Shown here: positions 1 through 64,000 of the stretch, piece after piece | How the letters are laid out: each line of letters starts with the position of its first letter | How positions within the stretch are numbered: the stretch's first letter is position 1 | DNA from: Rothia mucilaginosa | GTDB lineage: Bacteria; Actinomycetota; Actinomycetes; Actinomycetales; Micrococcaceae | DNA length: 64,000 bases | Strand: one strand, 5' to 3' | Assembly: GCF_963539245.1 (NCBI RefSeq) | Contig: NZ_CAUTJW010000010.1 | Made by a program: the position numbers and the translations under genes | The notes under the pieces: model-generated | Seen by the model: only the letters and a program-made list of their open reading frames with translations | What the model was told of the DNA's origin: nothing | Database searches by the model: none

Positions 1-720
1 CACGTACCCCTCTACGCATCCCATGCACAATGCTGTTACCGCTGCAGGGGGTAGCGCCAGGAGCAGGAGGTCTTGTGCGTCTCTTAGCTGCAGACGCTGT
101 GGGGAGTATCCGTTCAGAAGCAGAATATTCTGAGTTCGCGAACGGACCGACAACCATCCCATGATTGCGGTACAGAAGAGCACAGCAAGGCAGATAAGGC
201 TCGTCAGAGAGCCCGAAGAAGTAACTGCCCCGTAGACAACACGCACCGGGTTAACGGAGGTAACTTTAACATCCATGCCTTGTTCACGGGCAAGGTTTTC
301 AAAAGCACGCACAAATTCTTGGCTACCCGCTAACGCATATTGGCCGTCAAGCGAGGAATCCCCCAGTGCTCGTGACGGATATTTTTTCCCGTGCTTATCA
401 GGGTCGAACCAATCGATAGTTTCACCGTCAGAGCTCAGTGAATTCGCCCCGAACACGTAGACGGATTTTCCGTGCCAGAAATCTTCGGGGTCGGCGACCA
501 CCTTGAGTAGCTGGGCACCATCGGCAGCGTAGCGATCCACCAGAGTATCAAAGTTCTGAATCAGCTCAGACTTAGACTGTTGCGAAGCACGGAGAGAAAG
601 CTGTGCCTGCACATTGGTACCCAGAGGAGTCTGCGTCTCCAGGACAGAGATGAGGGCGCTACCCAGCAGAAAGGTCAGAACCGTACACAATACTGCGCAC
701 ACTCTCAGAGCATTTTTCAT
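1..720 (-). CDS. FtsX-like (DUF1430-type, bacteriocin-associated) integral membrane permease, first 240 codons only; remainder lies outside the window
   Basis: Hand translation of the minus strand from ATG at 720-718 stays open to the window edge, so it is absent from the ORF track. MKNALRVCAVLCTVLTFLLGSALISV gives an N-terminal TM helix. An extracytoplasmic stretch of roughly 170 aa follows, then TM SLICLAVLFCTAIMGWL and SVRSRTQNILLLNGYSP, which is the typical FtsX-type layout. Confidence 0.5.
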   Translation of the reverse strand, partial: MKNALRVCAVLCTVLTFLLGSALISVLETQTPLGTNVQAQLSLRASQQSKSELIQNFDTLVDRYAADGAQLLKVVADPEDFWHGKSVYVFGANSLSSDGETIDWFDPDKHGKKYPSRALGDSSLDGQYALAGSQEFVRAFENLAREQGMDVKVTSVNPVRVVYGAVTSSGSLTSLICLAVLFCTAIMGWLSVRSRTQNILLLNGYSPQRLQLRDAQDLLLLALPPAAVTALCMGCVEGYV

Positions 721-1067
721 CGTTGAATCCCCGTCTGTAGCGGGTGGGTCTAAACTTCACCACCGCAGGCCTGGTGCTAGAAGACTACCACCTTCACAAC
801 CTAAATGGTATAGATTTTCGAATTATTTAGATTCAAAACATATATTTTTTTGCTAGTCAGCGGATTTTATAGTTTCTACAGTGCCTTTTCAGGCTTTCTG
901 AACGAAAGCTGGGAGTTTCCTGGATTAACGCTTAGAGAAACTTTAACCGTAGAATATTTCGGTAACAACAGTGTCACCTCCCCAACACACCGGGAAGTGG
1001 CACTTTTTTATGCGGGCTCGGAACCCCGGTGCCCGCCCCGACTATGAGTATCTACGGATTTTCACGA

Positions 1068-2534
1068 ATGTCTTCTGAGAACACCGCGGCTCCCCAGACC
1101 CCCAAGGCAGAAGCCAAGGGCGCACTGGACCGTTACTTCAAAATCACTGAGCGAGGCTCCACCATCGCCGCCGAATTCCGCGGCGGCCTCGCCACCTTCT
1201 TCGCGATGAGCTACATCGTCGTGCTGAACCCCCTCATCATCGGCCTCGGTAAGGACGCATCCGGCAACGACCTCGGCGTACCGCAGGTCGCAGCAATGAC
1301 CGCACTGGTCGCAGGCGTCATGACCATCCTCATGGGCGTCATCGCCAAGCAGCCCTTCGCCATGGCGGCAGGCCTCGGCGTGAACGCGCTGCTGGCAACC
1401 ACCATCGCCTCCACCCCCGGACTGACCTGGCCCGCCATCATGGGCCTCGTCGTATGGGCTGGTGTGCTGATGACCATCCTCGTGCTGACCGGCTTCCGCA
1501 CCGCAGTGTTCAACGCGGTCCCCGAATCGCTCAAGGTCGCAATCGTCGTCGGTATCGGCTTCTTCATTGCCTTTATCGGCCTCGTCAACGCGGGTATCAT
1601 CCGCCGTATGCCCGACGCAGCAGGCACCACCGTGCCCGTCTCCTTCGGCGTGAGCGGCCACCTGCTCGGCTGGCCCACCCTCGTCTTCCTCTTCGGCCTG
1701 TTCCTCACCATTGCGCTGTTCATCCGCAACGTGAAGGGTGCAATCCTCTACGGCGTGCTCGCCTCCACCGCCCTCTCCATCATCCTGGAGAAGGTCGTGC
1801 CCTCCGGTAGCTCGGTTAAGTCCCCCACCGGCTGGTCCCTGAACGTCCCCGTCTGGGACTCCAACACCAGCAAGCTGCCCAACTTCTCCCTGTTCGGCTC
1901 CGCTGACCTGTTCGCTGCCTTCGGCACCCTCGGCGGCATGGCTGCTGTTCTACTGATCTTCACCATCCTCATCTCCGCGTTCTTCGACGCAATGGGCACC
2001 TCCGTCGGTCTCGCAACCGAAGCAGGCACCATCAAGGACGGCCAGATCGAGAACGTCGACAAGGTCCTGCTCGTGGACGCCCTCGGCTCCGTAGCCGGCG
2101 GTGGCACTTCCTCCTCCTCCAGCCAGATTTTCGTGGAGTCCGCAACCGGTATCGGCGCGGGTGCACGCACCGGCTTCGCGAACGTCGTCACCGGCGCATT
2201 GTTCCTCGTCGCAATCTTCCTGTCCCCGCTGGTCACCATCGTGCCCTTCGAAGCTGTTGCACCCGCAATGGTGTTCGTTGGCTTCCTGATGATCCGCCAG
2301 GCAGTGAACATCGACTGGAACGACTGGGGCCTGGGTATCCCCGCGTTCATGACCATCATCTTCATGCCCCTGTCCTACTCCATCGCGGACGGTATCGGCG
2401 CAGGCTTCCTGTCCTACGTCTTCATCCGCCTGGTGCAGGGTCGCGGCAAGGACGTGCACTGGCTCATGTACGTGGTTTCCGCAGTGTTCCTCATCTTCTT
2501 CGCTAACGGCCTGATTACCGGCTGGATGCACTAA
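1068..2534 (+). CDS. NCS2/AzgA-family purine (adenine/guanine/hypoxanthine) permease, copy 1
   Basis: ORF 1029..2534 is polytopic, with GALDRYFKITERGSTIAAEFRGGLATFFAMSYIVVLNP and the FVESATGIGAGARTG motif. The start was moved to ATG 1068 (MSSENT) by alignment with the downstream paralog. Confidence 0.9.
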   Translation: MSSENTAAPQTPKAEAKGALDRYFKITERGSTIAAEFRGGLATFFAMSYIVVLNPLIIGLGKDASGNDLGVPQVAAMTALVAGVMTILMGVIAKQPFAMAAGLGVNALLATTIASTPGLTWPAIMGLVVWAGVLMTILVLTGFRTAVFNAVPESLKVAIVVGIGFFIAFIGLVNAGIIRRMPDAAGTTVPVSFGVSGHLLGWPTLVFLFGLFLTIALFIRNVKGAILYGVLASTALSIILEKVVPSGSSVKSPTGWSLNVPVWDSNTSKLPNFSLFGSADLFAAFGTLGGMAAVLLIFTILISAFFDAMGTSVGLATEAGTIKDGQIENVDKVLLVDALGSVAGGGTSSSSSQIFVESATGIGAGARTGFANVVTGALFLVAIFLSPLVTIVPFEAVAPAMVFVGFLMIRQAVNIDWNDWGLGIPAFMTIIFMPLSYSIADGIGAGFLSYVFIRLVQGRGKDVHWLMYVVSAVFLIFFANGLITGWMH

Positions 2535-2586
2535 ATACATCGGGTGCCGAACCCTCCACACGTGGAGGCGCAGGCACCAGCTGGGC

Positions 2587-2619
2587 GGGGTATCGGCACC
2601 TTTGGGGTGCCGGTACCCC
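2587..2619 (+). terminator. GC-rich hairpin downstream of permease copy 1
   Basis: GGGGTATCGGCACC-TTTG-GGTGCCGGTACCCC starts 53 nt after the stop. There is no clear T-tract, which is common in high-GC actinobacteria. Confidence 0.5.
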
Positions 2620-2737
2620 GCCCTGCGCTATTCTTCCCCAGCAGCCGACCTAACTACAGGAGCGGGGAAATACCACATCACCGACTGAACCGCCGCACAC
2701 AACGCGTTTTAACGGCACAAGCTACGCGGCGGCGCCT

Positions 2738-2756
2738 ACAATGGTTGAACCATTGT
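2738..2756. promoter_or_regulatory. Perfect 9-1-9 palindrome, candidate operator or RNA hairpin upstream of permease copy 2
   Basis: ACAATGGTT-G-AACCATTGT lies about 90 nt upstream of ATG 2847. Flanking CGCC/GGCG extend the symmetry with one bulge. Confidence 0.4.
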
Positions 2757-2846
2757 GGCGCCCGACCCGGGAAATGCACCCGCAAAATTTACCCGCGAAA
2801 CCGGCAGCGCAACAGTACACACCGAACAACATCAACGGATCCTCAC

Positions 2847-4295
2847 ATGTCTGAACCCCAGAAGGCGGCAGCACCCACCGGTGCGCTCGACCGCTACTTC
2901 AAGATTTCCGAACGCGGCTCCTCCATCGCCGCAGAATTCCGCGGCGGCCTCGCCGCGTTCTTCGCCATGAGCTACATCGTGGTGCTGAACCCCCTCATCA
3001 TCGGCCTCGGCAAGGACGCATCCGAACGCACCCTCGGTATCGCACCCGTCGCGGCTGTGACCGCGCTGGTTGCCGGCGTGATGACCATCCTCATGGGTGT
3101 TATCGCCAGGCAGCCCTTCGCCATGGCGGCTGGCCTGGGCGTGAATGCGCTGCTCGCCTCCACCATTGCCACCACCCCGAACCTGACCTGGGCAGACATC
3201 ATGGGCCTGGTCGTTCTTGCCGGTCTGATCATGACCGTTCTGGTGCTCACCGGCTTCCGTACCGCGGTGTTTGAGGCGGTCCCCGAGTCGCTCAAGACCG
3301 CGATTGTGGTCGGTATCGGCTTCTTCATTTCCTTTATTGGTCTGGTCGACTCCGGTATTATCCGCCGCATGCCTGACGCTGCCGGCTCCACCGTTCCGGT
3401 GACCCTCGGCGCGGGCGGCCACCTGCTCGGTTGGCCCACCCTCGTCTTCCTCTTCGGCCTGTTCTTCACCATCGCCCTGTTCATCCGTAACGTGAAGGGC
3501 GCGATTCTGTGGGGCGTGCTCGCCTCCACCGCGCTGTCCCTGATTCTGGAGGCGGTTGTCCCCTCCGGTTCCGTGAAGGAGTCGGCAACCGGCTGGTCCC
3601 TGAACGTGCCCTCCTTGGATGACATGAAGTTCACCACCCCGAACTTCTCCCTCATCGGTTCGGCTGACCTGTTCGGCGCGTTTACCCACATTGGCCCGCT
3701 GGCTGCTTCGCTGCTGGTGTTCACCATTCTGCTGTCGGTCTTCTTTGACGCGATGGGCGTTTCGGTCGGTCTTGCCGCCGAGGCTGGCACCATGAAGGAC
3801 GGCAAGGTTGAGGACATCGACAAGGTCCTGCTCGTGGACGCTTTTGGTTCCGTTGTTGGTGGTGGCGCGTCCGGTTCGGCGAACCAGATTTTCGTGGAGT
3901 CCGCTACCGGTATTGGTGCGGGTGCACGCACCGGTTTTGCGAACATTGTGACCGGTGTGCTGTTCCTGCTGGCGATTTTCATCTCGCCGCTGGTCACTAT
4001 CGTTCCCTTCGAGGCGGTTGCTCCGGCGCTGGTCGTGGTCGGCTTCCTGATGATTCGCCAGGCTGTGAATATTGACTGGACTGACTGGGGTCTGGGTATT
4101 CCGGCGTTCTTGACCATTATTTTCATGCCGCTGTCGTACTCTATTGCGAACGGTATTGGTGCCGGCTTCGTGGCTTACACCTTTATTCGTCTGGTGCAGG
4201 GCCGCGGCAAGGATGTGCACTGGCTGATGTACCTGGTCTCCGCAGTGTTCGTGATCTACTTCGGTATGGGCATCATTAACGGCTGGACTAGCTAA
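2847..4295 (+). CDS. NCS2/AzgA-family purine permease, copy 2 (tandem paralog)
   Basis: The C-terminal 482 aa of ORF 2544..4295 align along their full length with copy 1 (GALDRYFKISERGSSIAAEFRGGLAAFFAMSYIVVLNP). The upstream 101 codons are Arg/Pro-rich and non-protein-like, so the start was set at ATG 2847. Confidence 0.9.
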   Translation: MSEPQKAAAPTGALDRYFKISERGSSIAAEFRGGLAAFFAMSYIVVLNPLIIGLGKDASERTLGIAPVAAVTALVAGVMTILMGVIARQPFAMAAGLGVNALLASTIATTPNLTWADIMGLVVLAGLIMTVLVLTGFRTAVFEAVPESLKTAIVVGIGFFISFIGLVDSGIIRRMPDAAGSTVPVTLGAGGHLLGWPTLVFLFGLFFTIALFIRNVKGAILWGVLASTALSLILEAVVPSGSVKESATGWSLNVPSLDDMKFTTPNFSLIGSADLFGAFTHIGPLAASLLVFTILLSVFFDAMGVSVGLAAEAGTMKDGKVEDIDKVLLVDAFGSVVGGGASGSANQIFVESATGIGAGARTGFANIVTGVLFLLAIFISPLVTIVPFEAVAPALVVVGFLMIRQAVNIDWTDWGLGIPAFLTIIFMPLSYSIANGIGAGFVAYTFIRLVQGRGKDVHWLMYLVSAVFVIYFGMGIINGWTS

Positions 4296-4438
4296 GTCCA
4301 ACAGTCTACATATTTGCTGAGGGCAGGTTCCTGAGGCGGCTGAGAACGTAAGTTTTCAAGCTGTCGAAGGACCTGCCTTTTGTGTATCTGGTTCGCTCAT
4401 GCACGTTCCTTATCGTGCCCGGGCGCGGGCGAAAATTC

Positions 4439-4476
4439 ATGGCAGAATCATTCCGTTTCCGGTATGATTCTGCCAT
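4439..4476. repeat. Hairpin repeat, copy 1 (near-identical to the terminator hairpin at 5887-5924)
   Basis: ATGGCAGAATCATTCCG-TTTC-CGGTATGATTCTGCCAT has 17-nt arms with one mismatch. The same arms recur at 5887-5924. Confidence 0.85.
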
Positions 4477-5122
4477 GATGTCCGTTCAAGAGTATGCCCA
4501 AGAAGCTCAGGTTTCAGAGCGAAGCGTGCGCGCCCGCCTAGAACGCGGAATGCTCCAGGGGCGTAAATTGGGAAGCCGCTGGGTTGTCGACGCTCTCCCC
4601 GCAGCGCACCGCAGTAATGCTGGCCGCCCTATTTCCTTTGAATCATTCAACTCCCTGGCTCGCTACTGTGACGGGCAGTCGTCTGTTCTATCTGCTGAGG
4701 AACGCCGCAGGGCAAAAGAACGCGCCTCAGCAATTCAGGAACAGGGCTCAAGCTCCATTGAGCGCTACCGAGCCCGCCGCGGGCTGAAAGTGCATCATCT
4801 GCAGGCTCCTCCCGCTGAGATTCCGGCAATTTTGGAAGACCCTGCACTCTCCCTTACCGGCATTAGTAGCGATATTTCGCAGGTGTACGGCTCAATGGTG
4901 GATGCATACGTTTCAAGCCGGGACTTAGAGAACATCATTTTTCTCTACAATCTTCTTCCAGCTTCCGCGGATTCAGCGAACGTCATCTTGCGTGAATGCG
5001 ATGAGCCGCCCCATATTCTTCCCCTGCACGTGGCGGTAGATCTTCTAGATTTGGGGGATTCGCGAAGCACCGCTGAGGCAGAGCGTATTCTTCAAGATTC
5101 TGTTTTCAAGGAAGCGTCTTAG
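4475..5122 (+). CDS. Excisionase/MerR-type HTH DNA-binding protein (candidate antitoxin/regulator of the downstream nucleotidyltransferase)
   Basis: The N-terminus MSVQEYAQEAQVSERSVRARLERGMLQGRKLGSRWVV matches the excisionase-family HTH pattern. The stop lies 2 nt before the next ATG. G+C is visibly lower than in the flanks. The start is uncertain (ATG 4439, 4475 or 4478). Confidence 0.6.
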   Translation: MMSVQEYAQEAQVSERSVRARLERGMLQGRKLGSRWVVDALPAAHRSNAGRPISFESFNSLARYCDGQSSVLSAEERRRAKERASAIQEQGSSSIERYRARRGLKVHHLQAPPAEIPAILEDPALSLTGISSDISQVYGSMVDAYVSSRDLENIIFLYNLLPASADSANVILRECDEPPHILPLHVAVDLLDLGDSRSTAEAERILQDSVFKEAS

Positions 5123-5124
5123 TC

Positions 5125-5874
5125 ATGAACGCATCACCTATTTTGATTCCTGCTATTGGGGCAGAACGCGCCTCATGGCTTGGTCTGGCTGATATTTCAG
5201 AAATTATGCCGCAAGGATGGTCGTTGGCTGGCGGAAGCATGATGCGCCTGTTGGCTGCGGAACGAAGCTACGCAGGTTCTCGCTCCACCCACGATATCGA
5301 CGTTATTCTTGATATCCGCGCTTCCCGGGCGCATATTCGTCAGTTCCATGAGGCTCTTAGCAATGCCGGATTTTCAATTGCCGGGTTCAATGCATCCGGC
5401 CAAAATCACCGGTGGGTTCGCGGCGAAGCTCAGATAGATATCCTCATCCCTTCAGGGCAATCGGAGACTGCCCGCACCTATGAATATCCGGGGTTTGGCC
5501 GCCTACTAGAAACTCGTGGCGCTCAGTTTGGGCTTGAACGCACCCGTAAAGCATCTGTACTCTGCGCTAACCGCCAATTTACAGTCAACGTTCCTGATGG
5601 TTTGGGCGCCCTGTACGAGAAAGTATCAGCCCTGCTCAACAATGGAGATTCCGATAAAAGTCGACATTTCCGAGACATTATTCTTTTATCTTCGGTCCTT
5701 AATTCTCAAGAACGTCGAGATATCCTGACACTTTCTGGAAAACAGATATATCGCCTTTATGACGGTCTCTCAAGATCGATTCACGAACACACCGGCATTA
5801 TTTCTGACCGCGAGCTAGAGGTAGCCTCGCGCTTAGAGAACTATCTTGAAAAACTGCTAAAAGACAGAAGCTAA
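5125..5874 (+). CDS. Nucleotidyltransferase-fold protein, AbiEii/DUF1814-like (candidate type IV toxin / abortive-infection effector)
   Basis: The Pol-beta NTase signature LAGGSMMRLLAAERSYAGSRSTHDIDVIL (GG..., DxD) is present, and a later KVSALL...KSRHFRDIILL resembles the C-terminal AbiEii motif. The gene is tightly coupled to the upstream HTH gene. Confidence 0.55.
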   Translation: MNASPILIPAIGAERASWLGLADISEIMPQGWSLAGGSMMRLLAAERSYAGSRSTHDIDVILDIRASRAHIRQFHEALSNAGFSIAGFNASGQNHRWVRGEAQIDILIPSGQSETARTYEYPGFGRLLETRGAQFGLERTRKASVLCANRQFTVNVPDGLGALYEKVSALLNNGDSDKSRHFRDIILLSSVLNSQERRDILTLSGKQIYRLYDGLSRSIHEHTGIISDRELEVASRLENYLEKLLKDRS

Positions 5875-5886
5875 CCAAAACAAGAA

Positions 5887-5924
5887 ATGGCAGAATCATT
5901 CCGGTTTCGGAATGATTCTGCCAT
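5887..5924. terminator. Bidirectional rho-independent terminator (hairpin repeat copy 2)
   Basis: ATGGCAGAATCATTCCG-GTTT-CGGAATGATTCTGCCAT is a perfect 17-bp stem. It is flanked by AAAACAAGAA on the left and TTTCTTTT on the right, and lies between the convergent genes ending at 5874 (+) and 5963 (-). Confidence 0.85.
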
Positions 5925-5962
5925 TTCTTTTATGCCCGCACTATGCATGTGTATAAGGGGCG

Positions 5963-6406
5963 TTAGCGGACGTCACCATCCACATAGAACCAGGCGCCGC
6001 CCACCTTCTCAAAGCGCGACAGCTCATGCATGCTGCCCTTCACCCGCTCCTCCGCAGGAACACCCGGCACCGAACGGTAATACGCAACGAACTCCACCGT
6101 ACCGGACGCATCAAACGGGCCACCCGAAGCGCCCAGAATATCCAGGCGATACCAGCGGATATCATCCTCCAACTCCAAGACGGCCGGGCGAGTGCTCGGA
6201 TGCCAGCTCGCCAGCAGATACGCCGCATCCCCGGTCGCAAACGCGGTAAAACGCGAGCGCATCAGCTGTTCCGGCGCGGGAGCAGTCAGCGTGCCGGAGG
6301 CTGCAAACTCGCCCAAGAACCTGCCGCAGCAGGCGCCGTACACCTCGCCGCTTGAGCAGGGGCAGCGGTCATCATGGTTCAGTTCAACCTGGTTCAGTTC
6401 AGTCAT
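5963..6406 (-). CDS. ychJ: YchJ-family protein (UPF0225, SEC-C metal-binding motif)
   Basis: The 147-aa product has an N-terminal CPCSSGEVYGACCG SEC-C motif, plus RSRFTAF and an NTF2-like body. Confidence 0.8.
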   Translation of the reverse strand: MTELNQVELNHDDRCPCSSGEVYGACCGRFLGEFAASGTLTAPAPEQLMRSRFTAFATGDAAYLLASWHPSTRPAVLELEDDIRWYRLDILGASGGPFDASGTVEFVAYYRSVPGVPAEERVKGSMHELSRFEKVGGAWFYVDGDVR

Positions 6407-6558
6407 GCCACCCAGTATAAAGAAAGCGCCGCATCAAAAAGCACAGCGCAAAGAAACACCCGCTCCGCCGGGGATACACATCCTCCAGCAGAACGGGCGT
6501 TCTTGTTTTCAATCGTTAAGTTTGAGCGAACCTACACGGTACGCATCAGCGGCAACGC

Positions 6559-7986
6559 TTATTCAGCGATTGCGCGAGCCGGGGTGTCAGCAGCCGAAGG
6601 CTTGCCCACGTATGCGCCGCGGTACTTAGCAGCCGGGTGGGAGTCAGCAACCTTGGTGTGACCCTTACCGAAGATGTTCTCACGCAGGGTGTTGCCCTCG
6701 TACTCGGTGCGGTAGCGGCCGCGCTTCTGCAGCTCGGGAACAACGTACTCGATGAAGTCCTCGAAGGAACCCGGGGTGACGTGGTACGCCAGGTTGATGC
6801 CGTCCAGGCCGCCCTCGTCGATCCAACGCTCCAGCTCGTCAGCAACCTGAACCGGGTCACCAACGATGACCTCGCCCATGCCGCCGAGGGTGACGTGCTC
6901 AGCGATGGCCTTGCGGGTCCACTTCTTGTCCTTCGCCTGCAGGGTGAAGGGGGTCAGGAAGGACTGAATCGACTCGGTCTGCACATAGTTCAGGACCTCG
7001 TCCTCGTCGAACTGGGACAGGTCAACGCCGGACCAGCCGCCGAGAATGGTCTGTGCAGAGTCGAGGTTGATGTACTTCTTGTAGTCCTCGTACTTTGCCT
7101 TTGCCTTCTCCTCGGTCTCATCCACGATGATCGAAAGCATTGCAAGGATCTTCACGTCGTCGCGGCTACGGCCCTGCTCCTCTGCAGCGGCGCGAATACG
7201 GTCGGTCACAACGCGGGTCAGGTCCGGGCGCAGGGCGCTGATGAACACAGCCTCAGCGTGCTTACCGGAGAACTGCTGGCCACGGCTGGATGCGCCAGCC
7301 TGGAAGATCACGGGGGTGCGCTGCGGGCTCGGCTCAGTCAGGGAGATGCCGGGCACGGAGAAGTACTTGCCCTTGTGGCCAATCGGGTGGACCTTGGAGG
7401 GGTCAGCGTAGATGCCGCGCTCGCGGTCCTTGATGACTGCGCCGTCTTCCCAGGAGCCTTCCCACAGCTTGTAGCAGACGTCCAGGAACTCGTCAGCGAT
7501 GTCGTAGCGCTCGTCGTGCGGGATCTGGGTGGGCAGACCCTGGTTCTCAGCAGCCGACGGCAGGTAAGAAGTCACAACGTTGAAGCCGACGCGGCCCTCG
7601 GTCAGGTGGTCGAGGGAGGCGTAGCGGCGAGCCAGGGTGTAGGGCTGCTCGAAAGTAGCGGCAGCAGTCACGCCGAAGCCGAGGTGCTCGGTCACTGCAG
7701 CCATTGCAGAAATCTGGGTTGCGGGGTCATTCACGGGAACCTGAGCGGCACCCTCGATAGCGGGAGCGGCAGAGTTCTTGTACACGTCGTAGACGCCGAC
7801 CACGTCAGCGATGAACACGGCATCGAACAGGCCGCGCTCAAGGGTCTTAGCCAGGTCAGTCCAGTACTTGATGGTGTTGTACTCGGTTGCGCGGGAGCGC
7901 GGGTGACGCCAGAGGTCGAAGCTCTGGTGACCAATGCAGGTCATCTCGAATGCGTTAACTACGATGCGCTTCTTCTGCTCAGCCAT
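6559..7986 (-). CDS. LLM-class FMN-dependent monooxygenase (NtaA/SnaA/DszA family)
   Basis: The 475-aa product has KRIVVNAFEMTCIGHQSFDLWRHP and an overall luciferase-like pattern typical of this family. It is preceded by a SAM-IV riboswitch. Confidence 0.85.
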   Translation of the reverse strand: MAEQKKRIVVNAFEMTCIGHQSFDLWRHPRSRATEYNTIKYWTDLAKTLERGLFDAVFIADVVGVYDVYKNSAAPAIEGAAQVPVNDPATQISAMAAVTEHLGFGVTAAATFEQPYTLARRYASLDHLTEGRVGFNVVTSYLPSAAENQGLPTQIPHDERYDIADEFLDVCYKLWEGSWEDGAVIKDRERGIYADPSKVHPIGHKGKYFSVPGISLTEPSPQRTPVIFQAGASSRGQQFSGKHAEAVFISALRPDLTRVVTDRIRAAAEEQGRSRDDVKILAMLSIIVDETEEKAKAKYEDYKKYINLDSAQTILGGWSGVDLSQFDEDEVLNYVQTESIQSFLTPFTLQAKDKKWTRKAIAEHVTLGGMGEVIVGDPVQVADELERWIDEGGLDGINLAYHVTPGSFEDFIEYVVPELQKRGRYRTEYEGNTLRENIFGKGHTKVADSHPAAKYRGAYVGKPSAADTPARAIAE

Positions 7987-8104
7987 CGATTTTCCTTTCG
8001 CGAATGATCGGGGACACGATCGGGTTTGGACCCTGCACCCCGCGCGCCGCCTCCTGATGCCTTCTGCGTTCGGTGGTGGCCTTCGTGCAGGTGGCGCGTT
8101 CGCG

Positions 8105-8212
8105 CCGTACTTGCCTCATTCCGTTGAGGCCAGATCATCATCTGGGGCACCCCGCTACGGGAGAGGGTTGCCGCCCGGCTAGCCAGAGCTTAGCGCCGGG
8201 ACTCATGATCTC
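8105..8212 (-). promoter_or_regulatory. SAM-IV riboswitch in the 5' leader of the LLM monooxygenase gene
   Basis: The minus-strand RNA reads GAUCAUGAGUCCCGGCGCUAAGCUCUGGCUAGCCGGGCGGCAACCCUCUCCCGUAGCGGGGUGCCCCAGAUGAUGAUCUGGCCUCAACGGAAUGAGGC. It matches the SAM-IV consensus as I remember it almost block for block (GGUCAUGAGU..CCGGCAACCCUC..GGGGUGCCCCGGGUGAUGACC plus a 3' hairpin). Confidence 0.85.
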
Positions 8213-8385
8213 GTTGTTTGAGTGTACGGGGCGCGCGGGAGGGAGGTCACGTTTGTGACGAAAAAATCTTTTTGTGACGGGGAACCGAAATATTTCGTGA
8301 CAAATGCGAAATATACAGTCATAGAAATTCACACGCGCCCGCTGGGTTGATTGAGGCGTGGCACAGCCCATAGGGTTGAAGGAGC

Positions 8386-8482
8386 AAACCATCCAGAGCG
8401 ACTGAGAGACCTGGCTCCACGACGTCGCAGCAACCGGCACGGATTCTTCCGCCTCCCGGTGCTAACGCCAGGACCGATGGAA
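8386..8482 (+). promoter_or_regulatory. SAM-I-clan riboswitch (SAM-I/IV-like, no P4 evident) in the leader of the ABC importer operon
   Basis: The RNA reads CCAUCCAGAGCGACUGAGAGACCUGGCUCCACGACGUCGCAGCAACCGGCAC..CCGGUGCUAACGCCAGGACCGAUGG. It contains the S-box core blocks AUC-AGAG, GAGAGA/CUGGCUC, GCAACC and GGUGCUAA, and the P1 pair CCAUC/GAUGG. The 3' P1 strand abuts GGAAG and ATG 8488. Confidence 0.75.
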
Positions 8483-8487
8483 GTGAC

Positions 8488-9324
8488 ATGACACTCAACA
8501 GTGCAGTAACTGACGTACCCACCAGTGAAAACACCGGCCGACACGCCGTATCCACCGCCGCAGTCCCCCTCAGCTTTGAAGACGTCGGGCAATCTTTCCC
8601 CGTGCCCGGCGGAACCCACGAAGTTCTTCGCGGAGTCTCCTTCACCGCAGCCCCCGGCGAGATTATCTCCGTCATCGGCTCCTCCGGATGCGGCAAATCC
8701 ACCCTCCTGCGTGCAGCAGCAGGCCTGAACCGCATCACCGCAGGTACCGTGCGTATCGGCGAGAAGGCAGTGACCGGCCTCGACCCCCGCGTTGCTATCG
8801 GCTTTCAGGAACCGCGCCTGCTCCCCTGGCGCACCGTCGCCGACAACGTGGCGCTCGGACTGCCGCAGGGCACCAAAAAATCTGACGGCGCAGCATCCGT
8901 AGCGCGCCTGCTCGACCTGGTCGGCCTGGGCGAGTATGCAACTCACCGTCCCAAGGAAATTTCAGGCGGTATGGCTCAGCGCGTGTCCCTGGCGCGAGCG
9001 CTCGCACGCAACCCCGGCGTGCTGCTGCTCGACGAGCCCTTCGGTGCTCTGGACGCGCTGACCCGCATCAATATGCAGGATTTGCTGTTGGACGTGCACC
9101 GTCAAGACCCGACCACGATTCTGCTGGTCACCCACGATGTGGAAGAGGCGCTGTACCTCTCTGACCGGGTTATCGTCCTCGGTAAGGACACCCCGGAGGC
9201 GCCCGCCACCATCCAGCGCATTGTGACCGTTGACCGCTCTCACCCGCGTGACCGCGCCGATGCAGAGATCACGGCGCTGCGTAGCGAACTGTTGGCTGAG
9301 CTCGGCGTGGAAGATAACGCCTAA
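8488..9324 (+). CDS. ABC transporter ATP-binding protein, nitrate/sulfonate/taurine (SsuB/TauB-like) family
   Basis: Walker A GSSGCGKST, signature ISGGMAQRVSLARAL and Walker B LLLDEPFGALD are all present. Confidence 0.9.
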   Translation: MTLNSAVTDVPTSENTGRHAVSTAAVPLSFEDVGQSFPVPGGTHEVLRGVSFTAAPGEIISVIGSSGCGKSTLLRAAAGLNRITAGTVRIGEKAVTGLDPRVAIGFQEPRLLPWRTVADNVALGLPQGTKKSDGAASVARLLDLVGLGEYATHRPKEISGGMAQRVSLARALARNPGVLLLDEPFGALDALTRINMQDLLLDVHRQDPTTILLVTHDVEEALYLSDRVIVLGKDTPEAPATIQRIVTVDRSHPRDRADAEITALRSELLAELGVEDNA

Positions 9325-9388
9325 AGCCGTCACGAAACGCATTTTCTACACATCACATCATCATCTTCAGAAGCGAAAAGATTTCATC

Positions 9389-10453
9389 ATGACTTACTCC
9401 CCGTCTCGCCGTACCGCCCTCAAGTCCCTTGCCGCAGCCGCCGCTTTTGCTACTCTGCTTAGCGCCTGCGCCGGTGAAGGTTCCGGTTCCGCTAACGCCT
9501 CCGGTGCTGCCGGTGGTGGCGATCAGAACACCGTGACCATTGACTACGCGACCTACAACCCGCTGTCCCTGATTATCCGTAAGAAGGGTTGGCTTGAGAC
9601 CGCCCTTGCTGCCGAGGGTAAGAAGTTGCAGTGGGTGAAGTCGGCCGGTTCGAACAAGGCGAATGAGGCGCTGCGTAGCGGCAATATTGATGTTGGCTCG
9701 ACCGCCGGTTCGGCGGCACTGCTGGCACGCGCTAATGGCTCCCCCATCAAGGTCATTAGCCTGTACTCGCAGCCGGAGTGGTCGGCTCTGGTGACCCGCA
9801 AGGATTCGGGCATCACCAAGGTTGCGGACCTGAAGGGTAAGACCGTTGCCGTGACCAAAGGTACCGACCCGTACTTCCTGCTGCTGCAGGCGCTCAAGCA
9901 GGAGGGTATTTCTGCTTCGGATCTGACCATTCAGAACCTGCAGCACGCCGACGGCCGCACCGCCCTGGATAACGGTCAGGTCAACGCGTGGAGCGGCCTG
10001 GACCCGATCATGGCTGCCGCCGAGGTGGAAAGCGGCGACGTGCTCTTCTACCGCAACCTGAACTTCAACACCTACGGCTTCCTGAACGCGACCGAGAAGT
10101 TCATTCAGTCCAACCCGACCGCCGCACAGACCATCGTGGACGTGTACGAGTACGCTCGCGCCTGGGCTAAGAAGAACCCCGAAGAGGCTGTGAAGATTGT
10201 CGAGGAGGAGTCCGGCATTAAGCACGAGACCGCCCAGGTCGTCATGGAGCGCACCCACCTGGATATTGACCCGGTTCCGGGCGCTAAGCAGGTTGAGGTT
10301 CTCAAGGGTGTCGGCCCGATTCTGGTCGAGTCCGGCGACGTTCCCTCCCAGTCCGACGTGGACAAGGCACTGAACAGCATTGTGGACGACCAGTTCGCAA
10401 AGAAGGCTGACAGCGCAGCCGTCGAGAAGATCGCAAAGGTGGTTGAGAAGTAA
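9389..10453 (+). CDS. Sulfonate-type (SsuA/NMT1-like) substrate-binding lipoprotein
   Basis: The signal peptide has a twin-Arg and a lipobox (SRRTALKSLAAAAAFATLLSAC). The periplasmic binding-protein body is in operon context with the SsuB/SsuC-like genes. The start was set at ATG 9389, preceded by a purine-rich (GAAAAG) weak SD-like stretch; the upstream part of ORF 9230 overlaps the ATPase gene. Confidence 0.85.
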   Translation: MTYSPSRRTALKSLAAAAAFATLLSACAGEGSGSANASGAAGGGDQNTVTIDYATYNPLSLIIRKKGWLETALAAEGKKLQWVKSAGSNKANEALRSGNIDVGSTAGSAALLARANGSPIKVISLYSQPEWSALVTRKDSGITKVADLKGKTVAVTKGTDPYFLLLQALKQEGISASDLTIQNLQHADGRTALDNGQVNAWSGLDPIMAAAEVESGDVLFYRNLNFNTYGFLNATEKFIQSNPTAAQTIVDVYEYARAWAKKNPEEAVKIVEEESGIKHETAQVVMERTHLDIDPVPGAKQVEVLKGVGPILVESGDVPSQSDVDKALNSIVDDQFAKKADSAAVEKIAKVVEK

Positions 10454-11295
10454 TGACCGCCGCAACGATTACCGCCGCCTCCAGCGCTCGCGCTGAGCGT
10501 GCCGAGAAGCGTGTCTCTTCCGTGAAGCTGCCGTCGAACCCGTTCGCCGGTAAGCAGTACCTGGGCCTGATTCTTCCCCTGGCGCTGATTGCCCTCTGGT
10601 ACATTCTGAGCACGAACGGCGTGTTCACCCAGGTTCAGCTGCCCTCCCCCGACCGTGTGGTCAGTGCCGGTGTTGAACTGGCGCAGCGCGGCGAGTTGGG
10701 CCGCCACGTGGCGATTTCTACTCAGCGTGTGCTGATTGGTTTCGGTATTGGTGCCGTGCTCGGCCTGGTGCTGGGTGCGCTGATTGGCTTGTCTGCGCCG
10801 GTGCGTCTGATTGCCGCGCCGACCATTGGTGCGCTGCGTGCCGTGCCCTCCCTGGCGTGGGTTCCGCTGCTTCTGCTGTGGATTGGTATCGGCGAGAATT
10901 CCAAGGTGACCCTGGTTGCTATTGGTGCATTCTTCCCGGTGTACACCACGGTTTCTGCGGCTCTGGCGCACGTTGACCCCAAGCTCGTGGAGGCGGCGCG
11001 CGCCTTCGGTCTGAAGGGTCTGCGCCTGTTCACCACGGTTCAGCTTCCCGCGGTTCTGCCGTCGGTGGTGTCGGGTCTGCGTCTGGCGCTGGCTCAGGCG
11101 TGGCTGTTCCTGGTCGCCGCTGAGCTGCTGGGTGCGTCCATGGGTCTGGGTTACCTGCTGACCGATTCGCAGAATAACGGCCGCACCGACCGCCTGCTGC
11201 TGGCTATTGTGGCGCTGGCGGTGCTCGGTAAGATTACCGACGCGCTGGTGGGCGTGTTCGAGCGCTGGGTGAAGGCGAAGTACCCCAGCAACTAG
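10453..11295 (+). CDS. ABC transporter permease (SsuC-like, BPD_transp_1)
   Basis: The product has six predicted TM segments and the EAA-like loop EAARAFGLKGLRLFTTVQLP. A TAATG stop/start overlap links it to the binding-protein gene. Confidence 0.9.
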   Translation: MTAATITAASSARAERAEKRVSSVKLPSNPFAGKQYLGLILPLALIALWYILSTNGVFTQVQLPSPDRVVSAGVELAQRGELGRHVAISTQRVLIGFGIGAVLGLVLGALIGLSAPVRLIAAPTIGALRAVPSLAWVPLLLLWIGIGENSKVTLVAIGAFFPVYTTVSAALAHVDPKLVEAARAFGLKGLRLFTTVQLPAVLPSVVSGLRLALAQAWLFLVAAELLGASMGLGYLLTDSQNNGRTDRLLLAIVALAVLGKITDALVGVFERWVKAKYPSN

Positions 11296-11585
11296 CACCA
11301 CAGCTAGACGCAACGCTCAGCACGCGCTGAGTTTTAGGAGAGATGTCCGCCGCGTGGTTGCTCCTCTGAAGGTGAGCTAATCATCGCTACGCGCCGGAGA
11401 AAGAAGTCGGCGGGGAAACCTGTCGCCTACTGAATGATGATGATGAATCCCGCCCCGCGCCCCACAGCAGTGAGCGCGGGGCGGGGTCTTTTAAATATGT
11501 CGGAATATTACGAACCGATACGCAGCATGCCGAATATGACGGTCCCCTTTGCGTCCGAGCCCGGAGCGCGCTTTACTAAGAAGGC

Positions 11586-11720
11586 AAACCATCCAGAGCG
11601 ACCGAGAGACCTGGCTCAATGACGTCGCAGCAACCCCCTCGCCAACGCACACACAGACCCCACGGTCACACAGACAGCGGCACGGCAAGCAAGGGTGCTA
11701 ATGCCAGCAACCGATGGGAG
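11586..11720 (+). promoter_or_regulatory. SAM-I-clan riboswitch immediately upstream of acs
   Basis: The 5' half CCAUCCAGAGCGACCGAGAGACCUGGCUCAAUGACGUCGCAGCAACC is nearly identical to the element at 8386. A longer P3 follows, then GGGUGCUAAUGCCAGCAACCGAUGGGAG. The 3' P1 strand overlaps the GGGAG SD of ATG 11725. Confidence 0.7.
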
Positions 11721-11724
11721 AATA

Positions 11725-13848
11725 ATGGGACTGCCCACCCCCTACTCGTTCACCGACCCGCTGAACCCCACCCCGAACCCCGCCCACGAATCTGACGAGG
11801 CACGCGTCGCGTTCTGGGAGAAGCAGGCACAGCGCCTCACCTGGGCTGAGCCCTGGCACACCGCGCACCGCTTCGAGAAGCCGAAGTCCCTCGGCTTCGA
11901 TGAGGACGGCATCGAACAGTTCACGATTCCTGAAATTAAGTGGTTCGAGGGCGGTAAGCTCAACGTCACCTACAACTGCGTAGACCGCCACGTGGAGGCG
12001 GGCCGCGGCGACAAGGTCGCCCTCTACTTTGAAGGTGAACCCGGCGACCGTGAGGCCATCACCTACGCCGAGCTGCAGCGCCGCATCGCGAAGGCAGCGA
12101 ACGGTCTGCTGTCCCTGGGCGTGCGCAAGGGTGACCGCGTGGTCATCTACCTGCCCGTCATCCCCGAAACCATTATTTTCACCCTCGCCTGCGCGCGTAT
12201 TGGCGCGATTCATTCCCTCGTGTTCGGTGGTTTCTCCGCCGAGGCGCTGAAGTTCCGTGTGGAAGACACCGGCGCGAAGGTCCTCATCACCACCGACGGC
12301 CAGAACCGCCGCGGCAAGGTCGTTCCCGTGAAGGTAAACGCTGATGAGGCATGCTCCGGTGAGAACAACATTGAGCACGTGATCGTGGTGGACCGCACCA
12401 GCGCCTCCGACCCGGTTGCGCACGCCGCTGTGCCGTGGACTGAGGGCCGCGACGTCTGGTACCACGACCTGGTGGACGATCAGCCGGACACCCACGCCTA
12501 CGAGCTGCACGACGCCGAGGATCCGCTGTTCATTATTTACACCTCCGGCACGACCGGTAAGCCCAAGGGCCTGGTGCACACCATGGCAGGTTACCTGGTG
12601 CAGACCGCGTACACTCACGCGCTGCTCTACGATCTGCTGCCGGATTACGTGGACGAGAACGGCGTGCTGCGCCCCGACGAGCTGTCGGCGGTCAACGACT
12701 CGGAAAAGGTAGAGTCCACCGTTCACTGGTGCACCGCCGACCTGGCCTGGGTGACCGCGCACACCTACGAAATTTACGGCCCGCTGGTGAACGGTGTCTC
12801 CGAGGTGATTTACGAGGGTACCCCGAACACCCCGCATTACGGCCGCCACTTTGAGGTCATTGAACGCTACGGTGTGACCAACTACTACACCGCACCGACC
12901 CTGATTCGTTCCCTCATGGGTGCGTTCCCGAACGGCCCGGAGCCCGGCAAGTACGACTTCTCGACCGTGCGTCTGCTCGGTTCGGTGGGCGAATCCATCA
13001 ACCCGGAGGCGTGGCGTTGGCTGCGTCAGCACGTGGGCGGCGGCACCGCGGCGTTCATCGACACCTGGTGGCAGTCGGAGACCGGTTCGACCGTGTGCTC
13101 CCCGCGCCCGCACGACCCGGCGTTCGCGCCCGAGGGCACCTACCCGGAGGGCACCCCGCACTGCACTCCCCTACCCGGTTGCGCTACCCGCGCCGTTCCC
13201 GGCGTGTCCACCCGCGTGGTCGATGAGCACGGCGACCCGGTCGAACCCGGCAAGCAGGGCTTCATCGTGGTCGATAAGATTGGTCCCTCCATGGCTCGTA
13301 CCGTGTGGCAGAACCCGCAGCGATACCTGGATTCCTATTGGCGTCACTACGGCGAGCGCGGCTGGTTCCTCGCCGGCGACGGCGCGAAGGAAGACGAAGA
13401 GGGTAACGTGTACATCCTCGGCCGTATTGATGACGTGATCAACATTTCGGGTCACCGCCTGTCCACGATCGAGATTGAGTCGGCTCTGGTGACTCACCCG
13501 GCTGTGGTTGAGGCTGGTGTCTGCCCCGTGGAGGATGAGCTGACCGGTCACCAGGCGGTCGCCTACGTGACGCTCACCGATGAGGGTAAGGTCCTGACTG
13601 AGGATGAGTTGAAGGCAGCGCTGACCGCGCATGTGCGTGAGCACATTGGCCCGATTGCTAAGCCGAAGGACGTTGTGGCGGTTGCCGATATCCCGAAGAC
13701 CCGTTCGGGTAAGATTACTCGCCGTCTGCTCGGTGAGCTGTACCAGGGCCGTTCTTTGGGCGATGTTTCGTCGCTGCAGAATGAGGAGGCGCTGGGCCAC
13801 ATCGCGCAGGTGCTGGTGGATACCGGCCGCGTGGTCGAGGCTGTCTAG
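11725..13848 (+). CDS. acs: Acetyl-CoA synthetase (AMP-forming)
   Basis: WFEGGKLNVTYNCVDRH, the AMP-binding motif YTSGTTGKPKG and C-terminal PKTRSGKITRR are present. The start was moved to ATG 11725 because the first 10 codons of the track ORF lie inside the riboswitch. Confidence 0.9.
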   Translation: MGLPTPYSFTDPLNPTPNPAHESDEARVAFWEKQAQRLTWAEPWHTAHRFEKPKSLGFDEDGIEQFTIPEIKWFEGGKLNVTYNCVDRHVEAGRGDKVALYFEGEPGDREAITYAELQRRIAKAANGLLSLGVRKGDRVVIYLPVIPETIIFTLACARIGAIHSLVFGGFSAEALKFRVEDTGAKVLITTDGQNRRGKVVPVKVNADEACSGENNIEHVIVVDRTSASDPVAHAAVPWTEGRDVWYHDLVDDQPDTHAYELHDAEDPLFIIYTSGTTGKPKGLVHTMAGYLVQTAYTHALLYDLLPDYVDENGVLRPDELSAVNDSEKVESTVHWCTADLAWVTAHTYEIYGPLVNGVSEVIYEGTPNTPHYGRHFEVIERYGVTNYYTAPTLIRSLMGAFPNGPEPGKYDFSTVRLLGSVGESINPEAWRWLRQHVGGGTAAFIDTWWQSETGSTVCSPRPHDPAFAPEGTYPEGTPHCTPLPGCATRAVPGVSTRVVDEHGDPVEPGKQGFIVVDKIGPSMARTVWQNPQRYLDSYWRHYGERGWFLAGDGAKEDEEGNVYILGRIDDVINISGHRLSTIEIESALVTHPAVVEAGVCPVEDELTGHQAVAYVTLTDEGKVLTEDELKAALTAHVREHIGPIAKPKDVVAVADIPKTRSGKITRRLLGELYQGRSLGDVSSLQNEEALGHIAQVLVDTGRVVEAV

Positions 13849-13894
13849 GCTCCGTAGCTGGCCTGCAAGCTGCGTAGAGTAGCTGCATAGAGTA

Positions 13895-13934
13895 AAGGTG
13901 CGGATACCGAATGATGATTCGGTATCCGCACCTT
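13895..13934. terminator. Bidirectional terminator between acs and the metalloprotease gene
   Basis: AAGGTGCGGATACCGAAT-GATG-ATTCGGTATCCGCACCTT is a perfect 18-bp stem followed by ACTGTTTTATT. Confidence 0.8.
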
Positions 13935-13988
13935 ACTGTTTTATTGAGCTGGCAAGGGTATTTATCGGCGGTGTGCCGCCCAGCCAGC

Positions 13989-15077
13989 CTACTTAATCAG
14001 GCCCAGCGAACGAGCGTGTTCGGCGGTAATGCCGCTCGGTTCAATGTGCTCGGGGCCCTTGTCCTTCTCGGGGTGCTCGGTCGCCTGGAAGCGGATCATC
14101 TTCACATCGTTTGCCGCGCCCAGGTTCGTGATCATGCCGTCACCGTTGAGGTCCACGGATACCGGCTCGGTGTCGATCTTGCCGTTGCCGTTGAAGTCAA
14201 TCGGCTGGTTGGCGGGCTTGCCCTTGTACAGGAAGCCAGCCGCGCGGGGACCGAAGCCGCGCGCCTCGTACAGCTTCGCCTCGTTGAGCATGCGGTACTC
14301 GGCGGTGGAGTAGCCGAAGTAGCGGCTACCGTCAGCCATGGGCACGCCGGTGAGGGTGTACTGGTAGTTCATGACGCTGTAGTAGTTGGGCTTGTAGTTG
14401 ATTTCGTCCCAGCCGCCGTGGCTCAGTGCGAGGTTGTGGCCGAGCTCGTGCACGAACACTGCCACGCGGATGTCGCTGCTTGCCGTGCCCCAGAAGTGCG
14501 GGCCGACGGTGACCATAAAGTTACGACCGCCGAAGTTAGCGATACCGGAGGAGTAGCTGTTGTCGTAGTAGTCGCCCCAGATCATGTAGTGGAAGGTGCC
14601 TTCGCGGGCGGGGTTGAACTTACCTTCGGTTGCCTTGATGCGGTGGAGCGCCTTGAATTCGCTGTCCAGTGCCTGGTAGCTGATTTCGTTGCCGCCGCCG
14701 AGGTTGTACTTGGCGCTGCGAGCGCTACCTGCGTCCAGGTGAATGTTCACACCGGTGGTGCCGTCGGGGTTGCGCAGGGGCAGGTCGGCGTAGATCTTGG
14801 TGATGCGGTCCAGTTCGTCTTCGCTGGGCAGCAGGCCCGCCATGTAGTCCATCTCGACGAAGATGTCCTTGTGGTTGGGGTCGGCGCCCAGTGCGGGGAA
14901 GTCGACGTCGATCTTGCCGTCGCCGTCGGCGTCGTAGCCCTTCAGTTCCCAGGTGTTGGGGATGCCATCGCCGTCGATGTCGGGGCTGTAGGCGTTTGCC
15001 GCGGGGGCTGCGATGGTGCCCAGGCAGAGCACTGCGAGGGAGGCAAGCGTGACGCGTGCGCTCTTCAGAAATGCCAT
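13989..15077 (-). CDS. Secreted zinc metalloprotease (HExxHxxxxxH zincin) with Ca-binding DxDxDG repeats
   Basis: The signal peptide is MAFLKSARVTLASLAVLCLGTIAAPAANA, and the active site is VFVHELGHNLALSHGG. Several thrombospondin-type-3-like DIDGDGIPN / DADGDGKID / DLNGDGMI motifs are present. Confidence 0.8.
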   Translation of the reverse strand: MAFLKSARVTLASLAVLCLGTIAAPAANAYSPDIDGDGIPNTWELKGYDADGDGKIDVDFPALGADPNHKDIFVEMDYMAGLLPSEDELDRITKIYADLPLRNPDGTTGVNIHLDAGSARSAKYNLGGGNEISYQALDSEFKALHRIKATEGKFNPAREGTFHYMIWGDYYDNSYSSGIANFGGRNFMVTVGPHFWGTASSDIRVAVFVHELGHNLALSHGGWDEINYKPNYYSVMNYQYTLTGVPMADGSRYFGYSTAEYRMLNEAKLYEARGFGPRAAGFLYKGKPANQPIDFNGNGKIDTEPVSVDLNGDGMITNLGAANDVKMIRFQATEHPEKDKGPEHIEPSGITAEHARSLGLIK

Positions 15078-15309
15078 GTTGTGTTCCTTAGTGTGTGGTG
15101 ACCGGTGGTGTTTCGGTGGAGCTTGCCGGGAGGACGTTCTCCACGGTTTCCATGATGCTCCCGTTTCACGCGCTAGGTGAGCTGGGTGCCGTAATGTTCA
15201 TACATTGAGGTAATAGTTGAGATAATTTTGAAGATGAGCTGAATTACATTAGAGTATCAGTAATTCAAATCACACGCATCACCACATTCTTAATGACAAG
15301 AGAGATCCC

Positions 15310-16161
15310 ATGACTTCTTCCCCTAATACCGCGCGCAACCTGAACCGCCGCTCCCTCGTCAAGGGTGCCGTCTGGAGCGCCCCCGTTATCGCAACCGCCG
15401 CAGCGGTACCCGCCTACGCGGCATCCACCGACGCGCAGGAAACCCCGACCCTGAAGTTCGGTGTCTTCACCCAGGCGTTCAACTCGAACCCCTCCAACGA
15501 CTTTGATACCCGCTACGGTCTGGACTCCTACACCGTGCAGGTTCCCAACATCACCGCAACCTCCACCACCCCGCAGAGCCGCGGCGGCGGCACCTTCACC
15601 CCCGGAGGTAGCGTCGGCGCCGGCCTGTACGGTGGCGCGGGCCTGTGGATTTCCGCGCCCATCAACTCCAAGGGCGAGTTCCAGGGTAGCTCCTGGCTGT
15701 ACCCTCAGGCGCACCTGCAGGTGACCTTCGAGTTCACTTTCCCCACCGCCGCGGACGTCACCGACCCGCTGCTGTGGGACACCGAGAACGACGTTGAGAT
15801 CCCGGCACTCGCCAAGAGTGCGGGCGGCGCAAAGACCAACAACCCCGCCGTGGCGGCGTTCAACGGCATCGCATACACTGCGAAGTTCTACGAGCCGACC
15901 ATCGAGGACAACGTCTGGACCGGCGTACTGGACATCCGCACCTCCGACTACCTGGAAGCCACCGCGAAGGACGGCGTGAGCTACGCACAGGTGCTGGCTT
16001 CGCTGGTTCCGGTGTACTTCACCGAGGTGACCTCCAGCTACACCCTGACCACCACCGCTCAGATCACCAGCGGTAACGTCGCAATGCAGCTGACCGAGGG
16101 TGGCGAGTACACCTTCCAGGACCTGGCTGGTTTGCGCGCTTCGGCAACCATCAGCCGCTAA
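15310..16161 (+). CDS. Secreted hypothetical protein with Tat-type signal
   Basis: NRRSLVKGAVWSAPVIATAAAVPAYA is a twin-arginine signal. Composition is native high-GC, and I recognise no family. Confidence 0.6.
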   Translation: MTSSPNTARNLNRRSLVKGAVWSAPVIATAAAVPAYAASTDAQETPTLKFGVFTQAFNSNPSNDFDTRYGLDSYTVQVPNITATSTTPQSRGGGTFTPGGSVGAGLYGGAGLWISAPINSKGEFQGSSWLYPQAHLQVTFEFTFPTAADVTDPLLWDTENDVEIPALAKSAGGAKTNNPAVAAFNGIAYTAKFYEPTIEDNVWTGVLDIRTSDYLEATAKDGVSYAQVLASLVPVYFTEVTSSYTLTTTAQITSGNVAMQLTEGGEYTFQDLAGLRASATISR

Positions 16162-16172
16162 CGCCACAGCAA

Positions 16173-16217
16173 GCAGAGAGGGGCCCGGCATCCATACTGG
16201 ATGCCGGGCCCCTCTGC
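16173..16217 (+). terminator. Rho-independent terminator
   Basis: The hairpin is GCAGAGAGGGGCCCGGCATCC-loop-GGATGCCGGGCCCCTCTGC, followed by TTT. Confidence 0.75.
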
Positions 16218-16331
16218 TTTAGGACTCAGCCTACCGGCTGCCGCCGAGGTAAATTGTCGCAAAAAGTAGTTCCCAAAAAAAGAGAACTGTATTACAATGT
16301 ATATATAGTCTTTAGGAACGAGGTACCAACT

Positions 16332-16940
16332 ATGGAAAACCTAGTAATTTCAGTCTTTAACACCGAAAGCGAAGCTTATCAGTCCTTTGCAGATTTGAAG
16401 GCTTTCCGCCAAACTCAGACGACCAAGGTTGCTCAAATCGCCCTGGTCAAAAATGAAAACGGTCATATCGTTGAAAAAGAACGCTATGATTTTGAAGATT
16501 CAACGACGAATGCAACCCTAAAAGGTGGCTTGCTCGGTGCAGTTATCGGGCTTTTGGGTGGTCCTATCGGCGTCTTGTTTGGTTATGGTATTGGTAGCCT
16601 CAATGGTTTGGTTGCTGGTGCTACCGTTGATACGGCAGAAGCTGGCCTGATTGACGTTGTTTCTCAAAAATTGACTAACGGTGAAACAGCCGTTGTTGCC
16701 TTGGTGCAAGAAGACAACGAAGCAGTCATCGATGCTTACTTCACCAAGTACGACACCCAAATCGTGCGTTGGGATGTAGCAACCGTCGTAGCCGAAATCG
16801 AAGCAGCTCTGCAAGTCCAAGAAGACCTCTACAACCAGGCGCGTGCACAGATGAAGGCTGAACGTAAAGCCGAACGCAAGGCTAAGCTTGAAGAATTCAA
16901 GGCGAATGTCAAAGCAAAGTTTGACAAATTGAAAGCGTAA
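16332..16940 (+). CDS. Hypothetical glycine-zipper membrane protein of low-GC (Firmicutes-like) composition
   Basis: The sequence begins MENLVISVFNTESEAYQSF, has a central GGLLGAVIGLLGGPIGVLFGYGIGSLNGLVAG segment and a Lys/Glu-rich tail. Codon usage is AT-rich and unlike the neighbours. The SD is AGGAACGAGG. Confidence 0.7.
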   Translation: MENLVISVFNTESEAYQSFADLKAFRQTQTTKVAQIALVKNENGHIVEKERYDFEDSTTNATLKGGLLGAVIGLLGGPIGVLFGYGIGSLNGLVAGATVDTAEAGLIDVVSQKLTNGETAVVALVQEDNEAVIDAYFTKYDTQIVRWDVATVVAEIEAALQVQEDLYNQARAQMKAERKAERKAKLEEFKANVKAKFDKLKA

Positions 16941-16957
16941 GCACCCAAGCATCTCAT

Positions 16958-16999
16958 AAAAAATAGGCTATCTACTTCTGGTAGATAGCCTATTTTTTT
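16958..16999 (+). terminator. Firmicutes-style rho-independent terminator
   Basis: AAAAAATAGGCTATCTAC-TTCTG-GTAGATAGCCTATTTTTT has an A-tract before and a T-tract after. Confidence 0.85.
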
Positions 17000-17116
17000 A
17001 AAAACTAGATTTTAGAAAGAGGAAGTGAGGATTTTGGCTCAAGATCTTGAACAAATCAAGGAAGACAATGGCAAAAATACCAAACTCAAGGTGGGGATTT
17101 TAGCCATCTCTCTTTC

Positions 17117-17255
17117 TCCAGGTGGATGTTGATGCCGGTGGTGCCGTTCGGGTTGCGGAGGGGAAGCTGGGCGAAGGATTCGGTGATGCGGTCGAGCTCA
17201 TCCTCGCTAGCGAGCAGACCGGGCATGTAATCCATCTCCACGAAGATGTCCTTCT
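17117..17255 (-). pseudogene. Internal fragment (~46 codons) of a paralog of the 13989-15077 metalloprotease
   Basis: The nucleotide sequence aligns by eye with 14735-14873 at about three quarters identity. The minus-strand reading is KDIFVEMDYMPGLLASEDELDRITESFAQLPLRNPNGTTGINIHL, versus KDIFVEMDYMAGLLPSEDELDRITKIYADLPLRNPDGTTGVNIHL. Neither the start nor the catalytic region is present. Confidence 0.75.
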
Positions 17256-17408
17256 ACAGCGGGTTATTGCGCTCTCACGAGGTTTCAACACCTCAGGGCA
17301 ACAATAACCCGCTTCATCATACACAGAGTGCATATAGATTTTCTCCGGTATAGCACCATATCTCAGGTTATGCACCGCTTATGCCGTAAAAGCGCTCTGA
17401 TAAGCCTT

Positions 17409-18992
17409 CTATTTAGTGTTTTCTGACTCAGGCTCTGCCTCAGCGTTCTGTGCGGCGGCTTTTGCCTCGGAGGTCTTCTTGGAGGCGTAGAACAGGCACA
17501 CGACCGCGCCCACCGCCGCGGCAACCAGGGGTAGCATCATGGAATCAGCCATTGCCGCCGCGTAGGGTTCACGCAGGACCTGCGGAAGCACGCCTCCAGC
17601 AGCACCGCCGTGAGAGCTACCGCCCGCTGCGGCAGCCGGGCCCAATGCGGACAGGTGCGAGGTAATCGCAGAAGCCATAATCGTCGTAATCGCAGCCGAA
17701 CCGAGCACCGACGCCATCTGACGAGTCTCGTTATACACGCCCGAACCGGCACCGGCACGCTGCGGCGGCAGGTTACGGGTCGCAGACACCGACAGCGGAC
17801 CCCAAATGCAGGCGTTCGCCGCACCCAGAATAATCATCGGGCCAACCATCAGCCACAGGTTGCCTTCCGCAACCATCGTCGGGCGGAGCAGAGCAAAACC
17901 AACAACCATCAGCGTAAAGCCAATCACGGCAATCCACTTCGGGTCGTTACGGTTCAGACGCGCACCCACCACCGGCGCCAACGCGCCCGAGAACAACGCC
18001 ATCGGGGCGGTCATCAGCGCAGCCTGGGTCGGGTCCAGGCCCTCCACCTGCTGCAGGTACAGGGTCAGCGGGAATGCCATGCTGATAGCGACCACACCCA
18101 TAGCGGAGATAGCCACATTCGACACGGAGAAGTTACGGTCACTGAACAGGCTCAGCGGAACCAGCGGCTCACGCGGGTTAATAGCCTGCCAACCAATGAA
18201 CAGACCCAGCACCAGAATGCCGGCAATAATCAGACCCCACACGCTCACCGCAATACCGGTGCCCAGGAACGAATCGGTCATGGTGCCCCAGTCGTAGGTG
18301 GCACCTTCCTGAATACCGAAAACTAGCAGGAACAGACCGACCGCCGAAAGCACCACGCCCAACCAGTCGAAGCTGTGCTTCTTCTGCTCAAACACCGGCA
18401 CGTTACGCCACGCCAAGAACAGACCGACCAAACCCACCGGAATGTTCACGAAGAAAATCCAGCTCCAATTCAGGGCATCCACGAGCACGCCGCCCAGAAT
18501 CGGGCCAACCAGCGAGGCGACACCCGCCGTCGCACCCCAAATACTCATCGCAACACCGCGCGCATTCGGCGGGAACATCAGCGTAATCAGAGACATGGTC
18601 TGCGGGGTCATCAGCGACGCACCCAGGCCCTGCACCACGCGGGCAGTAATCAGCGATTCAACGTTCGGTGCCAGACCACACCACAAGGAAGCAAGCGTAA
18701 AAATAGCCATACCGATCATGTATAGGTTCTTCTGACCGAAGCGGTCACCCATACGGCCGGTAATGAGCAGCGGCACCGCATACGCCAGCAGGTAGGCGCT
18801 CGTCACCCACATGCCCTCCGACAGGGACGCCTCCAAATCCCGCAGCATGTGCGGCAGGGCGATGGTGACAATATTGCCGTCCACCAGGATCATGAAGAAG
18901 CCAATGACGAGGGACCAGAGAGCAGGCCAGGGCTTATACGGTGTCTTCGCCGGGTTACCGACAAGAGGCGCTTTTTTAGGGCGGGAACTCAT
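17409..18992 (-). CDS. MFS transporter, DHA2 (EmrB/QacA-like, 14-TMS) family
   Basis: The 527-aa polytopic product carries motif A, GRMGDRFGQKN. Confidence 0.9.
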   Translation of the reverse strand: MSSRPKKAPLVGNPAKTPYKPWPALWSLVIGFFMILVDGNIVTIALPHMLRDLEASLSEGMWVTSAYLLAYAVPLLITGRMGDRFGQKNLYMIGMAIFTLASLWCGLAPNVESLITARVVQGLGASLMTPQTMSLITLMFPPNARGVAMSIWGATAGVASLVGPILGGVLVDALNWSWIFFVNIPVGLVGLFLAWRNVPVFEQKKHSFDWLGVVLSAVGLFLLVFGIQEGATYDWGTMTDSFLGTGIAVSVWGLIIAGILVLGLFIGWQAINPREPLVPLSLFSDRNFSVSNVAISAMGVVAISMAFPLTLYLQQVEGLDPTQAALMTAPMALFSGALAPVVGARLNRNDPKWIAVIGFTLMVVGFALLRPTMVAEGNLWLMVGPMIILGAANACIWGPLSVSATRNLPPQRAGAGSGVYNETRQMASVLGSAAITTIMASAITSHLSALGPAAAAGGSSHGGAAGGVLPQVLREPYAAAMADSMMLPLVAAAVGAVVCLFYASKKTSEAKAAAQNAEAEPESENTK

Positions 18993-19273
18993 GATCCTCC
19001 AGTGGATGAGCGTTGCGGGTACAGTCTGCGTGTTCAGCGTTGCCGCTAATAAATATCACCCCATCTTACTCCCCTTGTGGGCACGGCTCCGGTTGCTCTA
19101 CCCTAATTCAGCTGTTCACGACGCGTGCGCGAGGCAACCAGGCAACAGGCGCCCTGATGCCACCCCGAAGCACTCTGAACCCACTAGACTGAAGCTATAA
19201 AGCTAATCCGGGCGCCGCAACCGGCGCTCACCCCCATCAAACCACCCTCAACGAGACGACCACGGGAGGACCC

Positions 19274-19591
19274 ATGGGTTTCTTTGATTTCTTCACCGAC
19301 CGCACCCCGGCAGAACCCGCCGAAATCCGCCTCGTCGCTTTCGTCAGCGGCAAAGTGCAGGGCGTGGGCTTCCGCTGGTGGTGCGCCGGAACCGCCAAGC
19401 CCATGGGGCTGACCGGCTACGCCGAAAACCTCGACGACGGGCGCGTGAAAGTCGTTGCGGAAGGTACCGCCGTCTCCTGCGCTCGCCTGGTAGATATTCT
19501 GCGCGGCGGCGACACCGCGGGCCGCGTGGATGAGGTGCTCGTCGAGTGGGAGGAGCCGTCCGGCTCGTTCCGCGGCTTCGGCATCAGGTAG
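19274..19591 (+). CDS. acyP: Acylphosphatase
   Basis: The 105-aa product has the VSGKVQGVGFRWW signature. Confidence 0.85.
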   Translation: MGFFDFFTDRTPAEPAEIRLVAFVSGKVQGVGFRWWCAGTAKPMGLTGYAENLDDGRVKVVAEGTAVSCARLVDILRGGDTAGRVDEVLVEWEEPSGSFRGFGIR

Positions 19592-19627
19592 CGCGGACTA
19601 AAGTAGCGCGGTTTAGCTAGCCCAGAG

Positions 19628-20260
19628 CTAGTCAGACCAGAGCGCCGCGAACTGGGCGCGGGTCATATCGGCGCGGCGCACCCGATGCTGCACCGGGTGG
19701 CCGTTCTCGTCGGGGCGGCCGGAGCTCGGGTCAATATCGTCGTAGATGCCGGTGAAACCCGCCTTAACCGCCACCCGTTCCGAGGGCTCGTTACCCGCCA
19801 GGGCGGTCCAGCGCACACTCTCAAGACCCAAGCCAAGCGGGTCGAAAGCGTAGCCGAGGACGGCACGCAGCGCCTCGGTCATGTAGCCCTTGCCGCGCAC
19901 TTTCGGGGCGGCATAATAGCCCAGTTCGGCGCGGGTTCCGGGGCTTTCGGGGGTGCCCTCGGGCAGGCGCAGTTCAATGGTCCCGGCAAACACGCCGGAG
20001 GCGTCAATCGCCCAGCGTTGAATCTGCCCGGCGGCAATCTGGCGGGCGGTGGTGAGCAGGTAGTCTTCGGCGTCGGCGCGCGTGTAGTTCAACGGGAGGC
20101 GGGTGTAGCGGAGGGTTTCTTCGTCGCGGCAGGATTCCACGATGTCGGGGATGTCCGCCTCGCACAGGTGGCGGAGGGTGAGGCGCTCGGTAATGAGTTC
20201 GGGCTGGTTGGGCTCTACGTGTTCGCTGTGCTCAGAAAAGTCGCTGTGTTCGGGGGTCAT
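19628..20260 (-). CDS. GNAT N-acetyltransferase (RimJ/RimL-like)
   Basis: The 210-aa product has the pattern TERLTLRHL...GTIEL...LGYYAAPKVRGKGYMTEAL, typical of the RimJ/L subgroup. Confidence 0.8.
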   Translation of the reverse strand: MTPEHSDFSEHSEHVEPNQPELITERLTLRHLCEADIPDIVESCRDEETLRYTRLPLNYTRADAEDYLLTTARQIAAGQIQRWAIDASGVFAGTIELRLPEGTPESPGTRAELGYYAAPKVRGKGYMTEALRAVLGYAFDPLGLGLESVRWTALAGNEPSERVAVKAGFTGIYDDIDPSSGRPDENGHPVQHRVRRADMTRAQFAALWSD

Positions 20261-20375
20261 GGTTCGAGCTTAAACCCTCGGGTTTGTGCGTCGGAAAAGC
20301 TTTTGTGAACATCCCAGAATATTCAGTGACGCAAATCACGACTTAATACTCGCATTTTCACCCGTCATCACTTGA

Positions 20376-20398
20376 TTATTATGAATTATTCATAATAA
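20376..20398. promoter_or_regulatory. Perfect 11-1-11 AT-rich palindrome, candidate Fur-family (PerR/Fur-like) operator of ahpCD
   Basis: TTATTATGAAT-T-ATTCATAATAA lies 89 nt upstream of the ahpC ATG and resembles Fur/PerR boxes (TTATAAT-N-ATTATAA type). Confidence 0.5.
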
Positions 20399-20486
20399 AA
20401 TAGTCATCGAGCCCGCCCATTGGGCACCACTTAGAACAAGCGCCGCGCAACGAATCAGCGCGGCACGAAATAGAAAGAAGAACACC

Positions 20487-21068
20487 ATGGCAGTTCTGAC
20501 CATCGGCGACCAGTTCCCCGCATACGAGCTCACCGGCGTTGTCCCCGGTAAGCTGGCTGACATCGAAGCAACCAAGCCCGAAGACTACTTCACCACCGTC
20601 TCCTCCGAGGGTCTGGACGAAGGCACCTGGCGCGTCGTCTTCTTCTGGCCGAAGGACTTCACCTTCGTTTGCCCCACCGAGATTGCAGCATTCGGCAAGC
20701 TCGCTGACGAGTTCGAGGCGCGCGACACCCAGGTAATCGGTGTTTCCGTTGACAACGAGTACACCCACTACGCATGGCGCCGCTCCCACGAAGAGCTCCT
20801 GGACCTGCCCATCGTCATGGCATCCGACCTCAAGCGTGAGCTGGTCAGCGCACTGGGCATCCTGAACAAAGACGGCGTTGCAGACCGCGCAACCTTCATC
20901 ATCGACCCCCACAACACCATCCAGTCGGTCTCCATTACCGCTGACTCCGTCGGCCGTAACACCGACGAGGTGCTCCGCCAGCTGGACGCACTGCAGTCCG
21001 ACGAGCTGTGCGCATGCAACTGGCAGAAGGGTGCAGCAACCATCGACGCATTCAAGGAGATGAAGTAA
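20487..21068 (+). CDS. ahpC: Alkyl hydroperoxide reductase C (peroxiredoxin)
   Basis: FFWPKDFTFVCPTEI is the peroxidatic Cys motif, and the C-terminal LCACNW supplies the resolving Cys. Confidence 0.95.
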   Translation: MAVLTIGDQFPAYELTGVVPGKLADIEATKPEDYFTTVSSEGLDEGTWRVVFFWPKDFTFVCPTEIAAFGKLADEFEARDTQVIGVSVDNEYTHYAWRRSHEELLDLPIVMASDLKRELVSALGILNKDGVADRATFIIDPHNTIQSVSITADSVGRNTDEVLRQLDALQSDELCACNWQKGAATIDAFKEMK

Positions 21069-21071
21069 TCC

Positions 21072-21602
21072 ATGAGCATCGATAACCTGCGTTCCGCTCT
21101 GCCTTCCTACGCGAAGGACATGAACCTCAACCTGTCCTCCCTGCCCCGCATCACCTCCCTGACCGAGCAGCAGCTCTGGGGCGCAATCCTCGCAACCGCA
21201 GCAGCAACCAAGGTTGACTCTGTTGTTGTTGAGATTGCTGCAGAGGCTAAGGAGCACCTGAGCGACACCGCTTACGAGGCTGCTCTGGGTGCTGCGACCA
21301 TCATGGGCATGAACAACATCTTCTACCGCACCCGTGGCTTCCTGCACGGTGCATACGATGACCAGCGTGCAAACCTGCGCATGCAGATCATCGGCAAGAA
21401 CGGTGGCATTGAGAAGCTGGACTTCGAGATGTTCGCACTGGCAGTGTCCGCAGTCAACGGCTGCTCCCACTGCGTTGAGGCTCACGAGCACACCCTGCGC
21501 GAAGAGGGCGCAACCAAGGAGCAGGTCAACGACCTGATCCGCATTGCTGCAACCCTCGGTGGCGTGGCACAGGGCATTCAGCTGGCTGAGGCACTGGGCT
21601 AA
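21072..21602 (+). CDS. ahpD: Alkylhydroperoxidase AhpD
   Basis: The CxxC motif NGCSHCVEAH is present, and the gene lies 3 nt after ahpC. Confidence 0.9.
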   Translation: MSIDNLRSALPSYAKDMNLNLSSLPRITSLTEQQLWGAILATAAATKVDSVVVEIAAEAKEHLSDTAYEAALGAATIMGMNNIFYRTRGFLHGAYDDQRANLRMQIIGKNGGIEKLDFEMFALAVSAVNGCSHCVEAHEHTLREEGATKEQVNDLIRIAATLGGVAQGIQLAEALG

Positions 21603-21672
21603 ACCCACTCAGCATTAGAGCACACACAGAAGCGGCGCATCCACCCCATCACGGGGTCGGATGCGCCGCTTC
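21582..21672 (+). repeat. Direct repeat copy 1: last 7 codons of ahpD plus its terminator hairpin
   Basis: The repeat reads CTGGCTGAGGCACTGGGCTAAACCCACTCAGC...GAAGCGGCGCATCC-loop-GGATGCGCCGCTTC, and the hairpin at 21629-21672 has a perfect 14-bp stem. It is about 90% identical by eye to 22236-22322. Confidence 0.85.
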
Positions 21673-21760
21673 CTTTATGCACAGATTATGCCCTGCAGTA
21701 GCTAAAAACGCGTTGGACGGCTTTCCTAGCTCCCTCGATTTGGCGCTATACAATGCCTGT

Positions 21761-22201
21761 ATGCGGTACTGTATTTTGGACTCCACCAGCCCTCTTCCCA
21801 GCGTAGAAGAACTCACTGAGCTTTACGATTCTGTCGGCTGGAGCGCCTATACCAAAACGCCTGAACGTCTCATCCCGATGCTGGAAGGTTCACGGTATCT
21901 ATACACCGCACGAGAGGCGACTACGGAAGGAACAGGACGGCTCCTCGGGCTAGTCCGCGCCGTCGGGGACGGACAATCTATCGCCTACATTCAGGACCTC
22001 CTAGTGCATCCGCACGCCCAGCGTCAGGGCGTTGGCTCTGCGCTTCTAAAGCGTGTCATTGATGACTTTGACCGAGAAGACATTCGACAGCGACTCATTA
22101 CTACCGACGTCGCTAGTGAACACGCCGTTGCGCTCTACAGATGCTACGGCTACGCCCCCGTAGAGGTAGCAGGATGCATCACCCTTGCATGCTATCGATG
22201 A
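21761..22201 (+). CDS. GNAT family acetyltransferase (inserted cassette)
   Basis: The acetyl-CoA binding motif is VHPHAQRQGVGSALL. A TATACAAT -10-like box lies about 5 nt upstream. G+C is lower than in ahpCD. Confidence 0.75.
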   Translation: MRYCILDSTSPLPSVEELTELYDSVGWSAYTKTPERLIPMLEGSRYLYTAREATTEGTGRLLGLVRAVGDGQSIAYIQDLLVHPHAQRQGVGSALLKRVIDDFDREDIRQRLITTDVASEHAVALYRCYGYAPVEVAGCITLACYR

Positions 22202-22235
22202 GGCAATATCTCGCATGCAACTCAACTCGTTCAAA

Positions 22236-22322
22236 CTGGCTGAGGCACTGGGCTAAACCCACTCAGCGTTAGAACTTACACAGAAGCGGCGCATCCACCC
22301 CATCACGGGTCGGATGCGCCAC
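22236..22322 (+). repeat. Direct repeat copy 2: orphan copy of the ahpD 3' end plus a degenerate terminator
   Basis: It has the same 5' boundary (CTGGCTGAGGCACTGGGCTAA) as copy 1, with about 7 differences. The hairpin 3' arm is degraded to GGATGCGCCACTTT. Confidence 0.85.
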
Positions 22323-22332
22323 TTTGTTTTAA

Positions 22333-22992
22333 CTACTTTTGGCTGTCCGCAGCGCCAGTGCGCAGGGCTGCATCCCAGCTACTCGCCAGGCGCGTCGCCG
22401 CGGCCACCAGAGCCGCCAAATCCTCGGCGTACACCGGGGTCGAGCGCACGCCCGCACACCAGTCAATCGTGCCCAAACCCAGCCAGGGCTTACCGGGGAA
22501 GAACTCGCGCCGCAGCGCCACGCGGCGCTTACCCAGGGCGCGGCGACCGGGCACGTACCCGCCGCGGCTGATGAACAGCGCCTCGCGGCCCTCGGACTCC
22601 ACCAGCACCTCCAGTGCCCTCAACGCGGGAACCCAGTTCGGCTCCCCCACACTCGCCAGGTCGGCCGACTCGGGGTATTCACTCTTGTGCTCGGCCACGC
22701 TCACGCCCAGGATGTACTGGTAACGCACTTGCCCGAGCTCCTGCGGCAGGCCGCGGTCGGCGGTCTGAATCGTGCCGCACAGGTGGCGGGCGACCGGCTT
22801 ACCCTCGACAGTCACGCCGGCCAGGGGCAGATCGGGGCCGTCCAGATAGAGCCCCACCGCGCCGGTACCCGTAATGTTGGGGCGCACCGACCAGCCGGGA
22901 AGCGCCTCCTCCAGATGGGGTATAACCCCCTGCAGGACCCCGAAAACTTCGTCGCGCGATACCGCCACGGCGGCTCCTTTCACCTTACGCAA
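22333..22992 (-). CDS. Hypothetical protein
   Basis: The 219-codon ORF has native composition and I recognise no motif. The track start is TTG, so the true start is uncertain. Confidence 0.5.
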   Translation of the reverse strand: MRKVKGAAVAVSRDEVFGVLQGVIPHLEEALPGWSVRPNITGTGAVGLYLDGPDLPLAGVTVEGKPVARHLCGTIQTADRGLPQELGQVRYQYILGVSVAEHKSEYPESADLASVGEPNWVPALRALEVLVESEGREALFISRGGYVPGRRALGKRRVALRREFFPGKPWLGLGTIDWCAGVRSTPVYAEDLAALVAAATRLASSWDAALRTGAADSQK

Positions 22993-23453
22993 ATTTCGTC
23001 TAGTCCCAGCTTAGCGAGCGCTCCGCTTACGGGAGGGTAGCCACACCATGAGCGCCGACAGCGCCGCACCGGCAAACATCATGATCACCATAGACTCCAC
23101 CACATTCAGGGGGCTCAACGCCAACAGCAGCGAAGAAATGATGCCGCTACCGTACTGAAAGGACCCAGCGCAAAAACAATCATGACAGAGCATTGGGGGT
23201 GGAGATTCACTCATTCTACGCCCATCTTTTAGCGCGCCCACAAGCTTCTCCGTTACGTCTCAGAGCTCGTCATGAGCACCTCTCAACTAGGAGCAGAGGC
23301 GGCGGCGGGTCTACAATAAATCGGTGCCATTTCAGGTACGCGCACAGGCAGATAGAGCCGGATGCGGTGATAACGTCGTCACCCGACCCCCCGTTGCGCA
23401 CACTTCCCCTACCGGCACCCCACAGCACACATTACGTACGCAGGAGAACGCCC

Positions 23454-24245
23454 ATGCACGAGCTCTTTGACCCGGACCAGGTATTCCGCATCGTCGACAT
23501 TGCCGCCGTTGTCGCTAACGGCCTGCTCGGCGGTGCCGTGGCGCGCGCCTTCCGGTTCGATATTGTGGGCTTCTTGCTGCTCGCGGTCGCCTGCGGCATG
23601 GGTGGCGGTATGATCCGTGACATTCTGCTCAACTCGGGCCTGCCGGTGGCGCTCACCGACGGCGGCTACTGGGTGGGCGCTATCGGCTCGTCAATTCTGG
23701 CGTACAGCCTCGATTTGAGTGCCCGCTGGGCAACCCGAACCATGCTCATTATTGACTTTGTCGGCATGGGTGCGTGGGCGGCAACCGGCACCATTAAGTC
23801 CCTGAACCTGGGTCTGCACTGGCTGCCCGCTATCGCGCTGGGTGTGACCACCGCGGTCGGTGGCGGCGTTATTCGTGACATCATGGTCAACCGTATTCCG
23901 GCAATCTTTGGTGGTAACTCTCTGTACGCTACCGTGGCGTTTGTGGGTGCCGCCGAGACCGCCCTCGTGACGGGCCTATTCCACCGCCCGAACCTGGCGA
24001 TGGGTCTGTCCATTCTGCTGTGTTTGGTGCTGGGTGTGCTCTCCCATATGAAGAATTGGCAGCTGCCGACCACTCCGGCTGAGCTTCGTGTGCCTCGCCC
24101 GCGCCTCTTCAATTTTGGTAAGCAGGAGGACCGCACCGTCGCTAATGAGGGCTGGTCGCCCGGTGAGCCGCTCACTGAGCAGCTTGAGATTATTAACGCT
24201 GAGCAGCTGGAGGAGTACCGCCGCTCTAAGGGGCTTTCAGAGTAA
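23454..24245 (+). CDS. TRIC/UPF0126 (YadS-type) membrane channel protein
   Basis: It has two internal repeats, each ending GGGMIRDILL / GGGVIRDIMV. The start was set at ATG 23454 behind AGGAGAA; the upstream part of the track ORF is Arg/Pro-rich. Confidence 0.8.
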   Translation: MHELFDPDQVFRIVDIAAVVANGLLGGAVARAFRFDIVGFLLLAVACGMGGGMIRDILLNSGLPVALTDGGYWVGAIGSSILAYSLDLSARWATRTMLIIDFVGMGAWAATGTIKSLNLGLHWLPAIALGVTTAVGGGVIRDIMVNRIPAIFGGNSLYATVAFVGAAETALVTGLFHRPNLAMGLSILLCLVLGVLSHMKNWQLPTTPAELRVPRPRLFNFGKQEDRTVANEGWSPGEPLTEQLEIINAEQLEEYRRSKGLSE

Positions 24246-24269
24246 AAGCCAATATATGCTGAATATAGA

Positions 24270-24327
24270 ATATGGGCTGGTTTCCGCTGGTTAGATGCTT
24301 ATCTGACGGGCAGAAACCAGCCCATAT
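24270..24327. terminator. Bidirectional hairpin between convergent genes
   Basis: ATATGGGCTGGTTTC-29 nt-GAAACCAGCCCATAT is a perfect 15-bp stem. Confidence 0.65.
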
Positions 24328-24345
24328 TTACTATGTACAGTACAA

Positions 24346-25095
24346 CTAAATCGTGTACTCAGTGCTGTCGTACACGGTCAGGAACTTGCGGATACGCTCA
24401 TCGTCCGAGGCGAAGAAGCCATTCGGCTCACCGTTATAGCGCAGGGTACCGTTCTCCAGGAACACGATGCGGTCTGCGACCTTCTTCGCAAACGCCATAT
24501 TGTGCGTCACGATGACCAGGGAGCGACCCTCCTTCGCCAGCTGCATCAGCACGCGAATCACCTCGGCCTCAAGCTCGGGGTCCAGGGCGCTCGTCGGCTC
24601 GTCGAAGAGCAGGTATGCCGGTTCCAGCGCCAGGGCGCGGGCAATCGCCACGCGCTGCTGCTGACCGCCCGAGAGCGACTCCGGGTAGGAGCCGGTCTTA
24701 TCGGCTAGACCCACCTTGGCGAGCAGCTCGCGGGCGCGCTCCTCAGCCTGCTTGGCGTCCAGGGTGCCGTTGAGGGTCGGGGCGAGCGCCACGTTCTTCA
24801 GCGCCGTGTAGTTCGGGAACAGGTTGAACTGCTGGAACACCATCGCCGAGCGGGAGCGAATATCACGCACCTGCGCGTCGGTGAGCTTCTGACTGTAATC
24901 CACCTGCGCGTCATCAATGGTGAGCGTGCCGGACTGCGGGGTTTCCAGCAGGTTCAGGCAGCGCAGCAGGGTCGACTTGCCGCTACCGGAGGGGCCCAGA
25001 ATCACCGTGGTCTCACCGTCGGGGATGTCCAGGCTGATGTTCTTGAGCACCTGCGTCTCGCCGAAGCTCTTCGACAGGGAATCAACGCTAAGCAT
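24346..25095 (-). CDS. Polar amino-acid ABC transporter ATP-binding protein (GlnQ/TcyN-like)
   Basis: GPSGSGKSTLLRCLN, LSGGQQQRVAIARAL and LLFDEPTSALD are present. Confidence 0.9.
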   Translation of the reverse strand: MLSVDSLSKSFGETQVLKNISLDIPDGETTVILGPSGSGKSTLLRCLNLLETPQSGTLTIDDAQVDYSQKLTDAQVRDIRSRSAMVFQQFNLFPNYTALKNVALAPTLNGTLDAKQAEERARELLAKVGLADKTGSYPESLSGGQQQRVAIARALALEPAYLLFDEPTSALDPELEAEVIRVLMQLAKEGRSLVIVTHNMAFAKKVADRIVFLENGTLRYNGEPNGFFASDDERIRKFLTVYDSTEYTI

Positions 25096-25762
25096 TGTTG
25101 CTCCTCACGTAACGGTTGCTGTACTTCTCCAGCGCCGACTGCGCGGCGGTCAGCAGAGTGAAAATCACCAGGTAAATAATGGCGACTTCGGAGTACATTG
25201 CCAGCGGCTCGAAGGTACGCGACGCGATCTGCTTACCGGTCTGGAACAGGTCAACCATCGAAATAACCGACACCAGCGAAGTGCCCTTAATCAGGTCAAT
25301 AAAGTTGTTGCCCAGGTTCGGCAGCGCGATGCGCACCGCCTGCGGAATCACCACGTGGCGCAGGGTCTGCATGCGGGTGAAGTTCAGGGTTGCCGCCGCC
25401 TCAAACTGGCCACGGGGAATAGCCGCCACCGCGGAGCGGAAGGTTTCCGCCACGTACGCGCCGGTGTGCAGGCTCATCGTGATGATCGCGGCACTCCATA
25501 CGTCCAGTGCGATACCGACCTTCGGCAGGCCGTAGAAGACGATGAACAGCTGAACCAGCAGCGGGGTGCCACGGAAAACCCAAATGTACACCCACGCCAG
25601 CCAGTTCACCGGCGCAAAACGGCTCGTACGCGCGCCAGCAGACACAATGCCGACCAGCAGCGCCACCGCGAACGAAATCAGCGACAGCGGGATAGTCACT
25701 GCCAGGGTCGAGCCCAGCAGCTGAGGCAGGGACTCAGCCCAAAGATTCAGGTAGCGTTCCAT
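25088..25762 (-). CDS. Polar amino-acid ABC transporter permease (HisMQ family)
   Basis: The 224-aa product has 5 TM segments and the FRGTPLLVQLFIVFYGLP motif. It overlaps the ATPase gene by 8 nt. Confidence 0.9.
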   Translation of the reverse strand: MERYLNLWAESLPQLLGSTLAVTIPLSLISFAVALLVGIVSAGARTSRFAPVNWLAWVYIWVFRGTPLLVQLFIVFYGLPKVGIALDVWSAAIITMSLHTGAYVAETFRSAVAAIPRGQFEAAATLNFTRMQTLRHVVIPQAVRIALPNLGNNFIDLIKGTSLVSVISMVDLFQTGKQIASRTFEPLAMYSEVAIIYLVIFTLLTAAQSALEKYSNRYVRSNNA

Positions 25763-25791
25763 GAACGGAACTCAGCTCCTTATAGAAAGTA

Positions 25792-26610
25792 TTAGTTCTT
25801 CGGGGAGAGGTCTTCGCCCACGTACTTCTCGTAAATCGCCTTGATGTCACCGTTCTGCAGGTGCTTCTTCAGCGACTCGTCGATAGCGTTGCGCAGGGCG
25901 TCCTGGCCCTTAGCCATCAGGATGGAGGAGTTGCTGCCGGTACCCAGGTCACCGGAGAGCAGGCGCAGGTTAGCGTCCGGGTGCTCCTTGAAGTACTCAG
26001 CGAAGGACACGGAGTCGTTCGCGGTCATCTCGGCGCGGCCCGAGAGGACCTGTTCGATAGCCTCATCGAAACCGGAAACAACCACGATTGAGGCGCCCTT
26101 CGCCTCCACCATCTTGCGGAAGTTCGAGGTCTCGGACTGCGCCGAGGAGTGGCCGGAAATCTCGCTCACGTTCTGCAGGGAAGAATCCTTCTTCACGGCA
26201 ACCTTCGGCTCCGAGTACAGGTAGGGTACGGAGAAGTCGTACTTCTGCTTACGCTCGTCGGTTGCGGAGACGTTGTTGATGACGATGTCGTAGCGGTCAG
26301 CGTCCACGCCAGCGATCAGCGAATCCCAGGGGGTCTCGATGAACTCGGCGGTCACGCCCAGATCCTTAGCGACCAGGTCGGCGATTTCCTTCTCGAAGCC
26401 GACCAGGGCGCCGTTCGAGTCGTGGAAAGAGAAGGGGCGGTAGGTGCCCTCCAGGCCCACACGGATCTTGCCGGCAGACTTGATAGCCTCCAGCTTGTTG
26501 GTGCTGGATGCAGTGCTGCTGCCGTTGGAGCCGCACGCTGCGAGCAGTGCAGCCAGGCCGGTGAATGCGGAGCCTGCGAGGACGGTGCGGCGGTTAATCA
26601 TTGCGGACAT
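25792..26610 (-). CDS. Polar amino-acid (cystine-type) substrate-binding lipoprotein, paralog 1
   Basis: The lipobox is LAALLAACGS. The SBP_bac_3-type body carries KIRVGLEGTYRPFSFHD. Confidence 0.85.
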   Translation of the reverse strand: MSAMINRRTVLAGSAFTGLAALLAACGSNGSSTASSTNKLEAIKSAGKIRVGLEGTYRPFSFHDSNGALVGFEKEIADLVAKDLGVTAEFIETPWDSLIAGVDADRYDIVINNVSATDERKQKYDFSVPYLYSEPKVAVKKDSSLQNVSEISGHSSAQSETSNFRKMVEAKGASIVVVSGFDEAIEQVLSGRAEMTANDSVSFAEYFKEHPDANLRLLSGDLGTGSNSSILMAKGQDALRNAIDESLKKHLQNGDIKAIYEKYVGEDLSPKN

Positions 26611-26880
26611 AGTGTTCTTCTTTCGTGTGCTGGTCGATGCTCTTCTAGTTGCGGGTTGTCACCCTGCGGTAACTCGGGGGCATCATGCGGTGTGCCCCTC
26701 TCTGCGGGTGCAACGCTGGCTATCCTACAGCTATTCCAGACCCGAGAGAATTCAACGTAATATTCCGTCATATTCTCTCATCGGTGCGGGATAAGCCACG
26801 GAGACATCAACCACGACGCAATTTCAGAAGTCCTGGCGGGTGAGCCCTTTCCGGGCCCCTTCCGAGCCTTTCACGAAAGC

Positions 26881-27726
26881 TTAGGAGGCGGGGCTCAAGT
26901 CCTCGCTCACATGCTTCTCGAAAATTGCTTTGAAGTCGCCGTTGCCCAGGTGCTTCTTGATGGAGGCGTCAATCGCATCCTTCAGCGCGGTCTGGTTCTT
27001 GGGCAGCAGAACGGCGACGTTGGTGCCGGGGCCGACCTCACCCTCCAGCAGGCGCAGGTTGGCGTCCGGGTGCTCCTTGAAGTACTCGGCAAAGGACACG
27101 GAGTCGTTGGCGGTCAGCTCGGCGCGGCCGGTAAGCACCTGCTCGATGGCCTCGTCAAAGCCGGTAACTTCGATGATGGTGGCGCCGCGCTCCTCCACGA
27201 GCTTGCGGTAGTTGCTGGTGGCGCTCTGGGCGGCGCTATGGCCGGAAATTTCGGAGGCGTTCTTCAGGCTCGAGTCCTTCTTCACGCCCACGCGGGCACG
27301 GGAGTGCGCGTAGGGCACGGAGAAATCGTACTTCTTCTTACGTTCCTCGGTGGGTGCCACGTTGTTGAGCACGATGTCGTAGCGGCCCGCGTCCACGCCG
27401 GCGATAAGCGAGTCCCAGGGGGTTTCGATGTACTCGGCGGTCACGCCCAGGTCCTTGGCGAGGGTCTCGGCGATGTCGTACTCGAAGCCGGCGAGCTTAC
27501 CGGAGGCGTCGTGGTAGGTGTAGGGGCGGTAGGTGCCCTCCACGCCGATACGGATTTTGCCCGCGGACTTGATGGACTCCAGCAGGTTGGAGGAGCTCTG
27601 TGCGGAGCCTGCGCTGGAGCCGTTACCGCCGGAGCAGGCGGCGAGCAGGCCGGTGGTTCCGGCGAGGGTCGCGCCCAGTAGCAGGGAGCGTCGGTTCAGC
27701 ACGGCGGAGGTGTTGAGAATGGTCAT
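26881..27726 (-). CDS. Polar amino-acid (cystine-type) substrate-binding lipoprotein, paralog 2
   Basis: The lipobox is GLLAACSG. KIRIGVEGTYRPYTYHD is present, and the sequence is colinear with paralog 1 over its full length. Confidence 0.85.
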   Translation of the reverse strand: MTILNTSAVLNRRSLLLGATLAGTTGLLAACSGGNGSSAGSAQSSSNLLESIKSAGKIRIGVEGTYRPYTYHDASGKLAGFEYDIAETLAKDLGVTAEYIETPWDSLIAGVDAGRYDIVLNNVAPTEERKKKYDFSVPYAHSRARVGVKKDSSLKNASEISGHSAAQSATSNYRKLVEERGATIIEVTGFDEAIEQVLTGRAELTANDSVSFAEYFKEHPDANLRLLEGEVGPGTNVAVLLPKNQTALKDAIDASIKKHLGNGDFKAIFEKHVSEDLSPAS

Positions 27727-27824
27727 TCTTGGTTCCTTAATCTACGTTGATGTGTGGTGTGAAAGTTGAAATCTGCGGTATGGACCGGCGAGGTTCGCCA
27801 GCAGTATGAACCGGCGGCACGAAC

Positions 27825-28985
27825 CTAGCCGGCGAAGGCGGCCTTCATGCCAATCTCCAGGGCCGCGGTGAGGTCCTGAACATCCTCAATGCCGATTGCC
27901 AGGCGCACGAGGCGGTCATCCACGCCGAACTCATCGCGATGCTCCTGCGCGTAAGCCCCGTGCGTGGTGTGCGCGGGCAGGCTCACGAGCGATTCGATAC
28001 CACCCAGGCTCACGGCGTTTACGAAAATGGGCAGGGAGCGGGCAAAGGCCTGCGCATCCCCTCCCTCCGCAAGTAGCAGCGAGAATACGGAACCAATACC
28101 GCGGGCTTGGCGTGACTGAATCTCGGCCTGCTCCTCGGAAGAGCTACCGGGGTAGAAAATCTGCTCAACCTCGGGACGCTCGGAGAGGAACTCGATGAGC
28201 TCGCGGGCGTTCTGCTGCTGGCGTTCCAGGCGCAGAGCCAGGGTTTTCACGTCCTGCAGTAGGCGGTAGGAGTCAATCGGGGGCAGCAGCGCGCCGCTGA
28301 CGAGCTGACCGCGGTGTAGCTGAACCGCAAGATCGGAATCGTTCGTGGCGGCCACACCGGCGAGTAGATCCGCATGACCGGCAAGGAACTTAGTAGCCGA
28401 CTGCACGGTGATGTCCGCGCCAAGCTCCAGGGGGCGCTGCAGGTACGGAGTCATAAAGGTGTTATCTACGATGAGCAACGCCCCGTGGCGGTGCGCCAGC
28501 TCCGCAATGGCTGCAATGTCAGTAACCTGCAGGGTCGGGTTCGTGGGGGTCTCCAAGAAGACGGCCTTCACATCGGGGGTGAAGTCATCATCGGAGAGAA
28601 CCGAAAAATCGCTGATGAAGCGGGTCTTCACGGCGCGCTTGGGCAGCTCAGTCGTAGCAAAACGGTAGGTTCCGCCGTAGGAGGGCATGCCCAGCAGCAG
28701 GGTATCGCCCGCCTCCAGAACGCCGAGGGCCGCCGCGGTGGCCGCCATGCCGGAGGGGTACGCGTAGGCGTGCTCGGCCCCCTCAAGCGCAGCGAGGGTC
28801 GTCTGCAGGTTATCGCGGGTGGGGTTCGCGCCGCGCTGGTACATGTAGGTGGTGTCCTCACCTGCGGTACCGAAGGTGCTAGCCAGGTAGACCGGCGGCA
28901 CGGACGCATCGTAGCGGGCATCGTGCACGGCGTGGATGGTGCGGGTCGTGAAACCGGTCGGTTCGAGCTGGTTCTGCTGGCTCAT
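27825..28985 (-). CDS. Cys/Met-metabolism PLP-dependent enzyme (cystathionine gamma-lyase/beta-lyase/gamma-synthase family), paralog 1
   Basis: The PLP-lysine motif is [15 protein letters not shown], and the N-terminus reads TRTIHAV...YQRGANPTR. Confidence 0.85.
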
Positions 28986-29296
28986 GGTGGTTCTCCTCCG
29001 TTCGGGCTACCCCGAAGGCGGGCGTAGCTGTGTGTGTCGTCGTGTATCTGAGATTTACCCTACCCGCATTTTTTATGCCGTTCTAACCCCGCGTCACGGG
29101 GGTTAATATGTTCACGCAACGTCATATAAAAATGCAGTGAGGGTGCACAAAATACCCGAATCAAAAACATTCTTTTACATTGAAAGAAATACGTTAATCC
29201 GGGTATTTTGAGTAATTATTATGGGTGACATTACACCGCGTATTTGGGGCACCTCGAATCACGCGATACGGTCGTGCGGTGCCTCATGTTCAGGGA

Positions 29297-30448
29297 CTAT
29301 GCCTGATGCGCCAGGGCTGCGGTCAGGCCGCGCTCCAAATCCTCGATAATGTCCTCAATCTCCTCGATGCCGATGGCCAGGCGGATGAGGTTGTCGCTCA
29401 CGCCGTATTCGTCGCGGTGCGCTTGCGTGTAGGCGGCCTGCACCATGAGCGCGGGACGAACCACCAACGACTCGATACCGCCCAGGCTCACCGCGTGGGT
29501 GAAAATCTTCAGGGCTTCGAGGAAGGCGGGCAGGTCTGTGCCGTCCACCAGCTCCATGGAGATGAGCGCGCCCAGGCCATTCGCCTGGCGGGCATGCACC
29601 TGCGCCTCATACTCGCTGTGCGAACCCGCGTAGAGCACGCGCTTCACGGCGGGATGCGCCTCCAGGTAGTTGATGACCTCGATGGTGTTCTTCTGCTGCT
29701 GGGTCAGGCGCAGCTTGAGGGTCTTGACCTCCTGCAGCAGGCGGTAGGAGTCGGTGGGCGAAAGCATTGCGCCGGTAATCATCTGCAGGTGCCAGAGGCG
29801 CTCGGCGAGCGCGTCATCGTTGGTTGCGGCGACGCCTCCGAGTAGGTCGGCGTGGCCGCCCAGGTACTTGGTGGCGGACTGCACGCTGATGTCTGCGCCC
29901 AGGTCGAGGGGCTTCTGCAGCAGCGGGGTCATAAAGGTGTTGTCGACGACCACGATTGCGCCGTTGCGGTGCGCGATTTCGGCGATGGCGGCGATGTCAC
30001 TCACACGCAGCAGCGGGTTGGAGGGGCTTTCCAGGAAAACCATGGTCACATTATCTGCGAAGTCCTCGTCGGTGAGGGCCGTGAAGTCGCCGATGAAGCG
30101 GGTCTTGACGCCGCGGGCGGGCAGCTCAATGGTGGCGAATCGGTAGGTGCCGCCGTAGGAGGGCATACCCAGCAGTAGAGTTTCGCCTTCTTTCAGGATT
30201 CCGAGGGCGGCAGCGGTGGCGCCCATTCCAGAGGGGTAGGCGAAGGCGTGCTTGGCGCCTTCGAGGGTTGCGAGCGTGATTTCGAGGGCCGCGCGGGTGG
30301 GGTTGCCGCCGCGCTGGTAGTCGTAGGGGCCTTCGGTGCCGTCACAGGGCTGGGCGTAGGTGGTGGTCGTGTAGATCGGAGGCAGGATGGAGCCGTACGG
30401 GTTGTCGCGGTCCGTAGTGTGAATTGCCTTCGTCGTGAATCCGGTCAT
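29297..30448 (-). CDS. Cys/Met-metabolism PLP-dependent enzyme, paralog 2
   Basis: VQSATKYLGGHADLL and YQRGGNPTR are present, and the sequence is colinear with paralog 1. Confidence 0.85.
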   Translation of the reverse strand: MTGFTTKAIHTTDRDNPYGSILPPIYTTTTYAQPCDGTEGPYDYQRGGNPTRAALEITLATLEGAKHAFAYPSGMGATAAALGILKEGETLLLGMPSYGGTYRFATIELPARGVKTRFIGDFTALTDEDFADNVTMVFLESPSNPLLRVSDIAAIAEIAHRNGAIVVVDNTFMTPLLQKPLDLGADISVQSATKYLGGHADLLGGVAATNDDALAERLWHLQMITGAMLSPTDSYRLLQEVKTLKLRLTQQQKNTIEVINYLEAHPAVKRVLYAGSHSEYEAQVHARQANGLGALISMELVDGTDLPAFLEALKIFTHAVSLGGIESLVVRPALMVQAAYTQAHRDEYGVSDNLIRLAIGIEEIEDIIEDLERGLTAALAHQA

Positions 30449-30823
30449 GCTGTCCTCGGCTAAGGTTGGGCATAAAATGCGGGGATAAATACACTGCTAG
30501 CTTAGGGCTCTTTTGGGGTACTGACTAGTTTTTTCTTTTCTGTGACCGAGTGACTTTTTATGACCGAAAAACGGCGTTATATTTCGACATTTTAGACATA
30601 TATTTCGTCATATTTCGCGTGAAAAGGCCCGGCGGTCGGTACGCGTGTGTGCTGAGTACCGGCCGCCGGGCTCCACACTAGGATACCGGTTCAGCACCCC
30701 AGAACATAGAGGTAAGGTTTACCTCAAAGCTAAACCGCCCTCCACAAGGGGCGATGCTGCACCCTCAATCTCGCCTAGAACGCACCGGATGCTCCGCCGG
30801 GCACTACATTAGGCGCTATATCA

Positions 30824-30882
30824 GGCATAGATAGAAGGAGGGGGCGCACCCGGGAATCACCCCGGGTACGCCCCCCCTCTCT
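30824..30882. repeat. Hairpin repeat copy A
   Basis: It reads GCATAGATAGAAGGAGGGGGCGCACCCGGGAATCACCCCGGGTACGCCCCCCCTCT and contains the stem GGAGGGGGCG.ACCCGGG / CCCGGGT.CGCCCCC.CTC. Confidence 0.8.
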
Positions 30883-31155
30883 TAGTCCTATAAGAGCATC
30901 GGTGTTATATAAGGTATTTCCTCTGGTCTTCCAGTGAAGGCAGAAATACGCTTGATTCCTTGGGCAAAACCGCTGCTCTCCTTACTTCGGTTCGCCGTAG
31001 AACCGAACATAAAAAAGGACCCCCTCGAGATGCGCTTAGGTAAACCCAGAGGCGGAGGGGGGACTGTTACTACAACAATAACATTGGAGCTACGCGCTCT
31101 CAAGGGATCTGGGCGTTTTCCCTGATTACCTTATGCTTGCTTATCTCACTGTGTC

Positions 31156-31212
31156 AGCATCAATAGAAGGAGGGGCGTACCCGGGAATCACCCCGGGTAC
31201 GCCCCCCTCTTT
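31156..31212. terminator. Hairpin repeat copy B; probable terminator of the metY/CoA-binding operon
   Basis: It reads GCATCAATAGAAGGAGGGGCGTACCCGGGAATCACCCCGGGTACGCCCCCCTCT and is about 90% identical to copy A. It lies about 80 nt downstream of the minus-strand stop at 31294. Confidence 0.75.
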
Positions 31213-31293
31213 CAAACACTCACAAGTTCAAACGCTCACAAGCGCCTAATTTTTTGTAATTACAAGCCGCAGCGGCTCAACAGCACAGGCTGC

Positions 31294-31800
31294 TTACTTC
31301 GACAGCACCTGACGCTTCGAAGAAATCACACCCGTGTTGAAACCAGCCAGGTGCAGGCCACCGTGGAAACGCGCGTGCTCAATCTTCACGCACTTATCCA
31401 TCACCACGTTCAGGCCGGCAGCCTCACCAATCGCGGCAGCCTCCTCATTCCAGGAGCCCAGCTGCATCCACACGGTCTTCGCGCCCAGATCCACAGCCTC
31501 CTGAACCACGCCCGGCAGGTCCTCATTACGGCGGAAAATCTCCACCAGATCCGGGACCTCCGGCAGGTCCTGCAGCGACGGGTACACCGGCTGACCCAGC
31601 ACAAGCTTGCCCTTCGCAGCCAGAATCGGGTTCACAAAGTACAGCTTGTACGGCGAAGCCGACTGCAGGTACGTCGCCACAAAGTACGAAGCACGCGAAA
31701 TCTTATCGCTCATACCCACAATCGCGATGGTGCGGGTGTTACGCAGAATGTTCAGACGCTCAGGGGCGGAAGGACCCACCCAGGTACGCTTCTCAGTCAT
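31294..31800 (-). CDS. CoA-binding domain protein (YccU-like)
   Basis: The 168-aa product has IAIVGMSDKISRASYFVATYL. A TAATG overlap links it to the metY stop. Confidence 0.8.
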   Translation of the reverse strand: MTEKRTWVGPSAPERLNILRNTRTIAIVGMSDKISRASYFVATYLQSASPYKLYFVNPILAAKGKLVLGQPVYPSLQDLPEVPDLVEIFRRNEDLPGVVQEAVDLGAKTVWMQLGSWNEEAAAIGEAAGLNVVMDKCVKIEHARFHGGLHLAGFNTGVISSKRQVLSK

Positions 31801-33260
31801 TACTTTTCCTCCTGAGTGGTAGTAGGCAGGGAGCAGGATGCGCCAGCAGCAGCCTCAGCGGCGGCAGCGTCCTCGGCGGCCTTAGCGGCGGCAACCGCCT
31901 CCTCAGCCTCCACAATCTTGTCTGCGCTGGACTCACCCACGCGCTCACCGGCGTGGTTCAGGCCGGTCGCGTAGGTCAGTGCCTGGTCCAGGTCCCAAAT
32001 GATGTCTTCAACATCTTCCAGACCCACCGAAATACGGATCAGGTCCTCGCCAACACCACCAGCAGCCAGCTGCTCAGCGGTCAGCTGCTGGTGCGTGGTC
32101 GAACCCGGGTGCAGCACCAGGGTACGAGAGTCACCAATGTTCGCCAGGTGGCTTGCCAGCTGCAGCGCGCCGATGAACTCGCCACCGACCAGGCGGCCGG
32201 ACGCCTTCTCGGTGCCCTTGACACCGAAGGAGAACACGGAACCGACACCCAGCGGCAGCAGCTTCTTCGCGCGCTCGTGGTGCGGGTGGTCTTCCAGGCC
32301 GGCGTAGTTCACGTAGGCGATACGCTGATCCTCAACCAGCCAGGCGACAACCTGCTTAGCGTTCGCCAGGTGCGCATCCATGCGCTGCGGCAGGGTCTCA
32401 ACACCCTGCAGCAGGTTGAACGCGGCCTGCGGGCTCAGCGACGGGCCGAAGTCACGCAGCTGCTCAGAACGCAGCTTGGTCAGGAAGCCGTACTCACCGA
32501 AGTTACCCCACCAGGACACGCCGTTGTAGGAGGGAACCGGCTCGGTCATGGACGGGAAGTTGCCGTTACCCCAGTTGAAGCGACCGGACTCGACGACGAT
32601 ACCGCCGAGGGTGGTGCCGTGACCGCCCAGGAACTTGGTGACCGAGTGGATAACGATGTCCGCACCGTGTTCGAGGGGACGGATCAGGTAGGGGGTGGAC
32701 AGGGTTGCGTCCACGACCAGGGGGATGCCCGCCTCGTGTGCGACCTCTGCGAGGCCTTCCAGGTCGGCAACCTCACCGGAGGGGTTCGCCACAATCTCGG
32801 TGTAAATCGCCTTGGTGTTCTCGGTCAGTGCCGCCTTGTAGTCGGCGGGGTCGGTGCCGGGCACGAAGGTGGTCTCAATGCCGAAGCGGCGCAGGGACAC
32901 GTCCAGCTGGGTGACGGTGCCGCCGTACAGCTGCGAAGAAGCAACAATGTGGTCGCCCTGCTGGCACAGAGCCGCGAAGGTGATGAACTCGGCGGCCATG
33001 CCGGAGGCGGTCGCTACCGCACCAATACCGCCTTCGAGGGAGGCGATGCGCTCCTCCAGGGCTGCGACGGTCGGGTTGGACAGGCGCGAGTAGATGTTGC
33101 CGTACTTCTGCAGGGAGAAGAGGTTCGCGGCGTCGTCAGCGTCTTTGAAGACGAAGGAGGTGGTCTGATAGATGGGGACCGCGCGGGCACCGTGCTCAGC
33201 GTCGGGGGTGCCGCCCGCGTGTAGTGCGCGGGTGCGGAAGCCGAAAGTGTGTTCAGCCAT
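31800..33260 (-). CDS. metY: O-acetylhomoserine sulfhydrylase/aminocarboxypropyltransferase with an Ala-rich C-terminal tail
   Basis: FGFRTRALHAGG, the PLP-lysine motif HSVTKFLGGHGT and IEDVEDIIWDL are present. The start was set at ATG 33260 (MAEHTF). About 50 extra C-terminal residues are rich in A/E. Confidence 0.9.
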   Translation of the reverse strand: MAEHTFGFRTRALHAGGTPDAEHGARAVPIYQTTSFVFKDADDAANLFSLQKYGNIYSRLSNPTVAALEERIASLEGGIGAVATASGMAAEFITFAALCQQGDHIVASSQLYGGTVTQLDVSLRRFGIETTFVPGTDPADYKAALTENTKAIYTEIVANPSGEVADLEGLAEVAHEAGIPLVVDATLSTPYLIRPLEHGADIVIHSVTKFLGGHGTTLGGIVVESGRFNWGNGNFPSMTEPVPSYNGVSWWGNFGEYGFLTKLRSEQLRDFGPSLSPQAAFNLLQGVETLPQRMDAHLANAKQVVAWLVEDQRIAYVNYAGLEDHPHHERAKKLLPLGVGSVFSFGVKGTEKASGRLVGGEFIGALQLASHLANIGDSRTLVLHPGSTTHQQLTAEQLAAGGVGEDLIRISVGLEDVEDIIWDLDQALTYATGLNHAGERVGESSADKIVEAEEAVAAAKAAEDAAAAEAAAGASCSLPTTTQEEK

Positions 33261-33393
33261 TGGTTTGCTCCTGGTGTATCTGCCCGCCTGCGTGCGGGGA
33301 GTCGATAGTGGCTCGACTTTATACTGTGCCACCAGCGGCGGGGTGCACCAAGTGCGGGTACCTATATGTCGTTTATTGCGGATTATGACGGGC

Positions 33394-33420
33394 GGGGTTG
33401 AGGCTTATAACCTCAACCCC
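33394..33420 (-). terminator. Hairpin just downstream of the island gene
   Basis: GGGGTTGAGG-CTTATAA-CCTCAACCCC is a perfect 10-bp stem lying 19 nt past the minus-strand stop at 33439. Confidence 0.65.
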
Positions 33421-33438
33421 ACCTACCACTGCACTGCA

Positions 33439-34905
33439 CTATTCTGCAGGGTCCGGCTCTTGCTCGGGTCCCTGTTCTTCTTTCACATACCCTGCATCAT
33501 CCAGAGGGGAAAGATATTTCTCAAATTCATAATTTTTACCAATTAGACGATTCCGTAAAACTCCAGGCTTAACACCAAGCCGCACCCCAACCCAAGAGAC
33601 AATAATAATCTTTAACATATCAATTGCCTCAAAGACTGCATCGTAATTTATCTCTTCCCCACCGTAATGCTTTACTGAATTGTAAGCATTATTAATCTTA
33701 TCTGGCCATTCAGGAAGGTTATGTAACACTTTCTCATTCATATCTCCCTCATCTTTTCTCACATATGGTAATACACCTTCAGAGATTTGATTAATGATGT
33801 TTTGCAGAGCTCCTTTTAGATATGCCCTACCTTTATCAGTGAAAGATTCCTCAGGGAAATCAACCGCAATATATCTTCCGAGTGCCTCAACCCCAGAACA
33901 TAGGTTGAAGAGCTCATTTTCAACCACTCCATTACCCCACCTAATAGTAGCCAGAATCGGATTTAAAGCACGGGGATATTTTTTAGAAATCTCAAGCCAC
34001 TTTTCAAATCCATTAGATTCAATGTCATTGTATGTAAATATAAAATCTTTATTATTAACATCAATATTTTTAGTCGTCTCCCACCGCTCTGAAATAACAT
34101 TTCTCCATGCCCTACCATCCGAATCTCCCTTATCCTCTTCATGAGAGACGGAGATTGAAATAAATTTATGAACACTCCATGAAGAGACCATCATCAAATC
34201 TCTAATTGCATCATGATATTTCATAGCATCATCAAATGAAATTTCTTGATTGCAATACATCTCAAGACAGTCACGAGATTCATATACAACTCTAGTCGAC
34301 GAGTTATTGGGTATAACCGTAAAATTGGATTTAAATTTCATCCCTGATGCTTCATCAAGCAGAATCTCTCCAGCAGACACAGCCTTTGTCTCCACCGAAT
34401 TTACATGAGGTAGACCATCTATATTCTTGTATGTGAGACACGTTTTTAAGGTGCTCATCTGGAACCATTGGGATAGATTCTCGATCTCCGTCCGGTAGCC
34501 ATTAAAACAATTTGTATTGTATTTTCGTGATGAAAAGATTGCTGCCCCTACTGAGACTTTTTGAAGGACCCCGCCAAGACTCCTAAAAATATTAAACATT
34601 TTCTCTCTATATCCAGATATCCTACAATCCGCAAGAAGAACCAGGCCACGGTCATCCATAAAATACATATTATTAGGAACGTTATATTGATATTTTGTTC
34701 GATCCGGGTCATCGCTATAGAACGTTCCCTCCGTCCCCCACCGAGCCGCCGGAGATGAAGAATAACGGCTTTCCACCGGAATAAGAGCTTGGACTCGATG
34801 TCCATCGCGCACTAGAGTAGCCGGGATTCCCTTCCCTTCTTTTACCTCACCGGGGTATAACCACCCCACTCTAACCTGGCCAACCTCAAGAGTATTATTA
34901 GACAT
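33439..34905 (-). CDS. ApeA-like protein: ApeA-type N-terminal domain plus helical HEPN-like C-terminus (candidate single-gene anti-phage effector)
   Basis: The 488-codon ORF is clearly open, in DNA of about one-third G+C. The start ATG 34905 lies 6 nt after GGAGG. The N-terminus reads LEVGQVRVGWLYPGEVKEGKGIPATLVRDGHRVQALIPVE ... DDRGLVLLADCRISG. The C-terminus is helical, with NAYNSVKHYGG at the position expected for a HEPN Rx4-6H motif. The family call rests on remembered patterns only. Confidence 0.55.
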   Translation of the reverse strand: MSNNTLEVGQVRVGWLYPGEVKEGKGIPATLVRDGHRVQALIPVESRYSSSPAARWGTEGTFYSDDPDRTKYQYNVPNNMYFMDDRGLVLLADCRISGYREKMFNIFRSLGGVLQKVSVGAAIFSSRKYNTNCFNGYRTEIENLSQWFQMSTLKTCLTYKNIDGLPHVNSVETKAVSAGEILLDEASGMKFKSNFTVIPNNSSTRVVYESRDCLEMYCNQEISFDDAMKYHDAIRDLMMVSSWSVHKFISISVSHEEDKGDSDGRAWRNVISERWETTKNIDVNNKDFIFTYNDIESNGFEKWLEISKKYPRALNPILATIRWGNGVVENELFNLCSGVEALGRYIAVDFPEESFTDKGRAYLKGALQNIINQISEGVLPYVRKDEGDMNEKVLHNLPEWPDKINNAYNSVKHYGGEEINYDAVFEAIDMLKIIIVSWVGVRLGVKPGVLRNRLIGKNYEFEKYLSPLDDAGYVKEEQGPEQEPDPAE

Positions 34906-35012
34906 TTGCAACCTCCCCTTTCTAAAGAAGATTAATAACTAACGAAATTACATATATTACATATAGAATTTTTATACAAGAATTATCTATATCGAGCTTG
35001 TCATATCAGGCG

Positions 35013-35057
35013 TCATAACAACTGTCATAACAGAAGTTGTTATGACGATTGTTATGA
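35013..35057. repeat. Symmetric 4-half-site array 1 of the octamer TCATAACA
   Basis: TCATAACA occurs at 35013 and 35025, and TGTTATGA at 35038 and 35050. The gaps are 4, 5 and 4 nt. A degenerate TCATATCA sits at 35001. Confidence 0.9.
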
Positions 35058-35145
35058 TGTGCAATCAATCAGTGCCGATAAAATACCCGGTTTTAGCCTG
35101 CAAATCCTGGGTTTTCAAGACTCAAGGCGCGAGGAAAATATCGCA

Positions 35146-35210
35146 TCATAACAACATCATCGCAGGATCATAACAACTTCATAACAGAAATTGTTATGAT
35201 GCTGTTATGA
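35146..35210. repeat. Symmetric 4-half-site array 2 of TCATAACA plus one extra upstream copy
   Basis: TCATAACA occurs at 35146, 35168 and 35179, and TGTTATGA at 35192 and 35203. The gaps within the core are 3, 5 and 3 nt. Confidence 0.9.
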
Positions 35211-35263
35211 CGTTGCGAAGAATAAATTCACAACATTCCTGCATAAAGTTGTACCGCTAAGTT

Positions 35264-36184
35264 TTAGCCGCAGGACCATTCAAAGGCAACATTGGTGAAG
35301 TCGCGGGCGGCAAGCGCCTCCGGGGTAATCAGCCAGTTCGCCGCACCGGCATCACCCCACATAATCTCAATCTCATCGTCTTCGTTCTCCTCATTCTCCG
35401 ATTCAGAGACGATAGTCAGCAGGTTCACCGTGTGGCCGCGCAGCTCCTTGAACTCTTCACGCGGGTCATTCTGCACGAAGAACGGGTATCCGCCCACGTG
35501 GGAGTATTCTTCCTCCGATTCGAAGGGCTCCGTCAGCTCGTAGAGTGCTTCGCGGCGTGCCTGGTTCTTATACGGGTTCTCGTGTGCTTCGGGCAACTTC
35601 TCGTCCGGGTAGATTTCATCCCACTTCGCACCAAAAACATCGTAGTAGTCGTAGCCGGAGGCGGTCACACCCTGCTCACGCACCTCAAAGGTCATGCCGT
35701 ACTCAAGCTCAAGCGGGCCGCTCTCACAGTCGAAACCGCCGATGGGCCAGCCGCCCTCGTCCCAGTCCACGTTGGGGAACGGAGCATCCGGGTTCGGCTC
35801 ACCCAGAGTCTCGTAGTAGATAACACGGAAGTTCTTCTGCGAGGTCGGGTTCTCATAATCAAAACCCCACAAGCATTCTTCGTCGTTCGGGTCCATCCAG
35901 AACTGCAGCAGACCGGTGGCGGGGTACAGGTCATTCTCGGGCAGCTCAGCGCAGTTAATCTGCGCGATCATACCCAGCGGCTCACCCTTCTCATTGGTCG
36001 GCGCAGACTCCCCGGCAGGCAGGTACGGGCGGCCACCAAACTTGGAAGCGGTCTGCGGCAGCGGTTCGGCGGGCACGAAGGGCTTCAGCGCGATAGCCTT
36101 CTTGCGGGCGCCCTCCTGGTTGAGCAGGTCGATAACGTGCTTCGCCTGCTTCTCAATGTCCTTGAACGGCTTGTTGTCGAGCAT
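35264..36184 (-). CDS. DUF1963 (YwqG-like) family protein, paralog 1
   Basis: SKFGGRPYLPAGE...MIAQINCAELPENDLYPATGLLQFW and the C-terminal GGYPFFVQNDP...MWGDAGAANW are the characteristic DUF1963 blocks. Confidence 0.8.
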   Translation of the reverse strand: MLDNKPFKDIEKQAKHVIDLLNQEGARKKAIALKPFVPAEPLPQTASKFGGRPYLPAGESAPTNEKGEPLGMIAQINCAELPENDLYPATGLLQFWMDPNDEECLWGFDYENPTSQKNFRVIYYETLGEPNPDAPFPNVDWDEGGWPIGGFDCESGPLELEYGMTFEVREQGVTASGYDYYDVFGAKWDEIYPDEKLPEAHENPYKNQARREALYELTEPFESEEEYSHVGGYPFFVQNDPREEFKELRGHTVNLLTIVSESENEENEDDEIEIMWGDAGAANWLITPEALAARDFTNVAFEWSCG

Positions 36185-36225
36185 CTTAGAATCTCCTCAT
36201 TGATGATGTGAAAGTAGTACGGTGC

Positions 36226-37125
36226 CTAACCGCAAGCCCACTCAAAGACGACCTGCGAGAAATCGCGGGCGGCAAGCGCCTCCGGAGTAATCAGCCAGTT
36301 CGCCGCACCGGCATCACCCCACATCACGTACACGCCCTCATCAGCGTCCTCACCCCACTCAGATTCGATGGTCAGCAGGTTCACCGTGTGGCCGCGCAGC
36401 TCCTCGAACTCGTCGCGCGGGTCATTCTGCACAAACGAAGGGTAGCCGCCGATATGCGAGTAATCCCTCTCCTCCGATTCAAAGGGCTCCAGCAGGTTGT
36501 AGGAGGCGTCACCTCGTGCGTTCGGTTCCTCGGGAAGCTTCTGGTCCGGGTACATTTCGTCCCAGGCGTCAGCGAACTGGTCGTAGATTTCGAAGCCGCC
36601 GTCCAGGAAGCCCTGCTCCCAGGTCTCGAAGGCAAGCGCGTACTCAACAACCTCCTCAGCGGTACCCTTGCCGTCACGGCCAAAGGGCCAGCCGTAGTCG
36701 TCCCAGTTCACGGTCGGGAACGGGGCATCCGGGTTCGGTTCACCCAACGTCTCGTAGTAGATCACGCGGTGGTTCTTCTGCGAGAGCGGGTTCTCGTAGT
36801 CGTAACCCCACAAGCACTCTTCGTCGTTGGGGTTAATCCAGAACTGCAGCAGACCGGTCACCGGGTACAGGTCATTCTCGGGCAGGTCGGCACAGTTAAT
36901 CTGCGCAATCATGCCCAGCGGCTCGCCCTTCTCATTGGTCGGCGCAGACTCCCCGGCAGGCAGATAGGGGCGGCCACCAAACTTGGAGGCGGTCTGCGGC
37001 AGCGGCGCTTCGGGGCGGGTTACCTTCAGGCGGATCGCCTGCTTGCGGGCGCCACGCTCGTTGAGCGCGTCGATAACGCGGCGTACCTGCGCCAGGGTCT
37101 CTTCGGAGGGCTTATTCTTCGGCAT
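36226..37125 (-). CDS. DUF1963 (YwqG-like) family protein, paralog 2
   Basis: It has the same blocks (SKFGGRPYLPAGE, GLLQFWINPNDEECLWGYDYENP, GGYPSFVQNDP). The start was set at ATG 37125 (MPKNKPSEE). Confidence 0.8.
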   Translation of the reverse strand: MPKNKPSEETLAQVRRVIDALNERGARKQAIRLKVTRPEAPLPQTASKFGGRPYLPAGESAPTNEKGEPLGMIAQINCADLPENDLYPVTGLLQFWINPNDEECLWGYDYENPLSQKNHRVIYYETLGEPNPDAPFPTVNWDDYGWPFGRDGKGTAEEVVEYALAFETWEQGFLDGGFEIYDQFADAWDEMYPDQKLPEEPNARGDASYNLLEPFESEERDYSHIGGYPSFVQNDPRDEFEELRGHTVNLLTIESEWGEDADEGVYVMWGDAGAANWLITPEALAARDFSQVVFEWACG

Positions 37126-37381
37126 TACGTGCTCATTTCGTCGGTGAATTAATCGGTGTGGAAGGTTCGGTGTGTCAGGCGCGGGCAACGGTACCGCTGC
37201 GCCTTCTACCCCCATTAGACCCTATTTCGGGCGGGCGCGCACCGAATCCGGTCACGAGTGCATCCGGCGGGCAAAAAGCAGGTGCACAGCGCGCAGAAAG
37301 CCCCGCACCCTCACCCTCATGCGCGGGCATAAGAGGCAAATACGGGGCTTCCCGGCGAATCTCTACGAGAGGCTAGAACCT

Positions 37382-38413
37382 TTAGAGCGCCTTCTCGATG
37401 GTCTCCAGAACACCAAGCGCGGCAGCGGGGCCAGCGTTCAGGAAGAACATGTCAGAATCCACGCTATGCGCGTGCTTCTCGGTGACGGCCTTGAGGGTGC
37501 TCCACAGCGCCTCACCGGTCAGCTTGGACTCGTCGCCGCCCTGCACACCGTAGAACAGGTAGTCGCCGTCAGCCTGGTCGAGCTGCTCGGAGCTCAGGTC
37601 GATGGAGGTCTTCTCAACCTGCGCAGCTGCGGGGCGTGCCAGGGATGCGTCCACGCAGATGGAGCCCACGAACGAGGACTTCGCGAAAATGCGGGTGCGG
37701 TCAGCGGAAGCGTACAGGAAGGAGAAGGTCTTCTCGCTACCAGCCTTCTGACCGACCGACTTCGCCTTGGAGTTGTACTCCTCCATGAGCTTCTCAGCCT
37801 TCTCGGTGGTGCCCAGCGCGGCGGCAATCAGCAGGAAGTCCTGCTTCCAGTTGATGCCGGTGCCCTCGGTGACCACAGTCGGCGCGATCTTGGCGAGGGA
37901 CTCGTACACCTCATCCTTCTTGTTGGTGTTGTTGATGAGGATCAGGTCGGGCTTGAGGTTTGCGATAGCCTCAAGGTCCGGGTCGGTGCGCTTGCCGACC
38001 TTGGCGATCTTGTCGAGCTCTGCGGACTTATTGGAGAACTTGGTCTTCAGGTAGGCGGGGACCAGGTCGGCGTCACCGGCGGTTGCCGCGCCAACAGGCA
38101 CAATGCCCAGGGAAAGTACGCCGTCGAGCTGACCGGTGGAGAGAATCACGACCTTGGAGGGTGCGGATTTGATGGTGGTTTCACCGCGGAAGTGCTTGAC
38201 GGTGCGGGGGAATTCGCCGTCAACGGTAGTGGTGCCCATGCCGGAGGGCAGGGCTGAGGGTGCAACCTTCTTACCGGTCGCCGAAGCGGATGCGGAGGAG
38301 GAAGAGCCGGAAGTGTTGGAGGAGCCGCAAGCCGCCAGGGCGAGGGCGCCGAAGGAACCGAGTGCGAGTGCGCCGAAGGAGCGGCGGGTGATCTTGTTCG
38401 TCATATTTGCCAT
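37382..38413 (-). CDS. Iron-siderophore ABC transporter substrate-binding lipoprotein (FepB/FhuD-like)
   Basis: The signal and lipobox are RRSFGALALGSFGALALAACGS. The Peripla_BP_2-like body carries KVVILSTGQLDGVLSLGIVPVG and LKPDLILIN. Confidence 0.85.
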   Translation of the reverse strand: MANMTNKITRRSFGALALGSFGALALAACGSSNTSGSSSSASASATGKKVAPSALPSGMGTTTVDGEFPRTVKHFRGETTIKSAPSKVVILSTGQLDGVLSLGIVPVGAATAGDADLVPAYLKTKFSNKSAELDKIAKVGKRTDPDLEAIANLKPDLILINNTNKKDEVYESLAKIAPTVVTEGTGINWKQDFLLIAAALGTTEKAEKLMEEYNSKAKSVGQKAGSEKTFSFLYASADRTRIFAKSSFVGSICVDASLARPAAAQVEKTSIDLSSEQLDQADGDYLFYGVQGGDESKLTGEALWSTLKAVTEKHAHSVDSDMFFLNAGPAAALGVLETIEKAL

Positions 38414-38527
38414 TTTATTAGGATAACCTCATATATGCATATGCGATACTTAATAATCATCTATTGATACGTTAAGCATCCTCCGCCCACCCGGGAGCGC
38501 ACCGCTCCCCCACTACCTCCAAGGCAT

Positions 38528-39781
38528 ATGACCCAACAGACCACCACCTCTTCCGGCCCCGCCGTCAGCGAAGCTTCCCTGGCGAAAATTCGTGCCCTCT
38601 CTGCTTCTTCGGACGCCGTATCTGGCGCCTCTTCGGGCGGCCGGGGCGGCAAGTCCATCTCGCGCCTGGCGGTTGCGCTCATAATTGGCGGCGTTCTGCT
38701 GGTACTGCTCTGTGCCCTGTCATTTGCGGTGGGTTCGCGCATGTTCGCCCTGGACCGCTCCATTGACGGTTTCCTCCACCCGGAGGCGAACACCATCGAG
38801 TCGAAGCTGATTTGGGCGAAGCGTGCCCCGCGTACCGCCGCGGCGTTGCTGGTCGGTGCCGCGTTGGCGGTGTCGGGTGTGCTCATGCAGGCGTTGAGCC
38901 GTAACCCTCTGGCTGAGCCGGGCCTGCTGGGTGTGAATTCGGGTGCTGCCGCCTCCGTGGTGGTGGGTGTGGGCGTTTTTGGGGTGTCGTCCCCGTTCGT
39001 TCAGCTGTGGCTGGCGCTACTGGGTTCGGGTCTGGCGGCGGCGCTGGTGTTCGTCATGGGTCTGGTAGATTCTAAGCCGAACCTGGATTCGACGGCGCGT
39101 CTGGTGCTCACGGGTGTGGCGGTGAATGCCTGCCTGGGCACGATTACCGGCATTATCACGATGTTTAATTCGAGGGCTTTTGACTCGCACCGTTTCTGGG
39201 TGGTGGGTTCGCTTGAGAACCGCACCTTTGAGCAGGTGCTCTCGGCGCTGCCCTTTGTGGCGTTGGGTCTGGTGCTGTCGTTCATGCTGATTGGTCCCCT
39301 GCGTGCCCTGGCGCTCGGTGAGGATGCGGCAGCCGGCCTAGGCGTGCCGGTGACGCTGGTGCGTGGCGCGACGATTATTGCGATTATGGCGCTGTGTGGT
39401 GCGGCGACTGCGATTGCGGGCCCGATTGGTTTTGTGGGCCTGGTTGTACCGCATGTGGTGCGTCTGCTGGTGGGTTCCGATATTGCGCGCGTGCTGCCGC
39501 TATCGCTGGTGTACGGACCCGTGTTGGTGCTTGCCGCCGATATTTTGGGTCGCGTTCTGGTCATGCCCAGTGAGCTTGAGGTGGGTATTGTGACCGCCTT
39601 TATTGGTGCCCCGGTGTTGATGGTTCTGGTGCTGCGTTTGAGCACCGGCGCGCGCGGCGCGAAGAAGAGCCGCATGGGTAAGAAGGCGCAGGCGCACGAG
39701 GAGGCGGGTCCGCCTCACGTGTCGGAGCACGGTCTGCATCGTGCTCACCGCCCCGTTCTGCGTGGTTCATCTGGTTCGTAG
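38528..39781 (+). CDS. Iron-siderophore ABC permease (FecCD family) with N- and C-terminal extensions
   Basis: The FecCD blocks RTAAALLVGAALAVSGVLMQALSRNPLAEPGLLGVNSGA and IAGPIGFVGLVVPH are present. It is divergent from the binding-protein gene. Confidence 0.85.
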   Translation: MTQQTTTSSGPAVSEASLAKIRALSASSDAVSGASSGGRGGKSISRLAVALIIGGVLLVLLCALSFAVGSRMFALDRSIDGFLHPEANTIESKLIWAKRAPRTAAALLVGAALAVSGVLMQALSRNPLAEPGLLGVNSGAAASVVVGVGVFGVSSPFVQLWLALLGSGLAAALVFVMGLVDSKPNLDSTARLVLTGVAVNACLGTITGIITMFNSRAFDSHRFWVVGSLENRTFEQVLSALPFVALGLVLSFMLIGPLRALALGEDAAAGLGVPVTLVRGATIIAIMALCGAATAIAGPIGFVGLVVPHVVRLLVGSDIARVLPLSLVYGPVLVLAADILGRVLVMPSELEVGIVTAFIGAPVLMVLVLRLSTGARGAKKSRMGKKAQAHEEAGPPHVSEHGLHRAHRPVLRGSSGS

Positions 39782-39806
39782 GTCCCGGTTTCTGAGAGGT
39801 TTTATT

Positions 39807-40844
39807 GTGAGCGTTGTATCTCGTTCTGTAGCCGGTTCTGTGCGTATCCCGGGGCGTTACCGCACCCCTATTCCGCGTACCCTGCTGGTGGTGGCGGTGC
39901 TTGTGGCGGCGGCGGCCGCCTCCCTAGTGTTTGGTAGTTATCAGATGAGCCCTGATCAGGTGTTTCGCCTGATTTTTCAGGGTGAGGGCACGGAGATTGA
40001 GCGTCAGCTGGTGTTGAATCAGCGTCTGCCGCGTATGCTTGCCGCCGTGGTGGTGGGTGCAGCTTTGGGCTTGTCGGGCGCTATTTTTCAGTCGGTTTCG
40101 CGTAATGCTCTGGGTTCGCCGGATATTATCGGTTTCACGGTGGGTTCGGCTACCGGTGCCCTGTCGGTGGTGCTGATTGGGTCGTTGAGTTCTACCGGTG
40201 TGGGTATGGGCATGGGCGCTATTATTGGCGGTTTTGCGACGGCGGCTGTGGTGATGCTTCTGGCGGGTGCGCGCGGTGGCGCGACGATGGGGCAGAAGAT
40301 GGTGCTGATTGGTATTGCGGTGAGTGCAATGCTCAGTTCGGTGAATGATTACCTGATTACGCGCGGTGATTTGGAGAAGGCGGAGGCGGCGAAGACCTGG
40401 CAGCACGGTTCGCTGAATGCTCTGTCGTGGAATCAGATGTCGGTTCAGGCGGTTCTGCTGCTGGTGGCTATTCCGCTGGTTCTGTTGTTGACGCGCCGTC
40501 TGCGCACCCTGGAGCTCGGCGACGATTTGGCGGCGGGTTTAGGTTTGCCGGTGAAGAAGACCGTGAACCTGCTGGTGGCGGCTGCCGTGCTGCTGGTGGC
40601 TGTGGCGATTTCTGTTGCGGGTCCGATTGGTTTCTTGGCGCTGGTTGCCCCGCAGATTGCGCGCCGCCTGTGGAATACTCCGGGTACGGCGATGTGGCAT
40701 TCGGCGCTGTTGGGGTCGGTGATTTTGGTGCTGGCTGATTTTGTGTCGGCTCGTGCGTTGGCGCCGTTCCAGATTCCGGTGGGCCTGGTGACGGGCGCGT
40801 TGGGTGGCGCGTACATGCTGTGGCTGCTGTACCGTCAGCGCTAG
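39807..40844 (+). CDS. Iron-siderophore ABC permease (FecCD family), second subunit
   Basis: RMLAAVVVGAALGLSGAIFQSVSRNALGSPDIIGF and VAGPIGFLALVAPQ are present. The start was set at GTG 39807 behind GAGAGG. Confidence 0.8.
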   Translation: MSVVSRSVAGSVRIPGRYRTPIPRTLLVVAVLVAAAAASLVFGSYQMSPDQVFRLIFQGEGTEIERQLVLNQRLPRMLAAVVVGAALGLSGAIFQSVSRNALGSPDIIGFTVGSATGALSVVLIGSLSSTGVGMGMGAIIGGFATAAVVMLLAGARGGATMGQKMVLIGIAVSAMLSSVNDYLITRGDLEKAEAAKTWQHGSLNALSWNQMSVQAVLLLVAIPLVLLLTRRLRTLELGDDLAAGLGLPVKKTVNLLVAAAVLLVAVAISVAGPIGFLALVAPQIARRLWNTPGTAMWHSALLGSVILVLADFVSARALAPFQIPVGLVTGALGGAYMLWLLYRQR

Positions 40845-40870
40845 TTGCGCCGCTTGAATCGGTATAAGTG

Positions 40871-40906
40871 ACCGGGTGTTCCCCACTGTGGGGGCACCCG
40901 GTTTTC
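40871..40906 (+). terminator. Rho-independent terminator
   Basis: The hairpin is ACCGGGTGTTCCCC-ACTGT-GGGGGCACCCGGT, followed by TTTCTG. Confidence 0.7.
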
Positions 40907-41141
40907 TGTATTTCACGGGGTTTCACCGGGTTTCGCGGGTGGTTTCAGAGGCGATTGCAGAGGCGGTTTCAGATTTTTCAGAATTTTCCCAGTTTTACCC
41001 CGGGGTAGATTAAAAACTGCTTATCGTGTCAGGGGTCGCTCATAGAGTGTAGGTGTTGGAAGGGACGATCCTTCCGACCGGGCACGCCGTCTCCTGCGGT
41101 GTTGCCACTAGGTTGATTCAGCATCTACGGAAGGAACGGTC

Positions 41142-41825
41142 ATGGACAACACCACTCACGAGAGCCAGTACGCAAACGCAGAGATTTCCTGCACCGCCGA
41201 TGAGCAGCTGTGCCGTGATGCAGAGTTCAACCTGCTGATGCAGGCGGGCACCATTGTTCGTATGGAGCGTTTCAACGTGGATGAGCTCCGCGGCGTTCTG
41301 GAGCAGCTGGTGGCTGACGGTTCGTGCTTCCGCACCGCGCCGGCGTCCTCGACTATGGGCCGCGTGATGCGTCACCTGACTCAGGGCGCTTCCGGTTACG
41401 AGGCGAACCTGGCTGAGCTGCGTGCGGCGGCGCAGAACGCTCTGCTGTTCGTGTTCCCCCTGGAGAAGGACCTGGAGATGTGCCTGCGCTTTGAGCGTGT
41501 GCAGGGTACCGGTCTGGCGTTGACTCGCCTGGGCGTGAGCCCGGTCAATGGTGACCTGTGGACTCAGCACTGGGCGATGCGCGCGCTGGAGTGCACTGGC
41601 GGCGTGTTTGCGGTGGAGTCCGCTCCGGGTGCCTGCAATTTTGAGCTGCGCCGCGAGATGTTCTACGCGATGCTGTCGCTGGTTGAGCTGTCGACTTTGG
41701 GTCTGTCGGCTGAGCCGGAGGACTTCTACATGTTTGCCGATTCGGAGGCCGTGTGTAAGAAGTTTAAGCGTGAGCGTCGTGATTGCCGCCGCGCTATGCG
41801 TGCCCAGTACGACCGCGCCGCATAA
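41142..41825 (+). CDS. Hypothetical cytoplasmic protein
   Basis: The 227-codon ORF has native composition, and a GGAAGGAACGG SD-like stretch lies upstream. I recognise no family. Confidence 0.55.
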   Translation: MDNTTHESQYANAEISCTADEQLCRDAEFNLLMQAGTIVRMERFNVDELRGVLEQLVADGSCFRTAPASSTMGRVMRHLTQGASGYEANLAELRAAAQNALLFVFPLEKDLEMCLRFERVQGTGLALTRLGVSPVNGDLWTQHWAMRALECTGGVFAVESAPGACNFELRREMFYAMLSLVELSTLGLSAEPEDFYMFADSEAVCKKFKRERRDCRRAMRAQYDRAA

Positions 41826-41835
41826 GGTATATCGT

Positions 41836-41855
41836 GTATGCCTTATGCGGCATAC
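41836..41855. terminator. Short hairpin between convergent genes
   Basis: The hairpin is GTATGCC-TTATGC-GGCATAC. Confidence 0.4.
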
Positions 41856-41862
41856 GCGCATA

Positions 41863-42900
41863 TCAGAGCCATTTGTTCTTCTTGAAGAACCAGTAGAGGA
41901 GCAGGCAGGAACCCACCATGAGTAGCAGCGCGGCGGGGTAGCCGAACTCCCATTTGAGTTCGGGCATGACTTCAAAGTTCATGCCGTAGACGGAGCCAAC
42001 GATGGTGGGCACCATGAGCAGCGCCGCGTAGGCGGAGATTTTCTTGGTGTCGTCGTTCTGCTGCTGACCGAGCAGGGTGTCGTGCACTCGCAGGGCGTTT
42101 TCTAGGGAGCTACGAAGGTCCTCGAGGCGTTCTTTTGTGTGCACCACGTGGTCAAGCACGTTGCGGAATTGACGGGCAAGCTCGACCGCTTCTTCATTCT
42201 TTTCTTCTTCGGATACGCCCGGGTAGGGTGAGGGGTCGAGCGCGCCGGTGCGCATCCCCTCGATAATGCGGCCGATCATGGATTCGAGGGGGCGGCAGGC
42301 ACGCTGGAAGTCGATGACCTGGTTGAGCAGTTCGTAGATGCGCTGGGCGAGGGAGTTGGCCTCTTGCCGCTCGCTGGGGGAGAAGAGGATGTCTTCGATT
42401 TCGTCGTTGTCGTTTTCGAGTCCGTCGAGCACGGGTGCGTACCCGTCGACGGTGCTGTCGAGGATGCGGTGCAGCAGTCGGGCGGGGGATGCGTCGGGGG
42501 TGGCGTAGAGCAGGTTGAACTGGTCGTTGATGTTGCGGTCGCTGCGCTGTTCGTCGCGGACGAGTGCGAGGGTGTAGCGGGGGCCGGTGAAGAGGTGCAG
42601 TTCGCTCAGGCGCACTTCTTCTTCTTTGTCGAGGTAGATGGCGGGGCGGATGACGGTGAAGAGGGAGTCGCCGTATCGTTCTAGTTTGGCGCGCTGGTGG
42701 CCTCGTCCGGCGTCTTCGATGGCGAGTTCGTGCAGGTTGAAGGTTTCTTGTAGCCTGTGCAGTTCGTGGATGCCGGTGTTGGCGTATCCGAGGGCTACGG
42801 CAGTGTTGGGTTGCTGGTAGGCGTTGAGAGTTTCTTCTTCGGGTGCGCCTACGCGGATGCGGTCGCCGCTGGGGTAGATGGCTCCGGTAATGTAGGTCAT
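41863..42900 (-). CDS. corA: CorA magnesium/cobalt transporter
   Basis: The C-terminal YGMNF motif and two TM helices are present. The start was set at ATG 42900 behind GAGGAG. Confidence 0.9.
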   Translation of the reverse strand: MTYITGAIYPSGDRIRVGAPEEETLNAYQQPNTAVALGYANTGIHELHRLQETFNLHELAIEDAGRGHQRAKLERYGDSLFTVIRPAIYLDKEEEVRLSELHLFTGPRYTLALVRDEQRSDRNINDQFNLLYATPDASPARLLHRILDSTVDGYAPVLDGLENDNDEIEDILFSPSERQEANSLAQRIYELLNQVIDFQRACRPLESMIGRIIEGMRTGALDPSPYPGVSEEEKNEEAVELARQFRNVLDHVVHTKERLEDLRSSLENALRVHDTLLGQQQNDDTKKISAYAALLMVPTIVGSVYGMNFEVMPELKWEFGYPAALLLMVGSCLLLYWFFKKNKWL

Positions 42901-43174
42901 CGTTGTACTCCTCTGAACGCTTTGGCGCCACGTGTGCGAGGCGCTCTTTCCAGCATACGGCACGCGCCCCGCCCGGTCACATGCACGGGCTCGGGGTGTT
43001 CGGGATGCTGTGTTGGGGTTGAGGTGTTGTGGCGAGTCTTGGATTTTCTTTTTAAGATATCTGGGGGTTGTAGAGTTTCAACCTTCCCTTGAGGACTAAG
43101 AAAGTCTACACTTCTAGTTAATGAGACTGGGATTGTCTTAGAACCAACCACTATTTTCTTTTGAGGAGTCAACG

Positions 43175-43870
43175 ATGCTGTTGAAACCGTTTGTGAAGGG
43201 TGCGGCGTGTACTTTTGCCGCTGCCTCTCTCTTGTTGTCTGCGGCGGTGCCTGCTTCTGCGGCGCAATTGCACCCTAAGACTTTTTCTCCTTTTCCGGGT
43301 GATGAACTGGAAGTTACTTGTATTAATGAGTCTGAGTACAATACCCGGGGTGATTACCAGGATAAGGTGATTGCTTGGGCGGAATGCACTGGACTTATTA
43401 CTCACGGGCGCCGTCTTTATCTTCAGAAGAATAAGAATGCTCCCCAGCCTGCGATGACTCGTGGGCAGCTTCTTGAGTTTCTGTACCATGTGAAGGGCAG
43501 GCCCGTGGTTAAGGATCTTCCTGCTACTTCACCGTACAGCGATATCTCGGTCAATGATCCGCACTACCCTATTGCTATCTGGGCTACTCGTGAAGGTATC
43601 AGCAGCGGATGGGGAGACGGAAAGTTCCACTACAACGAGGTAGCTTATGAGGCGACTGAGGCTCTCTTCCTATACCGGATGTACGGCAAACCTCAGGTGG
43701 ACCTTACCCCCGTCCCCGAGGATTTCAAGCGTTGTGTGAAAGAGGGCGGAGATATGCATAAAGCATATAGCTGGCTGGGTTGGACACCTCAGTGTGGATA
43801 TGACAGTGATGTTAAATTCATGACATTTCTATCTGTTTTGCGAGATCTTGACGAGCGCGGAATTTTATAA
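43175..43870 (+). CDS. Secreted protein with one SLH-like module (low-GC island)
   Basis: The signal peptide is MLLKPFVKGAACTFAAASLLLSAAVPASA. The module PYSDISVNDPHYPIAIWATREGISSGWGDGKFH resembles the SLH repeats of the S8 proteases. Confidence 0.65.
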   Translation: MLLKPFVKGAACTFAAASLLLSAAVPASAAQLHPKTFSPFPGDELEVTCINESEYNTRGDYQDKVIAWAECTGLITHGRRLYLQKNKNAPQPAMTRGQLLEFLYHVKGRPVVKDLPATSPYSDISVNDPHYPIAIWATREGISSGWGDGKFHYNEVAYEATEALFLYRMYGKPQVDLTPVPEDFKRCVKEGGDMHKAYSWLGWTPQCGYDSDVKFMTFLSVLRDLDERGIL

Positions 43871-43882
43871 GTTATAAAAAAT

Positions 43883-43924
43883 AAAGATAGGCTCTGAATA
43901 TTGATAATTTCAGAGCCTATCTTT
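43883..43924. terminator. Bidirectional A/T-flanked terminator
   Basis: AAAGATAGGCTCTGAA-10 nt-TTCAGAGCCTATCTTT is a perfect 16-bp stem. Confidence 0.8.
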
Positions 43925-43930
43925 TATATA

Positions 43931-45532
43931 TTAAAATTCAACGTTAGTACCCAGATATTTATTCATTTCATATTTTTGCATATCTGTATATTTCTTCGGG
44001 TTAGTTTTAACTTCTTCTTCAATGTCATGCATTCCGTACCGCATGACAAAGTTATTAATCGTGACATCCATATACCCTGCACGCCACGGGCCAAAGTGAA
44101 CTTTCCATGAGTAATTCTCAGGATGCTTCTTACGATGCTCATCGTAGGCATCACCACCAACTACCACAATATCCCTACAATTACTCTCAAAGTAGAAACC
44201 CCATCGTGCAGCACGTACATTTTTCTCCTCTTTTACATCGCTGTCACCTACTTTATGGGGATTATCGGAACGTGGAGAGATAAATTTACATTCATGCGAC
44301 CAATTGCTGATATACCAATTGGCTGCTTGATTATTTTGAGCATTGCCATGAACTGTTCTGAAATAGCTAGATGATTCGCCAATGCAACCATCAAAGATAT
44401 TACGTTCAAAATCACACACCCAGCCATGACCTCCATTTTCTTGAGCAGTGCATCCGATGAACATATTACGACTTGCCGCAACATACCACCCTGCACCAGC
44501 CTTACCAGCATATGCGTAATGCGGCTTTCCCTCCTGACGCGACTGATACAGCGAATCCCCAAACGAATACCGGTGGTTATACCAACTCGTTGACTGCGAA
44601 AACTTACACTGCGAAGCGTAGACCTCAATACCGGCATAATTCCTGCCACACTTATTGGCGTCGGATACATCCAACATACTGAACTTATTATCAGCTGCAC
44701 CGATACCATCCACATTAATTGCCTTATGACCAATAGGTTTACCCACAAGGAATCCCTGCCTCCACGTCATACGCACGCGAATGTCATGGACCTTCATAGC
44801 ACGATCATTGAGACCCAAAATAGCAACTCCCATATCTGTATCCCAGATTTCCAGGTTCTCTAGTGTCGCAACTGCTTCAGGCTCAGGTCGATAGTTTTCA
44901 TTTGCATAGTACGTATGCAAAATAACTCCCGCAACACCCTTCATAATGGGAGTATGCCGAGCCCGACTATAAGGGTCGTCCCTATTTAGACGAACATTAT
45001 CAGCATTCGTACGAATAACTAAATCACGAACCCCAAAACGCATAGGAGCCTCAGAGAACCACTGATTAGCCCCCTTATCACCTGGCTTTGGCTTTTCCGG
45101 TCCAGCAACAAGGTAAGATCCAACGTGGAAAACACCAACACACTCCGCTTCGTCTTCGTCCTTCTGCACTAGGCCACCGCCAGGATGAGCAATAATCTGT
45201 GTGGCCTTACCATGCCCAAAGATTTCAACCCGGTCAAGTAGCTGAATAAAAGGAGCACTGACCCTGTACTTTCCAGCAGGAATTTCTAGAGCTCCACCTC
45301 CAGCTGAAGCCAAAGTCCTTACTGCATCATTAATGGCCTGAGTACAATCTTGAGACCCATCAGCTTTCACCTGCGGATTACTCAGGAGATTAATGTAGTT
45401 TTTCGTGTGATTTTGCGGAGTAATTCCACCTTGAACTTCATCAGCATGCGCATCAGCATATACCATTGCTGAGGTAAACGGAACTGACAATGCGGCGCCA
45501 GCAATCATTGAGCGGCGCGATAATGCAGACAT
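43931..45532 (-). CDS. Secreted right-handed beta-helix protein (pectate-lyase-superfamily / tailspike-like glycosidase or lyase)
   Basis: The Tat-like signal is SRRSMIAGAALSVPF. The N-terminal DCTQAINDAVRTLASAGGGALEIPAGKYRV is the Pectate_lyase_3-type motif. Codon usage is AT-rich. The start was set at ATG 45532 behind GGAGA. Confidence 0.7.
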   Translation of the reverse strand: MSALSRRSMIAGAALSVPFTSAMVYADAHADEVQGGITPQNHTKNYINLLSNPQVKADGSQDCTQAINDAVRTLASAGGGALEIPAGKYRVSAPFIQLLDRVEIFGHGKATQIIAHPGGGLVQKDEDEAECVGVFHVGSYLVAGPEKPKPGDKGANQWFSEAPMRFGVRDLVIRTNADNVRLNRDDPYSRARHTPIMKGVAGVILHTYYANENYRPEPEAVATLENLEIWDTDMGVAILGLNDRAMKVHDIRVRMTWRQGFLVGKPIGHKAINVDGIGAADNKFSMLDVSDANKCGRNYAGIEVYASQCKFSQSTSWYNHRYSFGDSLYQSRQEGKPHYAYAGKAGAGWYVAASRNMFIGCTAQENGGHGWVCDFERNIFDGCIGESSSYFRTVHGNAQNNQAANWYISNWSHECKFISPRSDNPHKVGDSDVKEEKNVRAARWGFYFESNCRDIVVVGGDAYDEHRKKHPENYSWKVHFGPWRAGYMDVTINNFVMRYGMHDIEEEVKTNPKKYTDMQKYEMNKYLGTNVEF

Positions 45533-45850
45533 CGCTGTCTCCAATCGTGTTGAGTGAGCATATTAAATGCATCCAGCGCATAAGTATTTTATGACGCATT
45601 AGCACTTAAATCCTGTATACCGATGCGGTATATCTTGGATGTTTTAATCTTATCACTCACGCGAAATAAATTTTATCCATATTTATGGTTTTTGGATTTA
45701 TTCATTTAAAGATAAACCTCATATTAGATAATTATTTAACCCTGACTACAGAAAAGTCTACTCATTACTATAAGCATTTATCAACGTCAGAATGACACTA
45801 ATTCAAAATAGTGCCCTAAATAAGACAGTATGTTACAAATTATCGCAGCT

Positions 45851-45896
45851 AAAAGGACCCCCGATGAGGCATTTAAAGCCTCGCCAGGGGTCCTTC
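45851..45896 (-). terminator. purA terminator (compound hairpin)
   Basis: On the minus strand the hairpin reads AAGGACCCC...GAGGC-loop-GCCTC...GGGGTCCTT, then TTAGC. Confidence 0.6.
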
Positions 45897-45906
45897 GCGT
45901 CAGTTT

Positions 45907-47199
45907 TTAGTCTTCGTTGATGAGGTCGCGAACCACAATGGTCTGGTCACGATCCGGGCCCACACCAATCGCGGAGATACGGCAACCGGAAATCTCTTCC
46001 AGCTTCAGCACGTACTTACGGGCGTTCTCGGGCAGCTCATCCAGGCTCTTCGCATCCGAAATGTTCTCGGTCCAGCCGTCGTAGTACTCGAAAATCGGCT
46101 TAGCGTGGTGGAACTCAGTCTGAGTCATAGGCATCTCGTCGTGGCGCACACCGTCAACGTCGTAAGCCACGCAGACCGGGATCTTATCCAGGCCAGTCAG
46201 CACGTCCAGCTTGGTGATGAACAGGTCGGTGAAACCGTTGATGCGCACAGCCTGACGCGCCAGCACGGCGTCGTACCAGCCGCAACGACGCGGGCGGCCA
46301 GTGTTCACGCCGAACTCGCCGCCGGTGGTGCGCAGGAACTCGCCCATCTCATCGAACAGCTCAGTCGGGAAGGGGCCAGCACCCACGCGAGTAGTGTACG
46401 CCTTCTGAATACCAATCACACGGGAGATGCGGGTCGGGCCCACCCCCGAACCGACGCACGCGCCGCCGGAGGTCGGGTTGGAGGAGGTCACGAACGGGTA
46501 GGTGCCGTGGTCAACGTCCAGGAAGGTTGCCTGGCCGCCCTCCATCAGCAGGGTCTTACCCTCGTCCAGTGCCTTGTTCAGCAGCTGGGTGGTGTCCACA
46601 ATCATCGGCTTCAGACGCTCAGCGTAAGACATGAAGTACTCAACGATCTCGTCAACCTCAACGTGGCGGCGGTTGTAGACCTTCACCAGCAGTTCGTTCT
46701 TCTGGCGCAGTGCGCCTTCAACCTTCTGACGCAGGATCGACTCGTCCAGGATGTCCTGAACACGGATGCCGAGGCGGCCAACCTTATCCATATAGGTCGG
46801 GCCGATACCGCGGCCGGTGGTGCCGATAGCGCGCTTGCCGAGGAAACGCTCAGTCACCTTGTCCATGGTCTGGTGGTAGGGTGCGACCAGGTGTGCGTTA
46901 GCGGAAATCTTCAGGCGGGAGGTGTCAGCGCCGCGGGCCTCAAGGCCGTCAATCTCAGCGAAAAGAGCCTCGGGGTTAACAACCACGCCGTTACCAATCA
47001 CGGGGACGGCGTTCTCGCTCAGAATACCCGCGGGCAGCAGCTTCAGCTCAAACTTCTGGCCGTTCACCACCACGGTGTGACCGGCGTTGTTACCGCCGTT
47101 GGGCTTGACCACGTAGTCTACGCGGGGGCCGAGCAGGTCGGTTGCCTTACCCTTACCCTCATCGCCCCACTGGGCGCCCACAATCACGACAGCTGACAT
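45907..47199 (-). CDS. purA: Adenylosuccinate synthase
   Basis: [20 protein letters not shown] and GTTGRGIGP are present. The start was set at ATG 47199 (MSAVVIVG). Confidence 0.95.
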
Positions 47200-47434
47200 T
47201 TTGTGCTCCTTGAAAGCCTTGAAGATACGCACCGGATTTCACGGCGCGGCGGCGACCTACCGCCTCATGATCCGGGTAGGCATACCTCTTCTAATGATAC
47301 CGTGCCCGTCCCTTTAAGTCCCGTGTGACGGGGCGGTAGGCGTTCCGGATCCGGTGCCGGTGAGCCTCACGGGGCACGGCGACGCCCCCATCCGATATTC
47401 GGACGGGGGCGCTACCGGTATGAGCTGATGAAGA

Positions 47435-47905
47435 CTACTTGATGATCTCGATGAAGGTCATCGGGTAGGTGTACTGCTCACCGCGGTTTGCGGCCATAGC
47501 AGCCAGGCTGTGGAAGATAACCATCAGGATAGCCACAACCATCGGGACGACCCACAGGATGATGCCCAGGATGCCGAAGGTCAGAATAATCAGCAGCCAG
47601 GAAGCCATGCTGATGACCCACAGGGAGAAGTTGAAGTTGAACGCGCGGCGGGATGCTTCCTTAGTGAAGGAGTAACCGGGCTTGTCCTTGTAGATGAACC
47701 ACATGACCAGCGGCGCGAGAATACTTGCGGTTGCGAAGGACAGCAGAGACAGAATTGCAGAAGCCAGGTGCGCGAGCATCGCCATGTTCTGGTCGTCCTT
47801 GGAGGAGACTACGTAACCGTTGGGCTGCTGACCCGGCGCCTGCGAGTAGGAGGGTGCCTGCTGGGAGTACTGGTTGTACTGTTCAGGGTTCGGGTTCTGG
47901 GACAT
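47435..47905 (-). CDS. DUF4870-family membrane protein with a Q/P-rich N-terminus
   Basis: NMAMLAHLASAILSL...VMWFIYKDKPGYSFTKEASRRAFNFNFSLW is the typical DUF4870 core. Confidence 0.7.
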   Translation of the reverse strand: MSQNPNPEQYNQYSQQAPSYSQAPGQQPNGYVVSSKDDQNMAMLAHLASAILSLLSFATASILAPLVMWFIYKDKPGYSFTKEASRRAFNFNFSLWVISMASWLLIILTFGILGIILWVVPMVVAILMVIFHSLAAMAANRGEQYTYPMTFIEIIK

Positions 47906-47940
47906 CTTTCTTTTCCTTAATCTATCGATGAGTGGATACA

Positions 47941-47976
47941 GCTAATCGTTGAGGTGCGGCTAATCGTTGAGGCGCG
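47941..47976. repeat. Tandem 18-mer x2 in the upstream region of the DUF4870 gene
   Basis: GCTAATCGTTGAGGTGCG is followed directly by GCTAATCGTTGAGGCGCG. A degenerate GCTAACTCG follows. Confidence 0.8.
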
Positions 47977-48128
47977 GCGGCAGGCTAACTCGCCGTTTTC
48001 GGCGGGTGCCCGCCTCGCTCTGCCAGGTCGCAACGCTCGTGATGGTTTCACCCTATCAAGGCAAGGTAAATGGAATATTAACCCTCGCCGGACAGCAGGC
48101 GAAGAAACCCGAATATGACAAGAAAAAG

Positions 48129-48176
48129 ACGCCCTGCCCCTCCACGCGGTCATATGTGCGTGGAGGGGCAGGGCGT
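48129..48176 (-). terminator. Rho-independent terminator of the 48207-49436 gene
   Basis: ACGCCCTGCCCCTCCACGC-10 nt-GCGTGGAGGGGCAGGGCGT is a perfect 19-bp stem. CTTTTTCTTG follows on the minus strand. Confidence 0.8.
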
Positions 48177-48206
48177 TATACGGTTCTGGGCGGCATGCTT
48201 CGGGGT

Positions 48207-49436
48207 CTAGCCCTGTTTCTCTACACCGGGTGAGCCAGGATGCGCGGCGGGCTTATGTAGCGCGGCAGGCTCGCGCTGTGCTGCAGGCTCGCGTAGCTTT
48301 GCGCGTTCCTGCTTTTTCAGCGCCTCATACTCATCGAAAAAACCCTGTTTCTTCGTGTAGCCGTTGATGCCCGTGTAGTCGTCCGGCAGGCGGTTGTACA
48401 CCAGGTAGTACCAGAACTCGGCATGTGTCGTCTTTGTTTTCTGGATGAGTTCCCTCAGCCGGTTCTTATGCTTCACCGCCTGAACAATACCCACAATCCA
48501 CAGAATCGGCACCACCAAAAATGATCCCACACCGATAGTGATGAAGAAGAGCAACATCGACATGCCGGCACTAGAATCGAACATGCTCACCAAAGGAACC
48601 AGCACAAACGGGTTCAGTATCAGTAGGACAATAAGCACGGTCTTCCAGAATGTGCGCTGACTCTCGATCTCTTCAATGTTGGAGCCAGCAAACGGATTAT
48701 TGATGGGTACATAGCCCACCGGTTGCTGCTTGGCCGCCCGCGATACGGGGTTCTCCTCAATCTTGACCGGGTTCAGGTGGACAGCACACGCCTGCATGGG
48801 CGCGGAGGATTCAAGCGAGCGGTCCAGCAGGCGCATTTCGATAAGTTCCGAGTCGGGGATGCCGAAGAACGGCTCAGGAATAACCGGCAGAATAGCGCCC
48901 GGATGCAGACCGAGGTGTTCCAGCCGAACGTACTCGCCGTAGGCGTGCGTTGCCTGAGCCTGCATAGCCTGGGCCTGCTCTTGCTGAGCCTGTTCAGTGG
49001 AGGCGAGCACTACCGGGTGGTTCGCCTCCTCGTCCTTGCGAGATTCGTGAGTGTCTTCTGTGGTATCTTCTGGGGTGTCTTCCGGCTCGTCGATGTCGTC
49101 GGCGTCGTGGGAGTCTTCGGGTTCGCCCTCTTCATGCTCAGCGTCTTCATCTTCTAAGTCTTCTAAGTTCTTCCGAGCGGAGTCGTAGCGCTTGGGGGCA
49201 CCCGGGTAGACGTATTCATAATCGGGGTCGGGGTGTTCTAGCTCTTCGTCGTCGGATTCTTCATATAGCTCAGCGTCTTCTGTCGACGACTGCTGGTCCA
49301 TGAGTAGCGCCATGTATTCCGGGACGGACTGGTCGGTGTCCCAGAGGGGCTGGTACGCCTCTTCCTTCTTTGCAGTTTCCCTCTTTGCGGCTTCATTCTT
49401 TGCGGCTTCATTCTTTGCAGTGGGGCGGTCTGTCAT
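48207..49436 (-). CDS. Membrane protein of unknown function, paralog A (acidic N-terminus, 2-3 TM, FWYYLVYNRLP motif)
   Basis: It shares YQPLWDTDQ near the N-terminus and FW(Y/F)YLVY(N/D)RLP after the TM hairpin with the next gene. Confidence 0.6.
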   Translation of the reverse strand: MTDRPTAKNEAAKNEAAKRETAKKEEAYQPLWDTDQSVPEYMALLMDQQSSTEDAELYEESDDEELEHPDPDYEYVYPGAPKRYDSARKNLEDLEDEDAEHEEGEPEDSHDADDIDEPEDTPEDTTEDTHESRKDEEANHPVVLASTEQAQQEQAQAMQAQATHAYGEYVRLEHLGLHPGAILPVIPEPFFGIPDSELIEMRLLDRSLESSAPMQACAVHLNPVKIEENPVSRAAKQQPVGYVPINNPFAGSNIEEIESQRTFWKTVLIVLLILNPFVLVPLVSMFDSSAGMSMLLFFITIGVGSFLVVPILWIVGIVQAVKHKNRLRELIQKTKTTHAEFWYYLVYNRLPDDYTGINGYTKKQGFFDEYEALKKQERAKLREPAAQREPAALHKPAAHPGSPGVEKQG

Positions 49437-49617
49437 GGTCGTCTCCTTTGTTTACCAGACATACTCCTAGCGGCACCACCGTACCAGCGTGCGCTGGGCA
49501 CTCCCTTGAAACCTACCGAACGAAAGCTGAGAAAAACCCCCGAACAAGCGCTAACACTGAAGTGTTAACACTGCCGGGGGTCAGCACTACGGGAGCTGGG
49601 GTATTCAGAGGAATCTT

Positions 49618-50571
49618 TTATGATGCATCCGTGTGGTTTGGGGCGTTCGGCGGCGCAGGGGTGGGAGCCGCCGCCGCAGAGGACATCGAAGACGTTGCCC
49701 CCAGGATTTCCTGCATTTCCTCGGCGTTCTTGGGCAGACGGTCGTACACCAGATAGAACCAGAACTGCCCAAGCGGCATGGCCTCCTGCTTCAATTCCTG
49801 GCGCTTCCGATCGAGCCGGTACAGCGTATAAATCAGCGCGCTAATCCACAGGAACAGGGGAAGACCAAAAGTCACTGTGGTAATCATCAAGAAGATGTAG
49901 AAGACATAACCACCAGCGCCAGAAACCCCGGTGCTAGAAGCCAAGAAAATATAAGTCAGGGGATTAAACACCACACCAATGAAAAAGAGGGCGATGAGCT
50001 CAGGCCAGGCCTTCTTCCACAGGTCTGATCCGCTCACCTTGCCCGCAACCGGTGCCGCAGGGATGTACCCGATAGGTCGAGGCGCACCCTCTACTTTCTC
50101 GCCCAACCAGGAGGGGAACGCGGACGGCGCCTGCTGGTTTGCAGATGCAGCAGTATCCGTGCCCATGGGGGACATTCGGCGCATCGTAGGGCCCGGGCGA
50201 CCGTACAGCGGTCGGTTCAGCACCGGGTGCCCTGTCGCCGACGGGAAAAAGTTTGCAGCCTGCGCAGAGGGTGCGGGAGCAGAAACCGACAGAGCGGGCG
50301 CTGCAGAATCGGGCACAGCGGGACTGGGCGCTGTCAGGGCGGGTGTAACCGTATCGGCAGGCGCGGATGCAGAACGAGCCTTCTGTATCGCCAGGACCTC
50401 CTTCACCGGCTCGGGAATCTCCCCGGTCGGCGCGGCAACCGGCGTTCCATGAAGCAGCAAAGCCGAGTAATCGGGGGCGGGCTGATCCGTATCCCACAGG
50501 GGCTGATACTTACCATCGCTCTTCTCGGTCGGGTTCTGCGGGTTTTTCGGTGCTTCGCTATGCTCCGCCAC
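49618..50571 (-). CDS. Membrane protein of unknown function, paralog B
   Basis: YQPLWDTDQ and FWFYLVYDRLP are present. The start was moved to GTG 50571, 5 nt after GGAGGAGG; the track start is TTG 50586. Confidence 0.6.
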   Translation of the reverse strand: MAEHSEAPKNPQNPTEKSDGKYQPLWDTDQPAPDYSALLLHGTPVAAPTGEIPEPVKEVLAIQKARSASAPADTVTPALTAPSPAVPDSAAPALSVSAPAPSAQAANFFPSATGHPVLNRPLYGRPGPTMRRMSPMGTDTAASANQQAPSAFPSWLGEKVEGAPRPIGYIPAAPVAGKVSGSDLWKKAWPELIALFFIGVVFNPLTYIFLASSTGVSGAGGYVFYIFLMITTVTFGLPLFLWISALIYTLYRLDRKRQELKQEAMPLGQFWFYLVYDRLPKNAEEMQEILGATSSMSSAAAAPTPAPPNAPNHTDAS

Positions 50572-50655
50572 GGCAACCTCCTCCAATGCTTGTCTGCTGT
50601 TATGTGTCTGTTGTGTTGTCTAAAGTGTGTGTTCAGTACGCGGGGGCTCATCTGC

Positions 50656-51489
50656 TTAAGCCTCGTCCGATTCGTTAAGCCGCACAAGGCTCAGAATCCA
50701 CGCCATACACCAGATGATGCCGGGGATCCCCATGAGCCCTGCGCTCACCTGATTCACCGTCACAAAGAGAGCTGCGACGAGTGACCCATCCCCGAACAGG
50801 CCCGCAATGGAGAGAATCGCCGCCGCAATATACGGATTCAGGACGGAAACGGCAAAGAACAAAAGCCGCGCATTCCCCTTCTGAGACGAAGTGGGCAGGG
50901 GGCCAGGGTCCATCACCGGTTGGTCGATACCATCATCTTGCTGAGGCGAAGCGTCGCCCTCCTGGTTTGTTTCAGAGGGCGGGGCGCACTCGTACACCAG
51001 CCGGAACGTGAGTTTCTCCTCGGCCTTACGCCTCCAGATGAGCTGCACCATCACACCTAAGAAATTGATGAGAGCCCACAGGGAGAAAATGAACAGTACC
51101 AGCGGAAGAATACCGATGCTTAGTATCAAAAATCCTAGGGATGCCACAAAAAGAGATTCCAGGGTTTCTTCGCCCAGAATAGGACCTGCCAGTATATAGG
51201 CGAAAGGATCCGCCACGATAGCCAACGCTAGGTACGCCAGCGCCTCCACCACGCGTCTGCCAGTGTCCGGCTTGCGGTCAGGAACCGGCACGGGGCTGTA
51301 GCCGACCAGCTCACCGCCGTGTTCCTCCGGCGATTCTCCATTGGGGAGAGTTCCCTGAACATCGTCCGCGTGGATGCGCATCAGATCTGGATCGGGACGA
51401 CCGTAAATAACCTGCGGCGCCACCTTCAAAACACGCTGACGAGGGGAAACAGACTGGTTTTCGATGGGCTGATTCTTATCGGCGGTCAT
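50656..51489 (-). CDS. Membrane protein of unknown function, distant paralog C
   Basis: It has the same layout (a cytoplasmic N-terminus with a GY.P motif, then a TM hairpin, then LTFRLVYECAPP) plus a second TM pair. Similarity to A and B is weak. Confidence 0.5.
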   Translation of the reverse strand: MTADKNQPIENQSVSPRQRVLKVAPQVIYGRPDPDLMRIHADDVQGTLPNGESPEEHGGELVGYSPVPVPDRKPDTGRRVVEALAYLALAIVADPFAYILAGPILGEETLESLFVASLGFLILSIGILPLVLFIFSLWALINFLGVMVQLIWRRKAEEKLTFRLVYECAPPSETNQEGDASPQQDDGIDQPVMDPGPLPTSSQKGNARLLFFAVSVLNPYIAAAILSIAGLFGDGSLVAALFVTVNQVSAGLMGIPGIIWCMAWILSLVRLNESDEA

Positions 51490-51826
51490 GATTCCTCCTC
51501 ATCAGTGCAATACAGCAATGTCGCAGGTGAACTACCGTCGAGCGGGGTGCATTCGTACACCAGCATTTTTGATAGATGTTCAATAGATGGTTTTACACTA
51601 ACAACCCAACCTGAAAAGAAGCTGAGCCCGAGCGCGAATGAAAAGCATGAAAAAGAAAAGGGTCGAACATGTCCACAATTTGATGCATTTAGAAGTAATA
51701 AACGCTTCACAAGCCATTTTGAGGTGTATCCTAGTTCACATCTAGTGTGTTCAAGTTCATCTAGAACCCACCAGAAAAAACACACCAGCCTCCCCCAACA
51801 CTGTGGGAGCCAAGCAAAGGAGCACC

Positions 51827-54800
51827 GTGCAACACACCGCCTCCCCAAACCCCCGCGGCCGGTCGCACCGACGCCGAATCGGCAGCGGGCTACTCACCCT
51901 CAGCATGGCGCTGAGCCCCCTCGCAGCACTGGGCACCACCGCCCACGCCGCAGAAGACCCCGACGCCGTCAAGCAGGTACTCAGCGAAAGCATGAAGAAC
52001 GCCAGCGGCACCGTCACCGCCTTCGTCCGCTTCAAGGGTAAGGGCGCATTCGAGCAGACCCAGCCCGCAGGCGTACTCGCTGGCACGCAGGCACCCGTCA
52101 ACCGCAGCTCGCAGGTGCAAGCCATCGCCTCCCAGGTGCAGAGCCAGGCACAGCAGGTCAGCAGCCAGTCCGGCGCGCAGGTCCTCTACACCACCCACAA
52201 CGCGGTACGCGGCGTGGCAGTGCGCGGTGACGCCGAGTCCATCAAGGCACTCGCCAACCGCTCCGACGTAGAGAAAATCTCGCCCATCCTACCCAAGTAC
52301 CGCCAGAACGCGGGCGCCGCCGTTGACGCAGGCTCCCTCGCCACCTGGACCGGCACCACCAACCCCGCCGGCGCGGGCGGATACACCGGCAAGGGCGTGA
52401 AGATCGCCGTCATCGACTCCGGTATCGACTACACCCACACCGACTTCGGCGGTAGCGGCAAGCTCGAAGACTACGAGAAGGCATCCAAGCTCACCGAGCT
52501 GCCCTCCGCAGACTCCGGACTCATTAACCGCACCAAGGTCGCTGGCGGCTACGACCTCGTTGGTGACGCCTACGACGGCACCAACACCCCAACCCCCGAC
52601 GGCAACCCGCTCGACTGCACCACCGGCGGCCACGGCACCCACGTGGCGGGCACCGCGGCAGGCTACGGCGTGAACGCCGACGGCAGCACCTTCACCGGTG
52701 ACTACAGCAAGCTCACCGCAGAGCAGCTCAAGACTATGAAGATCGGCCCCGGTGTTGCCCCCGAGGCTGAAATCTACGCCTTCCGCGTCTTCGGTTGCAG
52801 CGGCAGCACCAACGTCGTCATTGAGGCGCTCGATCGCACCCTTGACCCCAACGGTGACGGCGACTTCTCCGACCGCGCGAACGTGGTCAACATGTCCCTC
52901 GGCGGCGAATTCTCCCCGCAGGACGACCCCGAAGCCTACGCCGTTGACGCGCTCACCCGCGCCGGCGTGCTCTCCGTCATCTCCGCGGGTAACGCCAACG
53001 ACTACAGCCTGCGCGGTGACACCTACTCCAACTCGGGTCACCCCGCCACCGCATCCAGCGCAATCACCGTGGCTAACGCCTACGGCTCCACCCGCGCCGT
53101 CGATGCTGCAGAGCTGACCGACCCCGCCACCGGCACCACCCGCAAGGTACGCGGCGACTACAGCGTCTCCTACCCCTGGGCACAGGCAGGTAGCAAGGAA
53201 TTCACCGGTGAAGTCACCGCAATCTCCGAGAACAACCGCTACGCCTGCAACGCCCTCAGCGCTACTGAAGCGGCAGCTGTAAAGGGCAAGTGGGTGCTCA
53301 TCGACTGGGCTGAAGCTAACGGTGACCTCACCTGCGGCTCCAAGGTGCGCTTCGACAACCTGGAGGCGGCAGGCGCCAAGGGCGTACTGCTTGCAGGCCA
53401 TGACGAAGAGCCCGGCCTGGGTATTGCCGGTAACGACACCCTGCCCGGTTTCCGCCTGGCAGCATCCGCCGCTAAGGACCTGCGCGCACAGATCACCGCA
53501 GCAGAAGCGGCAGGCAAGCCCCTGACCGTGCGCCTCGGCAACGACCTGAAGTCCTCCCTGCGCGTGGACACCGACAAGCTGGATCAGCTGAACCCCATGA
53601 GTGCCCGCGGCTTCCACGGCAGCTACGGCTACACCAAGCCCGACATTGCGGCACCCGGCTCGTACATCACCTCCGCGGCGGTAGCGACCGGTAACAACTC
53701 CGTGACCTTCAGCGGCACCTCCATGGCGGCACCCTACGTTACCGGCTCCGCTGCACTGGTCATGCAGAGCCACCCGACCTACACCCCCGCACAGGTCAAG
53801 TCCGCCCTCATGAACACCGCCACCCACGATGTGCGCACCGAATCCGGTGCCGCATACGCGGTGGACCGTGTGGGTGCTGGACGAGTCGACACCCTCGCTG
53901 CCGTGCAGTCGAAGTCCCTCGTCTACAACGCTGACAAGAGCGGTACCGTGTCCCTGAGCTTTGGCGTGCTTGAGTACGCACCGGATGCGGGCGTTCAGAC
54001 CCTCACCCGCGAGGTGACGGTCGAGAACACCGATTCCGTGGCACACACCTACGCCCTGTCCTACGCTGAAAGCACTAATATTCCCGGCGTGGAATATTCC
54101 TTCCCCTCCTCGGTCACCCTCGCACCCGGTGAAACTAAGAAGTTCGAACTGAGCGTGCGCATCGACCCGTCCAAGCTGGAGAAGACCCGCGACGCGGCAA
54201 TGGACGCAACCCAGAACGCAACTGACTACTACACCGGCAAGGAAACCGTTCCCGCACAGTACCGTCAGTACATTGCGAGCGCATCCGGCCGACTCGTCCT
54301 CACTGAAGACGGCACCAAGGCACTGCGCCTGCCCATCCACGTGGCGCCCAAGCCCGTGAGCACCATGCACGCTGCCGAAGACACCGTCACCTTCGCCCAG
54401 AAGCCCTCTAGCGACGAGGCACAGAAGGCAGACACCGGCTGGACCAAGTCCCAGATTTCGCTGCGCGGCACCGAGGTCAACCAGGGTGGCTACCGCTCCC
54501 TGCTTGGCGCTTTCGAGTACGGTGCGAGCGTGGACCGTGTAGCTCCCACCTCGCTGTCGCTGAACAGCAACGTTAAGGCGAACCTGCAGTACGTTGGTGC
54601 TTCCTCGGATGCGCCCGCACTGAAGGCTGCCGGCGGCAACGCCGATGACGGCACCCTGCGCTTCGGTATCTCCACCTGGGCGAACTGGGATGTTGTCTCC
54701 TACGAGAACACCTTCACCGTAGAAATCGACACTGACGGCAACAACCGCGCCGACTACAAGCTGGTCACCGACCGCGCTAAGGGCCTGGACTACCCGCTGG

Positions 54801-55852
54801 TTCGCCTCTACGGCTACAAGAACGGCAACCTCGTTGAGCTCGCCTACTACCCGCTCAACGGTGCCTGGGGTGATGTGGACACCAACATGATGGACACCAA
54901 CACCCTCATCATGGGTGCACCCCTCAAGGACCTGGGCCTGACCAGCGCAAACAACCCGGACATCCAGTACCGAGTTAGCGCAACCACCCAGTACGAGTGG
55001 GGTAACGTCAGCGAAACCGGCTGGATCAAGTACCGCCCCTTCAGCCCCAAGCTGTGGTTCAGCGGTGACTCCTCCGCCGTGGCTGGCCTCCACCCGGATG
55101 CCTCCACCACCACCCTGACGGCGCACCGCTCCGCTGACGCGATCCCCGCACTTGGCGAGTCCGGCGCACCCGCCAAGGCGCTGCTGCTGCACCTGCACAA
55201 CGGCACCGGCGACCTCTCCGGCACCAACGGTGCCAAGGGCAACCGCGCCGAGGTGCTGAACATCAAGGAGCAGCAGACCGAGTACATCACTCCGTCCCGC
55301 TTCACCGATGTGAAGAACACCGACCAGTTCTACACCGAGATTTCTTGGTTGGCTCAGCGCGGCATCACCACCGGCTACACGGACGGCACCTACCGCCCGC
55401 TGGAGTCCGTGGAACGTGGCGCGATGGCGGCGTTCTTCTACCGCATGCAGGGTTCCCCGCAGTTCACCGCCCCCTCCACTCCGAGCTTCAAGGACGTGCC
55501 CACCACGCACCCCTTCTACAAGGAAATTGAGTGGATGAAGGCTCAGGGCATCACCACCGGCTACTCGGACGGCACGTTCCGCCCCTCCGCACCGGTGAAC
55601 CGTGACGCCATGGCTGCGTTCTTCTACCGTGCGGCGGGTTCCCCGCACGTGGATCTGCCCGCGACCAGCCACTTCAGTGACGTGTCTACCGATAACCAGT
55701 TCTACCGTGAAATCACGTGGCTGGCTTCGAAGGGCATCAGCACCGGCTGGCCGGACGGCACCTACCGCCCGGTAACCCCCATTGCCCGCGATGCGATGGC
55801 GGCGTTCATCTACCGCTACACCGAGAAGGTTGCTAACCAGGCCGGCCGCTAG
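51827..55852 (+). CDS. Cell-wall-anchored subtilisin-like S8 serine protease with PA-type insert and three C-terminal SLH repeats, paralog 1
   Basis: The catalytic blocks are AVIDSGIDYTH (Asp), GHGTHVAGTAAG (His) and SGTSMAAPYVTG (Ser). The C-terminus has three repeats of F.DV...FY.EI.W....GI.TG..DGT.RP....R.AMAAF.YR. The start was set at GTG 51827 behind AAGGAG. Confidence 0.9.
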   Translation: MQHTASPNPRGRSHRRRIGSGLLTLSMALSPLAALGTTAHAAEDPDAVKQVLSESMKNASGTVTAFVRFKGKGAFEQTQPAGVLAGTQAPVNRSSQVQAIASQVQSQAQQVSSQSGAQVLYTTHNAVRGVAVRGDAESIKALANRSDVEKISPILPKYRQNAGAAVDAGSLATWTGTTNPAGAGGYTGKGVKIAVIDSGIDYTHTDFGGSGKLEDYEKASKLTELPSADSGLINRTKVAGGYDLVGDAYDGTNTPTPDGNPLDCTTGGHGTHVAGTAAGYGVNADGSTFTGDYSKLTAEQLKTMKIGPGVAPEAEIYAFRVFGCSGSTNVVIEALDRTLDPNGDGDFSDRANVVNMSLGGEFSPQDDPEAYAVDALTRAGVLSVISAGNANDYSLRGDTYSNSGHPATASSAITVANAYGSTRAVDAAELTDPATGTTRKVRGDYSVSYPWAQAGSKEFTGEVTAISENNRYACNALSATEAAAVKGKWVLIDWAEANGDLTCGSKVRFDNLEAAGAKGVLLAGHDEEPGLGIAGNDTLPGFRLAASAAKDLRAQITAAEAAGKPLTVRLGNDLKSSLRVDTDKLDQLNPMSARGFHGSYGYTKPDIAAPGSYITSAAVATGNNSVTFSGTSMAAPYVTGSAALVMQSHPTYTPAQVKSALMNTATHDVRTESGAAYAVDRVGAGRVDTLAAVQSKSLVYNADKSGTVSLSFGVLEYAPDAGVQTLTREVTVENTDSVAHTYALSYAESTNIPGVEYSFPSSVTLAPGETKKFELSVRIDPSKLEKTRDAAMDATQNATDYYTGKETVPAQYRQYIASASGRLVLTEDGTKALRLPIHVAPKPVSTMHAAEDTVTFAQKPSSDEAQKADTGWTKSQISLRGTEVNQGGYRSLLGAFEYGASVDRVAPTSLSLNSNVKANLQYVGASSDAPALKAAGGNADDGTLRFGISTWANWDVVSYENTFTVEIDTDGNNRADYKLVTDRAKGLDYPLVRLYGYKNGNLVELAYYPLNGAWGDVDTNMMDTNTLIMGAPLKDLGLTSANNPDIQYRVSATTQYEWGNVSETGWIKYRPFSPKLWFSGDSSAVAGLHPDASTTTLTAHRSADAIPALGESGAPAKALLLHLHNGTGDLSGTNGAKGNRAEVLNIKEQQTEYITPSRFTDVKNTDQFYTEISWLAQRGITTGYTDGTYRPLESVERGAMAAFFYRMQGSPQFTAPSTPSFKDVPTTHPFYKEIEWMKAQGITTGYSDGTFRPSAPVNRDAMAAFFYRAAGSPHVDLPATSHFSDVSTDNQFYREITWLASKGISTGWPDGTYRPVTPIARDAMAAFIYRYTEKVANQAGR

Positions 55853-56114
55853 ACGGTAGTGAACCGTTAGCGAACAGTTCGGGTTCCCTCCTGCCCCCTG
55901 CATGGGGTGGGAGGGACACCCGGAACCGGCAGGCTCCGGGGCCTGAAGATCCCGGTGCCTCTTAAGTTCCGGAGTCTCTCAAGTTTTGGTGGCGGTTTCA
56001 CCGGCGGACGCACTCACTCGTCGTCTGCCGGTGGGGCCGCCTCCGCACATCACCGATATACAACCACAGAGCACACAGCACTATCGAAAAACAGATAATC
56101 CGAAGGAGGATTCC

Positions 56115-59100
56115 ATGACAACGCCTCATGCGCCACGCCGCAGAATGAAGGCTGTCGGTGCGACCGGTTTGAGTGCGGCTCTTGCCCTTACTCTCGGCGT
56201 TCCCGCCACTTTCTCTGCAGCTCACGCTCAGAGCCCCCAGCAGGTCGAAGGAAGTACTGCGAGCGCATCCGGTAACGCTGCTTCGCGTATCAGCCCGGGT
56301 CTGCAGAAGGCTGAAGGCCAGATCACCGTGTACGTGCAGTTCAAGGGCAAGGGCGCGTATGAGCAGACCCAGTCCGCGCCTGTTCTGGCACGTAAGGAGG
56401 CGCCGGCGAACCGTCAGGCGCAGGTGCAGGCTATTGCAGCCCAGGTGCAGTCGCAGGCTCAGTCTGTGGCGGCCGCTTCTGGTTCGAAGCTGATGTACAC
56501 CACGCATAATGCTATGCGTGGTGCGGCGATTACTGGTGATGCTGCGCAGATTCGTGCGTTGGCGGAGCGCCCGGATGTGGAGCGTATTTCGCCGATTATC
56601 GCGAAGGAACGCATGAACTCCGGTAGCGAGATTGATACGAAGACTCTTGCTACGTGGACTCGTGAAAATACGGGGTACACGGGTAAGGGCGTGAAGATTG
56701 CGATTGTTGACTCCGGTGTTGACTACACGCACGCTGATTTTGGTGGCCCGGGTACGGTGGATTCGTACCTGAAGGCTAAGGCGATGACGGAGCTTCCGTC
56801 CGCTGATTCGGGTCTGATTGATCGTAATAAGTTCATTGGCGGCATTGACCTGGTCGGTGATGACTACAATGCGTCGGTACCTGAGAAGTCAACTCCGCAG
56901 CCGGATAATAACCCGCTGGACTGCCGTCCGGATGGTTTCGGTTCTGGCGGTCACGGCACCCACGTGGCGGGTACTGCCGCCGGTTATGGTGTGACGGCGA
57001 ACGGTACGACTTACCGTGGCGATTACAAGAACCTGACGGAGGAGCAGCTGAAGGGCATGTCCATTGGCCCCGGTACTGCTCCTGATGCTCAGATTTTGGC
57101 GATTCGCGTGTTCGGTTGCTACGGCAATTCGAGTGTTGTGATGAAGGCGCTTGATACCGTGATGGACCCGAATGGTGACGGTGATTTCTCTGACCGCGCC
57201 GACATCGTGAACCTGTCGCTCGGTGGCGAATTCGCCCCGGCTGACGACCCTGAGTCGTACATGATTAATACGATGGCGCGCCAGGGTGTGTTCACTGTCG
57301 CCGCTGCCGGTAACGCCAATAACTACAACGGTGTGGGTGACACCTACTCTGATTCGGGTAGCCCCGCGAATGCGGCTGCCGCACTGTCGGTGGCGAACGC
57401 CTACGGCTCCACTCAGCCGATTGACCGTGTCCGCGTGACCACGAAGACTGGTTTGGAGTGGTTGCAGGGTGATTATTCGGTGAACTTCGATTATTCGAAG
57501 GCTACCGCTGATCAGCTGCGCGGCGAGGTTGTTGCCGCGCCGAAGCGTAACCGTTACGCTTGCGAGGCTTTCACCGCTGAAGAGGCGAAGGCTTTGAAGG
57601 GTAAGTGGGTTTACTTCGAGTGGGATCAGGACGATTTGACGTTCCCGTGCGGTTCGAAGACGCGTTTCGATAACGTTCAGGCTGCCGGCGGTGTTGGCGT
57701 GGTGATGGCCGGTAAGGCTGAGCGCTACACGATCGGCATTGGTGGTAATGCGACTATTCCGGGTCTGCGTCTGACTGCTTCTTCGACGAAGGACCTGGAG
57801 AAGGCTCTGGCTGCCGGTCCGGTGACCGTTGAGATGAACCTGGACTACAAGGCTTCGGGTCGTAGCTCCCACTCGCACGCTTTTGATCTGAATTCTTCGA
57901 GTGCTCGCGGTCAGCACGGTTCTGACGGCTTCATTAAGCCTGACCTTGCGGCGCCGGGTACTGAGATTGTGTCTGCCGCTGTGGGTATGGGTAATAAGGG
58001 TGTTTCCTTCACCGGTACCTCCATGGCGACCCCGCATGTTGCCGGTGTTGCCGCTCTGGTGATGCAGGCGCATCAGGATTACAACCCGCAGATGATTAAG
58101 GCTGCGCTGATGAACGGCGCGTCCACCCCGATCAAGAATGAGCAGGGTGCGCAGTACGCGGTGGATCGTGTGGGTACGGGCATGGTGAATGCTCGCGCCG
58201 CCGTGGACGCGAAGGTTATCGCGTACGATGCGAAGACCCCCGAGCGTGTTTCAACCGCGTTTGGTGTGTTGGAGTACACCCCCGATTCGGGTATTCAGAC
58301 TGTTCAGCGTGAAATCGTTCTGGACAACACCGATTCACAGGCTCACACCTACACTCTGAGCTACGAGGCAAGCACGACCATCCCGGGCGTGGAGTACTCC
58401 TACCCGCAGCAGGTGAGCGTGGGTGCCGGTGAGCGTAAGAACGTGACCGTGACCGTGCGTATTGACCCGTCCAAGCTGGAGAAGACCATGGACCCGGCGA
58501 TGAGCCCGGACCACGTTGCTCAGGACTGGACGACCGGTAAGACTCTGGCTGCTGGTAAGCGCCAGTACATTGCGAGCGCTTCTGGTCGCCTGATTTTCTC
58601 TGAGAATGGCCGCGAGGCGATCCGCCAGTCGATTCACGTGGCACCGAAGCCTGTCTCCGCGATGCGCGTTGATGCGTCCCGCATTGATTACAAGGGCACT
58701 GCCGATAAGGAGTCCACGGTGACTCTGCGCGGTACGACCCTGAACCAGGGTGGTTACCGTTCGCTGCTGGGTGCGTTTGAGCTGGGTGCGGTCAGCGACC
58801 GTATTCCGTCCGGTCAGCTGAAGCTGCCGTCAAACCAGTCTGTTGACCTGCAGTATGTGGGTGCCGCCTCGGACGCTCCGGCGTTGAAGGCTGCCGGCAA
58901 GAACCCGAACGATGGTTCTCTGTTCTTCGGTATTTCGACCTGGGGCACCTGGGACAGCATGCACTGGGGCCGTCAGGTACAGGTGCAGATCGATACGAAC
59001 AACGACTCTGCCGCAGATTACGTTCTGGAAGTGACCCGCGAGAAGGGTCTGGACTACCCGCTGGTGAAGGTCTGGTCCATCTCCGGTAACGCATCCACCG

Positions 59101-60101
59101 TGGTGGCTCGCTACCCGCTCAACAGTGCCTGGGGCGACACCGACACCAACATCATGGACACCAACACCATGATTCTGGGTGTGCCGCTGAAGGACCTGGG
59201 CCTGACCGCTGAGAAGGCTCAGACCATCAAGTACACGGTGCAGACCGACACCTGGTACAACGATGGCAACCCCTACGTGGACACCACCTCGGCTATCGAG
59301 TACTCCCCCTTCAACCCCGGTGTTTGGTTCACCGGTGAGGAGTCGGGCGTGCCCGGCCTGTTCGTGGACCGTGACGGCGGTCAGCTGACCGTTCACCGCA
59401 AGAACAACAACAAGGAGCGTCAGGCTCTGTTCCTGCACATGCACAACGCGACCGGTGACCTGAGCGGCCGTAAGACCGCTAACGGTGTTGCCGCTGGCGA
59501 CCGTGCGCAGGTCGTGAAGGTGGCTCGCACCATCCACGATGCACGCTTCACCGACGTTCCGGCGGATAACCAGTTCTACCGTGAAATCACGTGGATTGCT
59601 GCCCGTCAGATTGACCGCGGCTACCAGGACGGCACCTTCCGCCCGCTGAACAACATGGACCGTGCAACCATGGCTGCGTACTTCTACCGCATGAGCGGCT
59701 CGCCGCAGTACACCGCACCGTCCACCCCGAGCTTCTCGGATGTTCCGCTCAACCACCCCTACTACAAGGAGATTGAGTGGATGAAGGCTCAGGGCATCAC
59801 GACCGGTTGGCCCGATGGTACGTACCGTCCGGAGGGTTCAGTGAACCGTGACGCGATGGCTGCGTTCTTCTACCGTTACGCGGGTTCGCCCGAGTACACT
59901 GCCCCCGCGCAGGCTCGTTTCACGGACGTTCCGACCGATAAGCAGTTCTACCGCGAAATTTCGTGGCTGGCTGAGCAGGGCGTGACCACCGGCTGGCCCG
60001 ATGGTTCGTTCCGCCCCGTGGAACCGGTACACCGTGACGCTATGGCGGCGTTCGTGTACCGCTACAGCACGGGTGTGCTGAAGGAAAGCCCTGAAATCTA
60101 A
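56115..60101 (+). CDS. S8 serine protease with SLH repeats, paralog 2
   Basis: AIVDSGVDYTH, GHGTHVAGTAAG, TGTSMATPHVAG and three SLH-like repeats are present. ATG 56115 lies behind GAAGGAGG. Confidence 0.9.
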   Translation: MTTPHAPRRRMKAVGATGLSAALALTLGVPATFSAAHAQSPQQVEGSTASASGNAASRISPGLQKAEGQITVYVQFKGKGAYEQTQSAPVLARKEAPANRQAQVQAIAAQVQSQAQSVAAASGSKLMYTTHNAMRGAAITGDAAQIRALAERPDVERISPIIAKERMNSGSEIDTKTLATWTRENTGYTGKGVKIAIVDSGVDYTHADFGGPGTVDSYLKAKAMTELPSADSGLIDRNKFIGGIDLVGDDYNASVPEKSTPQPDNNPLDCRPDGFGSGGHGTHVAGTAAGYGVTANGTTYRGDYKNLTEEQLKGMSIGPGTAPDAQILAIRVFGCYGNSSVVMKALDTVMDPNGDGDFSDRADIVNLSLGGEFAPADDPESYMINTMARQGVFTVAAAGNANNYNGVGDTYSDSGSPANAAAALSVANAYGSTQPIDRVRVTTKTGLEWLQGDYSVNFDYSKATADQLRGEVVAAPKRNRYACEAFTAEEAKALKGKWVYFEWDQDDLTFPCGSKTRFDNVQAAGGVGVVMAGKAERYTIGIGGNATIPGLRLTASSTKDLEKALAAGPVTVEMNLDYKASGRSSHSHAFDLNSSSARGQHGSDGFIKPDLAAPGTEIVSAAVGMGNKGVSFTGTSMATPHVAGVAALVMQAHQDYNPQMIKAALMNGASTPIKNEQGAQYAVDRVGTGMVNARAAVDAKVIAYDAKTPERVSTAFGVLEYTPDSGIQTVQREIVLDNTDSQAHTYTLSYEASTTIPGVEYSYPQQVSVGAGERKNVTVTVRIDPSKLEKTMDPAMSPDHVAQDWTTGKTLAAGKRQYIASASGRLIFSENGREAIRQSIHVAPKPVSAMRVDASRIDYKGTADKESTVTLRGTTLNQGGYRSLLGAFELGAVSDRIPSGQLKLPSNQSVDLQYVGAASDAPALKAAGKNPNDGSLFFGISTWGTWDSMHWGRQVQVQIDTNNDSAADYVLEVTREKGLDYPLVKVWSISGNASTVVARYPLNSAWGDTDTNIMDTNTMILGVPLKDLGLTAEKAQTIKYTVQTDTWYNDGNPYVDTTSAIEYSPFNPGVWFTGEESGVPGLFVDRDGGQLTVHRKNNNKERQALFLHMHNATGDLSGRKTANGVAAGDRAQVVKVARTIHDARFTDVPADNQFYREITWIAARQIDRGYQDGTFRPLNNMDRATMAAYFYRMSGSPQYTAPSTPSFSDVPLNHPYYKEIEWMKAQGITTGWPDGTYRPEGSVNRDAMAAFFYRYAGSPEYTAPAQARFTDVPTDKQFYREISWLAEQGVTTGWPDGSFRPVEPVHRDAMAAFVYRYSTGVLKESPEI

Positions 60102-60151
60102 GGGTTCGTAAGGTTCTACCGCTGTAGGTGCTTACCTCAAGGTTGTACCGA

Positions 60152-60200
60152 GGGAGCCGTGCCGTTGCAGTTTATCTGCGGCGGTGCGGCTCCCTTTTTT
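60152..60200 (+). terminator. Rho-independent terminator
   Basis: The hairpin is GGGAGCCG...CGGCTCCC followed by TTTTTT. Confidence 0.8.
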
Positions 60201-60465
60201 GTGGCCGAGTACTTTCTATTGACGCGTAATGTTCCGTAATACGAGTCTGACTAGGTTATATAAAGAATCGTTGAGACAATGAATGAAGGTTTCTTCACCA
60301 GGCGGCATGAACCTTGACGTTCACGCCACACAGACGCACTGGAGACGCACCGAAGCACTCTCGGTGCAGAACCCTTGCCGTACAGCTCTCCGAGCAGAAC
60401 TCTCGGCGCAGAACCTCGGTACAGAAACCGCTAAGAAACGCACCATCACTAAAAAGGAGCATTCA

Positions 60466-63400
60466 GTGGCAACCTTCCCTGAAGCTACCCCCGCGCGAGC
60501 AGCCCGGCACACACAGCCGGGCCGCCTCAAGCAGCTGGCACGCAGCTGCGGCGCACTTACCCTGGGGCTCACCCTCGGGCTGACCGCCCTGCCGTTCGGT
60601 ACTGCCGCCTACGCGGCACCGGGCGTAGTACACGGCGCAGACCGGGACGCACCCCACCATGACACCGGCACCGGCGAGAACAACAACGAAGTTCTCTCCC
60701 CCAGCCTGGACGGCGCCACCGGCGAACGCGCCGTGTTCGTCCGCTTTAAGGGCCAGGGCGCATACGCCCAGACCCAGCCGGACGCGGTCCGCTCCCGCGC
60801 GCAGGCACCCGTCAACGCGCAAGCACAGGTGCAGGCAATCCGAGCCAGCGTGCAGCAGCAGGGCGCCTCCGCGGCGAAGGAATCCGGCGCGCAGGTCCTG
60901 TACACCACCCACAACACGATGCGCGGCGTGGCACTCTACGGTAACGTCGAGCAGATTCGTGCGCTCGCAAACCGTGACGATGTGGAACGCATCAGCATCA
61001 TTGAGGACATGGCACCGCAGAACAGCGGCACCCTCCTCGATACGGACACGCTCTCCGTGTGGGCGAAGAGCCCGGCGAACCCCGCCTCCACCGGTTACAC
61101 CGGCAAAGGCGTGAAGATTGTCGTGCTCGATACCGGTATCGACTACACTCACGCCGATTTGGGTGGCCCCGGCACGCAGGAGGCCTTCGAGAAGGCGAAG
61201 GCATCCGACACGATTCCCGAGGGCAGCTACGATCCGAAGAAGTTCCTCGGCGGCTACGACCTGGTCGGTGACGACTACAACTCCGCTAAGAAGGAGACCT
61301 CCACCCCACGCCCGGATGCTAACCCGCTTGACTGCGGCGGCCACGGCAGCCACGTGGCGGGTACAGCGGCAGGCTACGGCGTGAACGCGGACGGCTCGAC
61401 CTTCCACGGCGACTACTCCAAGCTCACCGAAGAGCAGCTCAAGGACATGAAGATCGGCCCCGGCTCCGCACCGGACGCCCAGCTGATTGGCCTGCGCATC
61501 TTCGGTTGTAAGGGCACTACCGCGTTCGTCCCCAAGGGCCTAGACCGCGTGCTTGACCCCAACGATGACGGCGACTTCTCGGACCGCGCCGACATCGCAA
61601 ACCTGTCGCTCGGTAACGAGTTCGGCGTGTTCGATGAGACCGTGAACTACGCGGTCGGCTCCCTCTACCGCGAGGGCATCCTCTCCGTGGTTGCGGCGGG
61701 TAACGCCAACAACTACAACGCCGTGGGCGACACCTACTCCAACTCGGGCGGCCCCGGCACCAGCGCCTACGGCCTGACCGTGGCGAACTCCATCGGCTCA
61801 ACCCAGCTGGTGGACCGCGTAAAGATTCTCGCCCCCGCGAACGAGGCAGACACCTACGGCGACTACTCGGTGAACTTCGACTACGCAAAGGCGACCAAGG
61901 AGCAACTGCGCGGCACGGTGGTGCGTGCCGCCTCCCGCAACCGCTACGGCTGTGAAGCATTCACCGAAGAGGAAGCCGCCGCTCTGAAGGGCAAGTGGGC
62001 TCTCATCGACTGGGCGGACGCTGACGGCTCCGCACCGTGCGGTTCGAAGGTGCGCTTCGACAACCTGCAGGCGGCGGGTGCAACCGGCGTGGTGCTCACC
62101 TCGAACACTGAGGTCGGTGACACCGCTATCGGCGGTAACTCCTCCATTCCGGGCGTGCGTCTGTCAAAGAGCCAGGTGGACCGCCTTTCCGCGCAGATTG
62201 ATTCGGGTGAGCTGACCCTGCAGCTCGGCGAAAACCTGCGCGACTCGATCCGCGTGCCCAACGGCAAGCTGGATCAGGCGAACACCTCCACCGCGCGTGG
62301 CCTGCACGGTTCGCACGGCATCACCAAGCCGGACGTTGCGGCACCGGGCACGAACATTTCCTCCATCGAGGTTGGTAGCGGCACCGGTTCGAGCGTGAAG
62401 ACTGGTACGTCCATGTCCACACCCTTTGTTGCCGGTGTTGCGGCGCTAATTATGCAGGCGCACCCGGAGTACGGTCCGCGCATGATTAAGACCGCTATCA
62501 TGAACACCGCCGACCACCACATGCAGGACGCCTGGGGCAACCCCTACGCGGTGGATCGTGTGGGTACCGGCCGCATTAACACGCGTGCGGCGGTGGCTGA
62601 CCGCGTCATGCTGTTCAACGCGGCACGCCCCGAACAGGTTTCTGACACTTTCGGCGTGCTCGAGTACACCCCGAACGCCGGCGTGCAGACCCTGCAGCAC
62701 CGCGTGAGCGTCGAGAACACCGACTCGGTGGCGCACACCTACACCCTGAACTATGAGGGCAGCACGAGCATCCCCGGTGTGGAGTTCTCCTACCCGCAGT
62801 CGGTGTCTGTGGGTGCCGGCCAGAAGGCAACGTTCACCGTGACCGTGCGTATTGACCCGTCGAAGCTGGAAAAGACCCGCGACCCGTCCATGTACCCGAC
62901 CCAGGATTCGGTGAACTACTCGACCGGTACGGTGACCATTTCGGGCGCCCGCCAGTACATTGCGAGCGCTTCGGGCCGCCTGATCCTGACCGATGCTGAC
63001 TCTTCGGCTACGGTGAAGACCCTGCGCATGCCGCTGCATGTGGCACCGAAGCCTGTCTCCGCGATGCGTGTGGCTGGCTCCGATATCGCCTTCGATGCGG
63101 AGGGTTCCGGCGCGACCGAGCAGACCCTGACCCTGCAGGGTACCGCGGTGGATCAGGGCGGTTACCGCTCCCTGCTGGGTGCTTTTGAGCTGGGCGCTTC
63201 GAGCCCGCGCATCCCGACCGCGAAGCTGGGTATCGGCTCGGATTCCCGCATGGACCTGCAGTACGTGGGTGCCGCCTCGAACGTGGCTGAGTTGAAGGCT
63301 GCCGGTGCGGACACCTCTAACGCGCGCCTGTCCTTCGGTATTTCCACCTGGGGTAACTGGCAGGAGGTGACCCCGCGCGGCTCCTACTACGTGTTCGTTG

Positions 63401-64000
63401 ATACCAACAAGGACGGCACGAGCGACTACCGCCTGCAGACGGTGCGTGAGAAGGGCCTGGACTACCCGCTGGTGAAGGTTTCTAAGCGCAGCAACGGCAA
63501 GTGGGTGGCCATTGAGAACGGCCTGTACCCGCTGAACGGCACCTGGGGTGATACGGACACCAACATCATGGATTCGAACACCCTGGTGATGACTGTTCCG
63601 CTGAGCGTTCTGGGTCTGGATCCGAACGCCGAGTCCACTGAGATTTCGTACTCGGTGACCACTTCTAGTGCGTTCTCCGCTACGACCGTGGTTGATACGA
63701 CTGATTCGGTGGTGTTCAACTATGCGACGCCGAAGCTGTGGTTCAGCGGCGATTCAGCGGGCGTGCCGAACCTGTTCGTGGATGCGCCGGGTGCCGCTCT
63801 GACGGCTCACCGTAGCGCGGAGGCGAAGGGGTCGGCTCTGTTCTTGCACCTGCACAATGCGACCGGTGACCTCTCGGGTGTGAACGGTGCAGCCGGTGAG
63901 CGCGCACAGGTTCTGCCTGTATCGATGGCTTCCGAGGCTCCTGCCGAGAACGCGCATTTCAAGGATGTGCCGGCGGACTATCCGTTCGTGAATGACATTA
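60466..64000 (+). CDS. S8 serine protease, paralog 3 (3' end outside the window)
   Basis: It is not in the ORF track because it runs off the edge. Hand translation from GTG 60466 (behind AAAAAGGAG) gives the signal LTLGLTALPFGTAAYA, then VVLDTGIDYTH, GHGSHVAGTAAG and TGTSMSTPFVAG. The first SLH-like FKDVPADYPF starts at about 63958. Confidence 0.85.
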   Translation, partial: MATFPEATPARAARHTQPGRLKQLARSCGALTLGLTLGLTALPFGTAAYAAPGVVHGADRDAPHHDTGTGENNNEVLSPSLDGATGERAVFVRFKGQGAYAQTQPDAVRSRAQAPVNAQAQVQAIRASVQQQGASAAKESGAQVLYTTHNTMRGVALYGNVEQIRALANRDDVERISIIEDMAPQNSGTLLDTDTLSVWAKSPANPASTGYTGKGVKIVVLDTGIDYTHADLGGPGTQEAFEKAKASDTIPEGSYDPKKFLGGYDLVGDDYNSAKKETSTPRPDANPLDCGGHGSHVAGTAAGYGVNADGSTFHGDYSKLTEEQLKDMKIGPGSAPDAQLIGLRIFGCKGTTAFVPKGLDRVLDPNDDGDFSDRADIANLSLGNEFGVFDETVNYAVGSLYREGILSVVAAGNANNYNAVGDTYSNSGGPGTSAYGLTVANSIGSTQLVDRVKILAPANEADTYGDYSVNFDYAKATKEQLRGTVVRAASRNRYGCEAFTEEEAAALKGKWALIDWADADGSAPCGSKVRFDNLQAAGATGVVLTSNTEVGDTAIGGNSSIPGVRLSKSQVDRLSAQIDSGELTLQLGENLRDSIRVPNGKLDQANTSTARGLHGSHGITKPDVAAPGTNISSIEVGSGTGSSVKTGTSMSTPFVAGVAALIMQAHPEYGPRMIKTAIMNTADHHMQDAWGNPYAVDRVGTGRINTRAAVADRVMLFNAARPEQVSDTFGVLEYTPNAGVQTLQHRVSVENTDSVAHTYTLNYEGSTSIPGVEFSYPQSVSVGAGQKATFTVTVRIDPSKLEKTRDPSMYPTQDSVNYSTGTVTISGARQYIASASGRLILTDADSSATVKTLRMPLHVAPKPVSAMRVAGSDIAFDAEGSGATEQTLTLQGTAVDQGGYRSLLGAFELGASSPRIPTAKLGIGSDSRMDLQYVGAASNVAELKAAGADTSNARLSFGISTWGNWQEVTPRGSYYVFVDTNKDGTSDYRLQTVREKGLDYPLVKVSKRSNGKWVAIENGLYPLNGTWGDTDTNIMDSNTLVMTVPLSVLGLDPNAESTEISYSVTTSSAFSATTVVDTTDSVVFNYATPKLWFSGDSAGVPNLFVDAPGAALTAHRSAEAKGSALFLHLHNATGDLSGVNGAAGERAQVLPVSMASEAPAENAHFKDVPADYPFVNDI

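Follow-up and report, generated by a model that had tools for sequence, protein, structure and literature searches.

A putative toxin-antitoxin cassette of the AbiE/MenAT kind in Rothia mucilaginosa, with an HTH_17 antitoxin candidate and a predicted palindromic promoter-operator

Two genes of low G+C content, bracketed by two nearly identical hairpins, lie between an NCS2 permease gene and ychJ in a 64,000-nucleotide stretch of the Rothia mucilaginosa genome (hereafter the window). What is this cassette, and why is the same hairpin found at both of its ends? A sequence-only reading, which rightly placed the genes between a purine permease and ychJ, had proposed a variant AbiE-like toxin-antitoxin (TA) pair, at whose insertion an original bidirectional terminator was duplicated. 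The first proposal is supported and the second is not. The region is probably a horizontally acquired bicistronic TA module of the AbiE/MenAT kind, with toxicity, neutralisation and phage defence as putative functions. It adds a new sub-family to a known system and does not constitute a new kind of system.

Gene 1 (4475..5122) and gene 2 (5125..5874) are both on the plus strand and separated by 2 nt, as had been noticed. The lower G+C of the cassette also holds, with 0.52 against 0.59 for the window, and the GC3 values of 0.54 in gene 1 and 0.45 in gene 2 compare with 0.72-0.80 in the flanking genes. Is the pair found elsewhere? The linked bicistronic arrangement, with the antitoxin gene first, is conserved in Rothia and also in Brachybacterium, Corynebacterium and deeper relatives. 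The two genes overlap by 4-8 nt at unrelated loci, among them those of Brachybacterium and Corynebacterium, and the pairing is kept even where identity falls to 31% (gene 1) and 28% (gene 2). The base composition and the empty alleles described below support horizontal acquisition of the cassette. A phage or prophage origin is not supported, since viral contigs gave no relative of gene 2, and no defence-island, prophage or mobile-element context was seen around the cassette. A literature search found no paper on an HTH_17-DUF1814 pairing or on a TA system of R. mucilaginosa.

The two hairpins have the positions and sequences described earlier, the left one being ATGGCAGAATCATTCCG-TTTC-CGGTATGATTCTGCCAT at 4439-4476 and the right one ATGGCAGAATCATTCCG-GTTT-CGGAATGATTCTGCCAT at 5887-5924. 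They are 38 nt long, identical at 35 of 38 positions (92%) and spaced 1448 nt apart. The 17-mer arm occurs four times in the window, each time at one of the two hairpins; shuffled sequences contain 0.21 occurrences on average, and none of 100 shuffles reached four. RNA folding gives -36.7 and -36.3 kcal/mol for the two (z = -7.4 and -10.2). A dispersed REP/MITE-like repeat was ruled out as their source, because the window holds only two copies and the 59 metagenome loci with the palindrome are all this one locus.

The most likely start of gene 1 is the ATG at 4475, at the end of the left palindrome, and not a codon upstream of or outside the hairpin. Its product of 215 amino acids, a putative antitoxin and autorepressor, has an N-terminal HTH_17 domain of MerR/excisionase type and a C-terminal domain at about residues 55-210, which is confidently predicted in an AF2 model with pLDDT of 93.8. 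The excisionase-type HTH claimed for it is supported. HTH_17 was matched in 59 of 63 family members, residues 1-45 are like MerR/BldC/excisionase HTH_17 proteins in both fold and sequence (Foldseek gave BldC, Xis and MerR-type domains), and the family profile, searched against PDB sequences, matched Pukovnik Xis (4j2n) at E = 1.7e-6. Matches in that search were confined to the HTH and included no solved antitoxin; the designed propeller proteins (Tako8) that it returned were spurious.

What, then, is the C-terminal domain? With the whole model, Foldseek matches in PDB and BFVD were confined to the first ~50 residues; the C-terminal domain had no significant structural match there, solved AbiEi/MenA-type antitoxins included. 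Weak, sub-threshold matches to Pfam AbiEi_2 were seen at residues 128-207 of gene 1 and in several relatives (6 of 63), and AbiEi_4 was matched in only 4 of 63. Gene 1 has no N-terminal winged HTH of the COG5340/AbiEi_4 type, in agreement with the earlier remark that the partner is not the classical AbiEi winged helix. NCBIfam has no match for either protein of the cassette. In a sister Rothia, a stand-alone copy of the C-terminal domain is encoded as a third gene, thus this domain is an autonomous module. The family as a whole comprises more than 2,600 clusters at 50% identity, which are unannotated and seen mainly in Actinobacteria; all members with examined neighbours are paired with the toxin clade of gene 2.

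Is the cassette a fixed part of this locus? An empty site, with the permease gene, a single hairpin and ychJ, had been suggested as a check and was found in related strains, where we counted 18 empty alleles against at least 14 intact ones, the loci in this tally being not all independent samples. Each empty allele keeps exactly one hairpin copy, the right one. All of them have one common junction, which does not run hairpin by hairpin: empty and occupied alleles begin to diverge ~30 nt after the permease stop, and a 47-nt spacer in the former stands where the latter have a ~110-nt region upstream of the left hairpin. The spacer shows no significant similarity to the cassette sequence. Formation of the empty allele by hairpin-by-hairpin recombination was ruled out, the ~110 nt being replaced by a spacer that does not resemble the cassette. 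More distant Rothia species (L107-L111) were uninformative as outgroups; the permease-ychJ order differs in them, and therefore they do not give the ancestral state of the hairpin.

One alternative explanation is that the palindromes are recombination sites. Gene 1 would bind them and, aided by a recombinase of the host or through recombination at the hairpins, bring about insertion, excision or inversion of the cassette, and the hairpin of the empty alleles would be the site left after excision. It would fit the matches of the gene 1 N-terminus to excisionase and recombination-directionality-factor profiles, and the operator-like palindromes at both ends, of which one persists in empty alleles. 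It would also fit a sister Rothia, where a related cassette lies at the same place near ychJ but is reversed, its operator occupying the position of the right hairpin of R. mucilaginosa. However, no recombinase lies in or beside the cassette, a viral or mobile context was not found, the shared junction does not fall at the hairpins, other genera have a single palindrome, and the metagenome scan gave the palindrome nowhere but at this locus (59 of 59 loci). We consider this alternative distinctly unlikely.

In the preferred reading as a TA module, gene 2 is the putative toxin, with 249 amino acids. Can it be assigned to the AbiEii/DUF1814 nucleotidyltransferases, as the sequence-only reading held? 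The profile check gave a divided answer. Pfam PF08843 (AbiEii) scores gene 2 at 20.7 bits, below the cut-off of 22.5 (residues 32-203, profile positions 15-184 of 238), but it is matched by 14 of 27 relatives at E <= 0.01, with 2.4e-5 as the best E-value, and one relative (P0012) carries a precomputed match. The PADLOC AbiEii model matches gene 2 weakly (E = 5.6e-4), and the gene 2 family profile had no match among PDB sequences. The motifs GGS...STHDIDV and KSRHFRDIILL are present as noted before. The key residues are G36-G37, R53-x-T55-x-D57-x-D59, K166 and R180-H181-x-x-D184. They include Pol-beta motifs I and II (hG[G/S]...R...DhD), in which G37, R53, D57 and D59 are invariant in 27 of 27 relatives and G36 is kept in at least 90%, and motifs III (catalytic Lys) and IV (Asp), in which K166, A169, R180, H181 and D184 are invariant. 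T55, a Ser/Thr position two residues ahead of the first catalytic Asp, is likewise invariant, with Ser in a distant partner (L118).

The order of these residues fits AbiEii motifs I-IV, for which we follow the published definition together with that of the Pol-beta motif (PMC3985639), and the R-x-S/T-x-D-x-D phosphoacceptor loop of MenT (PMC11375011). The invariant residues of motifs III and IV resemble K173/R180/D192 of AbiEii and K189/D211 of MenT3 in order and spacing, an equivalence drawn from motif order and not from superposition. The fold points the same way. With an AF2 model of pLDDT 93.8, the PDB matches by Foldseek at E <= 1e-3 were only Rv1045/MenT3 (7c46, with E = 4.9e-5, and 6j7r) and JHP933 (4o8s and 4ok0), all four with probability 1.0 and a TM-score of 0.40-0.47, that to MenT3 being only 0.42-0.47. 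By its motifs and modelled fold, gene 2 is a DUF1814-superfamily nucleotidyltransferase.

Is such an enzyme necessarily a toxin? Since its toxicity is putative, gene 2 might instead encode a harmless or useful Pol-beta nucleotidyltransferase, such as one that acts on a small molecule or antibiotic, controlled by a dedicated MerR/Xis-like repressor. The Pol-beta fold and GG...DxD are common to resistance nucleotidyltransferases, and the Pfam AbiEii score is sub-threshold. Against this, the closest folds are DUF1814 toxins and not ANT/Lnu enzymes, there is no variation in the DUF1814-specific motifs III and IV or at the S/T phosphoacceptor, and gene 2 is tightly linked to a partner gene whose product has two domains. 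The pattern of gene decay also argues against it. Inactivation of gene 2 occurred at least four times independently, through a 638-bp deletion, a 57-bp in-frame deletion in which the catalytic motif is lost, a frameshift and a 448-bp deletion. Gene 1 is broken in two alleles only, both already without gene 2, and in none of the alleles surveyed is gene 2 intact next to a broken gene 1. Both genes have a dN/dS of about 0.08 (0.085 for gene 1 and 0.079 for gene 2). We consider a non-toxin role very unlikely. The asymmetric decay is in accordance with the logic of a TA pair. Empty, intact and toxin-deleted alleles are found side by side in the human oral microbiome, and these populations provide a natural experiment that is useful for judging both the cost and the benefit of such modules.

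How might the cassette be expressed? A promoter scan of the left palindrome (4439..4476, plus strand) gave ATGGCA-18-TATGAT, with a -35-like hexamer at 4439-4444 and a -10 box at 4463-4468. The ATG at 4475 begins 6 nt after the -10 box, within the last bases of the palindrome, so that the right arm reads TAnnAT-N6-ATG. An alignment of 12 diverse loci shows the palindrome in this register ahead of the gene 1 homologues. In this alignment 10 of 17 pairs show compensatory change, 91% of cells pair, and 0 of 500 shuffles equal the observed score; the sole systematic mismatch is a conserved asymmetric T that creates TAnnAT. The left palindrome belongs to the cassette itself. Cassettes of Brachybacterium, Corynebacterium and other Rothia have it at the same position although their loci are unrelated, and a second copy is absent there. 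From these sequence features it is best read as a promoter-operator of the cassette conserved across genera, and not as a terminator, and the ATG at 4475 is likely both start codon and transcription start, giving a leaderless mRNA.

The right palindrome has a different character. It is perfect and lacks the -10 T, it alone has an upstream A-tract and a downstream T-tract (5875..5931 in total, unstranded), as was noticed before, and it scores as a terminator on both strands, with folding energies of -36.3 and -37.5 kcal/mol. Judged from its sequence, it serves as an intrinsic terminator in both directions, for gene 2 on the plus strand and for ychJ on the minus strand. As the single hairpin kept in the 18 empty alleles, it may predate or outlive the cassette at this site, and its stem may be derived from, or homogenised with, the operator. 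The best explanation leaves the near-identity of this terminator to the operator unaccounted for.

The 92% identity of the flanking copies, the single copy in empty alleles and the A/T tails on the right copy only would also fit insertion of the cassette into a host bidirectional terminator with target-site duplication, the left copy having no function of its own, but this is most improbable and largely refuted: the left palindrome carries a -10 box and ends in the gene 1 ATG in the same register at unrelated loci of other genera without a second copy, it covaries with the cassette lineage and conserves the -10 asymmetry, and the hairpin is not the insertion junction, because empty and occupied alleles diverge ~30 nt past the permease stop, ~110 nt left of the left hairpin.

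Under the preferred reading as a TA module, the parts might work together as follows. The analogy with MenT1, MenT3 and AbiEii suggests that gene 2 would most likely extend tRNA 3' ends with nucleotides and in this way block translation. The HTH of gene 1 would bind the 38-bp palindrome at 4439-4476, probably as a dimer, and binding there would repress the operon, because the palindrome holds the -35-like hexamer, TATGAT and the presumed leaderless ATG. Neutralisation of the toxin would fall to the C-terminal domain, most likely by a mechanism in which antitoxin binding induces auto-phosphorylation of the toxin, as demonstrated for MenA1/MenT1, MenA3/MenT3 and AbiEi/AbiEii, with the invariant T55 as the predicted phosphoacceptor.

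How far does the cassette resemble known systems? One is AbiE (AbiEi/AbiEii), known from Streptococcus agalactiae and Lactococcus, which was classed as type IV (PMC3985639) before a 2026 preprint moved it to type VII (bioRxiv 10.64898/2026.01.19.700257). Both are bicistronic with the antitoxin gene first and the genes abutting or overlapping, both have a DUF1814 Pol-beta nucleotidyltransferase with motifs I-IV as toxin, and in both the antitoxin has an N-terminal DNA-binding domain (binding being predicted here) and a C-terminal domain. In both, the promoter, which is a predicted one here, is covered by inverted repeats. In AbiE these mediate negative autoregulation; the counterpart here would be the conserved covarying palindrome over -35, -10 and start codon, to which the antitoxin is predicted to bind. 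However, the DNA-binding domain is HTH_17 (MerR/excisionase) here and a COG5340 winged helix in AbiE, and no similarity of the C-terminal domain to the solved AbiEi fold was detected. The cassette has a single 17+17-bp palindrome from -36 to +2 and a probably leaderless start; in AbiE the inverted repeats are two and the leader is 26 nt long. Gene 2 encodes a shorter toxin candidate that falls below the Pfam AbiEii cut-off, and phage defence by the cassette is putative.

Another is MenAT3 (Rv1044/Rv1045, alias TakA/TglT), with MenAT1, of Mycobacterium tuberculosis (PMC7450476, PMC7205606, PMC11375011). Rv1045 is the best structural match of the gene 2 model. The R-x-[S/T]-x-D-x-D loop is shared (R76/S78/D80 in MenT3, T39/D41 in MenT1, R53/T55/D57 in gene 2), as are the downstream catalytic Lys (K189, K137 and K166, respectively) and an actinobacterial host; nucleotidylation of tRNA 3' ends and neutralisation by antitoxin-induced auto-phosphorylation would be expected by analogy. 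Among the differences, structure-based identity is ~12% with no sequence-level PDB match, and gene 1 is neither of the COG5340 type (MenA3) nor a 7-kDa MenA1.

The COG4861-COG4849 pairs (AbiEi_2/DUF2186 antitoxins, e.g. MenA2-MenT2) likewise have a DUF1814-superfamily toxin as partner, and it is in the C-terminal domain of gene 1 and of several relatives that the weak, sub-threshold AbiEi_2 matches lie. Presumably PF09952 corresponds to COG4861. MenA2-type antitoxins, unlike gene 1, are larger than their own toxins and lack the HTH_17 N-terminus. Finally, like MerR, BldC and excisionase proteins, gene 1 would by analogy bind a dyad or repeat site overlapping a promoter. Those proteins are small stand-alone architectural proteins or regulators, whereas the HTH here is fused to a 160-residue, presumably toxin-neutralising domain.

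A more far-reaching reading is possible, though we consider it less likely than not. The cassette would represent a large unannotated family of DUF1814-type TA pairs, with an HTH fused to a new C-terminal domain that triggers Thr55 auto-phosphorylation. The operator palindrome would be reused, its second copy in R. mucilaginosa being a bidirectional terminator and maybe also a second antitoxin-binding site or a recombination/inversion site, and a gain/loss and orientation-switching locus by ychJ would result. Already under the preferred reading as a TA module, the nucleotidyltransferase TA class would gain a third antitoxin architecture, HTH_17 plus a new C-terminal domain. This architecture is common but invisible to current Pfam, NCBIfam and PADLOC models, and is therefore missed by annotation pipelines and by defence and TA finders. 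The cassette would offer a clean natural test of whether unrelated antitoxins all induce toxin auto-phosphorylation, and a compact regulatory example with -35, -10 and leaderless start codon in one palindrome.

A further hairpin lies upstream of the cassette. At 4319..4388, on the plus strand, a long G+C-rich hairpin is followed by TTTTGTG, and the folding window 4296-4400 gives -46.1 kcal/mol (z = -5.6). It lies inside the inserted segment and is found in cassette-bearing alleles only; it is likely the terminator of the upstream permease gene.

The cassette between the NCS2 purine permease gene and ychJ has the layout that the sequence-only reading described, two hairpins around two genes, and its coordinates, ORFs, 2-nt gap and quoted motifs were all found. 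The left and right hairpins (4439-4476 and 5887-5924, 38 nt each) are identical at 35 of 38 positions and lie 1448 nt apart. The 64-kb window holds four copies of the 17-nt hairpin arm, all within the two hairpin sites; shuffles give a mean of 0.21 and 0 of 100 reach four. Each hairpin folds at about -36 kcal/mol (z = -7.4 for the left, -10.2 for the right). Between the hairpins are the ORFs of gene 1 (4475-5122), the putative antitoxin, and, 2 nt further, gene 2 (5125-5874), the putative toxin. The lower G+C that had been noticed is real, 0.52 against 0.59 for the window, and GC3 is 0.54 in gene 1 and 0.45 in gene 2; the neighbouring permease, ychJ and luciferase-like genes have 0.72-0.80. 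By composition, the segment looks foreign. Named genome contigs with the same locus place the organism in the Rothia mucilaginosa group.

Is gene 2 an AbiEii-like nucleotidyltransferase, as had been proposed? Pfam AbiEii (PF08843) covers residues 32-203 with 20.7 bits, below the 22.5-bit cut-off, PADLOC gives a weak AbiEii match, and an NCBIfam search gave none. We collected 41 relatives from Rothia, Brachybacterium, Corynebacterium and Kocuria, almost all of them annotated as 'hypothetical', and 14 of the 27 aligned match AbiEii independently. The invariant residues of the alignment (G37, R53, T55, D57, D59, K166, A169, R180, H181 and D184) make up motif I (GG), motif II (R...DxD), a C-terminal Lys motif and then an Asp motif, which is the motif order of AbiEii (PMC3985639). 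They belong to the same residue classes as D80, K189 and D211, mutated in MenT3 (PMC7450476), and the R-x-T-x-D-x-D loop matches the phosphoacceptor loops of MenT1 (T39/D41) and MenT3 (R76/S78/D80) (PMC11375011). The family profile found no chain among PDB sequences. The AlphaFold model, a confident one (pLDDT 93.8, pTM 0.91), has only four Foldseek matches in the PDB at E <= 1e-3, namely two entries of Rv1045/MenT3 and two of the H. pylori DUF1814 protein JHP933, with TM-scores of 0.40-0.47. Motifs and fold thus agree with the proposal; gene 2 is a divergent member of the DUF1814 superfamily, with its own sub-threshold Pfam gathering score as the one formal failure.

Gene 1 has two domains, of which the N-terminal one is an HTH of MerR/excisionase type. 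The protein of the window alone gives weak HTH_17 and AbiEi_2 signals, and HTH_17 is matched by 11 of 11 close relatives and 59 of 63 wider ones. The family profile matches Xis of mycobacteriophage Pukovnik (E = 1.7e-6), and PHROGs matches are to excisionase and RDF families. The structure model is confident (pLDDT 93.8), and its first 50 residues superpose on BldC, Xis, MerR and phage 'Excise' proteins. The HTH is therefore of the excisionase type and not the classical AbiEi winged helix, as the sequence-only reading had it. The C-terminal domain (residues about 55-210, pLDDT > 95) has no significant match in PDB or BFVD, and Pfam AbiEi_2 matches it weakly, in 6 of 63 relatives at E <= 0.01 (best about 1e-3). 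In an exhaustive profile search the family comprises 2,612 clusters with E <= 1e-3, of which 945 reach E <= 1e-10. Among the best 150 of the 2,612, nearly every member is 210-240 aa long and matches nearly the whole profile. A third gene in the cassette of a sister Rothia encodes a stand-alone C-terminal domain of 173 aa without HTH (locus L113, 1483-2004; also L106, 4951-5187, and L112, L114, L115 and L117), 37% identical to that of gene 1 (E = 9e-23). This gene has a half operator, TATGTT-N6-ATG, on its 5' side and an unrelated strong terminator hairpin on its 3' side. Such a stand-alone copy favours a reading of the domain as a neutralising module in its own right.

The pairing of gene 1 and gene 2 is conserved and mobile. 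The same pair, with an 8-nt overlap, occurs in several unrelated contexts: between sugar-metabolism genes in Brachybacterium halotolerans, between obgE and rpmA in Corynebacterium glaucum, and next to a beta-lactamase-like gene in another corynebacterium. P0056, a gene 1 relative of 31% identity, overlaps by 4 nt with the next protein, which matches the gene 2 profile with an hhalign probability of 99.8, and a second deep relative is likewise paired with a gene 2-like protein. A search of viral contigs found no gene 2 relatives.

What is the role of the left hairpin? The sequence-only reading took it for a duplicated terminator, which does not stand, because the same palindrome occurs in the same register and in single copy in cassettes of other genera. 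Cassettes of Brachybacterium, Corynebacterium, R. nasimurium and others carry, at a constant distance upstream of gene 2 (-680 to -725), a palindrome whose 17-nt arms enclose a 4-nt loop, and no second copy was found downstream in these cassettes. In an alignment of 12 palindromes, 91% of arm positions are paired and 10 of the 17 pairs show compensatory change; 0 of 500 column shuffles reach the observed covariation, and register-shifted controls give 27-49% pairing. In most cases the palindrome closes with ..AT|G; this ATG is the first codon of a conserved N-terminus, M-x-S-V-x-E-Y-A, so the start of gene 1 is placed at 4475. Longer calls of 227 aa (ATG 4439) and 246 aa (GTG 4382) were rejected since they read through the palindrome and are not conserved. 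Column 25, a near-invariant T, is the sole systematically unpaired position; it turns the right arm into CGG-TAnnAT (variants TATGAT, TAGCAT, TACAAT, TACCAT and TATAAT), with 6 nt between the box and ATG. Box and ATG are thus arranged as for an actinobacterial -10 box and a leaderless start. There is no Shine-Dalgarno sequence upstream of 4475, and AAGGAAG lies 11 nt upstream of gene 2. A promoter scan independently gave ATGGCA-18-TATGAT at 4439-4468. That the palindromes act in recombination or inversion is very improbable, as there is no recombinase and the cassettes of other genera have one palindrome each. The left hairpin is best read as the predicted promoter-operator of the cassette.

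The population data agree with a toxin-antitoxin pair. Among the loci fetched, some of them from the same or related samples so that the counts are partly non-independent, 39 have both genes intact, 7 have an intact gene 1 with a 638-bp deletion in gene 2, and 2 have that deletion with a broken gene 1 (L004 and L104); in none of them is gene 1 broken while gene 2 is intact. The deletion corresponds to window 5201-5838 (L004, L051, L067, L076, L079, L100 and L104). Other lesions are a 57-bp in-frame deletion of residues 53-71 (L083), which removes the catalytic loop R53-D59, a 1-nt frameshift (L066), and a 448-bp deletion from gene 2 nt 391 to exactly the ychJ stop (L047), with which the right hairpin is also lost. 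At least four independent lesions thus inactivate gene 2 in natural Rothia populations. Among intact alleles dN/dS is 0.085 in gene 1 and 0.079 in gene 2 (dS about 0.25); both genes are under purifying selection where kept.

How might the system work? By analogy with MenT1 and MenT3, both shown to be tRNA-modifying nucleotidyltransferase toxins (PMC7450476, PMC10435456), gene 2 would be a toxin of this kind. The C-terminal domain of gene 1 would neutralise it, most likely through induced auto-phosphorylation of T55. Such antitoxin-induced auto-phosphorylation was demonstrated in MenA1/MenT1 and suggested for MenA3/MenT3 (PMC11375011); a 2026 preprint reports it for AbiEi/AbiEii. The HTH of gene 1 would repress the operon at the palindrome, where a predicted dimer on the dyad would cover -36 to +2, an autorepression arrangement. 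It would be analogous to AbiE, where AbiEi binds inverted repeats at the abiE promoter (PMC3985639; PMC7319586). A literature search found no description of an HTH_17-DUF1814 pairing or of such a toxin-antitoxin system in Rothia. The assignment of this putative toxin-antitoxin cassette to a new sub-family of a known system is well supported on computational grounds. Of most interest are how large the unannotated family is, the antitoxin domain with no structural match, the promoter-in-palindrome design and the operator-like terminator.

The right hairpin is best described as a predicted bidirectional intrinsic terminator. It alone has an A-tract 5' and a T-tract 3', as had been observed, and it scores as a terminator on both strands; the substitutions found among natural alleles, A to G and C to T in its left arm, still allow G-U pairs in RNA of the + strand. 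The empty site suggested earlier, permease, single hairpin and ychJ, does exist. Contigs with an identical YchJ protein carry intact cassettes, a decayed one (L004) or empty sites (L005, L007 and L010). A metagenome scan for the palindrome gave 59 loci, 18 of them empty, at least 14 intact (spacing 1448), 6 with the 638-bp deletion (spacing about 810) and 1 with a spacing of 1391; all 59 are this single Rothia locus, so the hairpin is not a dispersed repeat. Empty alleles read permease stop, 47 nt, A-tract, single perfect palindrome, T-tract and ychJ, and their hairpin with its flanks is the counterpart of the right copy. Downstream of the permease stop, empty alleles agree with occupied ones for about 30 nt and differ from there on. 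The indel (about 4330-5875) contains the promoter-operator, both genes and a permease terminator-like hairpin (about 4319-4388, -46 kcal/mol, followed by TTTTGTG) confined to alleles with the cassette; where the site is empty, the permease depends on the shared bidirectional hairpin. As one junction is common to all empty alleles, they trace to a single insertion or deletion event, and hairpin-by-hairpin recombination was rejected as its origin.

Where did the terminator come from? The operator that it resembles has a sequence specific to the cassette lineage: the arms TGGCAGAAT...ATTCTGCCA are shared by Brachybacterium cassettes, and those of R. nasimurium and Corynebacterium have other, co-varied arms. 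Descent must have run from operator to terminator. In the sister Rothia (YchJ 79% identical), a cassette (51%/60% identical) immediately follows the ychJ stop codon and points away from that gene, opposite in orientation to that of the window (L106, 3493-3550; L112-L114). There the operator lies 20 nt away from the ychJ stop, a position corresponding to that of the R. mucilaginosa right hairpin at 38 nt; gene order at ychJ is different in more distant Rothia. The right hairpin may be the relic operator of an older outward-facing cassette; after loss of the -10 T and acquisition of A/T tails it would have been retained as a terminator. In R. mucilaginosa strain 141_RMUC (L033, 3764-3799), the right hairpin has exactly the sequence of the left, promoter-type hairpin, down to the -10 T, which suggests occasional gene conversion between the copies.

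Some features of the surroundings can be added. Tandem paralogous genes for NCS2 permeases (xanthine/uracil family) occupy 1029-2534 and 2862-4295, and the long antisense ORFs over them are high-GC artefacts. A stretch at 600-1050, upstream of the first, has low G+C (0.44-0.46), and of all windows of cassette size in the 64 kb, about 9% match the AT-richness of the cassette; there may be further foreign or regulatory islands. Rfam finds a SAM-IV riboswitch (92.8 bits) at 8102-8210 (-), upstream of the luciferase-like monooxygenase gene (6559-7986), and two SAM-I riboswitches at 8386-8483 (+) and 11586-11720 (+), which suggests that a sulfur/methionine regulon adjoins the cassette.

Follow-up and report, generated by a model that had tools for sequence, protein, structure and literature searches.

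Paired arrays of a phased octamer between metY and DUF1963 in Rothia, a candidate cis-regulatory region of a Schlafen defence gene missing from this strain

The stretch of DNA analyzed here (the window, 64,000 nucleotides, from Rothia of the mucilaginosa group) carries two arrays of short phased repeats beside a low-GC island, and these arrays probably (we estimate about 0.6) form the cis-acting control region of a prokaryotic Schlafen defence gene that was lost in this strain, leaving the arrays orphaned. This corrects the picture of the locus, in which the repeats belong to a core-genome control region and not to the island, with two alternative RNase-type defence genes, Schlafen and ApeA, flanking that region. 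Bacterial Schlafen nucleases have only recently been shown to be antiviral effectors, and a conserved, readily recognised cis-element in front of these genes provides a concrete DNA target for studying their restraint.

The arrays and the locus that carries them

Nine exact copies of the octamer TCATAACA were found, on the + strand and, as TGTTATGA, inverted (Table 1). All lie inside 35013-35210, against 0.8 expected by chance, and no further exact copy occurs elsewhere in the 64 kb. Shuffled sequence gave a mean of 0.79 copies and a maximum of 3, with none of 100 shuffles reaching nine. Every copy listed in a previous sequence-only reading of this DNA was confirmed, and the gaps it gave between them (4/5/4 and 3/5/3 nt) are also correct. 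Its two near-identical inner palindromes, 154 bp apart, were recovered as 21-nt elements (35025-35045 and 35179-35199) differing in a single central base, and these remain the only two in the window when up to 3 mismatches are allowed (0.1 expected). Three degenerate units (TCATATCA, TCATCGCA and TCACAACA) lie in phase with the exact ones, so that array 1 consists of three direct and two inverted units and array 2 of four direct and two inverted units plus 3 nt of a truncated third inverted unit, complete as TGCTATGA in the genomes that keep the downstream gene. The five 8-bp units of array 1 are spaced at 12-13 bp and the units of array 2 at 11-13 bp, consistent with the helical phasing that had been proposed, and cooperative binding of a multimer is predicted as the most economical explanation of units phased in this way. 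With a generic chain detector (8-mers, at most 1 mismatch, steps of 8-14 bp), chains of at least 4 units were present in 3 of the 798 windows of the 64 kb, and two of these three are the arrays described here. Rfam and tRNA scans produced no match at the arrays. A small 38-codon ORF starting at 35056 was rejected because 1-nt indels in L008 disrupt its frame, and a duplicated DUF1963 end or target-site duplication, suggested by TTTTAGCC at 35092 and 35261, was rejected as a match of just ~8-10 nt. The flanking genes are positioned as previously stated.

Table 1 Coordinates of features at the array locus (window positions)
Feature	Position	Strand	Description and basis
metY-like gene (Cys/Met PLP enzyme)	31800..33332	-	Pfam Cys_Met_Meta_PP, E = 4e-122
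Ancestral metY -10 (CATAAT)	33382..33387	-	Homologous window sequence GGATTATGACGGG, 33380-33392
Island-end hairpin	33391-33423	.	Distal end of island; hairpin I25
Low-GC island (~38% GC)	33393..35000	-	One gene, ApeA-like HEPN, 33439-34905; GC profile
Island leader/promoter region	34906-35000	-	Upstream of the ApeA gene
Best ApeA promoter-like site	34982..35009	-	CTGATA-16-GATAAT (9/12); -35 in outermost unit of array 1
Array 1	35001..35057	.	Direct TCATATCA 35001 (degenerate), TCATAACA 35013 and 35025 (+ strand); inverted TGTTATGA 35038 and 35050
Inter-array spacer	35058..35145	.	88 bp; conserved core CCCGGTTTTAGCCTGCAA-TCC-GGGTTTT; alignments
Array 2 (direct units listed)	35146..35216	.	TCATAACA 35146, 35168 and 35179 (+ strand); degenerate TCATCGCA 35157
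Array 2 (inverted units listed)	35146..35216	.	TGTTATGA 35192 and 35203; then TGC 35214-35216, start of third inverted unit
Breakpoint	35216..35217	.	blastn synteny, alignments, ORF/Pfam of L013:5532-7133, tblastn of window
47-bp joint	35217..35263	.	Only in genomes without the Schlafen gene; near-unit TCACAACA at 35228
DUF1963 gene	35264..36184	-	Convergent on arrays; Pfam DUF1963, E = 3e-60

A scan of one genome per species for the three-octamer pattern returned 12 loci, 11 of them in Rothia, one per assembly and each with both arrays ~150 bp apart. In these 11 Rothia assemblies a 216-bp block containing the arrays (35001-35216) is single-copy and syntenic between metY and DUF1963, and blastn placed the block (window 35001/35009-35216) there in every Rothia locus, while the island is present in only some. 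Array 1 is conserved from 35001 onward in alignments of the island-free Rothia loci, and the presence of the same block in island-free genomes removes the idea that the arrays evolved as an operator of the island or form part of it. The units are 95.7-96.5% identical in pairwise comparisons of 19 Rothia sequences versus 77-80% for the DNA between the arrays, so that in this respect the arrays behave as sites for a protein, the main proposal of the earlier reading, and not as a structural or mobile element. Foreign DNA has entered this locus repeatedly, making it a hotspot, and in L011 a serine-recombinase fragment lies within unrelated cargo.

On the DUF1963 side, the genomes of class A (L002, L007-L010, L012, L013 and L080-L094) continue after 35216 with a ~35-bp leader and then a 533-aa gene on the + strand, and this gene follows array 2 in most of the 11 assemblies. 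In the window and in L004, L005, L006, L011 and L165-L169, array 2 is linked to the 3' end of DUF1963 by 47 bp of unrelated sequence, conserved among these genomes. This joint was sought downstream of the 533-aa gene, described below as a Schlafen gene, in L013 and is not present there, ruling out a clean deletion of the gene and indicating a replacement instead. A tblastn search of the window detected no Schlafen homologue anywhere in the 64 kb.

On the metY side, the island junctions were set by comparison with the island-free genomes L008 and L013. The island protein matches PF18862 (ApeA_NTD1, 56.1 bits, cut-off 25.5) and PF18739 (HEPN_Apea, 30.3 bits, cut-off 24.4), with just a weak match in PADLOC (PDC-S58), and its N-terminal domain and ApeA-type HEPN in one protein identify it as a predicted ApeA. 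This ApeA-like HEPN gene is the sole gene of the island, and the earlier observation that no DNA-binding gene lies there is borne out. The island is an insertion in its own right, independent of the Schlafen breakpoint, and abuts array 1 on its outer side (junction 35000/35001). In island-free genomes array 1 starts 10-56 bp beyond the homologue of 33392 (~70-115 bp upstream of the GTG at 33332), and in L013 the sole sigma-70-like site, ATGACA-18-CATAAT (10/12) on the - strand, is directed toward metY with its -35 inside array 1. The island split this ancestral metY promoter-like site, so that its -10 is now far from the -35 that remains in array 1. The Schlafen gene and ApeA occupy opposite sides of the block, and none of the loci sampled had both.

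The Schlafen gene of relatives and arrays in front of its homologues

The 533-aa protein (L013:5532-7133) matches PF04326 (SLFN_AlbA_2, E = 1.3e-13) and PF13749 (HATPase_c_4, E = 7e-22) in Pfam and contains the motif E18-x4-E23-x-K25, in AENGRVEVK, which matches the Ex4(E/D)xK catalytic motif reported for prokaryotic Schlafens, or pSlfns (PMC13056530). The C-terminal part of the family profile finds TcaR and AdcR, two MarR regulators (E = 1e-4 to 7e-4), and the AlphaFold model contains a confident H-H-H-beta-beta winged helix at residues 470-532. Foldseek searches with this model returned DIP2311, Schlafen N-terminal domains, HK catalytic domains and winged-helix proteins, including ZitR and Zur. 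The putative recognition helix of the P0001-type protein reads SRTSITNDLR...PTAPPRSKNRKYR. Together, the profiles and the model predict a Schlafen nuclease domain, a HisKinase-like ATPase and a C-terminal MarR-like winged helix in one protein, and this domain content places the neighbouring gene of the relatives in the HisKinase-HTH class of pSlfns, with a predicted role in defence.

The HisKinase-HTH class accounts for 19.2% of 5,930 pSlfns (PMC13056530) and is the second most abundant bacterial Schlafen class. Phage defence was shown in that study for other pSlfn classes, HisKinase-HTH not being among the architectures listed as tested; the term 'HTH' occurs in it twice, both times in the domain census, and the role of the HTH and upstream repeat arrays are absent from its discussion (PMC13056530). 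A search of the literature on COG2865, HATPase_c_4, AlbA_2 and PF04326 yielded no characterised bacterial member of the class and no description of arrays, and the role of the HTH in this class, about a fifth of pSlfns, is not addressed in the work found.

In orthologous and paralogous loci the arrays lie immediately upstream of the winged-helix gene, the position expected of an operator, and it is this gene that is absent from the window. The layout before homologous genes consists of 8-bp units at 10-12 bp spacing, with inverted units after direct ones; the arrays stop 0-70 bp short of the start codon, and the unit sequence varies between homologues. Paralogues from another Rothia species have two arrays of TC(A/T)TCACA / TGTGATGA (P0025, 61% identity) and arrays of TCATACTA / TAGTATGA (P0029, 50% identity), and a Gulosibacter homologue has five TCTTCACA units, all direct repeats. 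Each protein has a distinct unit (TGTTATGA, TGTGATGA and TAGTATGA in the three Rothia paralogues, TGTGAAGA in Gulosibacter), and further variants occur in more distant homologues. In the orientation that points to the gene, the differing units have a common core, TGnnA(A/T)Gn. Agreement between unit and protein sequence across 33 protein-motif pairs is confounded by phylogeny, too much so for a specificity code between recognition helix and unit to be claimed, and this candidate was dropped. The slot that a paralogue occupies in another Rothia species (window 30440-31300) holds only a pair of GC-rich palindromic elements here.

Beyond Rothia, the 160 bp upstream of 51 non-redundant metagenomic homologues were scored with the chain detector. 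Chains of at least 4 units were present in 19 of the 51 (~40%) and of at least 3 units in 32, as compared to none of 102 in-gene control windows exceeding 2 units; around a third of the homologues have no array by the detector used. No other gene is consistently next to the arrays across these differing genomic contexts. Only distant homologues were present in a plasmid database, one of them inside a BREX operon where it has no upstream intergenic region, and a Firmicute homologue from the same database showed no clear array. A lenient palindrome scan of viral contigs returned 56 isolated single palindromes, a chance-like and uninformative result.

Proposed mechanism and alternative explanations

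We infer that the most likely mechanism is autoregulation, with the arrays as operators bound by the protein's own winged helix. Each 8-bp unit would be bound by one winged helix of the Schlafen gene's own product, and with units 11-12 bp apart all bound domains would sit along the same side of the DNA, allowing cooperative binding of an oligomer, with the two arrays, 154 bp apart, possibly bridged by a loop. On our own reading, TGTTATGAT at 35192-35200 and 35050-35058 resembles an extended -10 (TGnTATGAT), but a promoter scan in which a -35 hexamer was required did not call it and found no sigma-70-like promoter toward the Schlafen gene. Since the gene-proximal units hold such -10-like hexamers and the arrays end 0-70 bp from the start codon, occupancy would be expected to occlude the promoter and keep the toxic nuclease low by negative autoregulation. 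Bound protein might affect neighbouring genes as a side effect, namely metY in island-free genomes, where array 1 overlaps the divergent metY -35, and secondarily ApeA in the window, where array 1 abuts the ApeA promoter-like site.

The units are as strongly conserved (96.5%) in five aligned genomes without the Schlafen gene as in gene-bearing ones, which would not be expected if the arrays were simply the orphaned site of an autoregulator. A paralogue acting in trans might account for it, as might some other function of the units or their renewal through recombination with gene-bearing strains. The same conservation also favours an alternative in which the arrays are an operator of ApeA in this strain, and ancestrally of metY, with a regulator encoded elsewhere in the genome, for instance a Schlafen-wHTH paralogue or an unrelated host factor, binding to them. 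This was the main idea of the previous reading, and we consider it unlikely. It would fit the location of the -35 of the best ApeA promoter-like site in array 1, a site that is a consensus match only and of a kind that shuffles yield 1.7 times per region, and likewise that of the metY-directed -35 in L013. ApeA together with the arrays and without the Schlafen gene is also widespread (P0201, indexed in 279 blocks, all 5 loci read showing this layout). However, the 64 kb hold no candidate regulator, and in L004 and L011 the arrays persist although both ApeA and the Schlafen gene are missing. The distance from array 2 to either promoter exceeds 150 bp, the other Met/Cys genes of the window have no units near them, and the arrays accompany Schlafen homologues whatever the neighbours. 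An operator function for ApeA or metY is compatible with an origin of the arrays as the operator of the Schlafen gene.

A good deal less probable is that the arrays are more than a repressor site and serve as a platform of DNA that keeps the Schlafen-ATPase-winged-helix nuclease in store at its own gene, in the form of an ordered and inactive oligomer, to be released or activated by infection-induced events, which might include DNA damage, DNA-mimic proteins or changes in supercoiling. If so, the HTH of the HisKinase-HTH class would be part of a sensor, and the strong conservation of the units in strains with ApeA in place of the Schlafen gene would suggest that something else also reads the platform, or that alternative tRNA-targeting defence genes at this hotspot are under shared control. 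Both ApeA and Schlafen homologues of other classes have been reported to cleave tRNA.

That the palindromes act as nucleic-acid structures, either as an RNA hairpin (a DUF1963 terminator or an element of the Schlafen mRNA 5'-UTR) or as a DNA cruciform, is improbable. Each array does form an imperfect inverted repeat of 19-20 nt, a pattern scan gave two terminator-like matches in array 1, and some changes in array 2 are symmetric, such as TCATGACA...TGTCATGA in L005, L006 and L011. In several homologues the array extends up to the start codon, so transcription must include part of it. Pairing is nonetheless no better than expected, at 94.3% in the real sequences as compared to 94.0% with the 3' letters shuffled (a value as high as the real one arises in 147 of 500 shuffles), and covariation is no higher than background. 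At three positions of the stem, 6-11 of the 18 sequences lack a pair, the direct units at 35001, 35146 and 35157 have no pairing partner, the stems are AT-rich with no U-run after them, and the Gulosibacter array is composed entirely of direct repeats.

The suggestions that the arrays are a MITE or foldback element, arm-type recombinase (att) sites or an iteron origin draw on the short repeats in both orientations, the two independent breakpoints at or in the arrays (35000/35001 and 35216/35217) and the character of the locus as a foreign-DNA hotspot, and they are very improbable given a single copy per assembly at the same syntenic site in 11 Rothia assemblies with none dispersed, no target-site duplications at the block flanks, arrays that are each palindromic by themselves instead of forming one end of an element, and arrays preceding Schlafen homologues in unrelated chromosomal contexts. 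Apart from the fragment in the L011 cargo, no state of the locus among those examined has an adjacent integrase, transposase or rep gene that could be the partner of a recombinase site or origin; for an att site there is no tRNA gene, no direct repeat at the two island junctions and no recombinase on the island. Iterons are direct repeats of 17-22 bp, whereas here 8-bp units recur every 11-12 bp and some of them are inverted.

Comparison with known systems

Inverted repeats upstream of a defence gene are known from AbiEi and BrxR/CapW, in which a winged helix encoded in cis gives negative autoregulation of a toxic function through one or two inverted repeats of ~20-23 bp, the regulator usually being a separate protein or a dedicated N-terminal domain. 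The arrays described here are similar in lying upstream of a defence gene and in the presumed cooperative binding of a cis-encoded winged helix, but differ in having 4-14 units of 8 bp at one-turn spacing, often in two arrays, and in having the winged helix as the C-terminal part of the effector protein. Many short phased units in two clusters around a promoter, with cooperative binding that doubles as autoregulation, are also found in ParR/parC of R1 and in the omega protein with its heptads of pSM19035, the latter with mixed direct and inverted orientations as well. Those arrays are plasmid centromeres bound by ribbon-helix-helix proteins, whereas here a nuclease and an ATPase share one chain with the candidate binder, a MarR-like winged helix, on a chromosome and without partition genes.

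The C-terminal domain resembles MarR repressors: profile comparison links it to TcaR and AdcR, and fold comparison to ZitR and Zur. MarR dimers, however, bind a single palindrome of 16-20 bp by way of a dimerisation helix pair that is absent here, and neither the arrangement of units nor the multidomain protein is like that of MarR repressors. The best whole-model structural match is DIP2311 of Corynebacterium diphtheriae (PDB 3lmm; Foldseek E = 3e-18), which is also matched by sequence profile, although this entry comes from structural genomics and has neither a function nor a DNA target assigned to it. While this window itself lacks the Schlafen gene, the gene of its relatives is like the HisKinase-HTH pSlfns in combining PF04326, a HisKinase-like ATPase, an HTH and the Ex4(E/D)xK motif (PMC13056530).

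Repeat arrays and flanking genes in the window

In the window, TCATAACA or its complement occurs nine times without mismatch, every time inside 35013-35210, as compared with a mean of 0.79 and a maximum of 3 in dinucleotide-preserving shuffles of the window. The nine octamers reported by the sequence-only reading were recovered position for position, and the near-identical inner palindromes that it placed 154 bp apart were borne out as 21-nt sequences differing at one base, with no other such palindrome in the 64 kb even at up to three mismatches. A generic detector of phased 8-mer chains found chains of at least four units in just 3 of the 798 scanning windows of the 64 kb, two of which are array 1 and array 2. 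The sole other site with a four-unit chain is a second array, unrelated to those of TCATAACA, of about seven direct (G/A)TTTCA(C/G) repeats spaced 10-13 bp apart, located in the gap that separates the end of an ABC permease gene, with relatives that neighbour FecCD-family genes, from a 227-aa ORF without a Pfam match.

Coordinates of the arrays and neighbouring features in the window
Feature	Position	Strand	Remark
SAM riboswitches (one SAM-IV, two SAM-I)	8102-8210; 8386-8483; 11586-11720	-; +; +	above Rfam gathering thresholds
GC-rich palindromic elements (…GGAGGGGGCGYACCCGGGAATCACCCCGGGTACGCCCCCC…)	30833-30882; 31166-31210		about 45 nt, two copies
Segment between the palindromic elements	30877-31163		missing from several Rothia loci
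metY-like PLP enzyme gene and CoA-binding protein gene			left flank of arrays
CATAAT remnant (-10 hexamer)	33382-33387	-	metY-directed hexamer
Island	33393-35000		ends exactly at outermost unit of array 1 (alignment)
ApeA-type gene	33439-34905	-	sole island gene
Array 1	35001-35057		
Degenerate unit TCATATCA	35001		in phase with exact units
ATGACA	35023-35028	-	metY-directed hexamer
Array 2	35146-35216		
Degenerate unit TCATCGCA	35157		in phase with exact units
Degenerate unit TCACAACA	35228		in phase with exact units
Two DUF1963 genes			right flank of arrays
ABC permease gene	39741-40844		
(G/A)TTTCA(C/G) array	40905-40995		
227-aa ORF	41142-41825		

The island adjoining array 1 has a GC content of ~38%, compared to ~62% for the flanking genome. 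Its gene exceeds the curated thresholds of Pfam for ApeA_NTD1 and HEPN_Apea and is therefore an ApeA-type HEPN defence gene, ApeA being an antiphage protein reported to cleave tRNA. Rothia homologues or alleles of this protein (P0121-P0240 range) share 53-95% identity, and the gene looks to be either fast-diversifying or swapped as a cassette between conserved flanks. On the far side of metY, the paired palindromic elements flank ~290 bp located 3′ of the CoA-binding gene, a slot that holds an Abi_2 (PF07751) gene in other loci (L162:1317-2321, L165:7935-8927) and that looks like a second defence-gene hotspot.

The array block in other Rothia genomes

Scanning one genome per species for the pattern TCATAACA-N3-5-TCATAACA-N4-6-TGTTATGA returned 12 loci, 11 of them from R. 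mucilaginosa and other Rothia (one per assembly) and each of these with both arrays ~150 bp apart; the twelfth was a single triplet in a cyanobacterium. These hits place the window in the Rothia mucilaginosa group, whose genomes have the array element once each, and these syntenic copies, with neither dispersed repeats nor target-site duplications, dispose of the earlier suggestion of a MITE or foldback element. The att or arm-type recombinase site and the iteron origin offered alongside it fare no better, as no partner gene for either was found in any state of the locus.

Alignment of the 11 loci with the window by blastn delimited a conserved block, 35001/35009-35216, between metY and DUF1963. 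In six loci (L002, L007, L008, L009, L012, L013), the block directly adjoins the homologue of position 33392, the ApeA island is absent, and a different 1.7-kb segment lies between array 2 and DUF1963, while L004 and L011 carry the block with neither insert, and L005 and L006 are arranged like the window. Judging from these alignments, the arrays are not part of the island. A third type of foreign insert at the array locus, low-GC cargo following a 265-bp 3′ fragment of DUF1963, is found at L011:5283-7154 and likewise in L004 past 6743; it starts with a fragmented large-serine-recombinase N-terminus and has a further gene for a DNA_alkylation/HEAT protein.

Sequence through ...TGTTATGACGTTGC (35216) is common to all genomes, which fall into two classes beyond that point. 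In class A it continues as TATGACG..., completing a third inverted unit, TGCTATGA, and ~35 bp past this unit starts a 533-aa Schlafen ORF on the + strand. In class B (the window, L004, L005, L006, and L011), which lacks the Schlafen gene, 47 bp of unrelated sequence run from 35216 to the DUF1963 stop codon. This joint is absent 3′ of the Schlafen gene in L013, indicating replacement rather than a clean deletion. No homologue of the Schlafen protein was found in the 64 kb by tblastn, and the array element is orphaned in the window. In the loci sampled (L002-L013, L080-L094, L162-L169), a small and non-independent set, the Schlafen gene to the right of the arrays and ApeA to the left never co-occur, and two loci have neither. 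The ApeA variant P0201 (70% identity), indexed in 279 blocks, occupies the same slot with the arrays present and the Schlafen gene absent in all five loci read; the class B arrangement with ApeA is common.

Schlafen proteins and the arrays before their genes

The 533-aa protein matches Pfam SLFN_AlbA_2 and HATPase_c_4 and contains the motif AENGRVEVK (E-x4-E-x-K), in agreement with the catalytic motif given for prokaryotic Schlafen nucleases (PMC13056530). The last 80 positions of a 15-homologue profile match the MarR-type regulators TcaR and AdcR, an AlphaFold model (mean pLDDT 76) has a confident winged helix at residues 470-532, and Foldseek matched DIP2311 (3lmm), Schlafen N-terminal domains, histidine-kinase catalytic domains, and winged-helix proteins. 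The domains, motif, and winged helix therefore place the protein in the "HisKinase-HTH" class, which accounts for 19.2% of 5,930 bacterial Schlafens; among HisKinase fusions, the same paper lists as tested the HisKinase architecture only, not HisKinase-HTH (PMC13056530).

Arrays also precede related genes. In another Rothia species, two paralogues flank the DUF1963-metY-CoA-binding block (L077:1922-5685 and L070:577-5542). One, P0025 (61% identity), has two upstream arrays in the direct-then-inverted layout, with units TC(A/T)TCACA / TGTGATGA, stopping ~40 bp short of the ATG, and the other, P0029 (50% identity), has arrays of TCATACTA / TAGTATGA, a divergence of units between paralogues of one genome. 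Five TCTTCACA units, all direct, precede a Gulosibacter homologue whose gene context is unrelated. From metagenomes, 80 homologue-encoding loci were fetched, and in 51 non-redundant ones the 160 bp preceding the start codon were analysed for chains of 8-mer units (at most one mismatch, 8-14 bp per step). Chains of at least four units were present in 19 of the 51 and of at least three in 32, and none of 102 in-gene control windows exceeded two units. Typical layouts had either ACTTACCA / TGGTAAGT units, three direct plus three inverted, or a pair of separate arrays made of GGAGTGTT or of ACACTACA, and homologue arrays ended 0-70 bp 5′ of the start codon. In the orientation facing the gene, the units have TGnnA(A/T)Gn as their common core, of which the Rothia TGTTATGA is one variant. 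No second gene was consistently adjacent across the array-bearing Schlafen contexts, so that the conserved unit is the arrays plus this Schlafen-type gene.

A proposed operator and comparable systems

Across 19 Rothia sequences, class A has a pairwise identity of 95.7% at unit positions and 80% in the inter-array DNA, and class B 96.5% and 77%, so that the units bear a clear footprint. Conserved folding of RNA or DNA found no support: the two palindrome hairpins pair in 94.3% of cells versus 94.0% with the 3′ letters shuffled (a value as high as the real one came up in 147 of 500 shuffles), at three stem positions pairing is lost in 6-11 of 18 sequences, nothing is available to pair with the extra direct units, and the Gulosibacter array contains direct repeats alone, leaving nothing beyond the effect of units in two orientations. 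An operator of a methionine regulon is unlikely, as the motif is absent at the window's remaining Met/Cys genes, where SAM riboswitches are found instead, and the arrays go with Schlafen homologues, not with metY.

In the island-free L013, the 410-bp intergenic region yields a single sigma-70-like site, ATGACA-18-CATAAT (10/12), which lies on the - strand, is directed at metY, and has its -35 hexamer inside array 1. These hexamers are split by the island in the window, and metY must therefore be transcribed from elsewhere or via ApeA read-through. Upstream of ApeA, the best promoter-like site is CTGATA-16-GATAAT (9/12), whose -35 hexamer falls in the outermost unit; in this AT-rich region it is no more than a consensus match. 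Toward the Schlafen gene, no promoter was detected by the L013 scan; we read TGTTATGAT as a putative extended -10 (TGnTATGAT). Several homologues have a last unit that puts a TANNNT hexamer at -12 to -7 from the ATG, a placement that would suit leaderless transcription.

The account with the best support takes the arrays as the operator-promoter region of the Schlafen-ATPase-winged-helix gene. A single winged helix of the protein that this gene encodes would contact each unit, the one-turn spacing would allow cooperative assembly along one face of the DNA, and filling of the gene-proximal units would block the promoter, such that a toxic nuclease restrains its own synthesis. Looping to the second array, which lies 115-155 bp upstream depending on the homologue, may add cooperativity. 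The association and the footprint are observations; binding at the arrays, its repressive direction, and looping are what we infer. The misfit to this model is that unit conservation in class A is matched by the five class B genomes that were aligned, in which the Schlafen gene is missing and non-unit positions have diverged by ~22%. Possible explanations are a trans-acting reader of the units in the gene-lacking strains, service of the arrays to the promoters next door, or ongoing refreshment by recombination with gene-bearing strains.

Operators of phased short repeats are of a known kind, and the closest analogues are ParR/parC, the omega heptads, and autoregulation of the AbiEi or BrxR type. 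Full-text searches found neither the array-Schlafen pairing nor the orphan copy described in the literature, and what appears to be new is both the systematic pairing of arrays, with diversified units, with HisKinase-HTH Schlafen defence genes and a conserved orphan array copy flanked by an alternative defence gene.
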